From assembly GCA_035512695.1 (NCBI GenBank), contig DATKDL010000011.1, positions 1 through 58,700 on the forward strand: a stretch of 58,700 bases of DNA, read 5' to 3'. Made by a program: the position numbers and the translations under genes. Each line of letters starts with the position of its first letter. The stretch's first letter is position 1. The notes below the pieces were generated by a model. That model saw nothing but the letters and a program-made list of their open reading frames with translations. It did no database searches and was not told where the DNA came from. Origin of the DNA: Anaerolineales bacterium (GTDB lineage: Bacteria > Chloroflexota > Anaerolineae > Anaerolineales > JABWBV01). Below are positions 1 through 58,700 of the stretch, one piece after another.

Positions 1-3000
1 GTCTGGCCGCCCCAGATCAGGATCTCGGAGCCGGTCCAGACCATCGTGTGGAACTCGCGGGCCTCGATGACGTGATCGGTGCTGGTGGCGGTCCAGGTGT
101 CGGCGGCCGGGTCATACCGCCCGCCGGTGTGGACATCGACACTGCAACTGCTGCCGGTGCAGCCACCCCAGACGAACAGCTCGGTGCCGGTCCAGACCCC
201 GGCGAAGCGGGCCCTGCCTTCCGGGGCGCCGGTCGTGCTCATCGCCGTCCAGGTGTCGTTTTCAGGATCGTAGCGTCCGCCGGTCTGGAAGAAGGTCCAG
301 CTGGAGGAGAGCGTACCGCCGCCCCAGACGATGAACTCGGAGCCGGTCCAGACCGAAGCGAACAGGATCCGCGCGGAGGGGGCGCCGGCGGTGCTGACCG
401 AGGTCCAGGTGTTTGTGACCGGGTCGTATTTCCCGCCGGTGTTCGTATCACCCGTCTCGGTGCGTCCACCCCAGATGATCATCTTGTTCCCGGTCCAGGC
501 GGCCTGGTGCAGGTTGCGGCCGGATGGCGCGCCGCTGGTCGTCACCGGGGACCAGCTGTTGGTCTGCGGGTTGTAGCGCCCGCCCGTGCTCGCGTATATT
601 TCGCTCCAGGTCGAACCGCCCCAGACGATCATCTCGGTGCCGGTCCAGACCGCGCTGTGGTTGGCGCGCGCTTCCGGCACTCCGGTGAGGCTGGTCGGCT
701 GCCAGGTGTCGGTGAGCGGGTTGTAGCGGGCGCCTTCATCGAGGGTGACCGATCCGACCTGGCCACCCCAGACGATCATCTCCGTCCCGGTCCAGACGGC
801 AGTCGGGAACGATGCGGGGGTGAGGCTGGCATTCTGGCTGCTCATGCTCCAGGTATCGGTCGCCGGATCGTAGAGGCGGGCGCGCTGGTAAAAGGGGTCG
901 GTGAACTGTTCGCCTACGCCGCCCCAGCTGATCATGTGGACGCCGTCCCAAACGGAGGCGTGGGCGCGCGCAACCCGGTACGGGTCGTTGGTCGTGGTCG
1001 GGAGCCAGCTGTTTGTCGCCGGGTTGTAGCGCCCCCCGGTGCGTTCGTCGCCCGGACCGTCGCCGCCCCAGATGATCATCTCGGTTCCGGTCCAGACGGC
1101 GTGGTGGCTGCCGCGCGCCGAGGGCGCGCCGGTCTGGTTGACCCCGGACCAGGTGTCCGTCGCGGGGTCGTAGAGCATGCCGTTGTTCAAATATATATTG
1201 GAGCCGGCGTAGCCGCCCCAGACGATCATTTCGTCCCCGGTCCAGACAGCTGTGTGGTTCTTCCGGGCGGCCGGCGCTCCGGCGGGATTTGTCGGGGTCC
1301 AGGTATCGGTGTCGGGATCGTAGCGCCCGCCATCGGCGTGCAGGTCGAAGCAGAGCGCATCCCCGGAGCAGCCGCCCCAGGCGATCATCTCGGTCCCGGT
1401 CCAGACCAGGCTGGGTTCGCGCCCGGCCGGGCTGCCGACCGTGCTGATCGGCTGCCAGGTATCGGTCGCCGGGAAATAGCGGCCGTTGACGCTGCCGGAG
1501 CCGTTCCAGATGATCATCTGGTCGCCGGCCCAGACGGCCATGGGTCTGCGCAGCCCGAGCGGAGCGTTGGTCAACGTCATCGGGCTCCAGGAATTGGTCG
1601 CCGGGTTGTAGCGGGCGCCCTGTTCGATCAGGATGTTGCAGTTCTGATTTCCGGAAGCGCTTTCTTTGCAGCCGCCCCAGACCAGCATCTCTGTCCCGGT
1701 CCAGACGGCGCTGTGCTGCTTGCGCGGGACGCCGTTGGCGATTGCCGTCCAGGTGTCGGTCAGCGGGTCGTAGGCGCCGCCGCTGCCGATGGTGCAGTAC
1801 TCAGACCCGCCGTAGCAGCCGCCGAAGACGATCATCCTGGTCCCGGTCCAGACAGCGGTGAAGAAAAGCCGCCCAATCGGGGCATCCAGGGTCGTGGTCG
1901 GGCGCCAGTCATCGAGGACCGGGTCATACCGGAAACCGTTGGTAAAGTAGTCGCCGCCCCAGACCAGCAGGACGCTGCCGGTCCAGACCGAGCGGCTGGT
2001 GATGGTGGCCCAGGGCATGGCGGGCATGTACGCCCATGCATCCGCGCCGCTTTCGATGGAATCTGCGGCTTCGACTGCGGACGGCTCCGGAAGGATGTAT
2101 GCCGCAACCGGCTGGATGAACCGCTCCATGGAAAAAGCCGACCGGTTTTCGCTCCACCAGGTCTCGAACGGGATTTTCTCCCAGCTCGCGATCACGATCT
2201 CGAGCCGCGTTTGGGTGATCCCCGTGACGGCCAGCGCATAGAACCGGCCGGCGTCTTCCTGGAGCGGGCTGACCAGGCCGGTGGGCAGATCCGCATCCGG
2301 GGCCAGGTGGAAATCGCTTCGGATACCGGCCAGGAAGACGTTGAAGCCGGCTTCATCCAGGAAGACGACGCCGTCGGAGGCCGGGCTCAGCCCCATGGCC
2401 GGGTCGAGTTCGCCGATCTCCCAGGCGAGCGTTTCGGCATTCGGGAGCGCGGCCAGCTGGGCGGCCCCGGTCACTCCGGACAGCGCGGCTGTTGCGGTCT
2501 GCCGCGTCCCGGAATGGATTTCCGGATCTTCGCCGAATTTCAGTTTCAGCAGCCGGTCGACGAGGACCGGCCGGACGAGGCATTCCGCCACGGCGGCCGG
2601 GTCGTGATCCAGCGCGGCGAAGAGGGTCTGCAGCCGTTCCGGGCTGCGGGTCCCGGCGGACATCCGATCGAGTTCGGCCTGGAGCATGGCAGGGGTGACG
2701 TTAATGCCCCATCGTTCTGCGAGGGCGACTGTTCCGGCCAGCGTGTCGGTGACCTGGTTTTCAACCGCTTCGGCCGAGAGGACCTGGTCAAGGGTCGGTT
2801 TGGGGCCCGGGTTGGCGGCCGGCCATTCCATCGCTTCCCAGTAGACCTGCTCGATATCGTTGCGGCAGACGGCTCGTTCGCCGGCGGCCAGGGGTCGGGC
2901 CGGCCGGTCCATCGAGGCCCGGGCGAGCTGGGGCAGGCTCACGACGGCGGTCATTATCAGCGCCAGGATGGCGATGGTGGCGATGAGGCGAAACGATCTT

Positions 3001-3026
3001 ATTCGTTTGGAAAGCGGAGGGATCAT
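1..3026 (-). CDS. Large secreted Kelch/beta-propeller repeat protein (3' end runs off the window, >1008 aa)
   Basis: Manual translation: ATG at 3026 with upstream AAAGGA, hydrophobic N-terminal signal (RLIATIAILALIMTAVV), then 14 repeats of about 50 aa with consensus WTG(T/S)EMI(V/I)WGG between 1 and 2000; frame at position 1 matches the start codon. Absent from the ORF track because there is no stop in the window. Confidence 0.9.
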   Translation of the reverse strand, partial: MIPPLSKRIRSFRLIATIAILALIMTAVVSLPQLARASMDRPARPLAAGERAVCRNDIEQVYWEAMEWPAANPGPKPTLDQVLSAEAVENQVTDTLAGTVALAERWGINVTPAMLQAELDRMSAGTRSPERLQTLFAALDHDPAAVAECLVRPVLVDRLLKLKFGEDPEIHSGTRQTATAALSGVTGAAQLAALPNAETLAWEIGELDPAMGLSPASDGVVFLDEAGFNVFLAGIRSDFHLAPDADLPTGLVSPLQEDAGRFYALAVTGITQTRLEIVIASWEKIPFETWWSENRSAFSMERFIQPVAAYILPEPSAVEAADSIESGADAWAYMPAMPWATITSRSVWTGSVLLVWGGDYFTNGFRYDPVLDDWRPTTTLDAPIGRLFFTAVWTGTRMIVFGGCYGGSEYCTIGSGGAYDPLTDTWTAIANGVPRKQHSAVWTGTEMLVWGGCKESASGNQNCNILIEQGARYNPATNSWSPMTLTNAPLGLRRPMAVWAGDQMIIWNGSGSVNGRYFPATDTWQPISTVGSPAGREPSLVWTGTEMIAWGGCSGDALCFDLHADGGRYDPDTDTWTPTNPAGAPAARKNHTAVWTGDEMIVWGGYAGSNIYLNNGMLYDPATDTWSGVNQTGAPSARGSHHAVWTGTEMIIWGGDGPGDERTGGRYNPATNSWLPTTTNDPYRVARAHASVWDGVHMISWGGVGEQFTDPFYQRARLYDPATDTWSMSSQNASLTPASFPTAVWTGTEMIVWGGQVGSVTLDEGARYNPLTDTWQPTSLTGVPEARANHSAVWTGTEMIVWGGSTWSEIYASTGGRYNPQTNSWSPVTTSGAPSGRNLHQAAWTGNKMIIWGGRTETGDTNTGGKYDPVTNTWTSVSTAGAPSARILFASVWTGSEFIVWGGGTLSSSWTFFQTGGRYDPENDTWTAMSTTGAPEGRARFAGVWTGTELFVWGGCTGSSCSVDVHTGGRYDPAADTWTATSTDHVIEAREFHTMVWTGSEILIWGGQ

Positions 3027-3131
3027 GGTTTAATTCCTTTGGCCAGGTTGGATATGGACGTCTGATATATACGTCGTTAAAGGCTTCAAAAAGTTACGGT
3101 CTCGGATCGCCCTGAACCCCCGGGAGGACGG

Positions 3132-3200
3132 GGTGGAAACGGAGGCGGCGGTGCGGGGCTAAACCCGGCACCGCCGCCTCCGTTTCCACCTTTCTTCTTT
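3132..3200. terminator. Long hairpin (23-bp perfect arms) between recQ 3' end and the Kelch gene
   Basis: ggtggaaacggaggcggcggtgc ... gcaccgccgcctccgtttccacc followed by tttcttcttt. Confidence 0.6.
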
Positions 3201-3274
3201 TACCATTCTCTCCGATTTCCCCCTCCGAACGTAGGGACGATTGTCCCGAATAAATGAGGACAATTGTCCGGAGG

Positions 3275-5521
3275 TTACGCGTTTTGTTTTTCTTCCACCG
3301 CCAGGATCAAGCGCCAGAGCTTGAGCTCTTCGTAAGAGATCGTTTCCCCAAGGGATTCAAAGACCGGTTTAAGATACCGGGTCCCAAGTTCTGTGAACGC
3401 CGCACGGATCCGGTCCCCGGCAGCAGGATCCAGCGCGCTGAACCTGACCAAGCCTTCCGGGTCCATGTCGAGGTCCATTTCGAGGGCTTTTTCGAGGTGT
3501 TCCAGGATCGTGCCGGTCGTAAAACTCAGCCCGGCGGCGATCTCAGGGATCGGACGTCCTTCCCGGTACTGCGACCAGATCTCCCGCGTCCGGCGCACGC
3601 CGGTGAGCGACTGCGCCGGCGGCCGGGCAGCCGGTTGAACCGGCGCCGCCTGGGACGGTTTCAACTCATGCTCGCGGCAGTATGCGGCGATCATTTCGAG
3701 GAACTGATCCCCGTAATGTTCGAGCTTCGTTTTGCCGACCCCAAAGACCTCGCCGAGCGCCTCGGCGGTCTGCGGGAGCCGGGCGGCCATTTCCATCAGG
3801 GTCCGGTCCTGGAAGACGACGTAAGGCGGGACGGAGAGCTCTTCCGCCAGCCTCGTCCGGAGCAGGCGCAGTTGGGAGAAAAGTCCCTGGTCGTATCCGG
3901 CAGCCGGACCGGAACCGAGCGGGCGGGCGATCCCCTCTGCGACCGCTGTCATAAACGTCTTGCCGTCGAGGACGGCCTTGCCTTCCGCGGTGATGACCAG
4001 GCTGCCGTGCGGCGGGGTCCGGCGCAGGAGCCCTTCCCGGATGAACATTCCGGAGAGTATGCGCCAGGCTTCCTTTGTATAGCCGTTTCCCGCCCCATAG
4101 GTTTTCAGGCGGTCGTGCTTTTTCTCGATGATGCGTTTACCCCGTGAGCCGGCCAGGACATCGATCAGGTGGGCCGCCCCGAAAACCTCACCGGTCAGGC
4201 GGGCTGTGGACAGGAACAGGCGGGCCGGTTCGGACAGGTCCTGCTGAGCTTCGGCGGTGTCCCGATCCCCGGTGCTTGCGGCGGAGGCCGTGCGGGCCGT
4301 TTCCAGGTCGCAGCGGTCGCAGTTCCCGCAGCGGTCGACCGGATAATCCTCACCGAAATAGCGCAGCAGGGGCGGCCGGCGGCAGCCGGTCGCTTCGACA
4401 AAACCGAGGAAGGTCTGCAGCCGGACTTCTTCACCCCGGCGGCGGATCGGATCGTCTGCCGGGAAGAAATAGCGGATGGTGCTGACGTCCGAATAGGAAT
4501 AAAGCAGCAGGCAGTCGGCCGGAAGCCCATCCCGGCCGGCGCGGCCGATCTGCTGGTAGTAACTCTCCAGGTTTTTTGGCAGGTTGTAATGCAGGATGAA
4601 GCGGACGTCCGGCTTGTCGATCCCCATCCCGAAGGCGATGGTCGCGACGATGATCATGGCGTCCTCGTACCGGAAGCGGTGCTGGTTTCGGCGGCGATCA
4701 TCTGTGCTCATCCCGGCGTGATAGGGCAGCGCCGGAAAACCCAGCTCGGCCAGTTCGGCGCTGAGTGCGTCGACGGAATCGCGCGTCGAGCAATAAATGA
4801 TCCCGGCCTGGTCTTTGTGCGCATTCAGGAATTCGAGCGCCTGGCGGAACCCGTCGTATTTGTCCCGGACGGACAGGTGCAGGTTGGGCCGGTCGAAACT
4901 GCCGATGAAGACACCGGCGTCCGGGACCCCGAGCGTTTCGATGATGTCATCCCGGACGCGGCCGGTGGCGGTCGCCGTGACGGCCAGGGTCCCCATTTCC
5001 GGGAGCCGGTCCCGGATCTCGGCCAGCCGGCGGTATTCCGGACGGAAGTCGTGTCCCCATTCCGAGATGCAGTGGGCTTCGTCGATCACGAAGCATTCGG
5101 CTCCGGCGTCATTCAGCAGGACGGCCATATCCGGACGGACAAGGGTTTCCGGCGCGGCGTAGACCAGCCGGACCTTCCCGGTCCGGACGGTGTGCGCGGC
5201 GTTGAGATAGGCTCTGTAATCCAGCGAGCTGTTCAGGTACACCGCCGGGATGCCCCATTCGCGCAGCTGGAGGACCTGGTCCTCCATCAGCGCGATCAGC
5301 GGTGAGACGACGACGGTCGGCCCGGCGCGCAGCAGAGCGGGCAGCTGGTAGCAGAGGGATTTTCCGCTCCCAGTCGGCATGACGGCCAGGGTATGGCGGC
5401 CGTCCAGGACGCTGTGGATGATTTCGCGCTGGAGCGGCCGGAACGCCATGTACCCGAAGACGTCCCGGAGCGTCTTTTCCAGGTCTCCTCGGAGGGAATG
5501 GGCGGTGGGCTGTTTGTCCAT
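3275..5521 (-). CDS. recQ: ATP-dependent DNA helicase RecQ (helicase, Zn-binding, RQC, HRDC, C-terminal HTH)
   Basis: MPTGSGKSLCYQLP, DEAHCISEWGHDFRPEY, ATIAFGMGIDK, YYQQIGRAGRDG, CGNCDRC, PPYVVF (HRDC). Confidence 0.97.
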   Translation of the reverse strand: MDKQPTAHSLRGDLEKTLRDVFGYMAFRPLQREIIHSVLDGRHTLAVMPTGSGKSLCYQLPALLRAGPTVVVSPLIALMEDQVLQLREWGIPAVYLNSSLDYRAYLNAAHTVRTGKVRLVYAAPETLVRPDMAVLLNDAGAECFVIDEAHCISEWGHDFRPEYRRLAEIRDRLPEMGTLAVTATATGRVRDDIIETLGVPDAGVFIGSFDRPNLHLSVRDKYDGFRQALEFLNAHKDQAGIIYCSTRDSVDALSAELAELGFPALPYHAGMSTDDRRRNQHRFRYEDAMIIVATIAFGMGIDKPDVRFILHYNLPKNLESYYQQIGRAGRDGLPADCLLLYSYSDVSTIRYFFPADDPIRRRGEEVRLQTFLGFVEATGCRRPPLLRYFGEDYPVDRCGNCDRCDLETARTASAASTGDRDTAEAQQDLSEPARLFLSTARLTGEVFGAAHLIDVLAGSRGKRIIEKKHDRLKTYGAGNGYTKEAWRILSGMFIREGLLRRTPPHGSLVITAEGKAVLDGKTFMTAVAEGIARPLGSGPAAGYDQGLFSQLRLLRTRLAEELSVPPYVVFQDRTLMEMAARLPQTAEALGEVFGVGKTKLEHYGDQFLEMIAAYCREHELKPSQAAPVQPAARPPAQSLTGVRRTREIWSQYREGRPIPEIAAGLSFTTGTILEHLEKALEMDLDMDPEGLVRFSALDPAAGDRIRAAFTELGTRYLKPVFESLGETISYEELKLWRLILAVEEKQNA

Positions 5522-5553
5522 GGGGCAGACATTGTAGCACGGCGGATTTCCGA

Positions 5554-6150
5554 TCAGGCGGACACGACGGTCATTTTCCCGGAGAGCGTCCCCGTGGCGG
5601 TCAGCGCATCCCGCAGCAGGCTGCGGCCGCGGGCGACCCGGCTCTTGACGGTTCCGATCGAGACGCCCATGACGTCTGCGGCCTCGATATAGCTCATTTC
5701 CTGGATATCGACCAGTGAAATCGCCGTGCGAAACGGCGCCGGAAGCCGGTTCAATGCGGATTGGACGGCTTCGCGCAGCTCGATGGTTTCGACCGCATCC
5801 TCCGGAAGCGGCCCCGGATCGCGGATCCAGCCGGGCGATTCGTTCTCCTCCCCGTACTCGTCCAGCGGTTCGAGCGGTTGGACCGGATGCCGGTGACGGA
5901 AGCGCATCTCGTCGTAGGCGAGGTTGGTTGCGATCCTTAGTATCCAGGATTTGAACGAGCCACCGCGAAACTGGTGCATTTTCCGATAGGCTCGGATAAA
6001 CGTCTCCTGGGTCACGTCCTCCGCCGAATCGAAATTGCCGAGCATCCGGTAAGCGTGGTTGAACACCTGTCCCTGGTGCGCCAGCACCAGCCGGTTGAAA
6101 GCGTCCAGGTCGCCTTTGTTCGCGGCATTCAACAGTTCAGCGGTCATCAT
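5554..6150 (-). CDS. ECF-type RNA polymerase sigma-70 factor
   Basis: AEDVTQETFIRAY, FKSWILRIATN, SYIEAADVMGVSIGTVKSRVARGR. Confidence 0.93.
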   Translation of the reverse strand: MMTAELLNAANKGDLDAFNRLVLAHQGQVFNHAYRMLGNFDSAEDVTQETFIRAYRKMHQFRGGSFKSWILRIATNLAYDEMRFRHRHPVQPLEPLDEYGEENESPGWIRDPGPLPEDAVETIELREAVQSALNRLPAPFRTAISLVDIQEMSYIEAADVMGVSIGTVKSRVARGRSLLRDALTATGTLSGKMTVVSA

Positions 6151-6532
6151 CCTCACTCCTCGATGCCGCCGCCTCCCGGACGGCGGCGATCAAATTGTCA
6201 AGCAGGGCGTGCTTGGGTACAAAGGCGAAAGCGCCTGCCTGGAGTGCTTTCTGTTTAAGCTCGTCCTGGTCGTACAGGCTGTGGATGACGACAGCCGTCC
6301 CGGGCGAAGAGGTTTTTAGCAGGCTTGCCGCAAGGACCCCGTCCATTTGCGGCATCTCGAGGTCCATCACGACCACATCCGGAGACAGCGCGGCGGCCAT
6401 TTCCACGGCCTCCAGGCCATCCTGGGCTTCTCCTACCACGAGAAAGTCTTCCTCGAGATCCAGGCTCATCCGTAAGGTTCGCCGGACGAGCGGCTGGTCA
6501 TCTGCAATTAAGATTGTGATTTTCATGGTCAT
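6137..6532 (-). CDS. Stand-alone receiver-domain response regulator
   Basis: ILIADD, PDVVVMDLEMPQMDG, AFVPK; no output domain; overlaps the sigma factor start. Confidence 0.9.
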   Translation of the reverse strand: MTMKITILIADDQPLVRRTLRMSLDLEEDFLVVGEAQDGLEAVEMAAALSPDVVVMDLEMPQMDGVLAASLLKTSSPGTAVVIHSLYDQDELKQKALQAGAFAFVPKHALLDNLIAAVREAAASRSEDDDR

Positions 6533-6710
6533 ATATCCTCTGGATGCTTCCGTTCAAGGATACGGGGTTAACGGATGGAACACATGCGGCAAAGGGCGCG
6601 TTCGGCCTCCGCCTTAAGTCGGATTTATTGGACCAGGCCCGCCTGGTTTTGTAATGATTGGCAGACAGGCGAAAATGGATTTATACTTTTGTCACCGGAC
6701 AGGGTTCTTC

Positions 6711-7349
6711 ATGCCGATCAAAGTACTGCTCGTCGACGACCACAGCGTGGTCCGCCAGGGGCTGCGGATGTTTCTTTCGCTGGACCCCGATCTGGAGGTC
6801 GTCGGAGAGGCGGCGGACGGCAGCGAGGCGCTCCGGGCCGCGCACCAGCTCAAACCGGATGTCGTCTTGATGGATTTATTGATGCCGGTTATGGATGGGA
6901 TCACGGCGATCGAACGGCTGCGTGCGGAGCTTCCGGAGATTGAGGTGATCGCCCTTACCAGCATCCTGGAAGACGAGAAAGTCGTCGGAGCGATCCGGGC
7001 AGGGGCGATCGGCTATCTGCTCAAGGACACCCAGGCGGATGAGCTGAACCGGGCGATCAAGGCTGCGGCGGAAGGCAAGGTCCAGCTCTCCCCGGAAGCG
7101 GCTGCCCGGCTCGTGCGGGAGGTGCGCGCACCCGAGAGCCCGGAAACGCTCACCGAACGCGAGATCGAAGTGCTGCGTCTCCTGGCGAAAGGGCGCTCGA
7201 ATAAGGAGATCGCCCAGGAGCTGGTGATCGGGGAAAAAACGGTCAAAACCCACGTCAGCAATGTGCTCTCCAAGCTTGGAGTCGTCAGCCGGACCCAGGC
7301 GGCCCTGTACGCCGTCCGGTCCGGAATCGCAGATGGCGACCAGGTCTGA
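6711..7349 (+). CDS. NarL/LuxR-family response regulator
   Basis: VLLVDDH, PDVVLMDLLMP, LTEREIEVLRLLAKGRSNKEIA...TVKTHVSNVLSKL. Confidence 0.95.
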   Translation: MPIKVLLVDDHSVVRQGLRMFLSLDPDLEVVGEAADGSEALRAAHQLKPDVVLMDLLMPVMDGITAIERLRAELPEIEVIALTSILEDEKVVGAIRAGAIGYLLKDTQADELNRAIKAAAEGKVQLSPEAAARLVREVRAPESPETLTEREIEVLRLLAKGRSNKEIAQELVIGEKTVKTHVSNVLSKLGVVSRTQAALYAVRSGIADGDQV

Positions 7350-9063
7350 GCGATCCTCCGCCGACCCGGGAGGGGCGGCTGCCCGCGAGGCGAGGCTGGC
7401 CCAACTCGTCGACGAGCGGACCCGGGAGTTGACGACGCTGCTGCGGATTTCGCGCGATGTCACCTCGAACCTCTCGGTCGAATCGGTCCTCAACGAGATT
7501 CTGGACAAGCTGAAAACGGTCGTCGAATATTCAAACGCCACGATCGTGCGCCGGGCCGGGGACAGTTTTTATTACGTCGCCGATCAGAAGGCGTGGAATT
7601 CATTCCCCCATCGCGGCTCCAGTTTTCCGGTGTCAAACTTCATCGATCAAAAGGTGATGGCGGAAATGAGACCGCTGATCATCGGAGATGTCCACCACGA
7701 TCAGACCGAGGTGGCCGTCGATTTCAGGCGCCAGGCCGGCGAAGTGTTGAACTCCTATTACGCCGAAGTTCGCACCTGGATGCGCGTGCCGTTGATCTCG
7801 CGCGGCGAGGTCGTCGGCATGCTGACCCTGCACCATAACCGGCCAAACCATTACACCGACCACCACGCCGACCTGGCGATGGCGTTTGCCGAATATGCGG
7901 CGATCGCGATGGAGAACGCAAGGCTGTTCGAAACGCTGGAGAAGCGCACTTCCGAACTGGCGTCGCTATTGAACGTCGCTCGGACGGTGACCTCCACGCT
8001 GGATCTCGAATCGCTGCTGACGATCATCCTGGACCAGCTGCGGCAGGTGGTCGAATACGAGCTGGCCACGATCCGGATCATTGAGGGCGACGACCTGGTG
8101 CTGGTTGCCGCCCAGGGGGGCGGTTTACCGGCGCTCCGTTCGAGTTACCCCTGGGCCAGCTTCCAAACGACGCGCGAGATCCTGGCTGCGTCCGAACCGC
8201 GCTTCGTGCCGGACCTGGGGGCGAACACTCCCCTGGCAGAGATCGTGCGCAAAGACCTCGAGATCCAAACCCTCCAGGGTATCCAGTCCTGGATGGGGAT
8301 CCCGCTGGTTTCCCGGGAGAGAAGCATCGGCCTGCTCAGCCTGGCCCACACCCAGCCGGGTTTTTACAATGGGTCCCGGGTCGACCTGGTGAACACTTTC
8401 GCCCTCCAGGCAGCGATTGCCATCGAGAATGCGCGGTTTTACGAGCAGGCGCAGGCGCTTGCAGCCCTTGAGGAACGCCAAAAGCTGGCGCGGGAGCTGC
8501 ACGATTCCGTCTCGCAGGCGCTGTACGGGATTGCCCTGGGAGCGCGAACGGCCCGGATACTGCTGGAGCGCGACCCGGCGGCGGTGGACGAACCCCTTGA
8601 TTACATCGCCTCGCTTGCCGAAGCGGGCCTGGCGGAGATGCGCGCCCTGATCTTCGAGCTTCGTCCGGAATCCCTGCAGGCGGAGGGCCTGGTCGCAGCG
8701 CTGACCAAGCGGGCCGAAGCGATGCGCACCCGGCACCAGATTGCGGTCGCGGCCGATTTCTGCGCCGAGCCGGATATTTCACTGGATATCAAGGAAGCGC
8801 TCTACCGGGTCGGGCAGGAGGCGATGCACAACGTGGTCAAACATGCCAGGGCGAGCCGCATGGACCTGCGGCTGCGCGAGGAGACCGGCGCCCTGGTCCT
8901 GACCGTTTCGGATGACGGTCAGGGTTTTAATCCGGAAGACGAATTCCCCGGGCACCTGGGGCTCCGGTCGATGCGGGAGCGAATTGAGAAAATCGGGGGT
9001 GTAATGCACATCACAAGCTCGCCGGAAGGGGGAACCAGGATCACGGTCAGGATCGATTTGTGA
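7333..9063 (+). CDS. Cytoplasmic GAF-GAF HisKA_3 sensor histidine kinase
   Basis: Two GAF repeats (VPLISRGEVVGML / IPLVSRERSIGLL), ERQKLARELHDSVSQ, EAMHNVVKHA, DDGQGF, GLRSMRER. Confidence 0.93.
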   Translation: MATRSERSSADPGGAAAREARLAQLVDERTRELTTLLRISRDVTSNLSVESVLNEILDKLKTVVEYSNATIVRRAGDSFYYVADQKAWNSFPHRGSSFPVSNFIDQKVMAEMRPLIIGDVHHDQTEVAVDFRRQAGEVLNSYYAEVRTWMRVPLISRGEVVGMLTLHHNRPNHYTDHHADLAMAFAEYAAIAMENARLFETLEKRTSELASLLNVARTVTSTLDLESLLTIILDQLRQVVEYELATIRIIEGDDLVLVAAQGGGLPALRSSYPWASFQTTREILAASEPRFVPDLGANTPLAEIVRKDLEIQTLQGIQSWMGIPLVSRERSIGLLSLAHTQPGFYNGSRVDLVNTFALQAAIAIENARFYEQAQALAALEERQKLARELHDSVSQALYGIALGARTARILLERDPAAVDEPLDYIASLAEAGLAEMRALIFELRPESLQAEGLVAALTKRAEAMRTRHQIAVAADFCAEPDISLDIKEALYRVGQEAMHNVVKHARASRMDLRLREETGALVLTVSDDGQGFNPEDEFPGHLGLRSMRERIEKIGGVMHITSSPEGGTRITVRIDL

Positions 9064-9133
9064 TCCCGCGAATCAAAAACCGGAAAACCTTCCTATCACG
9101 TTCAGGATCGTTTTCCGGTCTACTCGATTGCTC

Positions 9134-9209
9134 TGGCGGTCCCGACGGGGATCGAACCCGCGATCTCGGCCTTGACAGGGCCGCATGTTAGCCGCTACAC
9201 CACGGGACC
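9134..9209 (-). tRNA. tRNA-Asp(GTC)
   Basis: Reverse complement GGTCCCG-TGGTGTAGCGGCTAACA-CGGCC ct GTC aa GGCCG-GGTTCGATCCC-CGGGACC G CCA. Confidence 0.97.
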
Positions 9210-9268
9210 GTGGGAGCGGTAGTTTACTATAAGGCTTGACAGTCGTCAAGATAGGCCTACAGGAACTG

Positions 9269-9327
9269 AAAAACGAGATCGGACGCCCTGCCCGGTTGCG
9301 CCGGGAGGGGCGTCCGATCTCGTTTTT
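9269..9327. repeat. Long intergenic palindrome (20-bp arms, A/T-tract ends)
   Basis: aaaaacgagatcggacgccc / gggcgtccgatctcgttttt, lying between divergent genes. Confidence 0.8.
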
Positions 9328-9364
9328 TCTCGCGCGCCACATTCGGTTTATAATTGCACCGTCC

Positions 9365-9913
9365 ATGAGGTACCTGCTCGTTCCCATCCTGCTGGTGGTT
9401 TTCTGTGCAGCGCTGGTCCTTCCCAACGGAAGCGCCTCGGCGCATTTCATCGACTCCGACCTGGTCATGGACGAAGTCCCGGTCGGACCGTACCGGCTGT
9501 CGGTCTGGACGGTCGCCGACGTGACCGGGGGAGCCTCGATGCACATCACTTCGAGGCTCAGCGATCCGGCTACCGGCGGCCCGGTCGCCGCAGCAAAAGT
9601 CCGTTATGTGATCCGGGATCTGCAGGGTCTGCAGACCGAGATCATCTGCGATGCGTCCCCGGCGACACCGCTCAACGGTTTCATCTATGAAGGGGATGTT
9701 CCGCTGGACGAATACGGGTCGTACCGGATCACGGTCGAAATCAGCGATCCGCAGGATCTTCTCGGGGAGGCCAGCTATGTCTTTCCCGTCTACCCTTTCT
9801 CAAAGGCTGTGCAGGTGATGGTATCGGTCCTGCTGGTGATCGGTCTGCTGGCGACCGCCTGGATTTTGCGAGAAGGCTATCTGATCTTCGTCAAGAAGAG
9901 GAGTTCCATATGA
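9365..9913 (+). CDS. Exported protein with C-terminal membrane anchor (YtkA/FixH-like beta-sandwich, tentative)
   Basis: Signal peptide ending ASA-H, beta-rich core (YEGDVPLDEYGSYRITVEI), C-terminal TM helix. Confidence 0.65.
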   Translation: MRYLLVPILLVVFCAALVLPNGSASAHFIDSDLVMDEVPVGPYRLSVWTVADVTGGASMHITSRLSDPATGGPVAAAKVRYVIRDLQGLQTEIICDASPATPLNGFIYEGDVPLDEYGSYRITVEISDPQDLLGEASYVFPVYPFSKAVQVMVSVLLVIGLLATAWILREGYLIFVKKRSSI

Positions 9914-10488
9914 CAACGATCGGCAACGTCCAACCCAAAACCTCCTTGCTATCAAACTGGCTGCAGCTGGTAGCCCGGTTGAACGGGTCGCTCCACGAAA
10001 AGGCGTTGTGGGTGTACGTGTTTATTGTGGTCGCGCATTGGATGGAGCATCTCATCCAGGCCTACCAGATTTTCGTGTCCGGTTGGGCGAGGTCGGAGGC
10101 CAGGGGGATGTTGGGGTTATGGATGCCGGGCCTGGTCTCATCGGAGATCCTGCATTTCGCCTATGCCGTGTTCGTGATCGGTGGGCTGATCCTGCTTCGG
10201 CCGGGGATGCGCGGCCTGGCACGGTTCTGGTGGGACGCCGCGCTGATCTTTCAGGCCTGGCACCTGGTCGAGCACAGCCTGCTGCAGTGGCAGGTGATGG
10301 TCAATGACTTCTTTTTCGGGGCGAGCATTCCGCTTTCACTGCTGCAGGTCTGGGTCCCGCGGGTCGAACTGCACCTGTTCTACAACGTGGTCGTGACGGT
10401 GCCGACGCTGATCGGGCTGTATTTCCACCGCTACCCGCCCCGGCGGGAGCGGGGGATCAAGACGGACTGCAGCTGCTCTCAGGAATGA
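9910..10488 (+). CDS. 4-TM membrane protein with duplicated HxxEH...ExLH motifs
   Basis: ATGA overlap with upstream gene; HWMEH...SEILH and HLVEH...VELH. Confidence 0.8.
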   Translation: MTTIGNVQPKTSLLSNWLQLVARLNGSLHEKALWVYVFIVVAHWMEHLIQAYQIFVSGWARSEARGMLGLWMPGLVSSEILHFAYAVFVIGGLILLRPGMRGLARFWWDAALIFQAWHLVEHSLLQWQVMVNDFFFGASIPLSLLQVWVPRVELHLFYNVVVTVPTLIGLYFHRYPPRRERGIKTDCSCSQE

Positions 10489-10506
10489 GTCTTTGAAAAT
10501 TAGAAA

Positions 10507-11211
10507 TCAGCCCAACCGGTCCAGCCGGTTGTCCAGCTCGCCGCGGTCGATCCGCAACCCGATTTTTTGAGCCCACCAATCCGTCAGCACCAGGGTCCAT
10601 ATCCAGATGACTTCAATCCCCTGTGCGACGATGAACGGCTGCGGAAACAGGACCGATTCGAGCCAGACCAGCCCGATCCCGATCAGCGGGAGCGGCCAGG
10701 TCGATCGCAGCAGGATGAACAGTGCAAACACGAGCCCGACCGTATTGGCCGCCACCGTTCCCGGGGCGGTCAGCGGAAGCTGCGGGACGTAATACAGCAG
10801 GCCGCCGGACTGCACGGGCGAGAGCCCGTCCAGCGTGAGCGCCGTCGCGCTGTGCCAGACCTGGAGCCCAAAAATCAGCCACGCCAGCCCCCACACGACC
10901 GCCGACACCGTCTTCGTCCTCGCGCCGCGGACCTTTAGCCGGCCCGTGAACTCGACGTAGGTGACGATCAGAAGCGGCGGAACCATTGCGCCCAGCCAGA
11001 GCCGGCCCAGGTTGAGCCCGGCCAGCAGTTCGCCCTCACCCAGCAGGCTCCCGGCCGCGATCACGACCCGGTCGATCAACAGCGCCCCGACCGCCGTGAA
11101 AAGGATCGTCGTCCCGTTGAACTGAGGCATCCCCTCCCGCATCACCTGCCTGATCCGCTCAAACGCCGCCAGCAGCGCCGCGATATACCCGATGTTCAGT
11201 ATCAATTCCAT
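10507..11211 (-). CDS. Hypothetical multi-pass membrane protein
   Basis: 234-aa ORF with about 7 hydrophobic segments; no recognisable motif. Confidence 0.7.
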   Translation of the reverse strand: MELILNIGYIAALLAAFERIRQVMREGMPQFNGTTILFTAVGALLIDRVVIAAGSLLGEGELLAGLNLGRLWLGAMVPPLLIVTYVEFTGRLKVRGARTKTVSAVVWGLAWLIFGLQVWHSATALTLDGLSPVQSGGLLYYVPQLPLTAPGTVAANTVGLVFALFILLRSTWPLPLIGIGLVWLESVLFPQPFIVAQGIEVIWIWTLVLTDWWAQKIGLRIDRGELDNRLDRLG

Positions 11212-11253
11212 ACTGCGGAATCATTCGCGGGAACAAGGGATTTGTCAAGGGAA

Positions 11254-11431
11254 GGACCTGGTACCAAGGACCAGGTACCAGGCACCAGGCACCAGGTCTT
11301 AATAATTGGCAATTGACGGATACGCAACGTATCGATTAGCATTTTTGGCACCTTGCACCTTGCACCTTGCACCTTGCACCTTGCACCTTGCACCTTGCAC
11401 CTTGCACCTTGATTTTTGATCTTCGATTTAT
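11254..11431. repeat. Heptamer tandem repeat arrays: (accaggc)-like x5 and (gcacctt) x9
   Basis: Nine exact copies of gcacctt at 11348-11410 followed by degenerate gattttt/gatcttc units. Confidence 0.95.
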
Positions 11432-11447
11432 TCACCCAAGGAGCCCC

Positions 11448-11954
11448 ATGACCAAAAAAGCCCTCCGTTCCGAACGCGCCCAGAAGCGCCGGCAGCGCCG
11501 GCAGATGCAGCAGTATGCGATCGGCGCTATCGTCCTGGTAATCGTGGCCCTGCTGGCCATCAACCTGCTCCCGGAGCGGGTCGACCGCGATCCGCTGGCC
11601 GAATCGGACGCCGAGACCATCACGACCGCTTCGGGTCTGCAATACCAGGACGACGTGGTCGGGACCGGCGCCGAAGCTTTCCCGGGCAGCACGGTCACCG
11701 TCCACTACACCGGTTGGCTCACGGATGGGACCAAGTTCGATTCCTCGATCGATCGTGGTGCACCGTTCGATTTCGTTCTGGGAGTCGGGGGCGTGATCCA
11801 GGGCTGGGAAGAGGGGGTGGCAGGGATGAAGGTCGGCGGGGTGCGGATCCTGACGATCCCCCCGGAGCTCGGCTATGGGGCCGGCGGGAGCCCACCTGTT
11901 ATTCCCCCCGATGCCACCCTCATCTTCCGAGTAGAGCTTTTGGGTGTCGAGTGA
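11448..11954 (+). CDS. FKBP-type peptidyl-prolyl cis-trans isomerase with N-terminal membrane anchor
   Basis: [64 protein letters not shown]. Confidence 0.95.
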
Positions 11955-11957
11955 GTG

Positions 11958-12008
11958 AAAACGGATGACCGGCTGCGGGGCTGTGTCCCGCAGCCGGTCA
12001 TCCGTTTT
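11958..12008. terminator. Bidirectional terminator-like palindrome (22-bp arms)
   Basis: aaaacggatgaccggctgcggg / cccgcagccggtcatccgtttt between convergent genes. Confidence 0.8.
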
Positions 12009-15000
12009 TACAATTTCGGGAACCGCGCAACCACTTTGGCCGGCGTCGGCACCGGGACGCGGTCGCCGAAGCGCAGGTCCGCGGGGGCCTTGCCGCTTGT
12101 TTTCGATGCACCCTGGTAGACGTAGAGCGGTGCCCCGATCTCCGTGTACTTCATCTCCAGAAAGGCCTGTCCGGTCAGGAAACCCCTGGCGTCCACCGCA
12201 CAGCTGGTGACCACGCCGATCGTCCGGCCGCGGCGGTCGAGCACGGGATCACCGGTGTGGGCCATGCGCACGTTCTGTTCTTCGAAGGTGAACCGGACCA
12301 GCTCGCCGGCGCGCTTCAATTCGCGCTTTATAAAGGCCGCCCGGCCGATAAACCAGGGTTTGTAGGTTTTGACATAGCTTCCGAACCCGGCTTCTCCGAC
12401 GCCCAGTTTCAATTCACCGCCCATTTCGTGCCCGTAGAGCGGCAGCCCGGCCTCGGTCCGCAGCGAATCGCGGGCGCCGAGCCCGCACGGCAGCAGCCCC
12501 AGGTCCTCACCGGCATCCAGGAGCGCCGTCCAAAGATCGACCAGCCGGTCCGGGTGGACGAAAAGCTCGAACCCGATCCGCTCGCCGGTGTAGCCGGTCC
12601 GTGAGACGACCAGGTCGATGCCGCCCAGTTCAGCCTCGGTCAGCTCGGTGCGGGCCAGGTTTTCGATCCGCCGCCGGACGACCGGATCTTCCGTCAGCCG
12701 GAGCAGGATCCGGAGGGATTTCGGGCCTTGCAGGGCCAGGTCGACCACCCGGTCCTCCCCTTCGCTCTCCTGACGCAGGTTCCTTAACACGGCGTCGCGG
12801 CCGTAAGCATGGGCCCACGGCCGGTCCTCATCGATCCGGACAACGCCGTTTTTGACCGCGTTCAGCCACGCCCAATCTTTTTCATCGTTCGAAGCATTGA
12901 CGACGACGAGGTATTTTTCAGGGGCGCGGCGGTAAACCAGCAGATCATCGATAACATTGGCGTTCGGGTCGAGGAAGTGGGTATAGCAGGATTGCCCGAC
13001 GGTGAGCGCGCTGATATCGTTCCCGCAGACGCTGTCCAGGAAAGCGCAGGCGCCGGGTCCTTCCGCCTGGTATACGCCCATGTGCGCCACATCGAACAGA
13101 CCGGCTGCCGTGCGGACGGCGGCATGCTCCTCTTTGACGGATGTGTACCAGACGGGCATATCCCAGCCGCCGAACGGCACCATCCGGGCGCCCAACCGGA
13201 GATGCTCGGCATGCAGCGGCGTTTCGCGCAGAGGGGCATCCGGTCTGTCCGCCGGGGGTTGGAAAGCCGGCAGCGGGCCGTTGGGGTGCGAACCTTCTCC
13301 CTCGATCCCGACGAAATAGGGCTTGGTCGCGGAAACCCCGGTCCCGCGTTCCGTGGGATTGGGGACCAGGGCGCTGTCCCCGAGGCCGTGGCCGGCGGCG
13401 CGGACGGAGACCGGACCGGGGATCTTGCGCACCAGGTCCGGATCGAAGCGGATAAAGCCGTCGGAGAGATCGCGCAGCCAGGTTCCGGTTGCGCCGGCCT
13501 CTTTGCCGGGGACTCGCAGCAGGTAGCTCCCGTTTTCGGACAGTGCGAGAACGCCTTTGATCGATCGCTCTCCAGCGTTCAGCGTCGTGTGCTGGGCGCT
13601 CCTGGATTGGAGCGAATCGACATCGCTGGTGAAGACGAAGTTGGCGAATTCGCGGCGCTTTTCGCCGTCGATCTCGAAAATGACCCAGTCCATCACGTCG
13701 ACGGCCGTCCGCTCGCGATGCGGAAAGTGCGGGGCGGCGTGGTCGCCGGGCACGAAATCGATCCCGGCGCTCTCGGCCAAAACCCGGACGCGGCTGCGCA
13801 CGTCCTGCAGGACGTCCGCGGCGACCTTGGCCCGGCTGCCGCGCCGCCGCGCCGCCGGGTCGACATACGGGGTGCAGGCCATCAGGAGGTCGGCGATGCA
13901 GTCCGCCAGGCGGACGCATTCGGCCTCTTTGAAGCCGCGCTGCGTGATCCAGGGCGTGCCCATCCGGATCCCGGAAGGGTTCAGGGCGGACCTGTCGCCG
14001 GGGATCGTATTTCGGTTGACGACGATCCCGGCCAGGTCCAGGATCCGGGCGGCCATATCGCCGGAGAGCGCCGTTCCGTCCGGTCCGGTGACGGATCCGG
14101 CGTCGAGGTTCATCAGGTGGGTGTTTGTGCCGCCGAAGGGGATCTTGAACCCACGCTCGGCAAGGCGATCGGCAAAGGCAGCGCAATTATCGACGATCTG
14201 CTGCTGGAGGGCTGTGAACTGCTCGGTCCCGGCCAGCTTCATCGCCAGGGCCAGCGCGGAGAAGACGTTGACGTGCGGGCCGCCCTGCTCGCCGGGGAAT
14301 ACGGCCCGGTCGAGCTTGCGGGCCAGGGCGCTTTTGTGCGTGATGATCAGCGCCCCGCGCGGGCCGCACAGCGTTTTGTGGGTCGTCGTCGTTACGACGT
14401 CGGCGATCCCGACCGGGGACGGGTAGACCCCACCGGCGATCAGCCCGGCCACGTGGGCGACATCGGCCAGGAGGTAGGCCCCGACCTCGTCGGCGATCGA
14501 ACGGTACGCATCCCAATCCGCCTGCCAGGGATAGGACGAATAACCGCCGATGATCATCTTCGGCTTGTGCTGGCGCGCCAGGGCCCGCATCTGCTCGTAG
14601 TCAAGTTTCTCGGTTTCCGGGTCGATGGTGTAGGAAACGATGTTGTAGTATTTCCCCGAGCGGTTGACCGGTGAGCCGTGCGAGAGGTGGCCGCCGTAGA
14701 TCAGGTCCATCCCCATGACGGTGTCGCCGGGTTCGATCAGGGCGTGGTAGACGGCGTTGTTGGCCGGCCCGCCGGAAAGGGCCTGGACATTGACAAACAG
14801 GTCATCGGCCGTCAGGCCGTTGGCGGCGAACAATTCGGCTGCCCGCCGCCGGGCGAGTGATTCGACGATATCGGCGTACTCGACGCCCTTGTAATAGCGC
14901 GGATCCGAGAGACGCCGGTACTCGCCCAGCCGGGCGTCGTAGTCCAGCAGTTCCTCTTCCGTGAGCAGGCGCCATTCCTCCGGCGGGTAGCCTTCCGCAT

Positions 15001-15169
15001 AGATATTCTGGAAGGCCGTTTCCAGGGCGGCGCGCACCGCGAGCGGCGCTGTGCTTTCGCTCGGGATCAGGATCAGGCGGCGAAACTGCCGTTCTGCTTC
15101 GAACTGGTTGAGGTCGTGGAGGTCGGGGTCGAGGGCGGAAATTGAGCCCCTGAAGAGGAAGTCGTTCAT
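12008..15169 (-). CDS. glyA-gcvT: Serine hydroxymethyltransferase fused to glycine cleavage T-protein (GlyA-GcvT fusion)
   Basis: N-terminal LIPSE, YAEGYP, GGHLSHG, TTTHKTLCGPRG, VFPGEQGGP; C-terminal TPLH..H..LGARMVPFGGWDMPVWY, GLFDVAHMG, SRTGYTGE, GLGARDSLRTEAGLPLYG. Confidence 0.93.
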   Translation of the reverse strand: MNDFLFRGSISALDPDLHDLNQFEAERQFRRLILIPSESTAPLAVRAALETAFQNIYAEGYPPEEWRLLTEEELLDYDARLGEYRRLSDPRYYKGVEYADIVESLARRRAAELFAANGLTADDLFVNVQALSGGPANNAVYHALIEPGDTVMGMDLIYGGHLSHGSPVNRSGKYYNIVSYTIDPETEKLDYEQMRALARQHKPKMIIGGYSSYPWQADWDAYRSIADEVGAYLLADVAHVAGLIAGGVYPSPVGIADVVTTTTHKTLCGPRGALIITHKSALARKLDRAVFPGEQGGPHVNVFSALALAMKLAGTEQFTALQQQIVDNCAAFADRLAERGFKIPFGGTNTHLMNLDAGSVTGPDGTALSGDMAARILDLAGIVVNRNTIPGDRSALNPSGIRMGTPWITQRGFKEAECVRLADCIADLLMACTPYVDPAARRRGSRAKVAADVLQDVRSRVRVLAESAGIDFVPGDHAAPHFPHRERTAVDVMDWVIFEIDGEKRREFANFVFTSDVDSLQSRSAQHTTLNAGERSIKGVLALSENGSYLLRVPGKEAGATGTWLRDLSDGFIRFDPDLVRKIPGPVSVRAAGHGLGDSALVPNPTERGTGVSATKPYFVGIEGEGSHPNGPLPAFQPPADRPDAPLRETPLHAEHLRLGARMVPFGGWDMPVWYTSVKEEHAAVRTAAGLFDVAHMGVYQAEGPGACAFLDSVCGNDISALTVGQSCYTHFLDPNANVIDDLLVYRRAPEKYLVVVNASNDEKDWAWLNAVKNGVVRIDEDRPWAHAYGRDAVLRNLRQESEGEDRVVDLALQGPKSLRILLRLTEDPVVRRRIENLARTELTEAELGGIDLVVSRTGYTGERIGFELFVHPDRLVDLWTALLDAGEDLGLLPCGLGARDSLRTEAGLPLYGHEMGGELKLGVGEAGFGSYVKTYKPWFIGRAAFIKRELKRAGELVRFTFEEQNVRMAHTGDPVLDRRGRTIGVVTSCAVDARGFLTGQAFLEMKYTEIGAPLYVYQGASKTSGKAPADLRFGDRVPVPTPAKVVARFPKL

Positions 15170-15191
15170 AGATGCATTGTAGTATAGAGAT

Positions 15192-15246
15192 TGTAAAAAT
15201 TGAATGGCGGCTGTGGCTTTACCGCAGCCGCCATTCAATTTTTACA
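15192..15246. terminator. Long palindrome (22-bp arms) overlapping the stop codon of the upstream lipoprotein gene
   Basis: tgtaaaaattgaatggcggctg / cagccgccattcaatttttaca. Confidence 0.8.
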
Positions 15247-15813
15247 GATGAGTGGAATGAGCTGCGCGTCCAGCGTTTCCGCGTATGTCCGCAGGTCGAC
15301 CGGGGCGGTGTTGACCAGCTTGATGTGGACCAGGGCCGTGCAGCGGATGAATGCCATATCGCTGTGGTTCACGGCGGCCAGTTCGCCGACGCCGGTCACT
15401 TCTTTCGGGGTGGGGATCAGGTCCAGCAGCAGCGGCCAGGCAGCGTCGAAGTCTTCCGGGCGGAGATAGAAGAAAATCGAGACGCGCCCGGCGAACTCCG
15501 CTCCGGCTGCGTAAACCGCCGAGATGAAATCGTTTGGCTCCGGCAGCGCAGCGAAGGAGGGATGCCGGACGGCGGTCAATTCGACCGATGTTGCCTGCGA
15601 CGGATGAAGCCGCCGATCGTTGAAGACCGGCTCCAGGTCCGGCGCGTGGAAGGTGGTTGCGGTTGGAGTCGGCGAGGCGGTTGGAAGGGCTGGCGGATCC
15701 GGCGCGCGGCAGGCGGAGAGCGCGGCCGCCAGGCAAAGGACCGCCGACCACGCGGCCCACAGGCGCTTCGTATCAGAAACCCGTCTGGTCTTCTCGAAAG
15801 AATTCCAGGTCAT
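15235..15813 (-). CDS. Hypothetical lipoprotein
   Basis: Lipobox-like LSAC followed by Pro/Thr linker; true start uncertain. Confidence 0.65.
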   Translation of the reverse strand: MTWNSFEKTRRVSDTKRLWAAWSAVLCLAAALSACRAPDPPALPTASPTPTATTFHAPDLEPVFNDRRLHPSQATSVELTAVRHPSFAALPEPNDFISAVYAAGAEFAGRVSIFFYLRPEDFDAAWPLLLDLIPTPKEVTGVGELAAVNHSDMAFIRCTALVHIKLVNTAPVDLRTYAETLDAQLIPLICKN

Positions 15814-16609
15814 TATCGATCAGCTCCCGGATGAGGATGTTGTCGATCACGATCTCGGTGACGCCCGGACCGTCGTTCAGGACAAAAAAACCGAACGAGC
15901 CGTAGTCGTTGGCCGTATCCGTGACTGCGGCCAGGAGGAACCCGTCGATCAGGATCGCCATCCTCTCCTGCGCGGCGACGACCGACAGGCGGAGCGTTTC
16001 GCCGGACGTGACGATGTCCGGCAGCTGGAGCCAGCAACCGGCCAGGATCCGGAACGCTTCGGCCCTGAAATCCGCGTGATCCCAGCAAAATTCCGCCGAT
16101 CCGGTGAAATAGATATTGTAAGACGTACCGACATAGGAGCGGAAAGCAAATCCGACCAGTGATTGCGGTCCGGCTTCGGCGAAGGCAAGATCGAAGCTCA
16201 TCACGAAATCGTCGTAGCCGCCCCTGCAGGGCAGGTTGATCGCCGTGTCGCCGTCCACGCGGACGCGGTATGCGCCGTCCCGGATGGCAAGCTCGATCCC
16301 GGGTTCGAGGCTGTGGAGTTTGAAACAGGTCAGATCGTCGTCGAAGGTTTCGCGGAAAAGGATCTTCGGCTCCGGCGTTTCGGTTGCGACCGGGCCGGTT
16401 GGGGTGGGCGGCCCGGCGGTCTCGCTGGGGAACACGGTCGGGGTCGGACCGGTCGTCGTTTCCAAAGCGGCCGCGGTGGCGGCCGGCATAGGAGTGCCCG
16501 GCCCGGCCTGCCGGCAAGCGAGGATGATGAGCAGACCTGCGGTGAAAACGATGATGTGCCGGAAGCAAGCCGCGCTGCGCCGCCCTCCGCTGGATGGGGT
16601 TGGATGCAT
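15773..16609 (-). CDS. Lipoprotein with Pro/Thr linker and probable beta-sandwich (lectin-like/DUF1080-like) domain
   Basis: ILAC lipobox, PTPT linker, LFRETFDDD...GSFGFFV...IVIDNILI. Confidence 0.7.
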   Translation of the reverse strand: MHPTPSSGGRRSAACFRHIIVFTAGLLIILACRQAGPGTPMPAATAAALETTTGPTPTVFPSETAGPPTPTGPVATETPEPKILFRETFDDDLTCFKLHSLEPGIELAIRDGAYRVRVDGDTAINLPCRGGYDDFVMSFDLAFAEAGPQSLVGFAFRSYVGTSYNIYFTGSAEFCWDHADFRAEAFRILAGCWLQLPDIVTSGETLRLSVVAAQERMAILIDGFLLAAVTDTANDYGSFGFFVLNDGPGVTEIVIDNILIRELIDNDLEFFREDQTGF

Positions 16610-16694
16610 CGTTCCCTATTGTAAAGGCTGTCCGGCGGTTCGCCGGTCGAGGTCAGCTCGGTTTTGACCTACACTCTATCAGGGGCGGAAGCCG

Positions 16695-16952
16695 TCAATG
16701 TCCCTCTAGCCCCGCATTTCGCGCCTTGATGATCGCCTGGGCGCGGCCGTTGACTCCCAGCTTGCCAATGATCGTCGAGACCTGGTTGCGGATCGTTTTG
16801 GGGCTGAGTACCAGCCGTTCGGCGATGGCGCTGTTGGTCAGGCCGGCGGCAACCAGGGCCAGAATCTCTCGTTCGCGCGGCGTCAGCTCGGGGAATGGCT
16901 CGGCCTTATCGCTGCGCCCACTTTTGTTCCTGATTTGGGCGTCGATTCGATC
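16695..16952 (-). pseudogene. Orphan LuxR-type HTH remnant (C-terminal part of a NarL-type regulator)
   Basis: Manual translation EPFPELTPREREILALVAAGLTNSAIAERLVLSPKTIRNQVSTIIGKLGVNGRAQAIIKARNAGLEGH*; in-frame TAG at 16953-16955 and no ATG/GTG/TTG before the domain. Confidence 0.8.
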
Positions 16953-17043
16953 CTAACACGGCCGTTTCCATTTCTCCGACAAGCTGCTGGAATTTTGCAA
17001 ACAATTCGTTTACACTTCCTTTTAGTGCGACGAGAGGAATAGA

Positions 17044-17724
17044 ATGACCACTAACCCCACAAAGCAGGATATTCGCGTTCGTGCGGCTGTCTACGACTCG
17101 GCGATTTCGACAGGCCTGCCGCCGAAAGTCAAACATCTTGCCGGCGTCCTCTCGCTCGATGAGGCCAGCGTGCGTGCGTCGTTCGAACGCCTCGCGGCCG
17201 CCCGCGTCCTGGTCCTTCAAAAGGACAGCCGCGAAGTCCTCATGGCCAACCCCTTCTCGGCTGTTCCGACGTCGTTCGCCGTGATCCTCGACGGGATGCT
17301 CTGTTATGGCAACTGCATTTGGGATGCGCTTGGGATTCCGGCCATGCTCGGTCGCGATGCCCTGATCCGCTCGTCCTGCGCCTGCTGCGGGGATGCCATG
17401 GAGCTCTCCGTTTCGGCGGGCTCGCTCGAACCGGTCGACGCCACCATCCATTTTGCCGTTCCGGTTCGCCGTTGGTGGCAGGACATCGTCTATACCTGAA
17501 AGACCATGCTTCTCTTCCGGTCGGAAGAGCACGTGGACCGCTGGTGCTCCGCATGGAATCTTCTGCGAGGAGGGGTCATGACACCTGAGACCACCTGGCA
17601 GCTGGCGCATGCATGGTATTCGGCGGATCGTCGTGAGCCTGGGTGGCGCCGCCGCACGGTCGACGAAACGGAAGCGCTCTTTGTATCACTTGGACTGACA
17701 GGCGAGTTCTGGAGCCTGCGGTGA
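17044..17724 (+). CDS. MerB-like organomercurial lyase family protein, probable selenoprotein (UGA at 17497-17499 read as Sec)
   Basis: N-terminal wHTH-like region, MANPFSAVPT, NCIWDAL (MerB C-x-x-D), SSCACCG; frame continues through TGA into KTMLLFRSEEHVDRWC...EFWSLR*. Confidence 0.82.
17500..17536 (+). promoter_or_regulatory. Candidate bacterial SECIS element
   Basis: Stem ctcttcc/ggaagag closing a GGUC loop 19 nt after UGA, extendable by tgc/gca and cca/tgg. Confidence 0.72.
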
Positions 17725-17745
17725 CGCTCAGTGGGGCAGCTAAGG

Positions 17746-17819
17746 TGGGCGGGAAGGGACTCGAACCCTTGACTTCTTCGGTGTAAGCGAAGCGCTCTAA
17801 CCAACTGAGCTACCCGCCC
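17746..17819 (-). tRNA. tRNA-Val(TAC), CCA not fully encoded
   Basis: GGGCGGG-TAGCTCAGTTGGTTAGAGC-CTTCG ct TAC ac CGAAG-GGTTCGAGTCC-CCCGCCC A. Confidence 0.96.
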
Positions 17820-17869
17820 GGGCGTTCTCAATTCTACACTCGTTTTCTCTCCAGGAGTTGCGCGGTTCG

Positions 17870-17916
17870 GCGAAATTGAAGGTGCGCCAGCGAAGCTGGC
17901 GCACCTTCAATTTCGC
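17870..17916. terminator. Perfect palindrome, 22-bp arms with GAA loop
   Basis: gcgaaattgaaggtgcgccagc gaa gctggcgcaccttcaatttcgc. Confidence 0.8.
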
Positions 17917-17920
17917 TAAC

Positions 17921-19867
17921 TCAATCGTCGACCAGGCGTTGAAAGTGGAAAATGATGATCGATGGCGCTGACGGGCCGTCGCTGAAACCTTTCACCTCAA
18001 CAAGGGTGTAACGCTCCAGCAAACTCGCAACGTGCTCGAAATTTTCGCCGACCTGGAACTCCGGGTTCTCCGATACGATCCAGATTGAATCATTGGCGGC
18101 CAGTCCGGCAATCGCCGTCCGAAAGATGGGCGCCGAATGCGGGTTGAATTCCTCGCCGGGCATCGGGAGCGAGTGCCAGGCGATATGCCGGGAGCCGTTG
18201 TGGTTGAGGAGAAATTGCCAGACCGGGGAAAGGTAATCGTCGACGATGACGGCCTCATTGCCGGAGACCGTCTCATCCAAAAAAGAGGCCGCTTCTCGAT
18301 AGCGGTCGTCAAATGCGTAGACCGGGTCGCTTCGCACGGCAAGCAATAACAAGAGCGGGTTAATCAGCAGGAATGCCCCGGCCATGGCCCCCAGTCCATT
18401 CAACCTTCCGGCCGCCTCCCGTGAAAAGCTGCGGACCCATCCGAGGCCGGCCAGGAGAATTCCGATACAAATCGTGAGCGTGAACAGGATCGCTGTCCAG
18501 TTCACGTCGACCAGGCTCAGCCGGACGAGGGCAATATCGGGCGCCACTCCGTTTAGAAGCAGCTTCCAGGTGTAGCCGATCGGACTGAAGCGCAGGTCCC
18601 ACACCAGCCGGTCGGAAAAAAAATCGCCGATCTCACCGCGCAATCCCGTCCGGACAAGCCCCCTGGATATCAAAACGCCGCCGAGCTGGATTCCGATGCC
18701 GGCCGCCAGGACGAGGCCGGACGCAAACCTGGCCCGCGTTTTCCTGGATTTGAGGAGGTCTTCAATCCATGGCGCGCCGCAAATCACGATCAGTGGGAGC
18801 ACAGGCAGCAAACGCCTCGGTCCCCAGGCCAGGCTCCAACCTTCATTCCCCACCGTCGCAGCCTCCAGGACCACGATGACGGCTACCGACCAGACCGCTG
18901 CGATAGAATACCCGCTCCAATCCGACCTCGATTTTCCGGGCATATTCTTGATCCATAAAAACAGCCCGGGGATCAATACGGGCATGAAGAACAGCAGTCC
19001 CCGCCCGGGACTGAAAATGGGGGCAAGCAGATTCGATAGGAATTGCCCCTGGGGTCGTGCGGCGATCGTTTGAAGCGTTGTGAGAATGACCTGGGGAAAA
19101 TCGTACCGGGTCGGAACGGAAGCCGGTATAACGGCCCTCGCGATCAGAAACGCGATGGCGATCACGGCCGCGGCGATCACCGAGATTTTCACTTTCTCCC
19201 GGCCCGATATCTTTGCAACCGGTTTTCCATAGGTGACGGCGAGCAAGATGCCCGGGACGATCAAGACAAGGATCGCCTTGGTCAAAACCATTCCGGCGAG
19301 CGACAGGAGAAAAAAGGCGGCCGGGGCGATTTTCCACTCGCCGCGATCACGGGAAATGCTCCTGTTGCCAAACAACAGGCTTCCTGTCAGGAACATGGCT
19401 GCCAGCGTTTCTCTGAAAAAGCCCTGGCTATACACCCAGGCGATCGAAGCGAAAGCGAAGATGCAAGCTGCCCAGAATGCAACTTTGATCGGGTATCCTG
19501 ATTCGCAGACGAGTAATAACAGGAGCGCGCCTGTCAGCGCGACGTATACCGGCGGAAGAAGCAGAATCCCCTGGACGAAACCGGCGGCTGTGGAGTCCAG
19601 CAGCCCGGTTATCAGCGCCCCGAATGCGACGTGGGAAATCCCGGCGCCGTTGTATTCACCGGCGAGCCGGACGTTTCCGGAAAGCTGTTCAGCGGAAAAC
19701 CGGCCGTGAAAGGCCAGGTTCTGCGCGACGGCTGCGAACAGCTGTTCATCATCGGACTGGAGGATCCCCCGGTAGGACAACAGGTAGACGGATAAGGCCA
19801 GGCAGAAAAAAAAGAAGGCAGCGAGATGCCTTCGGGAATATGACGCACCCATCCTGCCCAGTGTCAT
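17921..19867 (-). CDS. Multi-pass membrane protein, probable GT-C (PMT/ArnT-like) glycosyltransferase
   Basis: About 12 TM helices, acidic SDDE after TM1, FFRE and WGPRRLLP motifs, C-terminal soluble domain. Confidence 0.7.
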   Translation of the reverse strand: MTLGRMGASYSRRHLAAFFFFCLALSVYLLSYRGILQSDDEQLFAAVAQNLAFHGRFSAEQLSGNVRLAGEYNGAGISHVAFGALITGLLDSTAAGFVQGILLLPPVYVALTGALLLLLVCESGYPIKVAFWAACIFAFASIAWVYSQGFFRETLAAMFLTGSLLFGNRSISRDRGEWKIAPAAFFLLSLAGMVLTKAILVLIVPGILLAVTYGKPVAKISGREKVKISVIAAAVIAIAFLIARAVIPASVPTRYDFPQVILTTLQTIAARPQGQFLSNLLAPIFSPGRGLLFFMPVLIPGLFLWIKNMPGKSRSDWSGYSIAAVWSVAVIVVLEAATVGNEGWSLAWGPRRLLPVLPLIVICGAPWIEDLLKSRKTRARFASGLVLAAGIGIQLGGVLISRGLVRTGLRGEIGDFFSDRLVWDLRFSPIGYTWKLLLNGVAPDIALVRLSLVDVNWTAILFTLTICIGILLAGLGWVRSFSREAAGRLNGLGAMAGAFLLINPLLLLLAVRSDPVYAFDDRYREAASFLDETVSGNEAVIVDDYLSPVWQFLLNHNGSRHIAWHSLPMPGEEFNPHSAPIFRTAIAGLAANDSIWIVSENPEFQVGENFEHVASLLERYTLVEVKGFSDGPSAPSIIIFHFQRLVDD

Positions 19868-19882
19868 TCGCCAGGCTCAGGT

Positions 19883-19940
19883 TATGAAAAATGACGCTGC
19901 AAAGCGGGGTTTTTCCCGCTTTGCAGCGTCATTTTTCATA
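19883..19940. terminator. Perfect palindrome, 26-bp arms
   Basis: tatgaaaaatgacgctgcaaagcggg / cccgctttgcagcgtcatttttcata. Confidence 0.8.
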
Positions 19941-19949
19941 TTCCTTGAA

Positions 19950-20534
19950 TCAAGGCACCGGGGTGCCGATGTCCTGCGCAGTGGGCGAGGGGAATTGTGT
20001 GGGAGTCAGCGTGAAAAAGGGCGTCGGGGGAGGGGTGAGAACGGGGATATCACCGCCGGTCGGCGCCGACACCAGGCTGCCCAGGATCCAGCAGCTGACA
20101 CCTGACAGAGTCTGGATGTAGAGCCACGTCCCTCCGGGATCAACACCGAGGACCAGGGCAGTCTCCCCGGAGAAAAGGCTGAGCACAACCCCGTAATTCG
20201 TGCCCGGGCCATACCGGCAGTCCGCGTTGACCAGCATGATGACGGCGTTCGTTGTGTCTGTCGCAACGGGGGTCAGCGGATTGGCGGTTGAACCCGGCGG
20301 CACGCCTGCGGTTCCGGTCAATTGCGCGGATTCGGTCTCGTAGAATGCGATCGTTGCCGCCCGGGTGCTTTCGATCGCCTGCGCAGTCTCCTCGGCCCCT
20401 TCAACGAGAATACCCATGACGGCGATTGCCGTCGCGTTCGGATCGATTTCCCTGGTCGTTTTACAAGACGAGAGCGCGATCGCCGAGAACACAAAAAATA
20501 GACATAAAGTCTGTAAGGGATTTCCGGTTTTCAT
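19950..20534 (-). CDS. Lipoprotein with bacterial SH3 domain and Pro/Thr tail
   Basis: LSSC lipobox; NADCRYGPGTNYGVV...WLYI...CWI. Confidence 0.8.
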   Translation of the reverse strand: MKTGNPLQTLCLFFVFSAIALSSCKTTREIDPNATAIAVMGILVEGAEETAQAIESTRAATIAFYETESAQLTGTAGVPPGSTANPLTPVATDTTNAVIMLVNADCRYGPGTNYGVVLSLFSGETALVLGVDPGGTWLYIQTLSGVSCWILGSLVSAPTGGDIPVLTPPPTPFFTLTPTQFPSPTAQDIGTPVP

Positions 20535-20717
20535 CTGTCTCCTGGCCGGGACTCCTGCTTGCGCATTCCATCCGATTGCGCACATGCCTGGCTCGCCCCG
20601 CATTGTACCGCGATTGGGATCGGTGCTACAGCCCTACCTCCCGCGCGGGGATCACCCCCCGGACCCGATTGGCGATCGGGGTACCTTCGCTGGTATACTG
20701 ACCGGGAGGAAACCTCC

Positions 20718-21560
20718 ATGCCGGCCTGGTCCCTTTACCTCCTCCTCACCTTCCTCGCCACCCTTCCTTTCTACCTGGCCCTCCGCCGCAAGACCGAGAC
20801 GGTGGATCTCGACCGGGCCGTCCGGCGGCAGTTGTGGGTTCCGGGCCTGGTCGCACTCGCGCTGCTGGGCTACTCCGGTCGGGGGCTTGCCGCCCTCGAT
20901 CTCGGTCCGGGGGACCGGCCCTGGCTGCTGCTCGCCGCGTTCCTGCTCCCGATCGGCCTCGAGCTGATTTCGATCTTCGCCGCGATCCGGCTCAACCTGG
21001 CGCAGTTGGACCGGTCCCTGATTTCGGTCCGGGACGGCTGGATCCGCCTTTCCCCGTCGATCCGGCTGATCCTGGGTCATGAGAAGCAGACCCCGCTCAA
21101 GTTTGCCGTCAACCTGCTCGCCACCCTCGCGATCGCGGCAGCCTTAAGCCTGCTTTTCTCGCTCGCCGAGGAGATCGGCTGGCGCGGCTATCTGCAGGAC
21201 CTGCTCATCGACCGGTTCACCGTGACCTGGGGGCTCGTCCTCGGGGGCATTTTCTGGGGGTTGTGGTATGCACCGCTCGTCCTGCGGGGCTATCGTTTTC
21301 CGGACTACCCCCGGCTGGGGGCCTTCGTCTTCATGCCGGTGTTCACGATCGCGGCAGGGATCGTGATCGGGTGGTTCTACTGGCTGACCGGGAGCCTGTG
21401 GGCTGCCGCGATCCTGAACGCATCGATCAAGGTCAGCGCCCCGATTTCCGAGACCGTGCTCGGGGACGCCGGGACCTCGAGGCGAGTCCGGATCGTGTGG
21501 CTTTGGCTGTGGGCCGCGCTGGCCGGACTGGTGCTGACGCTCTGGTTTGCCGGAAGTTGA
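20718..21560 (+). CDS. CPBP/Abi-family intramembrane metalloprotease homolog (His ligands substituted)
   Basis: GGAGG RBS; AEEIGWRGYL motif; FWGLWY and AAILNA where His is expected. Confidence 0.85.
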   Translation: MPAWSLYLLLTFLATLPFYLALRRKTETVDLDRAVRRQLWVPGLVALALLGYSGRGLAALDLGPGDRPWLLLAAFLLPIGLELISIFAAIRLNLAQLDRSLISVRDGWIRLSPSIRLILGHEKQTPLKFAVNLLATLAIAAALSLLFSLAEEIGWRGYLQDLLIDRFTVTWGLVLGGIFWGLWYAPLVLRGYRFPDYPRLGAFVFMPVFTIAAGIVIGWFYWLTGSLWAAAILNASIKVSAPISETVLGDAGTSRRVRIVWLWLWAALAGLVLTLWFAGS

Positions 21561-21575
21561 GAACCGAAGCGCGCT

Positions 21576-22328
21576 TCACGGCAACAGCATCAAACCCTCT
21601 GCGGTCTGCTCGGCGGCCTCCAACATCGGCAAATGCCCGACCCCGGGAAGCTCAACCAGGGTAGCGCCGTTTGCGCGCGCCTGGGCGTCGCGCGCCATCT
21701 CCACCGGAACGAGTTCATCGGCATCCCCGTGGATCAGGACGAGCGGGAAAGGAAATGAAGCAAGCGACGACCGCAAATCCTCGCGTTCTGCCATCGCTTT
21801 CAATCCTCCGGTGATCCCCGGCACGCTTTGTCCGGCCATCAACTCCCTCGCGAACTGCCCGATGCGGGCGTCGGCGGTCAGCTTTGGGCCCATGGCATCT
21901 ACAACGACACCGGCGCCCTTGTTCGAGACTTCGTCGGCCGTCTTATACCGCCCCTGTTTCCGTTCTGGGTCGTCTCCACCCGCCTGGGAAGATACCAACG
22001 CCAGCCCGCGGGTTCTTTCCGGGTGCAATTTTGCAAAAGCCAGCGCGACGTACCCGCCCATTGAATGGCCTGCCAGGCTGGCCTCGGCGATCTCGAGGCT
22101 GTCCAGCAGCGCAAGGATATCGCCGGCCATATCCGTCATGGTATAAGGGGCATCGACCGGCTTTGAGCCGCCGAAACCGCGCAGGTCCGGCATGATGAGA
22201 TCGAAGTGGTCTTCGAGATGTGGGACGATTTCATTCCAGATGGAGCGATCCAATGGAAAGCCGTGGATCAAAACCAGCGGCGATCCTTTTCCGGTGCGAG
22301 TGTATGCGAGGGGAATGTTTGTTTTCAT
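21576..22328 (-). CDS. Alpha/beta fold hydrolase
   Basis: LIHGFP, PDLRGFG, GHSMGG, HGDAD, GHLPMLE. Confidence 0.93.
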   Translation of the reverse strand: MKTNIPLAYTRTGKGSPLVLIHGFPLDRSIWNEIVPHLEDHFDLIMPDLRGFGGSKPVDAPYTMTDMAGDILALLDSLEIAEASLAGHSMGGYVALAFAKLHPERTRGLALVSSQAGGDDPERKQGRYKTADEVSNKGAGVVVDAMGPKLTADARIGQFARELMAGQSVPGITGGLKAMAEREDLRSSLASFPFPLVLIHGDADELVPVEMARDAQARANGATLVELPGVGHLPMLEAAEQTAEGLMLLP

Positions 22329-22379
22329 AGCCTAATTGTAAATGAGATATCGGGTGGTAATGCGTTATCATTCTGAACC

Positions 22380-23300
22380 ATGATGCATGATTTATCCGGC
22401 GTGTACGCCGCAGCGGTGACCCCGGTTACAGACGATCTGCGACCGGACCCCGACGGTCTTCTGAATCTTCTCGATTTCCTGGCAGGGCGAGGGTGCCACG
22501 GCGTTCTCCTGCTCGGGACGACCGGTGAGGGACCTTCGTTTTCGATCGACGAGCGGAAGCTGATCTTTGAGGCGGGCCGTCGCATCCGGGAGTCACATCC
22601 GGGTTTCCGGCTGTTGGCCGGGGTCGGGATGCCGGCGCTGGGGGACACGATCGACCTGGCACGCTTTGTCTTTAAACTGGATTATGACGCCGTCGTCGTC
22701 CTCCCGCCGTATTACTACCGGACGGCCGGCGAGGCGGGGTTGTATACCTGGTATGGCGAAGTCATCAACCGGGCTGTCCCCGAAGGACGCGGCCTGCTGG
22801 GTTATCACATCCCCGGCGTCAGCGGGGTCGGGCTCTCGGTCGATCTTTTGCGCCGCCTGAAGGATTCCCATCCGGATCGCTTCCTGGGGCTCAAGGATTC
22901 CTCTGCGAGCCGCGAGCACGTACAGGCGTTGGGCGATGCCTTCGGCTCCGACCTTCTCACCTTGAACGGCACCGACCGGCTGTTCAGCGATGCCCTGGCC
23001 GCCGGCGCCTCCGGCTGCATCACGGCGATGGCGAACCTGGTTTCTCCCGACCTGCGCCAGGTTTGGGATGCGCACCTGGGCGGACGGAACAACCCGGGCG
23101 CCCAGGTGCGCCTCGACCGTGCCCGTTCGATCTCCGAGCGCTTTCCTCCTGCTGCAGCCCTGATCAAGGACCTGCTGGCAGAATTTCACCGTTTTCCCCG
23201 CTGGGGCGTCAAACCGCCGCTTGAGCCGCTGGACCCGGCGCGGGCGGAGCGAGCCCGGCTGGCATGGAGGACCCGAGGACAAATCGCGGACGAAAATTGA
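22380..23300 (+). CDS. Dihydrodipicolinate synthase (DapA)-family aldolase/lyase
   Basis: GTTGEG, PPYYY, YHIP, GLKDSS (Schiff-base Lys). Confidence 0.9.
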   Translation: MMHDLSGVYAAAVTPVTDDLRPDPDGLLNLLDFLAGRGCHGVLLLGTTGEGPSFSIDERKLIFEAGRRIRESHPGFRLLAGVGMPALGDTIDLARFVFKLDYDAVVVLPPYYYRTAGEAGLYTWYGEVINRAVPEGRGLLGYHIPGVSGVGLSVDLLRRLKDSHPDRFLGLKDSSASREHVQALGDAFGSDLLTLNGTDRLFSDALAAGASGCITAMANLVSPDLRQVWDAHLGGRNNPGAQVRLDRARSISERFPPAAALIKDLLAEFHRFPRWGVKPPLEPLDPARAERARLAWRTRGQIADEN

Positions 23301-23340
23301 AGGGCCGGCGAATGTCGCTCGCCGGCCCTTCAATTTTCGT
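23290..23340. terminator. Perfect palindrome, 22-bp arms, includes the DapA-family stop codon
   Basis: acgaaaattgaagggccggcga / tcgccggcccttcaattttcgt. Confidence 0.8.
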
Positions 23341-23346
23341 GATCAC

Positions 23347-23385
23347 GGCGGTATCCGGGAAAACCCGCCTCAACAAAACCAGGAG
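23347..23385 (+). promoter_or_regulatory. Probable preQ1-I riboswitch
   Basis: P1 GGCGG/CCGCC, loop UAUCCGGGAAAAC, A-rich tail UCAACAAAACC running into the AGGAG SD of a queuosine precursor transporter. Confidence 0.72.
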
Positions 23386-23391
23386 CTCATC

Positions 23392-24048
23392 ATGAAAATC
23401 CAATCGAATAATCCGCCTGCTGCGGTCATCCCGGCCGCGGCCGTGCTCGTCGTCGCCGGATACGTCGCCGCACAGATGATCGCCGACATCGCCAGCCTCA
23501 AGATCGGCGTGATCGCCTCCCTGGCGGTCGATATGGGCACCTTCATCTATCCGATCACGTTCACGCTGCGCGATCTCGTCCACAAGACGCTCGGGAAACG
23601 GAATGCCCAGGTCCTGATCGTCACCGCGGGGGCGATCAACTTTACCATGGTGGTTTATCTGATGTGGTCCGCATCCGTCCCGGCCGACCCGAACGCCTTC
23701 GGCGGCCCGGAGTTCGCCGTCGTCTTTGCGCCGCTCTGGCGGATCGTCATCGCCTCGATCGTGGCGGAGATCGTCAGCGAGCTGACGGATACCGAGGTCT
23801 ACCACTGGTTTGTCCATCGGATCACAAAGCGTCACCAATGGGCACGGGTTCTCGTGAGCAACAGCGTCAGCATCCCGGTCGACAACTTGATCTTCGTCCT
23901 GCTGGCCTTCTCCCCGATCGCTCTCCTCGGTGACCAGCTGGTCGACTCCTGGTCGACGACCTGGGATATCTTCACCTTCAATCTCGTCGTTAAATACGGG
24001 ATCACTTTGCTGAGCTTGCCGCTCATTTACCTGACGCCGGAAAGATGA
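23392..24048 (+). CDS. Queuosine precursor transporter (YhhQ/VUT family)
   Basis: GTFIYPITFTLRDLVH, RIVIASIVAEIVSELTD, RVLVSNSVSIPVDNLIF; about 6 TM. Confidence 0.9.
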   Translation: MKIQSNNPPAAVIPAAAVLVVAGYVAAQMIADIASLKIGVIASLAVDMGTFIYPITFTLRDLVHKTLGKRNAQVLIVTAGAINFTMVVYLMWSASVPADPNAFGGPEFAVVFAPLWRIVIASIVAEIVSELTDTEVYHWFVHRITKRHQWARVLVSNSVSIPVDNLIFVLLAFSPIALLGDQLVDSWSTTWDIFTFNLVVKYGITLLSLPLIYLTPER

Positions 24049-24050
24049 AG

Positions 24051-24140
24051 TACAAGGTGCAAGGTGCAAACTGTATCTTGCACCTTGCACTTTGCACTTT
24101 GCACTTTGCACCTTGCGCCTTGCCCCTTGCACCTTGCACG
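24051..24140. repeat. Heptamer array: (caaggtg) x2 inverted against ttgcacc-like x9
   Basis: Nine near-identical units at 24078-24140; same unit as the array at 11348. Confidence 0.93.
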
Positions 24141-24141
24141 T

Positions 24142-24177
24142 TAAAAAAATAGATGCGAGGGATCAACCTCGCACCTA
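24142..24177 (-). terminator. Intrinsic terminator of the 6S RNA
   Basis: aggtgcgagg ttgatc cctcgcatct attttttt on the minus strand. Confidence 0.8.
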
Positions 24178-24185
24178 TATAGGGT

Positions 24186-24368
24186 CAGACTCCCCACCAT
24201 GCCGTGTGCAGCAAAGTTTTGAACCTGCCTTCGCAGGATCGGGTCCCTTCCCGGGTGGTCCGCCTTGGCCGAAGCCTATCGCGTAGCACACGTAAGTCGA
24301 GACCCATGTGTGTAACTTGTTGGCTCAAAACCGTGGTGCGGCATCACGCGCACAGCAGGGTTAGTCTG
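24186..24368 (-). ncRNA. ssrS: 6S RNA
   Basis: About 183 nt with pairing ends (cagact..ccc / gggg-agtctg), 6S-like segments ccctgctgtgcgcgt, ttgagccaaca, ggttcaa, cacggca; TGgTATAAG extended -10 upstream, terminator downstream, close to aspS. Confidence 0.85.
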
Positions 24369-24481
24369 CTTTCTTATACCATAATTTTCTGTGAGGCTGA
24401 TTAAGGGGGATTAAAATCGATAGTACTTTGGTCACTTCTTCTGGTTTTCTTAATCATTATCGTTGCGTTTGCCAATATATT

Positions 24482-25150
24482 TTACCAGCCTGCGCTTTTT
24501 AGCATTTCAATTTGCCTTTCGCCGTACAGCGCCAGGAACAGGATGTTCTCGGACGGGTCGTAATCGGGCAGGTAAAGCGTCAGGACGGCGACGGCCCGGC
24601 CCTGGTAGGTGTGCAGGGTGTAGCGGCTTCCGGTCCCGCCGTTGTCCTGGATCCAGCTTTCCGGCGGCAGGTGGACCGAGTCCGGCAGCGAGAGTTCGGG
24701 CACCCCGATGATATCCTGCGTGGCGCGGACATCTCGGAGTTTTGCGATGACCTGCTCGGGATTGGGAAACTCGAACAGCCCGACCTGCATCGTTCCGCGT
24801 CCGTCCAGGCTGACCCAAAGCTCTTCGACACATTGGGCGGTGCAGAGCGGGTCGGTATTCGGAACGGTCGCGTCTTGCGGGGTCAGCGGCCAGATCCCCA
24901 GGATGACATTCAGGACCGGCCCCGACAGAGGGGCGCCTTCAAAGCTGAGGCGCTCGATCGTGGGTGCGCGCGTCGGGGCCTGGGCGGTCCGCAGGTCGAT
25001 GACCCCCTGGGTCGCGTTCACGGACTCGGCAATCCGCGTCATGCTTGCCGAAGTGGCCTGGAAATCCGGGGGTGGATTCAGCCCGACGAGCTGGCAGGCG
25101 GACAAAGACATCATCACCGCCACGCCGAAGGAAATTGCCAGGCTCCTCAT
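24482..25150 (-). CDS. Hypothetical lipoprotein
   Basis: LSAC lipobox; no recognisable domain. Confidence 0.75.
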   Translation of the reverse strand: MRSLAISFGVAVMMSLSACQLVGLNPPPDFQATSASMTRIAESVNATQGVIDLRTAQAPTRAPTIERLSFEGAPLSGPVLNVILGIWPLTPQDATVPNTDPLCTAQCVEELWVSLDGRGTMQVGLFEFPNPEQVIAKLRDVRATQDIIGVPELSLPDSVHLPPESWIQDNGGTGSRYTLHTYQGRAVAVLTLYLPDYDPSENILFLALYGERQIEMLKSAGW

Positions 25151-25262
25151 ACCATGAGATTGTATCCTTTTCCACGCGGGTAGGCCTGGGAGATTGGGCT
25201 GATCTCTCTAAAACGCAATGAATACTCCGAAAAAACGTTGCGCGTTTGCGTTAGAAAAACGC

Positions 25263-27047
25263 CTATTTGCCCTCGGGAAGCGCCAGCCGGATATGAAGCT
25301 CCTTCAGCTGCTCCGGTTCAGCCGGTGAAGGCGCATCCGCCATCACATCGCGCGCAGACTGGTTTTTCGGGAACGCGATCACCTCCCGGATGTTCGGCGC
25401 ACCGGCGAAGATCATCGCCATCCGGTCGATCCCGGAGGCGATCCCGCCGTGCGGGGGAGCGCCGTATTCGAAGGCTTCCAGCATGTGCCCGAACCGCGCC
25501 TGGGCGACTTCGGGTTCAAGACCGATCAGGTCGAAGATCTTCTCCTGGAGCCCGCGGTCATGGATCCGGATCGACCCACCCGAGACCTCATAGCCGTTCA
25601 GGACGATGTCATACTGCGTGCCGCGCATTCTCCCCGGATCGCTTTCGATCAGGTGCTGGTCTTCCGGCATCGGCATCGTGAACAGGTGCTGGCTCGGGTC
25701 CCAGCGTTGTTCCGCTTCGTTCCAGAACGCAAACGGGAAGTCGATCACCCAGACCCAGCCGAGCACACTGTCGTCCCGCAGCCCGAGCCGGTCGCCGATC
25801 AGCAGCCGCAGCCGGGAGAGGACGTCGAAGACGGTCTCTTGCGAGGCGTCGGCGACGAACAGCAGCAGGTCGCCGTCTTCCGCTGCCAGGCGCGTCCGAA
25901 TCTCGGCCAGCGTCGCCTCATCGAGGAACTTTGCGATCGGAGAGCGCAGTTCGCCCCCGCTCGTCAGCGCAATGGTCGCCAGCCCGCGGGCGCCGGCCTG
26001 GACGGCGAATTCGGTGAGTTCGTCGATCTGCTTGCGGGTGTAATCTCCCAGTCCTTTGGCGTTGAACCCGCGCACGGCACCGCCGTCCGCCACGGCGCGC
26101 TCGAAGACCTGGAACCCACAGCCGGGAGCCAGGTCGCTGAAGTCAGCCAGCTCGAGCCCAAAGCGCAGATCCGGCCGGTCGGTCCCGAAACGCTCCATCG
26201 CATCTTTGTACGTGATCCTGGGCCAGGGGCTGGCCAAAAGCTTCCGATCGGGCGCCAGCTCACCGCTCATGGCCGTGTACATGGCCTCCATCAGGTCCAT
26301 GATGTCTTCGCGCCGGTCGACGAAAGACATCTCCAGATCGAGCTGGGTGAATTCGGGCTGCCGATCGCCGCGGGTGTCCTCGTCGCGGAAGCAGCGGGCG
26401 ATCTGGAAGTACCGCTCGATCCCGGCCACCATCAGCAGCTGCTTGAGCTGCTGCGGGGACTGCGGGAGCGCGTAGAACTCGCCCGGATGCACCCGTGACG
26501 GGACCAGGTAGTCGCGAGCGCCCTCCGGGGTGGTCTTGAACAGGATCGGCGTTTCGATCTCGATAAAGCCGCGCTCGGAGAGATAGTCACGGATGAACTT
26601 GACCATCCGGTGGCGCAGGATGATGTTGGTCTGCATCGATTCGCGGCGCAGATCCAGATAGCGGTACTTCAGCCGGCGGCCCTCGTCGACGGTCTCATCT
26701 TTGTTGATCAGGAACGGCGGGGTCCTGGACTCGTTCAGGATCGTGACCGCATGGACCTCGAGCTCGATCTCCCCGGTTTCCAGTTTTGGGTTTTCGAGAC
26801 CCTCCGGCCGGTTCCGGACGAAGCCCTCGACCCGGACGACCCACTCGCCGCGCGCCGGGTTAAGGGCGGTATATGCGTCCGGGGCGATCTCGGGGTTGGC
26901 GATGATCTGGGTCAGACCGAACCGGTCCCGCAGATCGATAAAGATCACGCCGCCATGATCGCGCCGCCGGTGCACCCAACCGGCAAGGGTCACCTGCTGC
27001 CCGGCGTGTGCGGCGCGCAGCTCTCCGCAAGTGTGGGTTTTATACAT
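25263..27047 (-). CDS. aspS: Aspartate--tRNA ligase, probably non-discriminating (Asp/Asn)
   Basis: THTCGEL, RRDHGG, TPEGARDYLVPSR, ALPQSPQ, RCFRDED, RQPEFTQLD, PPHGG; GGAGG RBS. Confidence 0.97.
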   Translation of the reverse strand: MYKTHTCGELRAAHAGQQVTLAGWVHRRRDHGGVIFIDLRDRFGLTQIIANPEIAPDAYTALNPARGEWVVRVEGFVRNRPEGLENPKLETGEIELEVHAVTILNESRTPPFLINKDETVDEGRRLKYRYLDLRRESMQTNIILRHRMVKFIRDYLSERGFIEIETPILFKTTPEGARDYLVPSRVHPGEFYALPQSPQQLKQLLMVAGIERYFQIARCFRDEDTRGDRQPEFTQLDLEMSFVDRREDIMDLMEAMYTAMSGELAPDRKLLASPWPRITYKDAMERFGTDRPDLRFGLELADFSDLAPGCGFQVFERAVADGGAVRGFNAKGLGDYTRKQIDELTEFAVQAGARGLATIALTSGGELRSPIAKFLDEATLAEIRTRLAAEDGDLLLFVADASQETVFDVLSRLRLLIGDRLGLRDDSVLGWVWVIDFPFAFWNEAEQRWDPSQHLFTMPMPEDQHLIESDPGRMRGTQYDIVLNGYEVSGGSIRIHDRGLQEKIFDLIGLEPEVAQARFGHMLEAFEYGAPPHGGIASGIDRMAMIFAGAPNIREVIAFPKNQSARDVMADAPSPAEPEQLKELHIRLALPEGK

Positions 27048-27061
27048 TCTCGCCTCCAAAA

Positions 27062-27215
27062 TAAAACGCCCGTCGCAATTGCGTCGGGCGTTTGAATTCG
27101 ATCGTGGGGTCTGCCTATATCCGCATCGCACCCGCGCCTGCCCGACACCAGGGAGAGGTGCTGGGATTAGCGTCTAGGTTGGGTTTTATTCCGGATTTCA
27201 TCGTTGGTGATTATA
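27062..27215 (-). promoter_or_regulatory. aspS leader: -10 box, 28-aa uORF and terminator-like hairpin
   Basis: TATAAT at 27210-27215; uORF 27201-27115 MKSGIKPNLDANPSTSPWCRAGAGAMRI*; hairpin aaacgcccg..cgggcgtttt-attt just before the RBS. Confidence 0.55.
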
Positions 27216-27217
27216 AC

Positions 27218-27272
27218 TGAAAAATCGGGTGGTCGTGCGGAGCACTGCCCCGCACGACCACCCGATTTTTCA
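27218..27272. terminator. Perfect palindrome, 23-bp arms, downstream of tRNA-Leu
   Basis: tgaaaaatcgggtggtcgtgcgg / ccgcacgaccacccgatttttca. Confidence 0.8.
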
Positions 27273-27281
27273 TACCCAATC

Positions 27282-27368
27282 TGGTAGGGCGGGTGGGGAT
27301 CGAACCCACACGGTATCGCTACCGGCGGATTTTAAGTCCGCAGCGTCTGCCAATTCCGCCACCGCCCC
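27282..27368 (-). tRNA. tRNA-Leu(TAA)
   Basis: GGGGCGG-TGGCGGAATTGGCAGACGC-GCGGA ct TAA aa TCCGC, long variable arm, GGTTCGATCCC, ACCA. Confidence 0.97.
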
Positions 27369-27382
27369 TGGAGAGGAGTGAG

Positions 27383-27432
27383 AAGCTGATGCTGCCGCCG
27401 GGGACTGAAGCCCCCGGCGGCAGCATCAGCTT
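27383..27432. repeat. Palindrome, 21-bp arms, includes the PHP gene stop codon
   Basis: aagctgatgctgccgccgggg / ccccggcggcagcatcagctt. Confidence 0.8.
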
Positions 27433-28088
27433 TTCACAATTTTACCCCAAGCTTTTATTATCTTCGCATATCTGGAAATTCCCATCACCCACGGCGGAGA
27501 TAGGCGGGTGTCCAACGCTGCTTTCTTAAGGCTCTCCCGCAGCGCCGAGGCGTCCTGAAAGTCCTCCAGCCGGATCGTGCTGCGGCCGATTTCGTTGGTG
27601 CCGTGGGCGTCTGAGCCGGCCGTTTTCAGGAGGTCGTGGGCATCCGCGAACTCGTCCGCCCGGCGATTGAAACGCGGGTCGAGGCAGCGCGAATTGAAGA
27701 CCTCGACCGCATCCACCAGGCCGGCGATGGCTTTCAGATCCTCGAGCCGCCAGGACCCGCCCCGGAAGTGGTCGAAGGGATGCGAGACGCTGATGAAAGC
27801 CGCCTGGTCCCGCAGCCGGGCGATGGCCTCCGCCGGCTCAAGGCCTGCCGGGACCTCCTCGCGCACGAAAGCCGCCAGGAGTTCTCCGCGGGTGGTCATG
27901 ATTTCTTCTCCGACGATCACCATCTCCGGGGCCAGTTTGCGCGCAGCCAGGGCGCCGCGGATGGTGTTGTGATCGGTCACAACGACACGGTCGATGCCCT
28001 TCCGGCGGCAGGCCTCGAGCAGCCGTTCCGGTGGGGTCAGGCTGTCGGGGGAGAATATGGTGTGCGTGTGGAATTCGAGACGGATCAT
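27426..28088 (-). CDS. PHP-domain metal-dependent phosphoesterase
   Basis: EFHTHTIFSPDS, VTDHN, GEEI, SHPF, EVFNSR, GSDAH. Confidence 0.92.
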   Translation of the reverse strand: MIRLEFHTHTIFSPDSLTPPERLLEACRRKGIDRVVVTDHNTIRGALAARKLAPEMVIVGEEIMTTRGELLAAFVREEVPAGLEPAEAIARLRDQAAFISVSHPFDHFRGGSWRLEDLKAIAGLVDAVEVFNSRCLDPRFNRRADEFADAHDLLKTAGSDAHGTNEIGRSTIRLEDFQDASALRESLKKAALDTRLSPPWVMGISRYAKIIKAWGKIVKS

Positions 28089-28194
28089 GACTGTGGAAAA
28101 TTGTAAGCTGAAATCCGGAACAGGCGGTCCAGCCGCTGCCGCTTGCCCCGCTTTTCGGCTTTCTCTTAAAGATTTGTTGGTATAGAATAGCGCC

Positions 28195-29673
28195 ATGGGC
28201 GATGATTCCATTTTCCGGAATCCAAAAAAACAGATCTACCTGGTCACCTTCGTCTTTATCGTCTGGTACGGGATCCTCGTTTTCAAGACCGGCGGGTTGA
28301 GTCTCGACGATATTTTCATCACGATTCTGGCGATCATGTTCGGGCTGTACCGGCGGCTTGGCCTGCTCCAGGGAGATATCGGCGCACGCGATCTGATCCC
28401 GGAGAACATGCAGGCGATCTTGCGTGACGGCTGGGTCTTTTTTTTCGTCCTGCTCGGCGGGCTGATCTTCTATGCCCAGTTCGTGCTGCCGCTCCACAAC
28501 ACGCGCGAACGCTGGGAGGCCTTCACCCGCCTGGTCCTGTACGTCTTGCGCCGTCACGGCCCGGCGATTTCGATCGTCGACGGCGCGCCGAAACACAGCA
28601 CCGCCGAGCTCGAGCGCCGCGGCCGGGGCGTGATCATGCTCGATACCGCCAGCGCCGCGGTCCTGCGCACGCCGACACGCTTCACCCGCGCCGTCGGCCC
28701 GGGGACCGTCTTCACCGGCAAGAACGAGACCATCGCCAACGCCTTTTCCCTCCATCTCCAGAGCAAATCGCTGGGGCCGCGTGGCGGGGAGGACCCGTTT
28801 GCCGAACAGGACGAGGACGAAACCGACCAGGAATACAAAATGCGCGGCGAGCGGCGCTGGGAGACGCGCGGCACCACCCGAGATGGCGTCGAGGTCGTGC
28901 CGAGGATCGTGACGATTTTCAAGCTCGACAACGAACCCAACGAGGGACAGACCCAATTCGGCTACAACGGCGCTACGATCTGGAAAGCGAACGGCCGAGA
29001 GGGGATCGACCCGCAAAAAGCGACCGATACGCACCAGCGCCGAGTGCGCTGGGACTGGCTGCCGGCCTTCATGGCAGCCGAACTCTGGCGCGAATACCTC
29101 AGTAAATTCATGCTCAACGATCTCTTTATGCGCCCGAACCAGGTCGTCGAAGAGACCGGTCTTCAGAAGATCGAGCGCTTTGTCCAAACCCGGCTGACCG
29201 AGCCCCGCGTCGAGCATCTGAACGAATTCGGCAAACCATCCGGGCGAGGCAAGATGACGAGCCCCGAGTACATGCGGATGCGCGAGCGCGGCCTGCGGGT
29301 AAAACAAGTCGTCATCACCAACCTGCAGTTCCCACCGGAATTCGAGGCCCGCCTGCTCGGCCAATGGCGCGACCGCTGGCAGGACCAGGCCCGGACGACC
29401 GAGATGACGACCCAGCAGCTGCGCTCCAGGAAGCGCATGGAAGGAGAAGAGACGGCTCTCAAAGAATTCGCCGATTACGCCTCCCGCCTGCTGGGCGACC
29501 ACCTGATCCACAACGCTCCGGACCCCTCCCTGGCGCCGGATCTGTCCCAATCGCTCGAGCTCCTCGTACGCGGCACGCACGACCAGACCGTGATGGACGA
29601 CTACCTGCGGCCGTTGATCACCAGCGAGAAACAGGACCTGGTGGATCTGATCGAGTGGATCCGGAGATACTGA
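28195..29673 (+). CDS. Membrane-anchored SPFH/Band-7-like protein
   Basis: N-terminal TMs, AVGPGTVF, TTRDGVEVVPRIVTIFKL, RGLRVKQVVITNLQFPPE, helical C-terminus. Confidence 0.65.
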   Translation: MGDDSIFRNPKKQIYLVTFVFIVWYGILVFKTGGLSLDDIFITILAIMFGLYRRLGLLQGDIGARDLIPENMQAILRDGWVFFFVLLGGLIFYAQFVLPLHNTRERWEAFTRLVLYVLRRHGPAISIVDGAPKHSTAELERRGRGVIMLDTASAAVLRTPTRFTRAVGPGTVFTGKNETIANAFSLHLQSKSLGPRGGEDPFAEQDEDETDQEYKMRGERRWETRGTTRDGVEVVPRIVTIFKLDNEPNEGQTQFGYNGATIWKANGREGIDPQKATDTHQRRVRWDWLPAFMAAELWREYLSKFMLNDLFMRPNQVVEETGLQKIERFVQTRLTEPRVEHLNEFGKPSGRGKMTSPEYMRMRERGLRVKQVVITNLQFPPEFEARLLGQWRDRWQDQARTTEMTTQQLRSRKRMEGEETALKEFADYASRLLGDHLIHNAPDPSLAPDLSQSLELLVRGTHDQTVMDDYLRPLITSEKQDLVDLIEWIRRY

Positions 29674-31199
29674 TGGCCCAACGGCGAAATGTCCAGAACA
29701 CCCGTCCCATTTCGGGCGACCGGATGCGCAAGCAAGCCAGGCTGGCCGTCATCCGCACGCGGCGGTTGGTCAAACAGGGGCTTGGACAGCTGGCCGAGGT
29801 GCTCGAGCCGGTGCTCAAACCGCTGTTTGCAATCAACCAGACCAGCGCCACGATCCGGAGCCTGATCTTCCTGGCCGGTTTCGTACTCTGGATCGGTTTC
29901 GCATACATCACCAACCCACCGGCGATCGATGAGATCGTCATCTCCGGTGATTTCAGCGGGGACCCAGTTTCGGTGATGCTTTTCCAGCTGCGCTATCTTC
30001 TTGCGCTGGCCTTCTCACTGGCCACTCCCTTGTTCGTCCCTGGCGTGTTCCGGTTCGTCCTGGTCATTTCCTTTGCCTTCTGGCTGTCCTCCCGGTTCGC
30101 CGCGACTTATCTTGCCGATATCTTCGATCTTCCGAATATCGGGGCCGCAATCCGCTTTATACGGCAGGCTGCGTTTGCGACGCTCGACCCTCGTCGACTG
30201 AACCGGCTCGTGATCCGCGAAGGGACGGTTTCGCAGGACTTCCAGGCTTCGCCTCTTTTCCAGATCGGCGGCCCCGGCCAGGTGCTGGTCAACCTTGAAA
30301 ATGTCGCCGTATTTGAGAAGGTAGATGGTTCGCCGGATATCATCCCGCCGATCGGCAGGCCGGTCTTGATCGAAGGCTTCGAGCGATTGAGAAAGATCAT
30401 CGATCTGCGGGACCAATTCATCGAAAACGTCGAGGTCAACGGGCGGACCAAGGACGGCATTCCCGTCACCGCCAAGGGCGTCCGGTTCAGCTTCAGCGTT
30501 CAGCGCGATCGGGTGCTGCGCAAACGCGACGAAGTCTGGGGCGATCCGGTGTTGCAGCAGCCGCTGAATTACACTCGTGAATCGATCCTTCATTACGTTT
30601 ACGAAAAACCCAATGAACCCTTCGACCAGGTCGGGAGCGCCGAGGTGCGGGCGGAGATCCGGCGTTTTATCGGACGCAATTCCCTCAGCCAGTTCCTGGC
30701 TGACTCGCGCGAAGAGAGCGACGCCCCGGCAACCCTCCCGTCCGACCCGACGATGCCGATCACTTCCAGCGAGGGGGGTTTCAAAGCGCGCGAGGCGATC
30801 AACCAGGAACTGATCACCGCTTTCAGAAACTCCCCGGATTCGACCATCGACCTTCACTGGGTCAGCGTCGGGACCTGGGTGCCGCCGGAGGAGATCCCGG
30901 AAAAGCACAAAGAGGCCTGGCGGCGCAGGGTGCAGAGCGAAGCCGAGAGCAATCCGAAGGCACTGACCCGCCTGCTCCGGTCGACCCGCCTCAAAGAACT
31001 CTTGCGCCTGGTCCAGGACGTCCCGATCAACGCATTCGGCCACGTCTCCAGCCGCGAGGATGACCCGGACAAGATCAAGCGAGAGCTCATGCTGGCCTAC
31101 CGGGAGAAGATCAAAATCGCCTACGAGATTTACCTCGCAAACGAACTCGACCCCCCCACGCACCTGGTGGCTACTTTGAATCATTTGCAGAGGCTTTAG
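29673..31199 (+). CDS. Second membrane-anchored SPFH/Band-7-like protein
   Basis: TGATG overlap; GGPGQVLV, IIDLRDQ, GRTKDGIPV, IDLHWVSVGTWVPP. Confidence 0.65.
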   Translation: MAQRRNVQNTRPISGDRMRKQARLAVIRTRRLVKQGLGQLAEVLEPVLKPLFAINQTSATIRSLIFLAGFVLWIGFAYITNPPAIDEIVISGDFSGDPVSVMLFQLRYLLALAFSLATPLFVPGVFRFVLVISFAFWLSSRFAATYLADIFDLPNIGAAIRFIRQAAFATLDPRRLNRLVIREGTVSQDFQASPLFQIGGPGQVLVNLENVAVFEKVDGSPDIIPPIGRPVLIEGFERLRKIIDLRDQFIENVEVNGRTKDGIPVTAKGVRFSFSVQRDRVLRKRDEVWGDPVLQQPLNYTRESILHYVYEKPNEPFDQVGSAEVRAEIRRFIGRNSLSQFLADSREESDAPATLPSDPTMPITSSEGGFKAREAINQELITAFRNSPDSTIDLHWVSVGTWVPPEEIPEKHKEAWRRRVQSEAESNPKALTRLLRSTRLKELLRLVQDVPINAFGHVSSREDDPDKIKRELMLAYREKIKIAYEIYLANELDPPTHLVATLNHLQRL

Positions 31200-31207
31200 G
31201 GTGAGTC

Positions 31208-31297
31208 GACGAATTGGCGAATGGGCGATTCAGCGGTTCGGCGAATCGCCCATTCGCCCATTCGCCAATTCGCTGATTCACTGAATCGCCAATTCGC
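31208..31297. repeat. Inverted arrays of octamer repeats (ggcgaatg / cattcgcc)
   Basis: cgaattgg cgaatggg cgattcag cggttcgg cgaat..cattcgcc cattcgcc aattcgct gattcact gaatcgcc aattcgc. Confidence 0.85.
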
Positions 31298-32236
31298 ATG
31301 TTACCCACCAAATCCCACTTTGAAATCCACCCCCGCATCCAGCGCGCGAAGCGGCTTGGGCGGGGGATCGTTGCCCTCGAATCGACCGTGATCACCCACG
31401 GCTTGCCTGCGCCTCAAAATCTCGACCTGGCGATCCGGATGGAAGAACGGGTCGAGGCCGGCGGGGCGGTCCCGGCGACGATCGCCGTGATGGAGGGGAA
31501 GATCCGGATCGGGCTCGAACGCGCCGAGCTGGATACGCTCGCAAAAGACCCGGATGCCCGTAAAGTAAGCATTCGCGATCTTGCGGGCGCCCTGTACCGA
31601 GGCTGGTCCGGCGGCGCCACGGTGGCGGCCTCGCTGTTCGCCGCGGCGGAAGCCGGGATCGAGGTCTTTGCAACCGGCGGGATCGGGGGCGTACACCGGG
31701 AACCGGCCTGGGATATTTCGGCAGATCTCCCGCAGCTGGCCCGGACCCCGGCGCTGGTGGTCTGCGCCGGGGCCAAGGCGATCCTCGATCTGCCTGCGAC
31801 GCTGGAATACCTGGAGACCCACTCCGTGCCCGTGATCGGCTACCGCACGGACGAGTTCCCGGCTTTTTATGCGGCAGGCAGCGGTCTACCGGTCATCTTG
31901 CGGCTCGATGACCCGCTCGAGGTGGTTGCGTTCGCCCAGCGGCACTGGGGGATCGGCGTTCGCAGCGCCGTGCTGGTCGCTCAGCCGCCGCCGGAAGAAA
32001 CCGCGCTGGACAGGCAAGTCCTGGATGATGCGGTGGAAGGCGCCCTGGCGGCAGCGCGCGAGACCGGCGTGCGCGGGCCGGCGGTGACCCCCTTTCTGCT
32101 GGCGAAGCTGGCGGAGCTGACCGATCGATCGAGCCTGGATGCGAACCTGGACCTGCTGCTCGCCAACGCCGGCCTGGCCGCCGAGCTGGCCGCAGAACTG
32201 GCCCGTCGAAGACCGAACCGGATCGGGTTTGTCTGA
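31298..32236 (+). CDS. psuG: Pseudouridine-5'-phosphate glycosidase
   Basis: VALESTVITHGLP, PATIA, KVSIRD, ATGGIGGVHR, DISADL, GAKAILD, VTPFLL. Confidence 0.95.
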   Translation: MLPTKSHFEIHPRIQRAKRLGRGIVALESTVITHGLPAPQNLDLAIRMEERVEAGGAVPATIAVMEGKIRIGLERAELDTLAKDPDARKVSIRDLAGALYRGWSGGATVAASLFAAAEAGIEVFATGGIGGVHREPAWDISADLPQLARTPALVVCAGAKAILDLPATLEYLETHSVPVIGYRTDEFPAFYAAGSGLPVILRLDDPLEVVAFAQRHWGIGVRSAVLVAQPPPEETALDRQVLDDAVEGALAAARETGVRGPAVTPFLLAKLAELTDRSSLDANLDLLLANAGLAAELAAELARRRPNRIGFV

Positions 32237-32238
32237 GG

Positions 32239-32284
32239 AAAAAAGCGGGCTGCACCGGGTTTCACCGGTGCAGCCCGCTTTTTT
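32239..32284. terminator. Bidirectional terminator (20-bp arms)
   Basis: aaaaaagcgggctgcaccgg / ccggtgcagcccgctttttt between convergent genes. Confidence 0.85.
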
Positions 32285-32287
32285 ATT

Positions 32288-33256
32288 TTAAGGCGGTGAC
32301 GTCGGTGTCAGGGTCCAGGGGGTGATCGTCGGGGAAGGGATGAATTCAGTTGCGGTGGGCCAGCGGGTGATCGTCGGCGTGGGCGTCATGGTGGGAAAGT
32401 AGGTCGGCCGGGGCGTGAAGGTCGGTGTGGCTGTCTGGGTCGGCGTACCGGTTTCCGTGGAGGTGGGTGTGATCGTCGCGGTCGGCGGGATGCCTTCTAC
32501 GAAAAAGTCGCCGGAGATTTTCAATTCAAGGCCGAGGAAGATCTGCACCTGGTAGGCGCCGGGCACCCAATCACCGGCCGGCGGATCCCAATCGGTATAG
32601 CCGATCCCGCCGGAGCCACCGTTCCACGGCGCGGTCTCGTAATGGACCAGGACGCCTTCCCGCAGCCAGAGCGCCGTCCACTGCACGCCGTCGAGCATCT
32701 GGTCGTAAGAGAATAGGGCGAAGAGATGCCCGACCGGGTTCTGGAAAATCTCTCCGGCATTGAGCGGGTTGTAATCTTCGTCTATTCCTTGCGTGAACTG
32801 GAGGGCCGAGAAAAGCGAGTTTGGCGAAGGCGTCACGATCCCTTCGAACAGGGCGGCAACCGCCTCGGGCACATGCGGCGTCGGTGTGGGGGTGGCGGTT
32901 TCGCTGCCGGAAGGGGTCGGGGAAAGGGTTGCCGTCGACGAGGCGGTCGGGGTCAACGTGATCGTCGGTGTCAGCGTGATCGTCGAGGTCGCCGTCGGGC
33001 TGGGGGAAGGATCGAAAAAAGAATAGGCAACCGGTTCGCCGTAGGAATTGATCGCAAAGGCCAGGATCGCCAGGAGCAGGCCAAACGCCAGTAGGCGCCA
33101 GCCGCGCATCATCCCTTCCCGGCGGATCCGGAAGAAAGCCACGCTGCGGGATTCGCGGATCTGCCGGATCCCGCCCAGCACGTAAATCAATGTGCCGATC
33201 GTAGCCAGGATCACGGCGGCGATAACGCCGGTGCGGATATCCAAGTTTAACTCCAT
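32288..33256 (-). CDS. Membrane-anchored protein with Thr/Pro-rich linkers flanking a small beta domain
   Basis: Two TM helices, TITLTPT/TPTPT tracts, WTALWLREG...PGAYQVQIFLG. Confidence 0.8.
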   Translation of the reverse strand: MELNLDIRTGVIAAVILATIGTLIYVLGGIRQIRESRSVAFFRIRREGMMRGWRLLAFGLLLAILAFAINSYGEPVAYSFFDPSPSPTATSTITLTPTITLTPTASSTATLSPTPSGSETATPTPTPHVPEAVAALFEGIVTPSPNSLFSALQFTQGIDEDYNPLNAGEIFQNPVGHLFALFSYDQMLDGVQWTALWLREGVLVHYETAPWNGGSGGIGYTDWDPPAGDWVPGAYQVQIFLGLELKISGDFFVEGIPPTATITPTSTETGTPTQTATPTFTPRPTYFPTMTPTPTITRWPTATEFIPSPTITPWTLTPTSPP

Positions 33257-33370
33257 GCAAGGATGATTCTACCGGGAAAACCGATAAAGTCTAAGGTTTG
33301 GGAAAATTCGGGCCCGACATCGAGACGGCCGCACCTCTTTAACTCGCCGGCTCCATTTCCGGTAAGGCCC

Positions 33371-34132
33371 TTATCCTGCTGCGACCGGGTTGCCCAGGAC
33401 TCCGAGCCCCTCGATCGCAACCTCGACGACATCCCCCGCCGCCAGCGGACTGACGCCGGAGGGGGTGCCGGTCATGATCAGATCGCCGGGGAACAGGGTC
33501 ATCACCGAGGTGATATAGGTGATCAATTCCGGGATATCAAAGACCATGTCACGGGTCGACCCCATCTGTTTGAGTTCTCCATTGACCCGGCAGGTCACGA
33601 TCGCATCGGCCGGGTTGAAATCCGTTTCGATCCAGGGTCCCAGCGGGCAGAAGGTGTCGAAACCCTTGGCGCGGGTCCACTGGTTGTCCTGCCGTTGAAG
33701 ATCGCGGGCAGTGACGTCGTTGCCGAGCGTGAAGCCGTAAACGTGATCCATGGCCTGGTTGGTCGAAACCCGGTGCGCCATGCTGCCGATCACGACGACG
33801 AGTTCAGCCTCGTGTTCGACGCGTTCGGACTGCGGCGGGAGCCGGATCGAATCCCCGGGTCCGATCAAGGCGGAGGGGGGTTTCAGGAACAGCAGCGGAG
33901 CGGTGGGGACGTCTGAACCGTGCTCGGCGGCGTGGGCCGGATAGTTCCGGCCGATGCAGACGATCTTGGAAGGCCGCACCGGCGGCAGCAGCCGGATCCG
34001 GTCGATGGGGATGGCGGCTTCCAACCGGCGGTAATCGCGGAACGGGTCGCCTTCGATCGGACCGGCATGATCGTCCCTGAGCCAGCCGTATTGAGGCGGT
34101 TCGTCTGCCTGGGAAAAACGAATTAAACGCAT
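33371..34132 (-). CDS. Fumarylacetoacetate hydrolase family protein
   Basis: SKIVCIGRNYPAH, FLKPPS, EHEAEL, NDVTARDLQ, AKGFDTF, TGTPSGV. Confidence 0.95.
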   Translation of the reverse strand: MRLIRFSQADEPPQYGWLRDDHAGPIEGDPFRDYRRLEAAIPIDRIRLLPPVRPSKIVCIGRNYPAHAAEHGSDVPTAPLLFLKPPSALIGPGDSIRLPPQSERVEHEAELVVVIGSMAHRVSTNQAMDHVYGFTLGNDVTARDLQRQDNQWTRAKGFDTFCPLGPWIETDFNPADAIVTCRVNGELKQMGSTRDMVFDIPELITYITSVMTLFPGDLIMTGTPSGVSPLAAGDVVEVAIEGLGVLGNPVAAG

Positions 34133-34141
34133 GGATTAATA

Positions 34142-34204
34142 CCCCGAAAAACCGGCCGGGGCTGCGGTGGGGTACCCGCCGCAGCCCCGGCCGGTTTTTC
34201 GGGG
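34142..34204. terminator. Perfect palindrome, 26-bp arms, between co-directional genes
   Basis: ccccgaaaaaccggccggggctgcgg / ccgcagccccggccggtttttcgggg. Confidence 0.75.
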
Positions 34205-34208
34205 CCGG

Positions 34209-35045
34209 TCAGTCTTTAAAACGATGGATCCGGTTGGCGAGCTGCAGGACCGATTGATCGGAACCTGAAAAACGCTCCGGGAAGCGCCAGCGCAAACCCT
34301 GTGTGACGGCGTAGGCGACGGCGTTCAGGACGATCGCCGTCAGGTCGATCGACGGCTGGGCATAGGCGAACAATACCAGGTCGGTCTGCTGGGCGCTGGT
34401 GAATGAAGCTGCGCCGAGAATGGCGGCGGTCTTCGCGCCGGCCGCTTTGGCTTCCTTGAGTGCGGCCGCGAGCCGGTCGCTCTCGGGGATGGCCTGGATG
34501 GTGATCAGCAGATCTTGTTTGCCGATCAGGCGGATCACCCGGGCCATCTCGACGATCCCGTACTCGGCCGTGACGGCATCATAACCGCCCCGGTCCAGGT
34601 TGTTCTGGAGGATCCGGGCTGCGCCGCGGGAATGTGAATCGGGCAGCAGGAAGATCTTGCCGGCCGTCTCGATGCGGTCCACCAGCCGCTCGACGACGTC
34701 GATATCGATCAGTTTCCGGGTCTGTTCGAACAGGCTGTCCAGCTCGGCCATAGCCGTCGCCACGACCGCCTCCAGGCTGTCGGCATCGGTTGCTTTCTGC
34801 GGTTGGGCGAGCAGCTGCGATTTGATCTTTTCGCGGATCTCCCGCAGCAGCTCCGGATAGCCCCCGTAGCCGAGCTGTTGCGAGAACCGGACAACGGTCG
34901 TTGCGTCGACGTTGATGGCATGGCCCAACTCTGTGGCAGTCATGAACGCGGCTTCGAGGTAGGAGTCCAGCAGAAAATCCGCCAGGCGCGCAAAGCTCTT
35001 CGAAAAGGATGGGTACGCTTCCCGGATCCGCTCTTCGTAGGTCAT
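34209..35045 (-). CDS. MurR/RpiR-family transcriptional regulator (degenerate SIS domain)
   Basis: AFMTATELGHAINVDATTVVRFSQQLGYGGY HTH. Confidence 0.88.
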   Translation of the reverse strand: MTYEERIREAYPSFSKSFARLADFLLDSYLEAAFMTATELGHAINVDATTVVRFSQQLGYGGYPELLREIREKIKSQLLAQPQKATDADSLEAVVATAMAELDSLFEQTRKLIDIDVVERLVDRIETAGKIFLLPDSHSRGAARILQNNLDRGGYDAVTAEYGIVEMARVIRLIGKQDLLITIQAIPESDRLAAALKEAKAAGAKTAAILGAASFTSAQQTDLVLFAYAQPSIDLTAIVLNAVAYAVTQGLRWRFPERFSGSDQSVLQLANRIHRFKD

Positions 35046-35260
35046 CTGGGTTGTGAAAGTGTGGGTGTTACGATTATTGCCATGATATGAGTATCCGCAA
35101 TTTATTTTGCATTTTTATTCAAGACTGTCAACCGGGATATCCGTACAAATTTATGGTGATTTCATTGCAGCGGGGGGTGGGTGGGGAAATCGAAAGGGCC
35201 GAGCGAGTTTCGCCCGGCCCTTTCGATTTCCGGATCGGTTATTGGTAAAATCGAGGCGGA

Positions 35261-35617
35261 ATGGCAAACTTAGCGTTCGATACGATGGTCCAGGGAGATG
35301 TCACCGTTGTCTCAGTCCGGGGGCGAGTCGATTCCAACACGGTCGGCGCGCTGCGCGCTGCATTGAATGAGGCCGCCTCCGCGGAGCGTGCTTGGGTGGT
35401 GGGGGATTTTTCCGGGGTCGATTTCATGAGCAGCGCCAGTTTGCGGGTGCTGCTGGACGTGCTGAAAAGCGTCCGTTCGCGGGACGGCGATCTTCGCCTG
35501 GCCGCCGTCCGGCCCGAGGTCGCCCGTATTTTCGACCTGGCCGGCTTCGCCGGGATCCTGCAGATGTACCCGGACGTCGAGGCGGCCGTGGCGAGCTACG
35601 GAGCGTCCAAACGATGA
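35261..35617 (+). CDS. STAS-domain anti-sigma factor antagonist
   Basis: VRGRVDS, DFSGVDFMSSASLRVL, GDLRLAA, IFDLAGF. Confidence 0.9.
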   Translation: MANLAFDTMVQGDVTVVSVRGRVDSNTVGALRAALNEAASAERAWVVGDFSGVDFMSSASLRVLLDVLKSVRSRDGDLRLAAVRPEVARIFDLAGFAGILQMYPDVEAAVASYGASKR

Positions 35618-36447
35618 AAGGCGTCACGCTCGTGATCGGCTCGGGCAGCGTCAAATGTGCGGCGGCATTGGGGGTCGTCCGGGTCCTGGAGCGGGAGGGG
35701 ATCGAGTTGGACCGGGTGGTCGGGACCAGCGCCGGGAGCATCTATGCGGCGCTGATCGCGATGGGCCGGGACATCGACGAGATCGCGAGCCTGTCCGAGC
35801 GTTTATGGACGCGGGAGATCACCGCGCGACGGATGCGCGGCGCTTTTCTGAAGGTCATGTTCCCGCGGCTGATGAGGTTCGACGAGCGCTTTGGGATGCT
35901 CGACGATCGGCTGGTGATGGCGCGGTTGGAAGCCGCCTTCGGGGATGCCGACATCGCGGAAACCGCCATCCCCCTGGCGATCACGGCGACGGATTTTTTC
36001 GACGGCTCGCAGGTCATTTTACGGGAGGGGCGGATCGTGGATGCGATCCGGGGCAGCCTGGCGATCCCGTACATATTTTCCCCGCACCGGGTGGGCGAAC
36101 GGGTCTTGATCGACGGGTTCATGTCGGACCCGATGCCGGTGGGGGCCGCGATCCGGGAGGGCGGTGGGGTGATCGTCGCGATCGGGTTTGACAGCGCATA
36201 CCAGACACGAGTATCGACGATCCTGCGGTATGCTTTCCAGCTCAGCAGCATTATGTCGAACAACCTGCTGCGGTCGAATTTCGCATTCCACAACCTGGCG
36301 CACCACGCCGAGGTGATCCCGGTGATCCCGGTGTTCGAGGGCCGGATCCGGTTGTTCGATACCGAGCGCCTGACCGAGATTATCGCGGCGGGTGAGCGGG
36401 CGGGGGAGGAGCAGATCGAGGGGATCCGCTCGGCGGTAACGCCATAA
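35614..36447 (+). CDS. Patatin-like phospholipase
   Basis: GSGSVK oxyanion region, GTSAG, IDGF; ATGA overlap with STAS gene. Confidence 0.9.
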   Translation: MKGVTLVIGSGSVKCAAALGVVRVLEREGIELDRVVGTSAGSIYAALIAMGRDIDEIASLSERLWTREITARRMRGAFLKVMFPRLMRFDERFGMLDDRLVMARLEAAFGDADIAETAIPLAITATDFFDGSQVILREGRIVDAIRGSLAIPYIFSPHRVGERVLIDGFMSDPMPVGAAIREGGGVIVAIGFDSAYQTRVSTILRYAFQLSSIMSNNLLRSNFAFHNLAHHAEVIPVIPVFEGRIRLFDTERLTEIIAAGERAGEEQIEGIRSAVTP

Positions 36448-36465
36448 ACGCCGCACATGCGGCGT

Positions 36466-36582
36466 TTATGGCGCCACTTCTCGTGTGTGCCGGATCCATT
36501 CGCTCCATGAGCCGGCGTACAGGCGTGCGCCGGGCAGACCGGCGTGGTCCAGGGTCAGGATGTTCCGGGCGGCGGTGACGCG
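36466..36582 (-). pseudogene. C-terminal remnant of a rhodanese/SseA sulfurtransferase
   Basis: Manual translation RVTAARNILTLDHAGLPGARLYAGSWSEWIRHTREVAP*; contains the rhodanese C-terminal signature; no start codon or catalytic CGSG. Confidence 0.78.
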
Positions 36583-36618
36583 ATGGAGGTCGTCGGCATA
36601 AAAATGGTGGGGATCGGC

Positions 36619-38319
36619 TTACGGCGGCAGGACGGTGAAGATGCCCGTCTGCATCAGGCGGGTATCGATATAGAGTTCTACGGTGTATTCACCGGGGGTG
36701 AAGACGAAGACATTGCTGAAGGCGTACGAGAACCACTTGACCCCGCTGCCGCTTTCACCAGAGTGCCAGTCATCGACGGAGCGGAGCACAGGATCCTCGT
36801 AGCCGTTGACATACACCTTCCAGAGCAGGTGCTCGCCGTTCTGGAAGCCCGTGAAATCGATCAGCACTCCGACGGCGTTCGTCCCGAATTCATTGACCGT
36901 CGCATCCTCGTAGTCGATGAAATTGCCGTTTTCGTCACGGATCTCCCGGACGAAGGCGAACTCGGAGACGGACCGGCCGGTCGGCGGGCGGGGGACCGTC
37001 CCGAAGAATTCCAGTGAGACGATGTACTCTTTGAGACGGACGATCTCGCTGGTCCCGGTGGTTTGCAGCCGGTCGAGGTCGACGTTGAGCAGGTGCGGGG
37101 CCGGCGCCTGGGTCCAGGATTTCGGGCTGCCGGCGGCCTGGTCGATGAGACTCTGGATATCGAAAACGCCCGCTTCCATGAAATACCACAGCGACGGAGG
37201 GACGGCCTGCCCGGTGGCCCTGGCTTCGGCGATCTGTCTTTCCGCTTCCTCCACGGCCAGGCGGTATTCTTCGACGGCGTTCTCGAACCGGCCCTGCGCG
37301 AGCATGTTCAGACCCTGGTTGAGCCGCAGTCCGACGAGGGTCGGGTTCATCGCCAGCGCCTGCTGGTTGACGGCGACGGATTCGCCGAACCGGCCGAGCA
37401 TATAATACGACCAGCCCAGGTTCCACAGCACGGTCGTGTCCACGCGCCCGCCGAGCATGGTGGCTTCAAAATCTCCGACCGCGGCCTCATATTCCCCAAT
37501 GGCCAGGTTCGAGATGGCCTTGTTGTAATAAGCGTTCGTGTAGCTCGGGTTACCGGGCAGTGCGGAGTAGCTGACGATCGCGTCTCGAAATGCATCGATC
37601 GCCTCGTCGTGATGGCCCTGGTAAGCGAGGCCGACGCCGTGCGCATATGAGTCGATCGCATCCACCGGGATCTCATCGACCGGGACATACAGGATCAGGA
37701 CGCTTCCTCCCAGGTTGACCAGGATGATCAACCCCCCCAGCAGAACGAACACCCAGCGCATGACGCTGTGGATCGTTGTCGAGAGACCGAAAAAAGACAG
37801 CGCCACGGCGTAGAGCGTGATCTGCAGGACGAAGTTGTTGGCGATCTGGTCCCAGGTATTGGAGACCATGGATTTGCTTTCGAACTGCTCCTGGAGCCGG
37901 GCCGATTCGATCACGTAGAGCTCCGCTTCGTATGAATACGGATCGGGCCAGTTGAAATTTGGATCGAAGTAGGGAGAAGCGAGCAGTGGGGAGAACGGCC
38001 GGATTTCCTCCAGGACCGCGCGGTAAAGCGCTGCCCGGTCGGTTTCACCGAGCTGTTCGGCATTCGTGATCATCAGGTCCAGCTCACGCCAGGTCTGGAA
38101 AGCCCCCTGCCAATCGTAGCTGAAGCGCAGCGCGCCGTTGATATTTTCGGTTGTGGATTGGATCGACAGCAGCTGGGCTTCCCGCTCGAACCGGTACGAG
38201 TTCCCACTGGCTCGGTGTTCGAGATAGGCTGTCCCCGCGATGAAGATCGATGTCAGGGCGATTAAGACGGCGATGAATTTTTCAAAACGGGCTTCACTCG
38301 AAAGTGGCTGGTCGGACAT
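36619..38319 (-). CDS. Membrane protein with TPR repeats and C-terminal beta-rich domain
   Basis: Three N-terminal TMs; TPR-like AYYNKAISNLAIGEYEAAVGDF, LWNLGWSYYMLGRF, LNQGLNMLAQGRF. Confidence 0.85.
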   Translation of the reverse strand: MSDQPLSSEARFEKFIAVLIALTSIFIAGTAYLEHRASGNSYRFEREAQLLSIQSTTENINGALRFSYDWQGAFQTWRELDLMITNAEQLGETDRAALYRAVLEEIRPFSPLLASPYFDPNFNWPDPYSYEAELYVIESARLQEQFESKSMVSNTWDQIANNFVLQITLYAVALSFFGLSTTIHSVMRWVFVLLGGLIILVNLGGSVLILYVPVDEIPVDAIDSYAHGVGLAYQGHHDEAIDAFRDAIVSYSALPGNPSYTNAYYNKAISNLAIGEYEAAVGDFEATMLGGRVDTTVLWNLGWSYYMLGRFGESVAVNQQALAMNPTLVGLRLNQGLNMLAQGRFENAVEEYRLAVEEAERQIAEARATGQAVPPSLWYFMEAGVFDIQSLIDQAAGSPKSWTQAPAPHLLNVDLDRLQTTGTSEIVRLKEYIVSLEFFGTVPRPPTGRSVSEFAFVREIRDENGNFIDYEDATVNEFGTNAVGVLIDFTGFQNGEHLLWKVYVNGYEDPVLRSVDDWHSGESGSGVKWFSYAFSNVFVFTPGEYTVELYIDTRLMQTGIFTVLPP

Positions 38320-38329
38320 CGTGCGCTCC

Positions 38330-38953
38330 TCAGATCGAGAACTCGAGCACCAGCACCATGCAGATGGCGCCCAGCATCGTGACCAGGCCCGCAAAGGCGA
38401 ACAGGTATTTCAGCGTGTTCCGGATCGCCTGGCCGACGGCAAAGAAGAAAAATGATGCGGCGAAGATGCTCAGCGATAACGTCAGGTTCCCGCCTTTCAG
38501 GTCGTATGCGTCAGCCGCTTCATAGTGCGGCGCATGGTTGAGGTTGCCGGTCAGGTTGGCCTCCGCCCAGAGCTCGTCGATCTGCCGCTGCACATCGTAG
38601 GATCGACCGTCGGGGCTGAGATACAACGAGTTGAAAAAGGTGTATTGGAGACCATGGGCGATCCCCCAGAATTCAGTGCGTTCGAGGGGGACGTCGAGCG
38701 CCGGGTTCTCAAAAAGCCGGTCGCCGAGGGCATTGTACAGGAAATAATCGGTGAATGCGTCGTACTGCTGGTAAGCGAGGATGGAGTTGAACACCCGGGC
38801 TTCCTGCGCCCTGATCGAGGCGGCTGTCCCTTCGAAATTGGCGTCCCCAACCTCGAGAGAAGCCGCATTGGCACGCCAGGCCGTGACCGCGCTCATGATC
38901 GAGACAACGGCGATCATCAGGGATGAAAATACGTCAAATCGGGTTGGTTTCAT
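38330..38953 (-). CDS. 3-TM membrane protein similar to the N-terminal half of the downstream TPR protein
   Basis: RFDVFSSLMIAVVSI vs RFEKFIAVLIALTSI; IFAASFFFFAV...LKYLF vs LYAVALSFFGL...MRWVF. Confidence 0.78.
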   Translation of the reverse strand: MKPTRFDVFSSLMIAVVSIMSAVTAWRANAASLEVGDANFEGTAASIRAQEARVFNSILAYQQYDAFTDYFLYNALGDRLFENPALDVPLERTEFWGIAHGLQYTFFNSLYLSPDGRSYDVQRQIDELWAEANLTGNLNHAPHYEAADAYDLKGGNLTLSLSIFAASFFFFAVGQAIRNTLKYLFAFAGLVTMLGAICMVLVLEFSI

Positions 38954-39126
38954 GATCGCATCTCCTGCAGATTAAAATCCAGGCGAACACCGGTATGACC
39001 TGCGGTTCAGCAGCGGCCGCAGACAATCGAGTGTTCGCCTGTTCGTCGATCCGGTATATAACTCCAAGCGGATTGAGTTTACAATACGTACCGGGCTACG
39101 TCAATGATTGCGATCCATTCGACCAG

Positions 39127-40596
39127 GTGACTTCGGAAAAATTGTCCAGACCAGATAGAATCCTGTTTATCGCCGCCGAAGCCACGCCGTTCGTCAAGGT
39201 CGGTGGTCTCGGGGACGTCGCCGGGTCGCTCCCGCGCGCGCTGCGCGACCTGGGGTTCGACCTCCGCCTCGCGCTGCCTTTGCATCCCCAGATCGAGCGT
39301 GACCGTTACCGGCTCGAGCGGCTGGCGCGGATCGAAATCCCATCCCGGCACGGCGAGATCCCGGCCGAGGTCTTTTACACCGAGGTCGATGCGCTGCCGG
39401 TCTATCTGGTCGCATCACCGCTGATCCCGGCGGAAGGGCCGGTCTACTCGACCGATTCCGGCCGCGACGGCCCGAAGTTCGTTCATTTCTGCCTGGCAGC
39501 GCTGGCGATCGCCGGCCACACCGGCTGGCAGCCGGACCTGATCCACGCCAACGATTGGCACACGGCGGTCGCGCCCTATGTGCAGTTGCTGCGTCGGGAA
39601 TCCGACCCTGTCCTGGCTCGGACTGCCTCCCTGCTCACCGTTCACAATCTGCCGTACCAGGGCGAAGGCGCAGGTGCAGCGCTTGCCGAATTTGGGATCC
39701 CGCCGGCGACCGGGTCACCGCTGCCCTGGTGGGCCCAGGACCGGCCGTTGGCCCTCGGTCTGCTCGCGGCGGATCACGTCAACACCGTCTCCCCCGGTTA
39801 TGCCGTCGAAATGCAGACAGAAGCATTCGGCGCCGGTCTGGACGGTTTCCTCCGCCAGCACAGGGCCGGCCGGTTGAACGGGATCCTGAACGGCCTGGAC
39901 CTGGCGGCCTGGGATCCGGCGACCGATGCGGCGCTGACGGTCAACTATAATCGGGACAATCTGAAAGAAAAAGCGGCCAACAAGGCTGCCCTCCAACGGG
40001 AAGCCGGGCTGAAAGTCGATCCCGAGATCCCGTTGTTCGGGATCGTTTCACGGATGGACGAACAAAAAGGGATTGATCTGGCCGTTGAGGGGCTGCGCCT
40101 GGTCCGCGACCGCGCCTGGCAGGCCGTGATCCTGGGGACCGGGAATCGGGAGATTGAAGCCGCCGCGATTTCGCTCGCCGAGCAGAACCCGGGCCGGGCG
40201 CGGGTCTGGATCGATTTCAACGACGCCCTCGGCCGACGGATTTACGCCGGTGCGGATGTATTCCTGATCCCTTCGCGCTACGAACCTTGCGGGCTCACGC
40301 AGATGATCGCGATGCGTTATGGCGCCGTCCCGCTGGCCAGCGCGGTTGGCGGGCTCAAGGACACGGTTCGGGACTATTCGGAAGGCGGTGATTCCACGGG
40401 CTTTTTGTTCCGAAACCCGTCGCCGTTCGAATTTGCGGACGCGATCCTGCGGGTGATCGAAGTATTCGGGGACCGGAGAAGGTGGCGCGGGCTTCAATTG
40501 CGCGGGATGAAGCAGGATTTCTCCTGGGACGGTCCGGCAAAATTGTATCGTGATCTATACCGGGGTTTGATTGCCCGGCGAAAGGAGGGTTCTTAA
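39127..40596 (+). CDS. glgA: Glycogen synthase (start uncertain, 39127 or 39142)
   Basis: KVGGLGDV, HANDWHT, TVHN, VSRMDEQKG, PSRYEPCGLTQ. Confidence 0.96.
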   Translation: MTSEKLSRPDRILFIAAEATPFVKVGGLGDVAGSLPRALRDLGFDLRLALPLHPQIERDRYRLERLARIEIPSRHGEIPAEVFYTEVDALPVYLVASPLIPAEGPVYSTDSGRDGPKFVHFCLAALAIAGHTGWQPDLIHANDWHTAVAPYVQLLRRESDPVLARTASLLTVHNLPYQGEGAGAALAEFGIPPATGSPLPWWAQDRPLALGLLAADHVNTVSPGYAVEMQTEAFGAGLDGFLRQHRAGRLNGILNGLDLAAWDPATDAALTVNYNRDNLKEKAANKAALQREAGLKVDPEIPLFGIVSRMDEQKGIDLAVEGLRLVRDRAWQAVILGTGNREIEAAAISLAEQNPGRARVWIDFNDALGRRIYAGADVFLIPSRYEPCGLTQMIAMRYGAVPLASAVGGLKDTVRDYSEGGDSTGFLFRNPSPFEFADAILRVIEVFGDRRRWRGLQLRGMKQDFSWDGPAKLYRDLYRGLIARRKEGS

Positions 40597-42095
40597 TGGA
40601 TTTTATGCGCGCTTCCGGTGTACTTCTTCATCCCACCAGCCTGCCCGGTCCGAACGGGATCGGCGAACTTGGTCCGGAGGCTTATGCCTGGGTCGATTGG
40701 CTGGCCGGCGCCGGCTGCGGTCTATGGCAGGTCCTTCCGCTCGGCCCGACGAGTTACGGCGACTCGCCGTACCAATGCTTCTCGGCCTTTGCCGGGAACC
40801 CATATTTGATCAGTTTTGACCGGCTTTTGAAAGACGGCTTGCTGTTGGCCGAAGACCTGCAGGACCGCCCGATATTTGAACCGGATCGGGTCGATTTCGG
40901 CACGATCTATTTATGGAAACTCGCCGTCCTCGACCGGGCATATGGCCGGTTCCGGACAGGACCGTTCTCATCGCTTCGAAAGGCCGTGGAACGCTTCTCG
41001 GCCGAGAACGGGCATTGGCTCCCGGATTATGCTCTTTTCATGGCGATCAAGGATGCCCAGGGCGGTCTGCCCTGGTGGGAATGGCCAGCCGGCCTCAAGC
41101 TCCGGTCGGACGCCGATCTTGCCGAGGCCCGCAAGGTCTTTGCAGAATCGATCGAAAGTCACATCCTGCGCCAGTACCTGTTCCACGTGCATTGGCAGGA
41201 CCTCCGTTCCTATGCGCATAGCCGTGGGGTCCGGATTGTCGGCGATATCCCGATCTTCGTGGCATACGATTCGTCGGACGTCTGGGCAAACCCGGAGCTG
41301 TTCTATCTTGACGATCAGGGCCGCAGGATCGTTCAGGCCGGCGTCCCGCCGGATTATTTCTCCGCAACCGGCCAGCTGTGGGGCAACCCGCTTTACCGGT
41401 GGGAGGCGCACGGCGAGACCGGCTACGCCTGGTGGTTCGAGCGGCTGCGGTCGGTCTTGAGCCAGGTCGATATCCTTCGGCTGGACCATTTCAGGGGCTT
41501 TTACGATTACTGGGAGATCCCCGGCGAAGCGAAGACCGCACAGACCGGCCGGTGGGTGCCCGGACCCGGCGCGGTGTTTTTCGACCGGCTCAAGGAATCG
41601 CTCGGAGACCTGCCGATCATCGCCGAGGACCTGGGAGCGCTTCACCCTGAAGTCTATGAACTGCGCGACAGGTTCAACCTGCCCGGAATGAAGATCCTTG
41701 TTTTCGCCTTCGGGGACGAACATCCGAATATCTTCATCCCCTACAACTACACCGCCAACAGCGTCGTCTACACCGGCACACACGATAATGATACCGCCCT
41801 GGGCTGGTACCGCCGGGTGGGGGAAAAGGAGCGCGACCTGGCGCGCCGCTACCTGGCGCGCGACGGTCGAGATATCTCCTGGGACCTCGTGCGGGAGGCC
41901 TGGTCCTCGGTTTCCATGTTTGCCCTGGCGCCATTGCAGGATCTGCTCGGATTGGGTAACGAAGCGCGGATGAATCTTCCCGGGACCGTAGGGACGCACA
42001 ACTGGAGCTGGCGGGTGCGCCGGAAGGCGGTTTCGCCGGAGCTGCAGGCTCGGCTGAGCGAAGCCAATTTCCTCTACGGGCGATTGAAGGGCTAG
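40596..42095 (+). CDS. malQ: 4-alpha-glucanotransferase (amylomaltase, GH77)
   Basis: GVLLHPTSLP, WQVLPLGPT, GVPPDYFSATGQLWGNP, RLDHFRG, AEDLG, GTHDNDT. Confidence 0.97.
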   Translation: MDFMRASGVLLHPTSLPGPNGIGELGPEAYAWVDWLAGAGCGLWQVLPLGPTSYGDSPYQCFSAFAGNPYLISFDRLLKDGLLLAEDLQDRPIFEPDRVDFGTIYLWKLAVLDRAYGRFRTGPFSSLRKAVERFSAENGHWLPDYALFMAIKDAQGGLPWWEWPAGLKLRSDADLAEARKVFAESIESHILRQYLFHVHWQDLRSYAHSRGVRIVGDIPIFVAYDSSDVWANPELFYLDDQGRRIVQAGVPPDYFSATGQLWGNPLYRWEAHGETGYAWWFERLRSVLSQVDILRLDHFRGFYDYWEIPGEAKTAQTGRWVPGPGAVFFDRLKESLGDLPIIAEDLGALHPEVYELRDRFNLPGMKILVFAFGDEHPNIFIPYNYTANSVVYTGTHDNDTALGWYRRVGEKERDLARRYLARDGRDISWDLVREAWSSVSMFALAPLQDLLGLGNEARMNLPGTVGTHNWSWRVRRKAVSPELQARLSEANFLYGRLKG

Positions 42096-42304
42096 GTCCC
42101 GGGCGCCACGTCCCCATTTTTGGGGGTCCAACCCGGCTCAGCCTGCTCGAGTTGTTTCCGCGTGTGCCCGTTGCGTTTCCCGCAATGGGGGCAGAACGAA
42201 TTCTGGTACTTTAGATTTTCGGTCACGATCTGATCCAGAAAGGCGTGCACTTCTTCCTTGCTCACGGCATACGGTCTTCCGCAGTGACTGCATCGTATTT
42301 GCAT
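42092..42304 (-). CDS. Small zinc-ribbon protein (70 aa)
   Basis: AAGGAG RBS; CSHC...CPHC. Confidence 0.75.
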   Translation of the reverse strand: MQIRCSHCGRPYAVSKEEVHAFLDQIVTENLKYQNSFCPHCGKRNGHTRKQLEQAEPGWTPKNGDVAPGT

Positions 42305-42450
42305 CGAGGGCTCCTTGAGGATGACGTCTCTGCGCCGGATATCGGTGCGAAGGTGCAAAGACGCAATTGTTTTTCTTTCATATCCGATAATTCTACCCTT
42401 GCACACCGGCGGTAACCGAGAAAAAAACTTCGCACCCCTGCATCGATGCG

Positions 42451-43365
42451 TCAGGATCTCCGTGCGGTCAGATAAATCCCGAACAGGATCAGGGCCGCGC
42501 CGGCGAGCGTCAGCGGACCGGGGATTTCCTCGAGCAGGATGCCGGCAAGGACCGCCGAGCCGACCGGTTCGCCCAGCAAGGTGACGGCTACGAACGACGC
42601 CGGCAGATAGGCCAGGGCCCAGTTAAAGCTGGAATGGCCCAGGAGCTGGGGGATCAGCGCCAGCAGCAGGAACCAGAGGTAGGTCTGCGCCGGATATCCG
42701 GTGGGAGCGTGTCCGAAGGTGAACAGCATGATCACCAGGAAAGCGGCCGCGGAGGAGTAGACGATATAGATATATCCGACCAGGGAGAGCCGGGGCCGCA
42801 GCTGCCGGCCGATGATCAGATACCCGGCCGAGCTCCAGGCGCCTGCCAGCGCCAGGAAATTCCCGAGCAAGGATTGCGCATAGAATACGAACCCTTGCGG
42901 GCAGGACGCAAGGGTTCCGGGACCGCAGCGGTCGCCGAAGGAGACGACCAGGCCGCCCGCCACCGCGAAACCCAGCCCGGCGGCGGCCCGCCCGGACAGC
43001 TCCTCCTTTAAAAAGAACGGCGCCGCCAGCGCGACCCAGATCGGCGAGGTCTGGACAATGACCAGGGAACTCAGCACGCTGGTGTAGCGGAGCGAGGTGA
43101 TCCAGGTGGCAAAGTGGATCGCCAGGAATAGCCCGGCCCCCAGCGCCAGCAAGACCTCCGCACGCGTCATCGATCTCAACTCGCCCAGGCGGCTCGGGAG
43201 CGCGAACGGCGTCAGGATCAGTGAGGCGAACACCAGCCGGTATGCGGCGATGACGAGCGAGGGGGCTTCCTCCTGGGCAAACCGGATGAAGATCGAGGCC
43301 GTTGACACGGCGAGGATGCCGATGAGGAGGACAAAGGTCGATTGTGATTTTCTTGACAAAGACAT
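42451..43365 (-). CDS. DMT/EamA-family transporter
   Basis: 10 TM; AVSTASIFIR, LAIHFATWITSL, PQLLGHSSFNWAL, LGEPV. Confidence 0.92.
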   Translation of the reverse strand: MSLSRKSQSTFVLLIGILAVSTASIFIRFAQEEAPSLVIAAYRLVFASLILTPFALPSRLGELRSMTRAEVLLALGAGLFLAIHFATWITSLRYTSVLSSLVIVQTSPIWVALAAPFFLKEELSGRAAAGLGFAVAGGLVVSFGDRCGPGTLASCPQGFVFYAQSLLGNFLALAGAWSSAGYLIIGRQLRPRLSLVGYIYIVYSSAAAFLVIMLFTFGHAPTGYPAQTYLWFLLLALIPQLLGHSSFNWALAYLPASFVAVTLLGEPVGSAVLAGILLEEIPGPLTLAGAALILFGIYLTARRS

Positions 43366-43535
43366 ACCCACAGGCTACAATTTTTCCATTGTACTCGACA
43401 CCCATCTTGATCGCATGGGTGCACTAAACAGCGGACGGTAAAAACGCTGGATGCGGGCGCCTCCCCCGTTGGGCCGGGCATCCGCATGCCGGACTTTTCA
43501 GACTGCAATCGATTAGTGCCCCCGGAGGAGTGAAT

Positions 43536-43967
43536 ATGACCTATATCATCACCAGTCTCTGCCTGCGTGATTCGGGTTGTGTAGATGTGTGCCCGGTGGA
43601 ATGTATCCTCCCGGGCAAGCCGAGGGAAGAATGGCCCTGGTTTTACATCGACCCCGACACTTGCATCGACTGCGGCGCATGCGTGCCGGAATGCCCCTAC
43701 GAAGCAATTTTCCCCGAAGATGAAGTGCCCGATGCCTTCCAGGCGCGCGGCGGCGAAGTGATCAGCATGCCAGCCAATTCGGGTCTGAGCGGTGAGTGGT
43801 CCGGAAACAACCACCACGGCACCCCCGTCACGCTCAAGCACACCCGGGTCCTGGAGGCGGGGGAGATTCTCGACCTGACCAGGGACATCCAGCCCAATTT
43901 CGATTTCTTCACGGCGGGGATGGGTTACGACGCGATGGAGGGCGGGCCGGACGCATACGAGGAGTAG
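43536..43967 (+). CDS. Dicluster (probably 7Fe) ferredoxin with C-terminal extension
   Basis: CLRDSGCVDVCPVEC and CIDCGACVPECP. Confidence 0.9.
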   Translation: MTYIITSLCLRDSGCVDVCPVECILPGKPREEWPWFYIDPDTCIDCGACVPECPYEAIFPEDEVPDAFQARGGEVISMPANSGLSGEWSGNNHHGTPVTLKHTRVLEAGEILDLTRDIQPNFDFFTAGMGYDAMEGGPDAYEE

Positions 43968-44062
43968 GCCGATTCGCCGGTTGATGAAATATAAAAGAGG
44001 AAGTCTCCCGGCTTCCTCTTTCTTTTTTGTACCGCTCGGCAACCGGTTAAAATAATGGAACA

Positions 44063-45511
44063 ATGGAAATAGAAAAAGGGTATCGAATCGAACGCGACTC
44101 TCTGGGGGAACTCAAGGTGCCAAAGAACGCCCTCTACGCTGCCCAGACCCAGCGGGCCGTGCAGAATTTCCCGATCTCCGGGCTGCGTCCATGGCCGGCG
44201 TTTGTCTGGAGCATGTCGGCCATTAAGCGCGCCGCCGCGGTTGTGAACCGGGATCTCGGGCTGCTCGATATGGACCGGGCGGCCGCCATCATCGCTGCGG
44301 CGGACGAAATTCTGGCCGGTCAATGGGCCGACCAGTTCGTCGTCGACCCGTTCCAGGCCGGGGCGGGGACCAGCCACAACATGAACGTCAACGAAGTGAT
44401 CGCCAATCGGGCCAGCCAGTTGATGGGCGCCGACCTGGACGCCCGGGACAAGCCGGTCCATCCCAACGACCATGTCAATATGGCGCAGTCCACGAACGAC
44501 ACGATCCCGACGGCGATCCGCCTGGGATGCCTGTGGCGGTCGGATGAACTGCTGGCCGCCTGCGTTGGTCTCGCGGCTGCGCTGCGTGAAAAATCCATCG
44601 AGTTCGATGACGTGGTCAAATCCGGGCGGACGCACCTGCAGGACGCAGTCCCCGTCCGGCTCGGGCAGGAATTCGGCGGCTATGCCCGCGCCGTCGAACG
44701 GGACACGGACCGGATCCGGCGCTCGCTTGACGGACTGCGCCGGCTGGGGATCGGCGGCACCGCAACCGGGACCGGGCTGAACGCCCACCCCGAATACCAC
44801 CGCAGGATGGTTGCCGAACTGGCCGCCCATACCGGGCTCGAGCTGTTCGAATCGGACGACCTGTTCGAGTCCATGCAGTCCCTGGCCGACGCGGCCGATT
44901 TCTCCGCCGCGCTGCGCACCCTGTCGATCACCCTCACCCGGATCGCAAATGATTTCCGGCTGCTCTCCTCCGGACCGTCCACCGGGCTCGACGAGGTCCG
45001 CCTCCCAGCCGTTCAGCCCGGGTCGAGCATTATGCCGGGCAAGGTCAACCCGGTCCTGGCCGAGATGCTGAACCAGGCGATGTTCCACATCCAGGGCAAT
45101 GACCATACTGTCGCCCTCGCGGCGCAGGCCGGGCAGCTCGAATTGAACGTGATGATGCCGGTGATCGCCCACAACCTCTTCGAGATGATGCAGGTCATGA
45201 TCGGGGCGATCTCGGCCTTCACCGAGAAATGCGTCGCCGGTTTGACCGCCAATCGGGAGAAAGCCGAGGGCTGGCTTGCAAAGAATGCCATCGTCGTGAC
45301 CGCGCTCAACCCGCTGATCGGATATGCAGCCGGAGCGAAGATGGTCAAGGAAGCGCTGGCGACCAACCGGACGGTCGGGGAGGTCACACGCGAAAGCGCC
45401 GCGGCCGGCGAAATTCGACACGTGTCGGAGGACCGCCCGGTCCGCCCGGAGGAGATCGACGCCGCCCTGGCCGATCTGCGCAAACTGACCGACGGCGGGA
45501 TCGTCAAGTGA
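44063..45511 (+). CDS. Aspartate ammonia-lyase / class II fumarase family
   Basis: ERDSLGE, QAGAGTSHNMNVNEV, KSGRTHLQDA, GSSIMPGKVNP, GQLELNV. Confidence 0.93.
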   Translation: MEIEKGYRIERDSLGELKVPKNALYAAQTQRAVQNFPISGLRPWPAFVWSMSAIKRAAAVVNRDLGLLDMDRAAAIIAAADEILAGQWADQFVVDPFQAGAGTSHNMNVNEVIANRASQLMGADLDARDKPVHPNDHVNMAQSTNDTIPTAIRLGCLWRSDELLAACVGLAAALREKSIEFDDVVKSGRTHLQDAVPVRLGQEFGGYARAVERDTDRIRRSLDGLRRLGIGGTATGTGLNAHPEYHRRMVAELAAHTGLELFESDDLFESMQSLADAADFSAALRTLSITLTRIANDFRLLSSGPSTGLDEVRLPAVQPGSSIMPGKVNPVLAEMLNQAMFHIQGNDHTVALAAQAGQLELNVMMPVIAHNLFEMMQVMIGAISAFTEKCVAGLTANREKAEGWLAKNAIVVTALNPLIGYAAGAKMVKEALATNRTVGEVTRESAAAGEIRHVSEDRPVRPEEIDAALADLRKLTDGGIVK

Positions 45512-45659
45512 CGCTCTATCGGGCAGGGTTTGAACCGCACAGCGCGGTTATACTAAAGATCTGACTGTTAATTGGGCCAGCGGTTAAAGGGGTGTGCGCC
45601 GGTTATCACGGCGCACTTCCCTGGAACCGCCGCCCCCCAAATTGAATGAGGAGCTGAAC

Positions 45660-46118
45660 ATGCTGACAAAAATCACACGATCGATCGCCAGAATTATCCC
45701 TACCGAGACCGTCTCGGCTCACTGCGACGGCCCCTGCGGGGTCTACGATCCGGCCTCCGCGCGGATCGCAGGCGAGGCCGTCCTTTCCATGACGAAGAAA
45801 ATGCTGGCGCTCGATCCGGGCGCTCACGACCACGCGACCCAGAACACCTACTCCCGCTTTATCGCCATCAAAGAGGAGCAGGCCCAACTCGCGAAAGACG
45901 AACTCCTGATCCTCTGGACGGACTATTTCAAACCGGTCCATCTCGAGAAATACCCGGATCTGCACACGACCTTCTGGAACGCCGCCAAGCTGTGCTCGGC
46001 CACCAAGGTCAACGTCAGCCTCGAGGACGCTGAAGCCCTGATGGACGCGATCCAGAAGATCCACACGATCTTCTGGGAAACCAAGGGGCGGGAAGTAGAC
46101 TACTACACCGCCGCCTGA
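45660..46118 (+). CDS. sodN: Nickel superoxide dismutase precursor
   Basis: Propeptide then Ni-hook HCDGPCGVYDP; LWTDYFK. Confidence 0.97.
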   Translation: MLTKITRSIARIIPTETVSAHCDGPCGVYDPASARIAGEAVLSMTKKMLALDPGAHDHATQNTYSRFIAIKEEQAQLAKDELLILWTDYFKPVHLEKYPDLHTTFWNAAKLCSATKVNVSLEDAEALMDAIQKIHTIFWETKGREVDYYTAA

Positions 46119-46199
46119 TTGACGACGACGATAACCGAAGGCCTGTAAGCGACCAGCCGGACCGGGCAACCGGTCCGGCTGTCCTTTTGTGTGGAGAAC

Positions 46200-46565
46200 G
46201 TGTCTCGAATTCCCCACGATCTTTCAAATACCGGTTGGCCGGAATTCATCCTCTGGCTGCTGAACCGCCGGATCCGGTTCACCGTGAAAGGGTCCTCCAT
46301 GTTCCCGATCCTGAAACCCGGGGACCAGGTGCTGATCGACCCGAGCGCCTTTCGGCGCAGATCGCCGAATGTCGGTGAAATCGTCGTCGCCCTGCATCCC
46401 GGCGGAGAGGCGCTCAAGATCATCAAGCGTGTCGCAAAAGTCCACCCGGACGGACAGCTCGATCTCCAGGGTGAGAACCTTTTTGAGACGACCGATTATC
46501 GGGCCGTCGAGCCGGGTAAAATACTCGGCAAAGTAACCTCTATTTTTTCCGCACATGAAGATTAG
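46200..46565 (+). CDS. sodX: Ni-SOD maturation protease (S26 family)
   Basis: VKGSSMFPILKPGD, IIKRV, GEN; adjacent to sodN. Confidence 0.9.
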   Translation: MSRIPHDLSNTGWPEFILWLLNRRIRFTVKGSSMFPILKPGDQVLIDPSAFRRRSPNVGEIVVALHPGGEALKIIKRVAKVHPDGQLDLQGENLFETTDYRAVEPGKILGKVTSIFSAHED

Positions 46566-48315
46566 GATCCTGCCCCCCGAAATCGCTTCGCAGATCGCCG
46601 CCGGTGAGGTGGTCGAGCGCCCCGCCTCGGTCGTCAAGGAACTGGTCGAGAACGCCATCGACGCCGGCGCCCGGTCGATCGGGATCAAGATCGAAGGCGC
46701 CGGGCGCGGTTTGATCGAGGTCGCCGATGATGGAGGCGGCATCCCGCCATCCGAACTGGCCCTGGCGGTCGAACGGCATGCGACCAGCAAACTGGTTTCA
46801 TCGGAGGACCTTTTCAGGATCGGATCGCTTGGTTTTCGCGGCGAGGCGCTGGCTTCGATCGGGTCGATCTCCCGATTGACGATCACATCGGCGGTGCGCG
46901 GGGAGGCCGGCGCGGCGCGCCTCCGGGTCGAAGCGGGTCATGCTGTCGGGGTGGAACCGGTCGGCGCGCCGCCAGGCACGCTCGTCCGCGTCGAAGATCT
47001 GTTCTTCAATGTTCCGGCCCGGTTGAAATTTCTGAAAACGGATGCAACCGAGCGGCGGCAGATCTCCGAACTCGTCACCCGCTACGCCCTGGCCTATCCC
47101 GAAATCCGGTTCAGCCTGGACCTGGAAGGCGCTTCTACCATCCGGACGACCGGATCCGGAGACCGGCGAGACGCGCTCACCGCGCTGTACGGACCGGAGA
47201 TCGCCCGCCAGATGCTGGTGTTGGACAGCGAACAAGATGGCTTCCGGCTGGAGGGTTTCACAAGCACGACCGGGTTGACCCGCTCAAACCGCCGGGAGAT
47301 CACGATCTTCGTGAACGGCCGCCTGGTGCAAGAGGCCGGGCTGGCCACGGCGTTGATCCAGGCCTATCACACAATGCTGATGGTCGGCCGGTACCCGATG
47401 GCGTTTTTGTTTCTCACCCTTCCCCCCGAGACGGTGGATGTCAACGTGCATCCGGCCAAATCTGAGATCCGATTGCGCGACCGGAACCGGGTCTTCACCG
47501 ATCTTCAGCGCAGCGTCCGCAGGGCCCTGCTGGCGCACACCCCGGTCCACGGCGTGGAAACGCCGGGCAATTTACGCTGGGGTCTGCCGGATGCGGAACC
47601 GGGCCGGGGAGATGACCGTCCCGTGTGGGGCGGCGGCCGTCCCGTCTGGGGCGGTGGGACGTCCGGCCCGCTGCCGTATTCACAACCGTCGGCTTCCGAT
47701 GTACCGCAGCCCGCTTTTCCGGAGCGGGGGCACATCCCGCTGCTGCGGCTGATTGGACAGATCGCGTCTGCCTACCTGGTTGCGGAAGGGCCGGACGGGC
47801 TGTACCTGATCGACCAGCACGCTGCCCACGAGCGAGTGCTGTTCGAGCGCTTGATGGGCCAGCGCCGGGGTGAAATCGCATCCCAGGCGCTGCTCGCGCC
47901 GGAGGCCATCGACCTGCCCCCGCACCAATCGGGCCTGGTGGCCGGACAGCTTGAGACCCTGGCCGGGCTGGGGTTTGAAGTCGAGCAGTTCGGGGGGCAC
48001 ACTTTCCTGGTGCGCGCCCTGCCGGCGCTCCTGGCCGGGCTTTCGCCGGACGCGGCGCTGCGCGTCCTGGTGGAGGATTTCGAGGAGGACGAGACCCCAC
48101 TCGGCGCCGAGCAGGAGGCGCGGATCATCGCCCGGGTTTGCAAGCGGGCGGCGGTCAAGGCAGGCCAGGTCCTTTCGACCGCCGAGCAGGAGGCTTTGCT
48201 GCGCGACCTGGAGCGCTGCGATTCCCCACGCACCTGTCCTCACGGGCGGCCGACGATGATCCACCTCTCCGTCGATCTGCTCGAACGGCAGTTTGGCCGG
48301 CGCGGGGCGCGCTGA
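46555..48315 (+). CDS. mutL: DNA mismatch repair endonuclease MutL
   Basis: IAAGEVVERPASVVKELVENAIDAG, GFRGEALASI, VDVNVHPAK, DQHAAHER, CPHGRP. Confidence 0.97.
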   Translation: MKIRILPPEIASQIAAGEVVERPASVVKELVENAIDAGARSIGIKIEGAGRGLIEVADDGGGIPPSELALAVERHATSKLVSSEDLFRIGSLGFRGEALASIGSISRLTITSAVRGEAGAARLRVEAGHAVGVEPVGAPPGTLVRVEDLFFNVPARLKFLKTDATERRQISELVTRYALAYPEIRFSLDLEGASTIRTTGSGDRRDALTALYGPEIARQMLVLDSEQDGFRLEGFTSTTGLTRSNRREITIFVNGRLVQEAGLATALIQAYHTMLMVGRYPMAFLFLTLPPETVDVNVHPAKSEIRLRDRNRVFTDLQRSVRRALLAHTPVHGVETPGNLRWGLPDAEPGRGDDRPVWGGGRPVWGGGTSGPLPYSQPSASDVPQPAFPERGHIPLLRLIGQIASAYLVAEGPDGLYLIDQHAAHERVLFERLMGQRRGEIASQALLAPEAIDLPPHQSGLVAGQLETLAGLGFEVEQFGGHTFLVRALPALLAGLSPDAALRVLVEDFEEDETPLGAEQEARIIARVCKRAAVKAGQVLSTAEQEALLRDLERCDSPRTCPHGRPTMIHLSVDLLERQFGRRGAR

Positions 48316-48330
48316 CCGGGAGACGGCGGT

Positions 48331-49287
48331 TTGAGAGCGATCCGGCTGCAGCAAGGGCGAATTTCACTGGTCGAGACCCCACCGCCGATTCCGGCGGAAG
48401 GGGAGGCGCTGGTCGCCGTCCGGTTGGCCGGCATCTGCGCGACCGATCTGGAACTGATCAAAGGTTACTACCCGTTTGAGGGCGTGTTGGGCCACGAATT
48501 TGTCGGGGAAGTGGTCGCGGCAGCCGGAAGATCGGACCTGATCGGCGCGCGGGTCGTGGGCGAAATCAACGCGGTCTGCGGGGCGTGCGCCGCCTGCCGG
48601 CGTGGGGACCGTTCGCACTGCGAGGACCGAACCGTCCTTGGGATCTCCGGCCGGGATGGGGCTTTTGCCGAATACCTAACGCTTCCGTTTGAAAACCTTC
48701 ACCGGGTTCCGAATGAAATTTCGGACCAGGTGGCCGTTTTTACCGAACCGGTCGCAGCCGCGCTTGAAATCCTGGAGCAGATCCCCATCGGGGACGGCGT
48801 TCGGGTTCTCCTGGTCGGGGCCGGGCGTTTGGGCCAGGTGATCGCCCGAGTCCTCGCCGGCACGGGCTGCGATCTGACCGTCGTCGCAAAATATCCCGTC
48901 CAGCGCGATCTCCTGGAAGCGGTCGGAATCCGGACGGCAGATCCGTTGAAGACTGTCGGTTCCGGTTTTGACCTGGTTGTCGAAGCCACCGGATCGCAGG
49001 CCGGTTTTGAAACCGCTCGCCGGTACGTGCGGCCGCGCGGGACGATCGTGTTGAAGTCGACCTACGCCGGACGGATCGAGGTCGACTTTTCGGCCGTCGT
49101 GGTGGATGAGATCACCCTGATCGGTTCGCGCTGCGGTCCGTTCGACAAAGCCCTGGCCGTCCTGTTTTCCGGAGCGATCGATCCGCGCCCCCTCATCGAT
49201 TCTATCCACCCGCTCGAGCTGGGGGTCGATGCGATCGAGGAAGCTGGGGAGCCGGGGAAGATGAAGGTATTAATCGAGAATCGATAA
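48331..49287 (+). CDS. Zn-dependent alcohol dehydrogenase (MDR family)
   Basis: GICATD, GHEFVG, CGACAAC...HC, GAGRLG. Confidence 0.92.
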   Translation: MRAIRLQQGRISLVETPPPIPAEGEALVAVRLAGICATDLELIKGYYPFEGVLGHEFVGEVVAAAGRSDLIGARVVGEINAVCGACAACRRGDRSHCEDRTVLGISGRDGAFAEYLTLPFENLHRVPNEISDQVAVFTEPVAAALEILEQIPIGDGVRVLLVGAGRLGQVIARVLAGTGCDLTVVAKYPVQRDLLEAVGIRTADPLKTVGSGFDLVVEATGSQAGFETARRYVRPRGTIVLKSTYAGRIEVDFSAVVVDEITLIGSRCGPFDKALAVLFSGAIDPRPLIDSIHPLELGVDAIEEAGEPGKMKVLIENR

Positions 49288-49352
49288 TCAAAACCGATCA
49301 TCAACCCATACTGTTTGATTATCGATTTGGATTCTCGATTCTCAATTCTCGA
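49272..49352. repeat. Inverted heptamer-like arrays (aatcgag / attctcg) spanning two convergent stop codons
   Basis: aatcgagaatcgataatcaaa ... tttgattatcgatttggattctcgattctcaattctcg. Confidence 0.7.
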
Positions 49353-50541
49353 ATTCTTTTTTTATTGGAAACTTTACCGTAAACCGGGTGCCGGTGTTGA
49401 CCTGGCTTTCGACTTCGATTTCCCCCGCGTGCGCCTGGACGATCCGGTAAACGATTGCCAGTCCGAGCCCGCTCCCTGCCGCCATGTGTTTCGTCCCGGG
49501 AACCCGGTAGAATTTTTCAAAAACACGTGGAAGACTCTCCGGAGGGATGCCGGGTCCGGTGTCTTCGACGGACAGGAAAACATTTTCCCCGTCGTCCCAG
49601 GCGGCCAGGATGATCTTGCCCCCTTTGCGGTTGTACTTGATCGCGTTGTTGACCAGATTAAGCAGCACCTGGGCGAGACGCGCCGGATCGCCGGATATGG
49701 TCGGCAGCGCATCCGGGACGTCCACGGCGATCGTCAGCCCGGCTACCGCGATGCTGCCCGAGATGCCTTCCAGGCAATCCCGAACCAGCTGGCGGATATC
49801 CACTTCGACCACGTCGAACATCATGCGGCCCGAATCGAGGTGAGCCAGGTCCAGGAACTCGGCTGTCATCTCCGATAGGCGGTCGGTTTCCCGCTGGATC
49901 GTCTGCACGATATCCTCCTTGTCGGCCGCGTTCAATTCCGGTCTGCGGAGCAAATGGATGGCGGCTTTAAGGGCTGCGAGTGGGGTGCGGAGTTCGTGCA
50001 CCAGTTCGGTGATCAGGTCGGACTGGGTGAACAGCCGTGCATTCTCGATCGCGACCGCCGCCTGGGAACCCAGAGTCATGAGGACTTCCTTGTCCTCCTC
50101 TGTAAAGCGCCCATCGGCTTTGTTGATCGTTTCGAGCACCCCGATGACCTGGTCTTTGACGATGAGCGGGACGCCCAGGAGCGAGAGGGTAGGTGTTTGC
50201 GAGGCGGCCTGGACCCCGGCGAAGAAGCGCGGGTCTGTGCTCGGATCGTCGACGATCAGCGGTTTGGCGTTGGTCAGGATCCAACCCGCGATGCTGCTCT
50301 CGACCGGCACTGCCAGGCCCCGCATCAGGGGGTGGTCCAGGTTGCTGGACGCTTGAAAGTGCAGCGAGTTCCGGGTTTCATCATAGAGCAGGATGGCGGC
50401 TGCCTGTGAGCCGGTGAGATCGGTGGCAGTGACGGTGATCCGGTTAAGCAAAAGATCGAGTTCCAGCGTGGAAGCCAGGTCGCGCGAGATCTCGATCAAC
50501 CGCTGGTAGCGGGTCATGAGGGATGAATCGGAATCAGCCAC
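49342..50541 (-). CDS. GAF-domain sensor histidine kinase (HisKA)
   Basis: GAF (LLGVPLIVKDQVIGVLETINK), HELRTPL, NLVNNAIKY, DTGPGI, GSGLGL. Confidence 0.93.
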   Translation of the reverse strand: MADSDSSLMTRYQRLIEISRDLASTLELDLLLNRITVTATDLTGSQAAAILLYDETRNSLHFQASSNLDHPLMRGLAVPVESSIAGWILTNAKPLIVDDPSTDPRFFAGVQAASQTPTLSLLGVPLIVKDQVIGVLETINKADGRFTEEDKEVLMTLGSQAAVAIENARLFTQSDLITELVHELRTPLAALKAAIHLLRRPELNAADKEDIVQTIQRETDRLSEMTAEFLDLAHLDSGRMMFDVVEVDIRQLVRDCLEGISGSIAVAGLTIAVDVPDALPTISGDPARLAQVLLNLVNNAIKYNRKGGKIILAAWDDGENVFLSVEDTGPGIPPESLPRVFEKFYRVPGTKHMAAGSGLGLAIVYRIVQAHAGEIEVESQVNTGTRFTVKFPIKKEFEN

Positions 50542-51298
50542 GCGCTTGCACCTCCGCCGCGATCGCCGGCAGGATCGCTTCCACACGCCCGCGCAGGACG
50601 ACGGCGGCCGCGTGGTCGATCGGAATCGGCGTGGCATTGATCGTGATCAAGGGAGCCAGATGGTCGGCTGCCAGTTTGGGCAGCCGGGCTGCCGGATGGA
50701 CTTCCAGCGAGGTCCCGGCGACGATCATCAAATCGCAATCCAGGCAGGCCGCCTCGGCGGTCCGCCAGCTTTCGTACGGCAGCTCTTCGCCGAATAGAAT
50801 TGCACTCGGTTTGAGGACACACCGGCAGTCCGGGCAGCGCGGCACGCCGTTTTCCGGAAGGGGGGGTTCGGCCGCATCCGCCGCGGTGTGGGTTCTCCGG
50901 CAGCCTGTGCAGATCAACGTGCGGAAGTTGCCGTGGAGTTCGATCACCCGGCTGGACCCGGCCTTATTGTGCAGATCGTCGATGTTTTGGGTGATGACGG
51001 TCAGGTGTTTTCCGGGCCGTTCGAGGGCGCGCAGCGCCAGGTGCGCCGGGTTCGGCGACGCGGCCGAAATCCGGGCGGCGACGGGACGCGCCCATTCGTA
51101 GAAACGTTCCGGTGCGGAACGAAATCCGGATAGGGTGGCCACTTCCATCGGATCCTGCGTCTTCCAGAGCCCGTCCTCCGCGGAGCGAAAATCCGGGATG
51201 CCCGATGCGGTAGAAAGACCGGCCCCGGTGAACGCGACGATACGATCCGCGCGATAAACTAGTTCTGCGGCTCGGCGGATTTCGGTCTCAGTAAGCAC
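50534..51298 (-). CDS. cobB: NAD-dependent protein deacylase (sirtuin)
   Basis: TGAGLSTASGIPDFR, TQNIDDLH, ELHG, CTGC...CPDC, GTSL. Confidence 0.93.
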   Translation of the reverse strand: MLTETEIRRAAELVYRADRIVAFTGAGLSTASGIPDFRSAEDGLWKTQDPMEVATLSGFRSAPERFYEWARPVAARISAASPNPAHLALRALERPGKHLTVITQNIDDLHNKAGSSRVIELHGNFRTLICTGCRRTHTAADAAEPPLPENGVPRCPDCRCVLKPSAILFGEELPYESWRTAEAACLDCDLMIVAGTSLEVHPAARLPKLAADHLAPLITINATPIPIDHAAAVVLRGRVEAILPAIAAEVQARG

Positions 51299-51303
51299 AG
51301 GGT

Positions 51304-52467
51304 TTATTCTCTTGATATCGCGACCGATTCGGCGAGCTTCCGAAACTGATCTGCGAATGCGCCGTCCGGGTGGAGAAGGAGGATCGGCGTGCCTTTTTCG
51401 AAGGCCCGGTAAGCCAGATCCGGAATCGGTGGAACGATTGCCGCCACGCTGTGACCGAGCCCGGTTTCAAGCTCCCGGGGTGTCGGTTCACGTTCGAGCC
51501 TGGCCCGGTTGACCAGGGCGATCTGGATCGCCCCCAACCCCAGGACCTTCATGCGCAGCTCATCGAGCAGCACCCGGGTCTGCGCGATCGTGGCCGGGCC
51601 TGGATCGATCACAACCACGACGCTGTCCGTTTTATCCAAAACCTTTTCACTGCCCAGGGTGATTCCGGACCCCAGGTCGACGACGACATGATCGAACATG
51701 CGCGCTAAACACTCCACGACCGCCGCCATCTGATCACCGGATGAGCGGTATTTCGCATCGTTCGGCAGGTAGGATGCCGGTAAGAAATTCAGTCCGCTTT
51801 CGTGCCGGATCAAAGCGCCGCGCAAATCGGTTTCGGAAATGGCCGCCGGGTTCTTTCGAAGGAGCACGGTCAGATCGTTTGGTTCGTTAACACCAAACAT
51901 AAAACCCAACGAACCGGTCCCCGGGACCAGCTCCACGACGGTGACCGCATCGCCGCTCGCGCGCTGCAGTGCCAGCGCGAGATTGGCGGCGACGGTCGTG
52001 ACGCCAAGCCCACCGCGCGCCCCAATCACGCTGATGACGTTTCCCTTTTGTCCCGATACCGGCGGTTCGGCCGCCGGCGGTTTCTTACCGGTAGAACGGG
52101 ATAAAAGATTCCGGACCCGGGCAGTCAGTTCGGCAGGATGGGTCGGTTTGGTGAGATAATCGTCGGCGCTGGCTTCGAACCCGGTCACTTTGTCTTCGAC
52201 ATGCGATTTGGCGGTGAACATGATGATCGGGATATCGGAGGTGTCAGCATTCGACCGAAGCCGTTTGAGGACCTCAATCCCATCCATCTCGGGCATCATC
52301 ACGTCCAGCAAGATCAGGTCGGGGTGCTCCAGGTGGGCTTTTTCAAGCGCCTGGACGCCATTGTCGGCAGCCGAAATCTGGTAGCCTTTCCGCTCCAAGA
52401 GCAGACCGACCAGGCGCAAAGTGTCCAGATCATCATCGACGATCAGTATTTTTTTGGTCATTTCCAT
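51304..52467 (-). CDS. Receiver domain fused to CpaE/MinD-like ATPase domain
   Basis: ILIVDDD, PDLILLDVMMP, DDYLTKP; deviant Walker A GARGGLGVTT; HVVVDLG. Confidence 0.85.
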   Translation of the reverse strand: MEMTKKILIVDDDLDTLRLVGLLLERKGYQISAADNGVQALEKAHLEHPDLILLDVMMPEMDGIEVLKRLRSNADTSDIPIIMFTAKSHVEDKVTGFEASADDYLTKPTHPAELTARVRNLLSRSTGKKPPAAEPPVSGQKGNVISVIGARGGLGVTTVAANLALALQRASGDAVTVVELVPGTGSLGFMFGVNEPNDLTVLLRKNPAAISETDLRGALIRHESGLNFLPASYLPNDAKYRSSGDQMAAVVECLARMFDHVVVDLGSGITLGSEKVLDKTDSVVVVIDPGPATIAQTRVLLDELRMKVLGLGAIQIALVNRARLEREPTPRELETGLGHSVAAIVPPIPDLAYRAFEKGTPILLLHPDGAFADQFRKLAESVAISRE

Positions 52468-52538
52468 CCTGATGAAACTTGTTGCAGTCTAGCATAAAGA
52501 AATGGAGAGAGCAAGACTGCGGTGGTATTATCTCTCGC

Positions 52539-53942
52539 ATGCTGACGGAAGTAGCGCATACGATTGAGGAGAAGGGGCTTTTGAAAGGCCGCGGACCGGT
52601 GATCGTTGGTGTATCCGGGGGGATGGACAGTGTGGCGCTGTTGCATTGTCTCGTCGGATTGGGATATCCGGTCGTCTGTGCGCATTTTGACCATCGATTG
52701 AGGCCTTCCAGCGGGGCCGAGAAGGAACTGGTCGAAACCGCCGCGCGCCGGCTGGACGCGCCGTTTGAAACCGGGTCGGGAGATGTCCTGGATTTTGCAG
52801 AAAAAGCCGGGCTTGGGGTGGAAGCGGCTGCCAGGCGCCTGCGATACCGTTTCCTGTTCGACCTGGCTCGCCGGGCAGGCGCCCGGAGCGTGGCAACCGC
52901 CCATACCGCGGACGATCAAGTGGAGACCGTCCTGATGCATTTTCTCCGTGGGTCCGGTCTGCGCGGTCTGCGCGGGATGCTTCCCGAAACGATCCTGTCC
53001 GAATTCGACTCGCGGATCCCGCTGGCGCGTCCGATGTTGGGCGTATGGCGGGAGCAGATCGCCGCCTTTCGCACCGCAACGGGTTTCGACTTCGTCGAAG
53101 ATGATTCCAACCTGGATCCGGCCTATTTTCGGAACCGGGTCCGGCATGAAATCATCCCCTATCTGGCCCGGTCGAATCCCAACTTGCCCGAGACCCTACT
53201 GCGGTCGGCGCAGGCGCTCGCCGCAGATGATGACGCGCTCGAATGGGCGGCCCGTGAGGCCTGGGATGATGCTTTGAGGTCTCGCTCGGAGGAATGGGTC
53301 GAGTTCAGGTTCCCCATAATTGCCTCCCTGCCCGCGGGTCTGCGGGTGCGGCTGCTCCGGAGGGCGATCGGCCTGCTGCGCGGCGGGATTGAAGAGATCG
53401 ATTACGAATCTGCCCGGCGGGCGCACCGGCTGATCGACGCCCCGCGATCGACGGCCGTCTGCGATCTGATCGGGGGGCTCAAGTTGATCCGAGAACACGA
53501 TCGCTTATGGGTGGCGGCGGGAGCGGAAGACCTACCGACGGACGCCTGGCCGCAAATTGCCGGGGCGGGTGAGATCGGTCCTTCTGCCGGACAGCTCGAC
53601 CTGGCGGGAGATTGGATCCTGGCGCTCGAACCGGATCGAGGCGAGCGGGCCGAGCCGTCGCGTTTTGAAATTGTGCTCGACCCTGCCGCCCTGGATTTTC
53701 CGCTGACCGTACGTGGACGGCTGCCCGGTGATCGCTTTTCGGCGTCGGGAATGGGGGGGCGGTCGAAGCGGCTGTCGGATGCGATGATCGATTGGAAGAT
53801 CCCGAGGCGGCTGCGGAAGCGCTGGCCGATCCTCGTCTCCGGTGGTCGGATCATCTGGGTGCCGGGTTATCGACCAGGGGAAGGCGTTGCGGCGGGTCCG
53901 GACACGGCCGGACCCCTCCGGTTGAAGCTATTTCGGCGTTGA
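52539..53942 (+). CDS. tilS: tRNA(Ile)-lysidine synthetase
   Basis: GVSGGMDS, EAAARRLRY, TAHTADDQVET, EDDSN, RNRVRH. Confidence 0.96.
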   Translation: MLTEVAHTIEEKGLLKGRGPVIVGVSGGMDSVALLHCLVGLGYPVVCAHFDHRLRPSSGAEKELVETAARRLDAPFETGSGDVLDFAEKAGLGVEAAARRLRYRFLFDLARRAGARSVATAHTADDQVETVLMHFLRGSGLRGLRGMLPETILSEFDSRIPLARPMLGVWREQIAAFRTATGFDFVEDDSNLDPAYFRNRVRHEIIPYLARSNPNLPETLLRSAQALAADDDALEWAAREAWDDALRSRSEEWVEFRFPIIASLPAGLRVRLLRRAIGLLRGGIEEIDYESARRAHRLIDAPRSTAVCDLIGGLKLIREHDRLWVAAGAEDLPTDAWPQIAGAGEIGPSAGQLDLAGDWILALEPDRGERAEPSRFEIVLDPAALDFPLTVRGRLPGDRFSASGMGGRSKRLSDAMIDWKIPRRLRKRWPILVSGGRIIWVPGYRPGEGVAAGPDTAGPLRLKLFRR

Positions 53943-54830
53943 CCTGTCCAGCTTTTCCAGCTTCATACTGATCTCGCGAAACTGGATCTTGGAGATCCCA
54001 AGTTTCTGGCGGATCTTATTCGGCTCAACGCCGGCGCGCAGATCCATCAGCGCGCAGGTCCACCGGCACATCGCGAACGAAATATGTTTGTCCAGTCCTG
54101 CCGTGTCAGACACATCTTCGAGCAGGTATTCAAGCCGCCGCGGCGACCAGGCGAACACGCCGCTGGTCGAGTCCACCGTCGGCAGGTATCGCCGGTACGC
54201 CTCGATCCAATCTTCCGTGAGGGCGATCTTGCGTTCCTTGTAGCGGTGCTGGGCGCTGGGATATTGGACGAACAGGGTCGGGCCCTGCGGTGCTTCGAGG
54301 TCGATGTGCTCGGTGCGGAGGTTGAGCACCTCACTTTTTTTGAGCCCGGTGGTCAGGAGCAGGAGCAGGAGGGTGTAGTGGCGGTGGTCGGGAGAATTGC
54401 CCTGCCGGAAGCCGTCGGCAGCGGTTAGAGCCGAGTCGACCTCGGCAGGAGTGAGGATGACCGGGATAGGGCTGATGACGGATTTCTGTACCACCTTCTC
54501 AGCCGGGTCGACCAGGAGCACCCCGCCACCGTGCAGCCAGCGGAAAAGAGCTTTGACGGACGTGATGCGGCGGGCGAGCGTTTTCGGGCTGCACGGGACG
54601 CCGCGCCCGTCTTGCAGCCACTCGAGGAAATCGTTGAGCTGGGCGGTGGTCACGGTTCCGATCTTGTGACCATCGGGTAGGAATTCCTCGAGCAAACGGA
54701 TATCGGCCGTGAAGGCCTTGATCGTGTGCGGCGATTTGCCCTGGTCTTCAAGATACATCGCCCAGCCTTTGACGGCCGAGTCCAGGGTGCTCTCGCGGTG
54801 GATAAAAGAAGTGGGGGCGGTCTCTGCCAT
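53928..54830 (-). CDS. XerC/XerD-like tyrosine recombinase homolog lacking most catalytic residues
   Basis: N-terminal SAM-like domain (GKSPHTIKAFTADI, SPKTLARRITSVKALFRWL); GLKKSE, FAMCRWT, LGIS; no C-terminal Tyr. Confidence 0.85.
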   Translation of the reverse strand: MAETAPTSFIHRESTLDSAVKGWAMYLEDQGKSPHTIKAFTADIRLLEEFLPDGHKIGTVTTAQLNDFLEWLQDGRGVPCSPKTLARRITSVKALFRWLHGGGVLLVDPAEKVVQKSVISPIPVILTPAEVDSALTAADGFRQGNSPDHRHYTLLLLLLTTGLKKSEVLNLRTEHIDLEAPQGPTLFVQYPSAQHRYKERKIALTEDWIEAYRRYLPTVDSTSGVFAWSPRRLEYLLEDVSDTAGLDKHISFAMCRWTCALMDLRAGVEPNKIRQKLGISKIQFREISMKLEKLDRSTPK

Positions 54831-54952
54831 GCGCGCTCCGGAAACTTATTTTGCGGATAGCTGTTTCGTATAGTCACGATAGTTTAGTGGATATCCGGGG
54901 CTTTGTCAAATCATCGATGGTGCGCAGGTGCCCCCATGATACACTACCCGCC

Positions 54953-56185
54953 ATGCCCGAGTTTTTGAGCCTGGTCCCACCCCCGCAGGCGCTGAAGGTT
55001 CTGCTTGACCACCTGGACCTCCAGGCGAGCGAAGAAACGGTCCCGTCTCGGGAGGCGTTTGGCCGGGTCCTCGCGCAGGACCTGCTCGCACCGCATCCAC
55101 TCCCCGATTTTCCCCGTTCGATCGTGGACGGTTATGCGGTGCGTGCGGGCGACACGTTCGGAGCGAGTGATGCCCTCCCAGCCTATCTGCGGCTTATAGG
55201 CGAGATCCCGATGGGCGGCAGCGCCCCGTTCGAGCTCGCGGCCGGAGAGTGCGCCGTCATTCACACCGGTGGGATGGTCCCACCCGGAGCGGACGCCGTG
55301 GCGATGGTCGAGGATTCCGGCGAGACGCCGGTCGGCGAAATCGAAATCTACCGGGCTGCCGCACCGGGGGAAAACGTGATCCAGGTGGGCGAGGATGTTC
55401 GGGTGGGGGAGGTCGTCATGCGGCGCGGCACGCGGGTCCGCCCGGCCGAAATCGGTGGCTTGATGGCGCTGGGGGTGGCAGCGGTGCGCGTTTCGCGCAA
55501 GCCGAAAGTGGCGATCCTGTCATCCGGAGATGAGGTCGTCCCGCCCGAGGTGGAAACATCGCCGGGCCAGATCCGGGACATAAACTCCTACACGCTGGAG
55601 GCGCTCGTACGCGAGTCAGGCGGAGAACCGGTCCTGGGAGCCATCCTCCCGGACCGGATCGAAGCCTTCCAGGAGGCGGCCGATAAGGCGCTTGCCGGAA
55701 GCGACCTGGTCGTCTTCACGGCCGGCTCCTCGGTCAGTGTGCGGGATCTGACTGCGGAGGTCATCGCAGGCCTGGGTACCCCGGGAGTGCTCGTGCATGG
55801 GGTCAGCGTGCGGCCGGGAAAACCGACGATCCTGGCGGTTTGCGGCGGCAAACCCGTGATCGGGCTTCCGGGCAACCCGGTCAGCGCGCTGGTCATCGCT
55901 CGACTGTTCGTCGTCCCGTTGATCGAGCGCCTGCTGGGGCTCCGCGCGGCGCAGACCACGCCTTCGGTTCCCGCGCGTTTGGCGGCGAACCTGCCGTCAC
56001 AGGCCGGGCGGGAGGATTGGGTCCCGGTGCGGCTGGTCCGCAGCGGGGAGGATCTCCTGGCGGAGCCCGTCTACGGGCGAAGTGGGCTGATCTTCACCCT
56101 GGCGCGCGCGGATGGCCTGGTCCGGGTACCGGCGTCCGCCAATGGGCTGCCGGCGGGTGAAGCCGTCGTCGTCTACCTGCTTTAG
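54953..56185 (+). CDS. moeA: Molybdopterin molybdenumtransferase (gephyrin-like)
   Basis: GRVLAQD, RSIVDGYAV, IHTGG, SSGDE, RPGKP, GLPGNPVSA. Confidence 0.95.
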   Translation: MPEFLSLVPPPQALKVLLDHLDLQASEETVPSREAFGRVLAQDLLAPHPLPDFPRSIVDGYAVRAGDTFGASDALPAYLRLIGEIPMGGSAPFELAAGECAVIHTGGMVPPGADAVAMVEDSGETPVGEIEIYRAAAPGENVIQVGEDVRVGEVVMRRGTRVRPAEIGGLMALGVAAVRVSRKPKVAILSSGDEVVPPEVETSPGQIRDINSYTLEALVRESGGEPVLGAILPDRIEAFQEAADKALAGSDLVVFTAGSSVSVRDLTAEVIAGLGTPGVLVHGVSVRPGKPTILAVCGGKPVIGLPGNPVSALVIARLFVVPLIERLLGLRAAQTTPSVPARLAANLPSQAGREDWVPVRLVRSGEDLLAEPVYGRSGLIFTLARADGLVRVPASANGLPAGEAVVVYLL

Positions 56186-57027
56186 CCGGCGTACCAGCAG
56201 AGCCCGATCGTGCCGGGGCCGGTGTGGACGCCGATGGCCGGGCTGACCTCGGAAAGAAAGGTGTCTTCCGGGTTCAGCAGTGCAGCGGCTTCGTCCAGGA
56301 GCATCTGGGCGTCTACCGGAGAGTTTGCGTGGAGAGCGGTCAGCCGCACCGGTCGCGCGCCGCCGATGCGCTCGGAGACGAGTTCGGCGATCCGGCGGAT
56401 GACCTTTTTACGGGTCCGTACGCGCTCGACGGCTTCCAGCCGCCCGTGCTGTACTTCCAGGACCGGCTTGATGTTCAGCGCGGTGGCCAGGAACTTGGCC
56501 CCACCGCCGATCCGTCCGCCGCGGTGCAGGAATTCCAGGGTCTCAGGCGTGATGAATACACCGGTCTTGCCGATATTTCCTTCCGCTGCCTGTTTGCACT
56601 CCACCAGGCTCGCACCGGAAGCCGCCATCTCCGCGGCTTCGAGGACCTGGTATCCCAGCGCCATCGCGACCGTCATCGAGTCGACGATCTCGACGTTGGC
56701 TTCCGGGACGAGTTCCTTCGCCTGTTCGGCGGAACCGATCGTGCCGGACAGTTTGCTCGAGATCAGGACGCACAGGATGTCTTTCTTGCCCTCGTCGACG
56801 AGGTCCTGGAAGATTTTCTGGAAATAGGGGATGGAACATTGGGACGTGGTCGGGATCGTCGGGCTTTTTGAAAGCCGCTCGTAAAACGGACCTGCCTGGA
56901 TGTCGATCCCATCCAGCAGGGTTTCTTCGTCCCAGATCACGATCTGCGGGCCGACACGGATGTCGTATTTTTTGATCAGATCGCTCGGAATGGTCGACGT
57001 ACTGTCAGTGACAATCGCAACGGTCAT
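56182..57027 (-). CDS. DegV/FakB-family fatty-acid binding protein
   Basis: IVTDST, PTTSQ, ISSKLSGT, LEFLHRGGRIG, LNIKPVL, GVHTGPG. Confidence 0.95.
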   Translation of the reverse strand: MTVAIVTDSTSTIPSDLIKKYDIRVGPQIVIWDEETLLDGIDIQAGPFYERLSKSPTIPTTSQCSIPYFQKIFQDLVDEGKKDILCVLISSKLSGTIGSAEQAKELVPEANVEIVDSMTVAMALGYQVLEAAEMAASGASLVECKQAAEGNIGKTGVFITPETLEFLHRGGRIGGGAKFLATALNIKPVLEVQHGRLEAVERVRTRKKVIRRIAELVSERIGGARPVRLTALHANSPVDAQMLLDEAAALLNPEDTFLSEVSPAIGVHTGPGTIGLCWYAG

Positions 57028-57154
57028 GGAAGCTCCTCTCGGTTATTGTGAATTGTGATGTGCGGTGGATTTATTGGATTTTAACGTATTATTTCGGCTT
57101 GCGCACCTGCAACCGGGTTTCCGATTTAGAATCGATCTGAAAATTCGAGGGATT

Positions 57155-57205
57155 GGCGATGATTGGGGCGGATGCGGCGGAGCCGCATCCGCCCCAATCA
57201 TCGCC
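57155..57205. repeat. Perfect palindrome, 24-bp arms with GGA loop, between divergent genes
   Basis: ggcgatgattggggcggatgcggc gga gccgcatccgccccaatcatcgcc. Confidence 0.9.
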
Positions 57206-57319
57206 GGCCCAATTTTCGGATAGGTCTTTATTCCTCTGCTAAAATGCAGGACTTGACCTTTCCTCTCGGACTGGCTAAAATTCACGGTCGCGAACCGGTA
57301 GCGTAAAGATACGGAAACA

Positions 57320-58645
<1,326 letters not shown>

Positions 58646-58700
58646 CATGAAAATGCAAAAGTCCCGATCCGGAAATTCGGAGAGCGGGCGATTTTGGGGG

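Follow-up and report, generated by a model that had tools for sequence, protein, structure and literature searches.

The closest described relatives of the gene discussed here are the organomercurial lyase MerB and the selenoprotein SaoL. In MerB (EC 4.99.1.2), as described in PMC10114901, Cys96 and then Cys159 bind the substrate R-Hg+, the carbon is protonated by Asp99 and the Hg(II) passes to MerA, and the signature positions given in PMC8261052 are Cys96, Asp99, Cys117 and Cys159. SaoL (NCBIfam NF040728) is presented as a MerB-like organometallic lyase selenoprotein of unknown substrate, and is the published precedent for selenocysteine (Sec) at the Cys159 position (Haft & Gwadz, bioRxiv 10.1101/2022.07.06.499078). 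Two selenoproteome reviews name, in the passages concerned, a single MerB-like family, which the 2026 one equates with SaoL (PMC13188914, PMC9312934). We found no description of the clade reported below in the full-text literature covered or in NCBIfam 20.0; subscription papers lie mostly outside that coverage, and a prior mention is possible.

The window analyzed here is a stretch of 58,700 nucleotides from an Anaerolineales bacterium. On its forward strand, 17044-17724 reads as a single frame, with one internal TGA at 17497-17499 (preceded by WWQDIVYT and followed by KTMLLFRSEEH) and another TGA as its terminal stop. An earlier note on this DNA had placed the ORFs 17044-17499 and 17506-17724 in the same frame across the UGA, and the unbroken MerB domain of the read-through product bears this out. 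PF03243 matches the read-through frame with 106.9 bits (cut-off 27) over profile positions 1-125 of 126, while the two halves taken apart match only positions 1-81 and 87-125. To judge by the sequence, the two adjoining short frames form a single gene, whose product would be a MerB-fold protein of 226 residues with UGA152 as Sec, laid out as an N-terminal winged-helix domain, a MerB catalytic domain and a Trp-rich C-terminal extension (W..DRR.P.WRR...FW). A Shine-Dalgarno-like GAGAGG at 17032-17037 (forward strand) stands 6 nt ahead of the ATG, and no convincing promoter or terminator was found around the gene; nor did any RNA holder come up for the stretch.

The database entry for this protein type is a 151-residue fragment ending at the UGA, and an ATG stands two codons downstream. 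Both would suit a true stop, in a split gene or pseudogene that restarts at Met155; the UGA could also be a read error, or a codon for Trp or Cys. To all of these we give almost no credence, in view of what the relatives carry at this codon. In a scan of species-representative genomes the relatives (best 80 of 115, 43-64% identity) have TGA at the UGA152 column in 80 of 80 cases and never TAA or TAG, with no other stop within the match and with sequence conserved on both sides of the UGA. These best 80 of 115 span at least five phyla, the hosts by record title being Acidobacteriota (34), Gemmatimonadota (20), Chloroflexota (18), Actinomycetota (3) and Myxococcota (1), with 4 unassigned. The earlier note had allowed for a strain-specific or erroneous UGA, and it is neither. 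A read error at 17497-17499 is ruled out by the same 80 relatives and by the public-run contigs over the site (X1 record 2, X3 record 16 and X4 record 24; run X1 may be the source sample), which have no other letter there. The supposed restart codon is not kept in all of the relatives either, an Ile codon replacing the ATG in 8 of the 80 (best 80 of 115), and TGA is the ordinary terminal stop in 49 of 76 complete members, the window gene among them.

The protein databases give the same picture from the other side. Among the best 119 non-self matches 113 stop exactly ahead of the UGA, 4 have Cys and 2 have Trp, and among the best 150 cluster representatives 80 stop at the UGA, 63 have Cys, 2 have Trp, 4 show a different residue and 1 has no coverage there; together, 193 of these 269 best matches are cut at the UGA. 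The pattern for which the earlier note had proposed an alignment, Cys or UGA at this column in homologs with conservation on both sides, is the one found, with TGA in the 80 relatives (best 80 of 115) and Cys in others. The four proteins with Trp could be counted for a Trp codon, but they share the same downstream peptide, are known from protein records alone and are probably gene calls made under a code in which UGA is Trp.

Directly 3' of the UGA lies a putative SECIS element whose upper stem-loop is CUCUUCC-GGUC-GGAAGAG at 17512-17529 (forward strand), and whose loop lies 19 nt away from the UGA; the hairpin may be lengthened to 17505-17535 by a lower stem. The bSECIS rules of PMC13188914 call for a loop of 3-9 nt, a stem of 4-16 bp, a G in the first two loop positions, a distance of 16-37 nt from the UGA and an MFE <= -7.5 kcal/mol, and the window hairpin agrees with these (4-nt GGUC loop, 7 bp, 19 nt, -9.1 kcal/mol for the stem only to -11.4 kcal/mol). 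Hairpins were called by a simple rule of our own. Taken alone, the window hairpin has a modest folding z-score (-1.4 to -2.6), but of the 94,124 TGA triplets in the genome that carries the window gene (G000) only 60 are followed, at the same distance, by a perfect 7-bp stem whose loop begins with G.

Comparison across the clade says more about this hairpin. Over 81 aligned downstream regions 93.8% of the alignment cells in the stem are paired, with 16 two-sided changes (C-G to U-A or A-U); none of 500 shuffles paired as highly, a test that is inflated by the kinship of the sequences, and slid controls gave 42-60%. The codons within the stem are fixed relative to usage elsewhere within the same genes (Leu CTC 63/65 versus 0.42, Arg CGG 72/79 versus 0.28, Ser TCG 58/63 versus 0.32 and Glu GAA 73/81 versus 0.33), while the codons flanking the stem, Thr154 and His163, are at background usage. 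A hairpin at 18-19 nt spacing is present in 80 of the 80 relatives (best 80 of 115), in 75 of them at <= -5 and in 54 at <= -7.5 kcal/mol, as compared with 24% and 11% of 1,500 random TGAs for which any spacing was allowed. RNAalifold recovers only the four inner pairs from the 81-row alignment, at -2.5 kcal/mol, a weak consensus because 18 members have a 6-nt loop. From these patterns in the alignment we conclude that the hairpin is under selection. The covariation and the synonymous-codon constraint thus uphold the SECIS-like stem-loop that had been proposed from the window alone, and the covariation is a further argument against a stop or a sense codon.

At 85% likeness, contig depth over the segment around the UGA and SECIS (17478-17545) greatly exceeds that over the remainder of the gene in run X1 and, to a smaller extent, in X2 and X3. 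This excess suggests that many co-occurring soil organisms carry the element, the summed depth being no copy number.

The genome of the window gene has selA, selB, selD (with its own in-frame TGA) and tRNA-Sec, so the selA, selB, selC and selD that the earlier note had proposed to look for are all present. There are two tRNA-Sec(UCA) genes on separate contigs (C134:69-164 and C198:221-315), and this pair of tRNA(UCA) genes could be put forward for a UGA with another meaning. Among the hosts (best 80 of 115, some of them incomplete MAGs) 74 of 80 have selA and 3 of the other 6 have selB, for a total of 77 of 80. In an even sample of Chloroflexota (301 genomes) the full-length UGA form is present in 16 genomes, 14 of which have selA and the other 2 selB. 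A close form with TGC is present in 7 of the 301, six of them belonging to one family, and in these selA, selB and the hairpin are all absent (0 of 7 each); a TGC form where the Sec genes are missing again tells against a UGA that is anything but Sec. Since 227 of the 301 genomes have selA in any case, co-occurrence in the hosts has little discriminating power by itself. The counts include genomes marked as unpublished (G061, G076, G334 and G343, and for the baseline also G106, G238 and G241), and the conclusions are the same without them. With the conserved UGA, the hairpin, the sel genes and their joint loss in the Cys forms all supporting the recoding that the earlier note had proposed, we are close to certain that UGA152 is decoded as Sec, with SelB binding the GGUC hairpin.

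The predicted fold of the protein is that of MerB. An AlphaFold2 model (Cys for Sec, 71-row alignment) has a pLDDT of 97.4 and a pTM of 0.93, and Foldseek gives 11 matches at E<=0.001, every one of them a MerB. By VIA-align the model superposes on Bacillus MerB2 (PDB 5C17) with Z 18.5, rmsd 3.5, 191 aligned residues and TM 0.67, and on the R831-type MerB 3F2F with Z 15.1, rmsd 4.4 and 179 aligned; the next unrelated structures are winged helices at Z 5.7. The window protein thus shares fold and PF03243 with the characterized enzymes (R831 MerB, PDB 3F0O/3F2F; Bacillus MerB1; NF033555 and NF009710), but its identity is only 20-26% with these and 20-28% over all the characterized MerBs compared, and it falls below the NCBIfam cut-offs (48.9 versus 193 for NF009710 and 43.8 versus 200 for NF033555).

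The profile alignment places Cys91, Asp94, Cys112 and U152 on MerB Cys96, Asp99, Cys117 and Cys159, so that three of the four MerB signatures are matched as they are and position 159 is the UGA, predicted to be Sec. The earlier assignment of the first two catalytic residues to the motif NCIWD is supported, the motif being residues 90-94; Cys91-Ile-Trp-Asp94 is encoded at 17314-17325 (forward strand, as for the residues below), and Cys91 and Asp94 are invariant in 71 aligned sequences. The UGA had likewise been placed at the second catalytic Cys, and the residues aligned with it are Cys159 in E. coli-type MerB and the TC-K Cys in MerB2. One alignment moves the UGA column to Cys160 by way of a gap, but 159 is favored by the register downstream, which has no gap, and by the alignments to C160S and MerB2. 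Cys112, the equivalent of the structural Cys117, is part of a Cys112-x-x-Cys115 motif (17377-17388; C112 71/71, C115 70/71) in which Cys115 is extra relative to MerB; the CxxC is missing from several more distant UGA-bearing members. His136 (17449-17451) is found in 71 of 71 sequences of the clade and is not His in the reference MerB1 and MerB2; it is a candidate proton source. Unlike MerB, the clade also has Asn, Ile or Ser for Trp95 and, at the C terminus, some 30 additional residues rich in Trp, and it does not adjoin merA. The best match in both sequence and structure is Bacillus MerB2, a 99Ser variant (E 2e-20), whose T-C-K before a hydrophobic strand parallels the T-U-K of the window protein; MerB2 has Ser99, low activity and a place within a mer operon, whereas the window clade keeps the Asp.

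SaoL, the predicted MerB-like selenoprotein to which the earlier note had referred, and the window protein are alike in the MerB fold, in the predicted Sec at the Cys159 position, in the Cys96 and Asp99 equivalents and in database truncation at the UGA. SaoL is described with a CU dipeptide, in a nine-gene SAO locus, in anaerobes and in 52 of 15,511 genomes (Haft & Gwadz, bioRxiv 10.1101/2022.07.06.499078), whereas in the window clade the U is never preceded by C and the gene is free of an operon. The residue before the U is T in 52, N in 12, A in 5 and S in 2 of 71 sequences, for a Sec-site motif of [T/N/A/S]-U-[K/S/R]TMLLFRSEE. The NF040728 model gives the window protein 45.2 bits against a cut-off of 140, and two relatives 47.4 and 25.5. 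No SAO neighborhood was found in the window or at the 80 loci (best 80 of 115). In the host genome SaoP stayed below its cut-off and SaoC had no match, the same search matching in no control genome either; a SaoP-like permease flagged there as a selenoprotein was rejected, its TGA being the terminal stop. On these comparisons the window gene is not SaoL and appears to be of a different clade, and its protein may work like MerB and SaoL while being a strict member of neither.

The surroundings of the gene give little sign of mercury. The 47 ORFs taken from the window include no member of a mer family. The earlier note had stated that merA, merR and merT are not nearby, which is true of the window but not of the genome, where a merA reduced to its final 54 codons (ending LSCCAG) lies at the edge of another contig (G000:C179:1-162); this assembly gave no further part of merA, and beyond the fragment are a cupredoxin-like and a heavy-metal P-type ATPase-like gene, both named by motif only. 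Neighborhood clustering of 80 loci (best 80 of 115) gave no recurring family except ABC ATPases (8 loci) and synteny in five close Gemmatimonadota. A Pfam scan of 123 neighbors (121 of 210 chosen by a crude ORF score, and 2 others) gave no mer, ars or sel gene, so the placement outside any mer operon holds, and there is no neighborhood signal for any particular metal. A different organometal or metalloid as substrate, which the earlier note had drawn from the lack of mer genes nearby, is a conjecture, in a genome that has a merA fragment elsewhere. Full-length merA is present in 9 of the 80 hosts (best 80 of 115) as compared with 44 of 301 in the phylum sample, and hgcA was above the cut-off in none of these 80 hosts, nor in the genome of the window gene. 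As a positive control, merA lies no more than 3 kb from 10 of the 21 weaker, stop-free MerB-like matches in the phylum sample, and at least 24 kb from every UGA form there.

The gene appears to have come to this genome from elsewhere. The window protein is 61-65% identical to copies from Thermoanaerobaculia and only 34-36% identical to the UGA-bearing copies of two genomes of its own genus, and in a FastTree tree its place is with those from Thermoanaerobaculia (support 0.85), which makes lateral acquisition likely. One of these two genomes of the same genus is without the gene at its tRNA-Val. In the window a tRNA-Val(TAC) (17744-17819, reverse strand) has its 3' end 19 nt past the stop codon of the gene, a possible insertion site. 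On the other side the gene is flanked by a divergent LuxR/GerE-type HTH frame without a start codon (16695-16952, reverse strand), probably the remnant of a response regulator. Elsewhere in the window are a gene for a protein of 1,076 residues in which serine hydroxymethyltransferase is fused to glycine cleavage T protein (12008-15238, reverse strand) and a nickel superoxide dismutase (Sod_Ni; 45594-46562, forward strand), which is followed by its S26-type peptidase.

Beyond this clade the family is varied. In the FastTree tree, which does not include SaoL, Cys forms branch off at several points within the UGA forms, with moderate support, and this fits a repeated change from Sec to Cys; the codon at the UGA column is TGC in loci L103-L106 and L111. 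A number of Cys forms carry a fused domain, which is LuxR HTH (4 proteins), GNAT, glyoxalase, PhzF or DUF3303, and the residue at the Asp99 position is variable in the superclade as a whole, with Cys, Glu and others there. Together these suggest jobs other than Hg-C protonolysis. A sister family, 28% identical to the window protein, consists of L112:1471-2181 (G329) and 54 metagenome loci (L118-L171), several of which are near-duplicates. It has UGA at the Cys159 column in 50 of the 50 loci covering the site, and among the 49 loci with both sites the Cys96 column is UGA in 28 and Cys in 21; the Asp99 position is mostly Glu, with Asp in three near-identical loci. The same CUCUUCC-GGUC-GGAAGAG follows the second UGA, and a weaker hairpin the first. 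A two-domain ArsA ATPase is found upstream of the sister-family gene at two related loci (L150:2-1678 and L161:1544-3376), the only hint of a metalloid that we found. A Cys form of the extended clade on Ralstonia megaplasmids (L186:2998-3675, 98 records) has C-A-W-C for C-x-x-D, is annotated as hypothetical and has no mer genes around it.

What the protein does is less clear than how its UGA is read. With about as much belief as doubt we predict a stand-alone lyase or trap of the MerB type for organomercurials or other soft organometals. Speaking against it are the low identity to characterized MerBs, with scores below the NCBIfam cut-offs, the lack of linkage to mercury genes, and the varied Asp99 position and domain fusions of the superclade. 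With moderate confidence, R-Hg+ would be held between the thiolate of Cys91 and the selenolate of Sec152, with Asp94 protonating the metal-carbon bond so that R-H is released. With a selenol pKa of about 5 the selenolate would already be deprotonated, and Sec152 therefore could not give a proton as Cys159 does in MerB; less surely, the proton might come from water or from the invariant His136. The affinity between Hg and Se is described as tight (Haft & Gwadz, bioRxiv 10.1101/2022.07.06.499078), and as most hosts are without MerA, release of the product would be slow. The protein may then scavenge trace organometals, with high affinity and low turnover, and not belong to inducible mercury resistance, although we hold this step more loosely. 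Genomes with merB and without merA are common (895), their activity being unreported according to PMC8261052.

Two other functions deserve consideration. A selenoprotein on the MerB scaffold could instead do redox or electrophile chemistry, by a Cys91-Sec152 selenenylsulfide or by accepting alkyl groups, with no metal-carbon substrate, which we judge rather unlikely. It would account for the absence of mercury-gene linkage in neighbors or hosts, for the extra CxxC of the window clade and for a sister family with UGA for both cysteines in 28 of 49 loci and Glu for Asp, and it would suit the neighbors with roles in stress and detoxification (MsrA, glyoxalase, DNA alkylation repair, AlkZ and OsmC), although these are scattered and occur once or twice each. 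Selenoproteins are also mostly redox enzymes, as PMC9312934 has it. Yet no thioredoxin or reductase partner recurs nearby, Asp94 is as invariant (71/71) as it is in MerB, and all solved members of the fold are metal-binding MerB. Metal binding leads to the second possibility, in our view an unlikely one, that the protein binds, buffers or senses a soft metal or metalloid (Cu, Hg(II), As/Sb), possibly through its winged helix, and is not a lyase. MerB D99S binds Cu, and NosL, given as the only known structural relative of the fold, binds Cu(I) (PMC10114901). The N-terminal domain resembles the winged helices of LexA, MntR and DtxR (Z about 5), and both the LuxR-HTH fusions of the four Cys-form proteins and the ArsA upstream of L150 and L161 would sit well with such a role. 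Against this, MerB has the same winged helix and no known role as a regulator, the recognition helix is poorly conserved in the clade, no target operon is linked to the gene, and Asp94 is kept.

We have also considered a broader picture, which we put forward tentatively and think somewhat improbable. The window gene would be part of a large, operon-free superclade of MerB-fold Sec proteins in soil and sediment, with one-Sec (Cys/Asp/Sec) and two-Sec (Sec/Glu/Sec) sites and one shared SECIS, acting as a sink for methylmercury that is independent of MerA. It would cleave the Hg-C bond and lock the Hg on Se, may predate the MerBs of mer operons, and would have been missed by merB surveys as a fragment without Cys159. 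Surveys of methylmercury demethylation filter merB on Cys159 according to PMC8261052, and genes of the UGA form would therefore be dropped.

These findings add a second MerB-fold selenoprotein clade beside SaoL, and apparently a much wider one. The origin of MerB and its role without MerA are stated as open questions in PMC10114901 and PMC8261052. A small, single-gene Sec enzyme that has natural Cys and double-Sec counterparts makes such questions about MerB directly testable.
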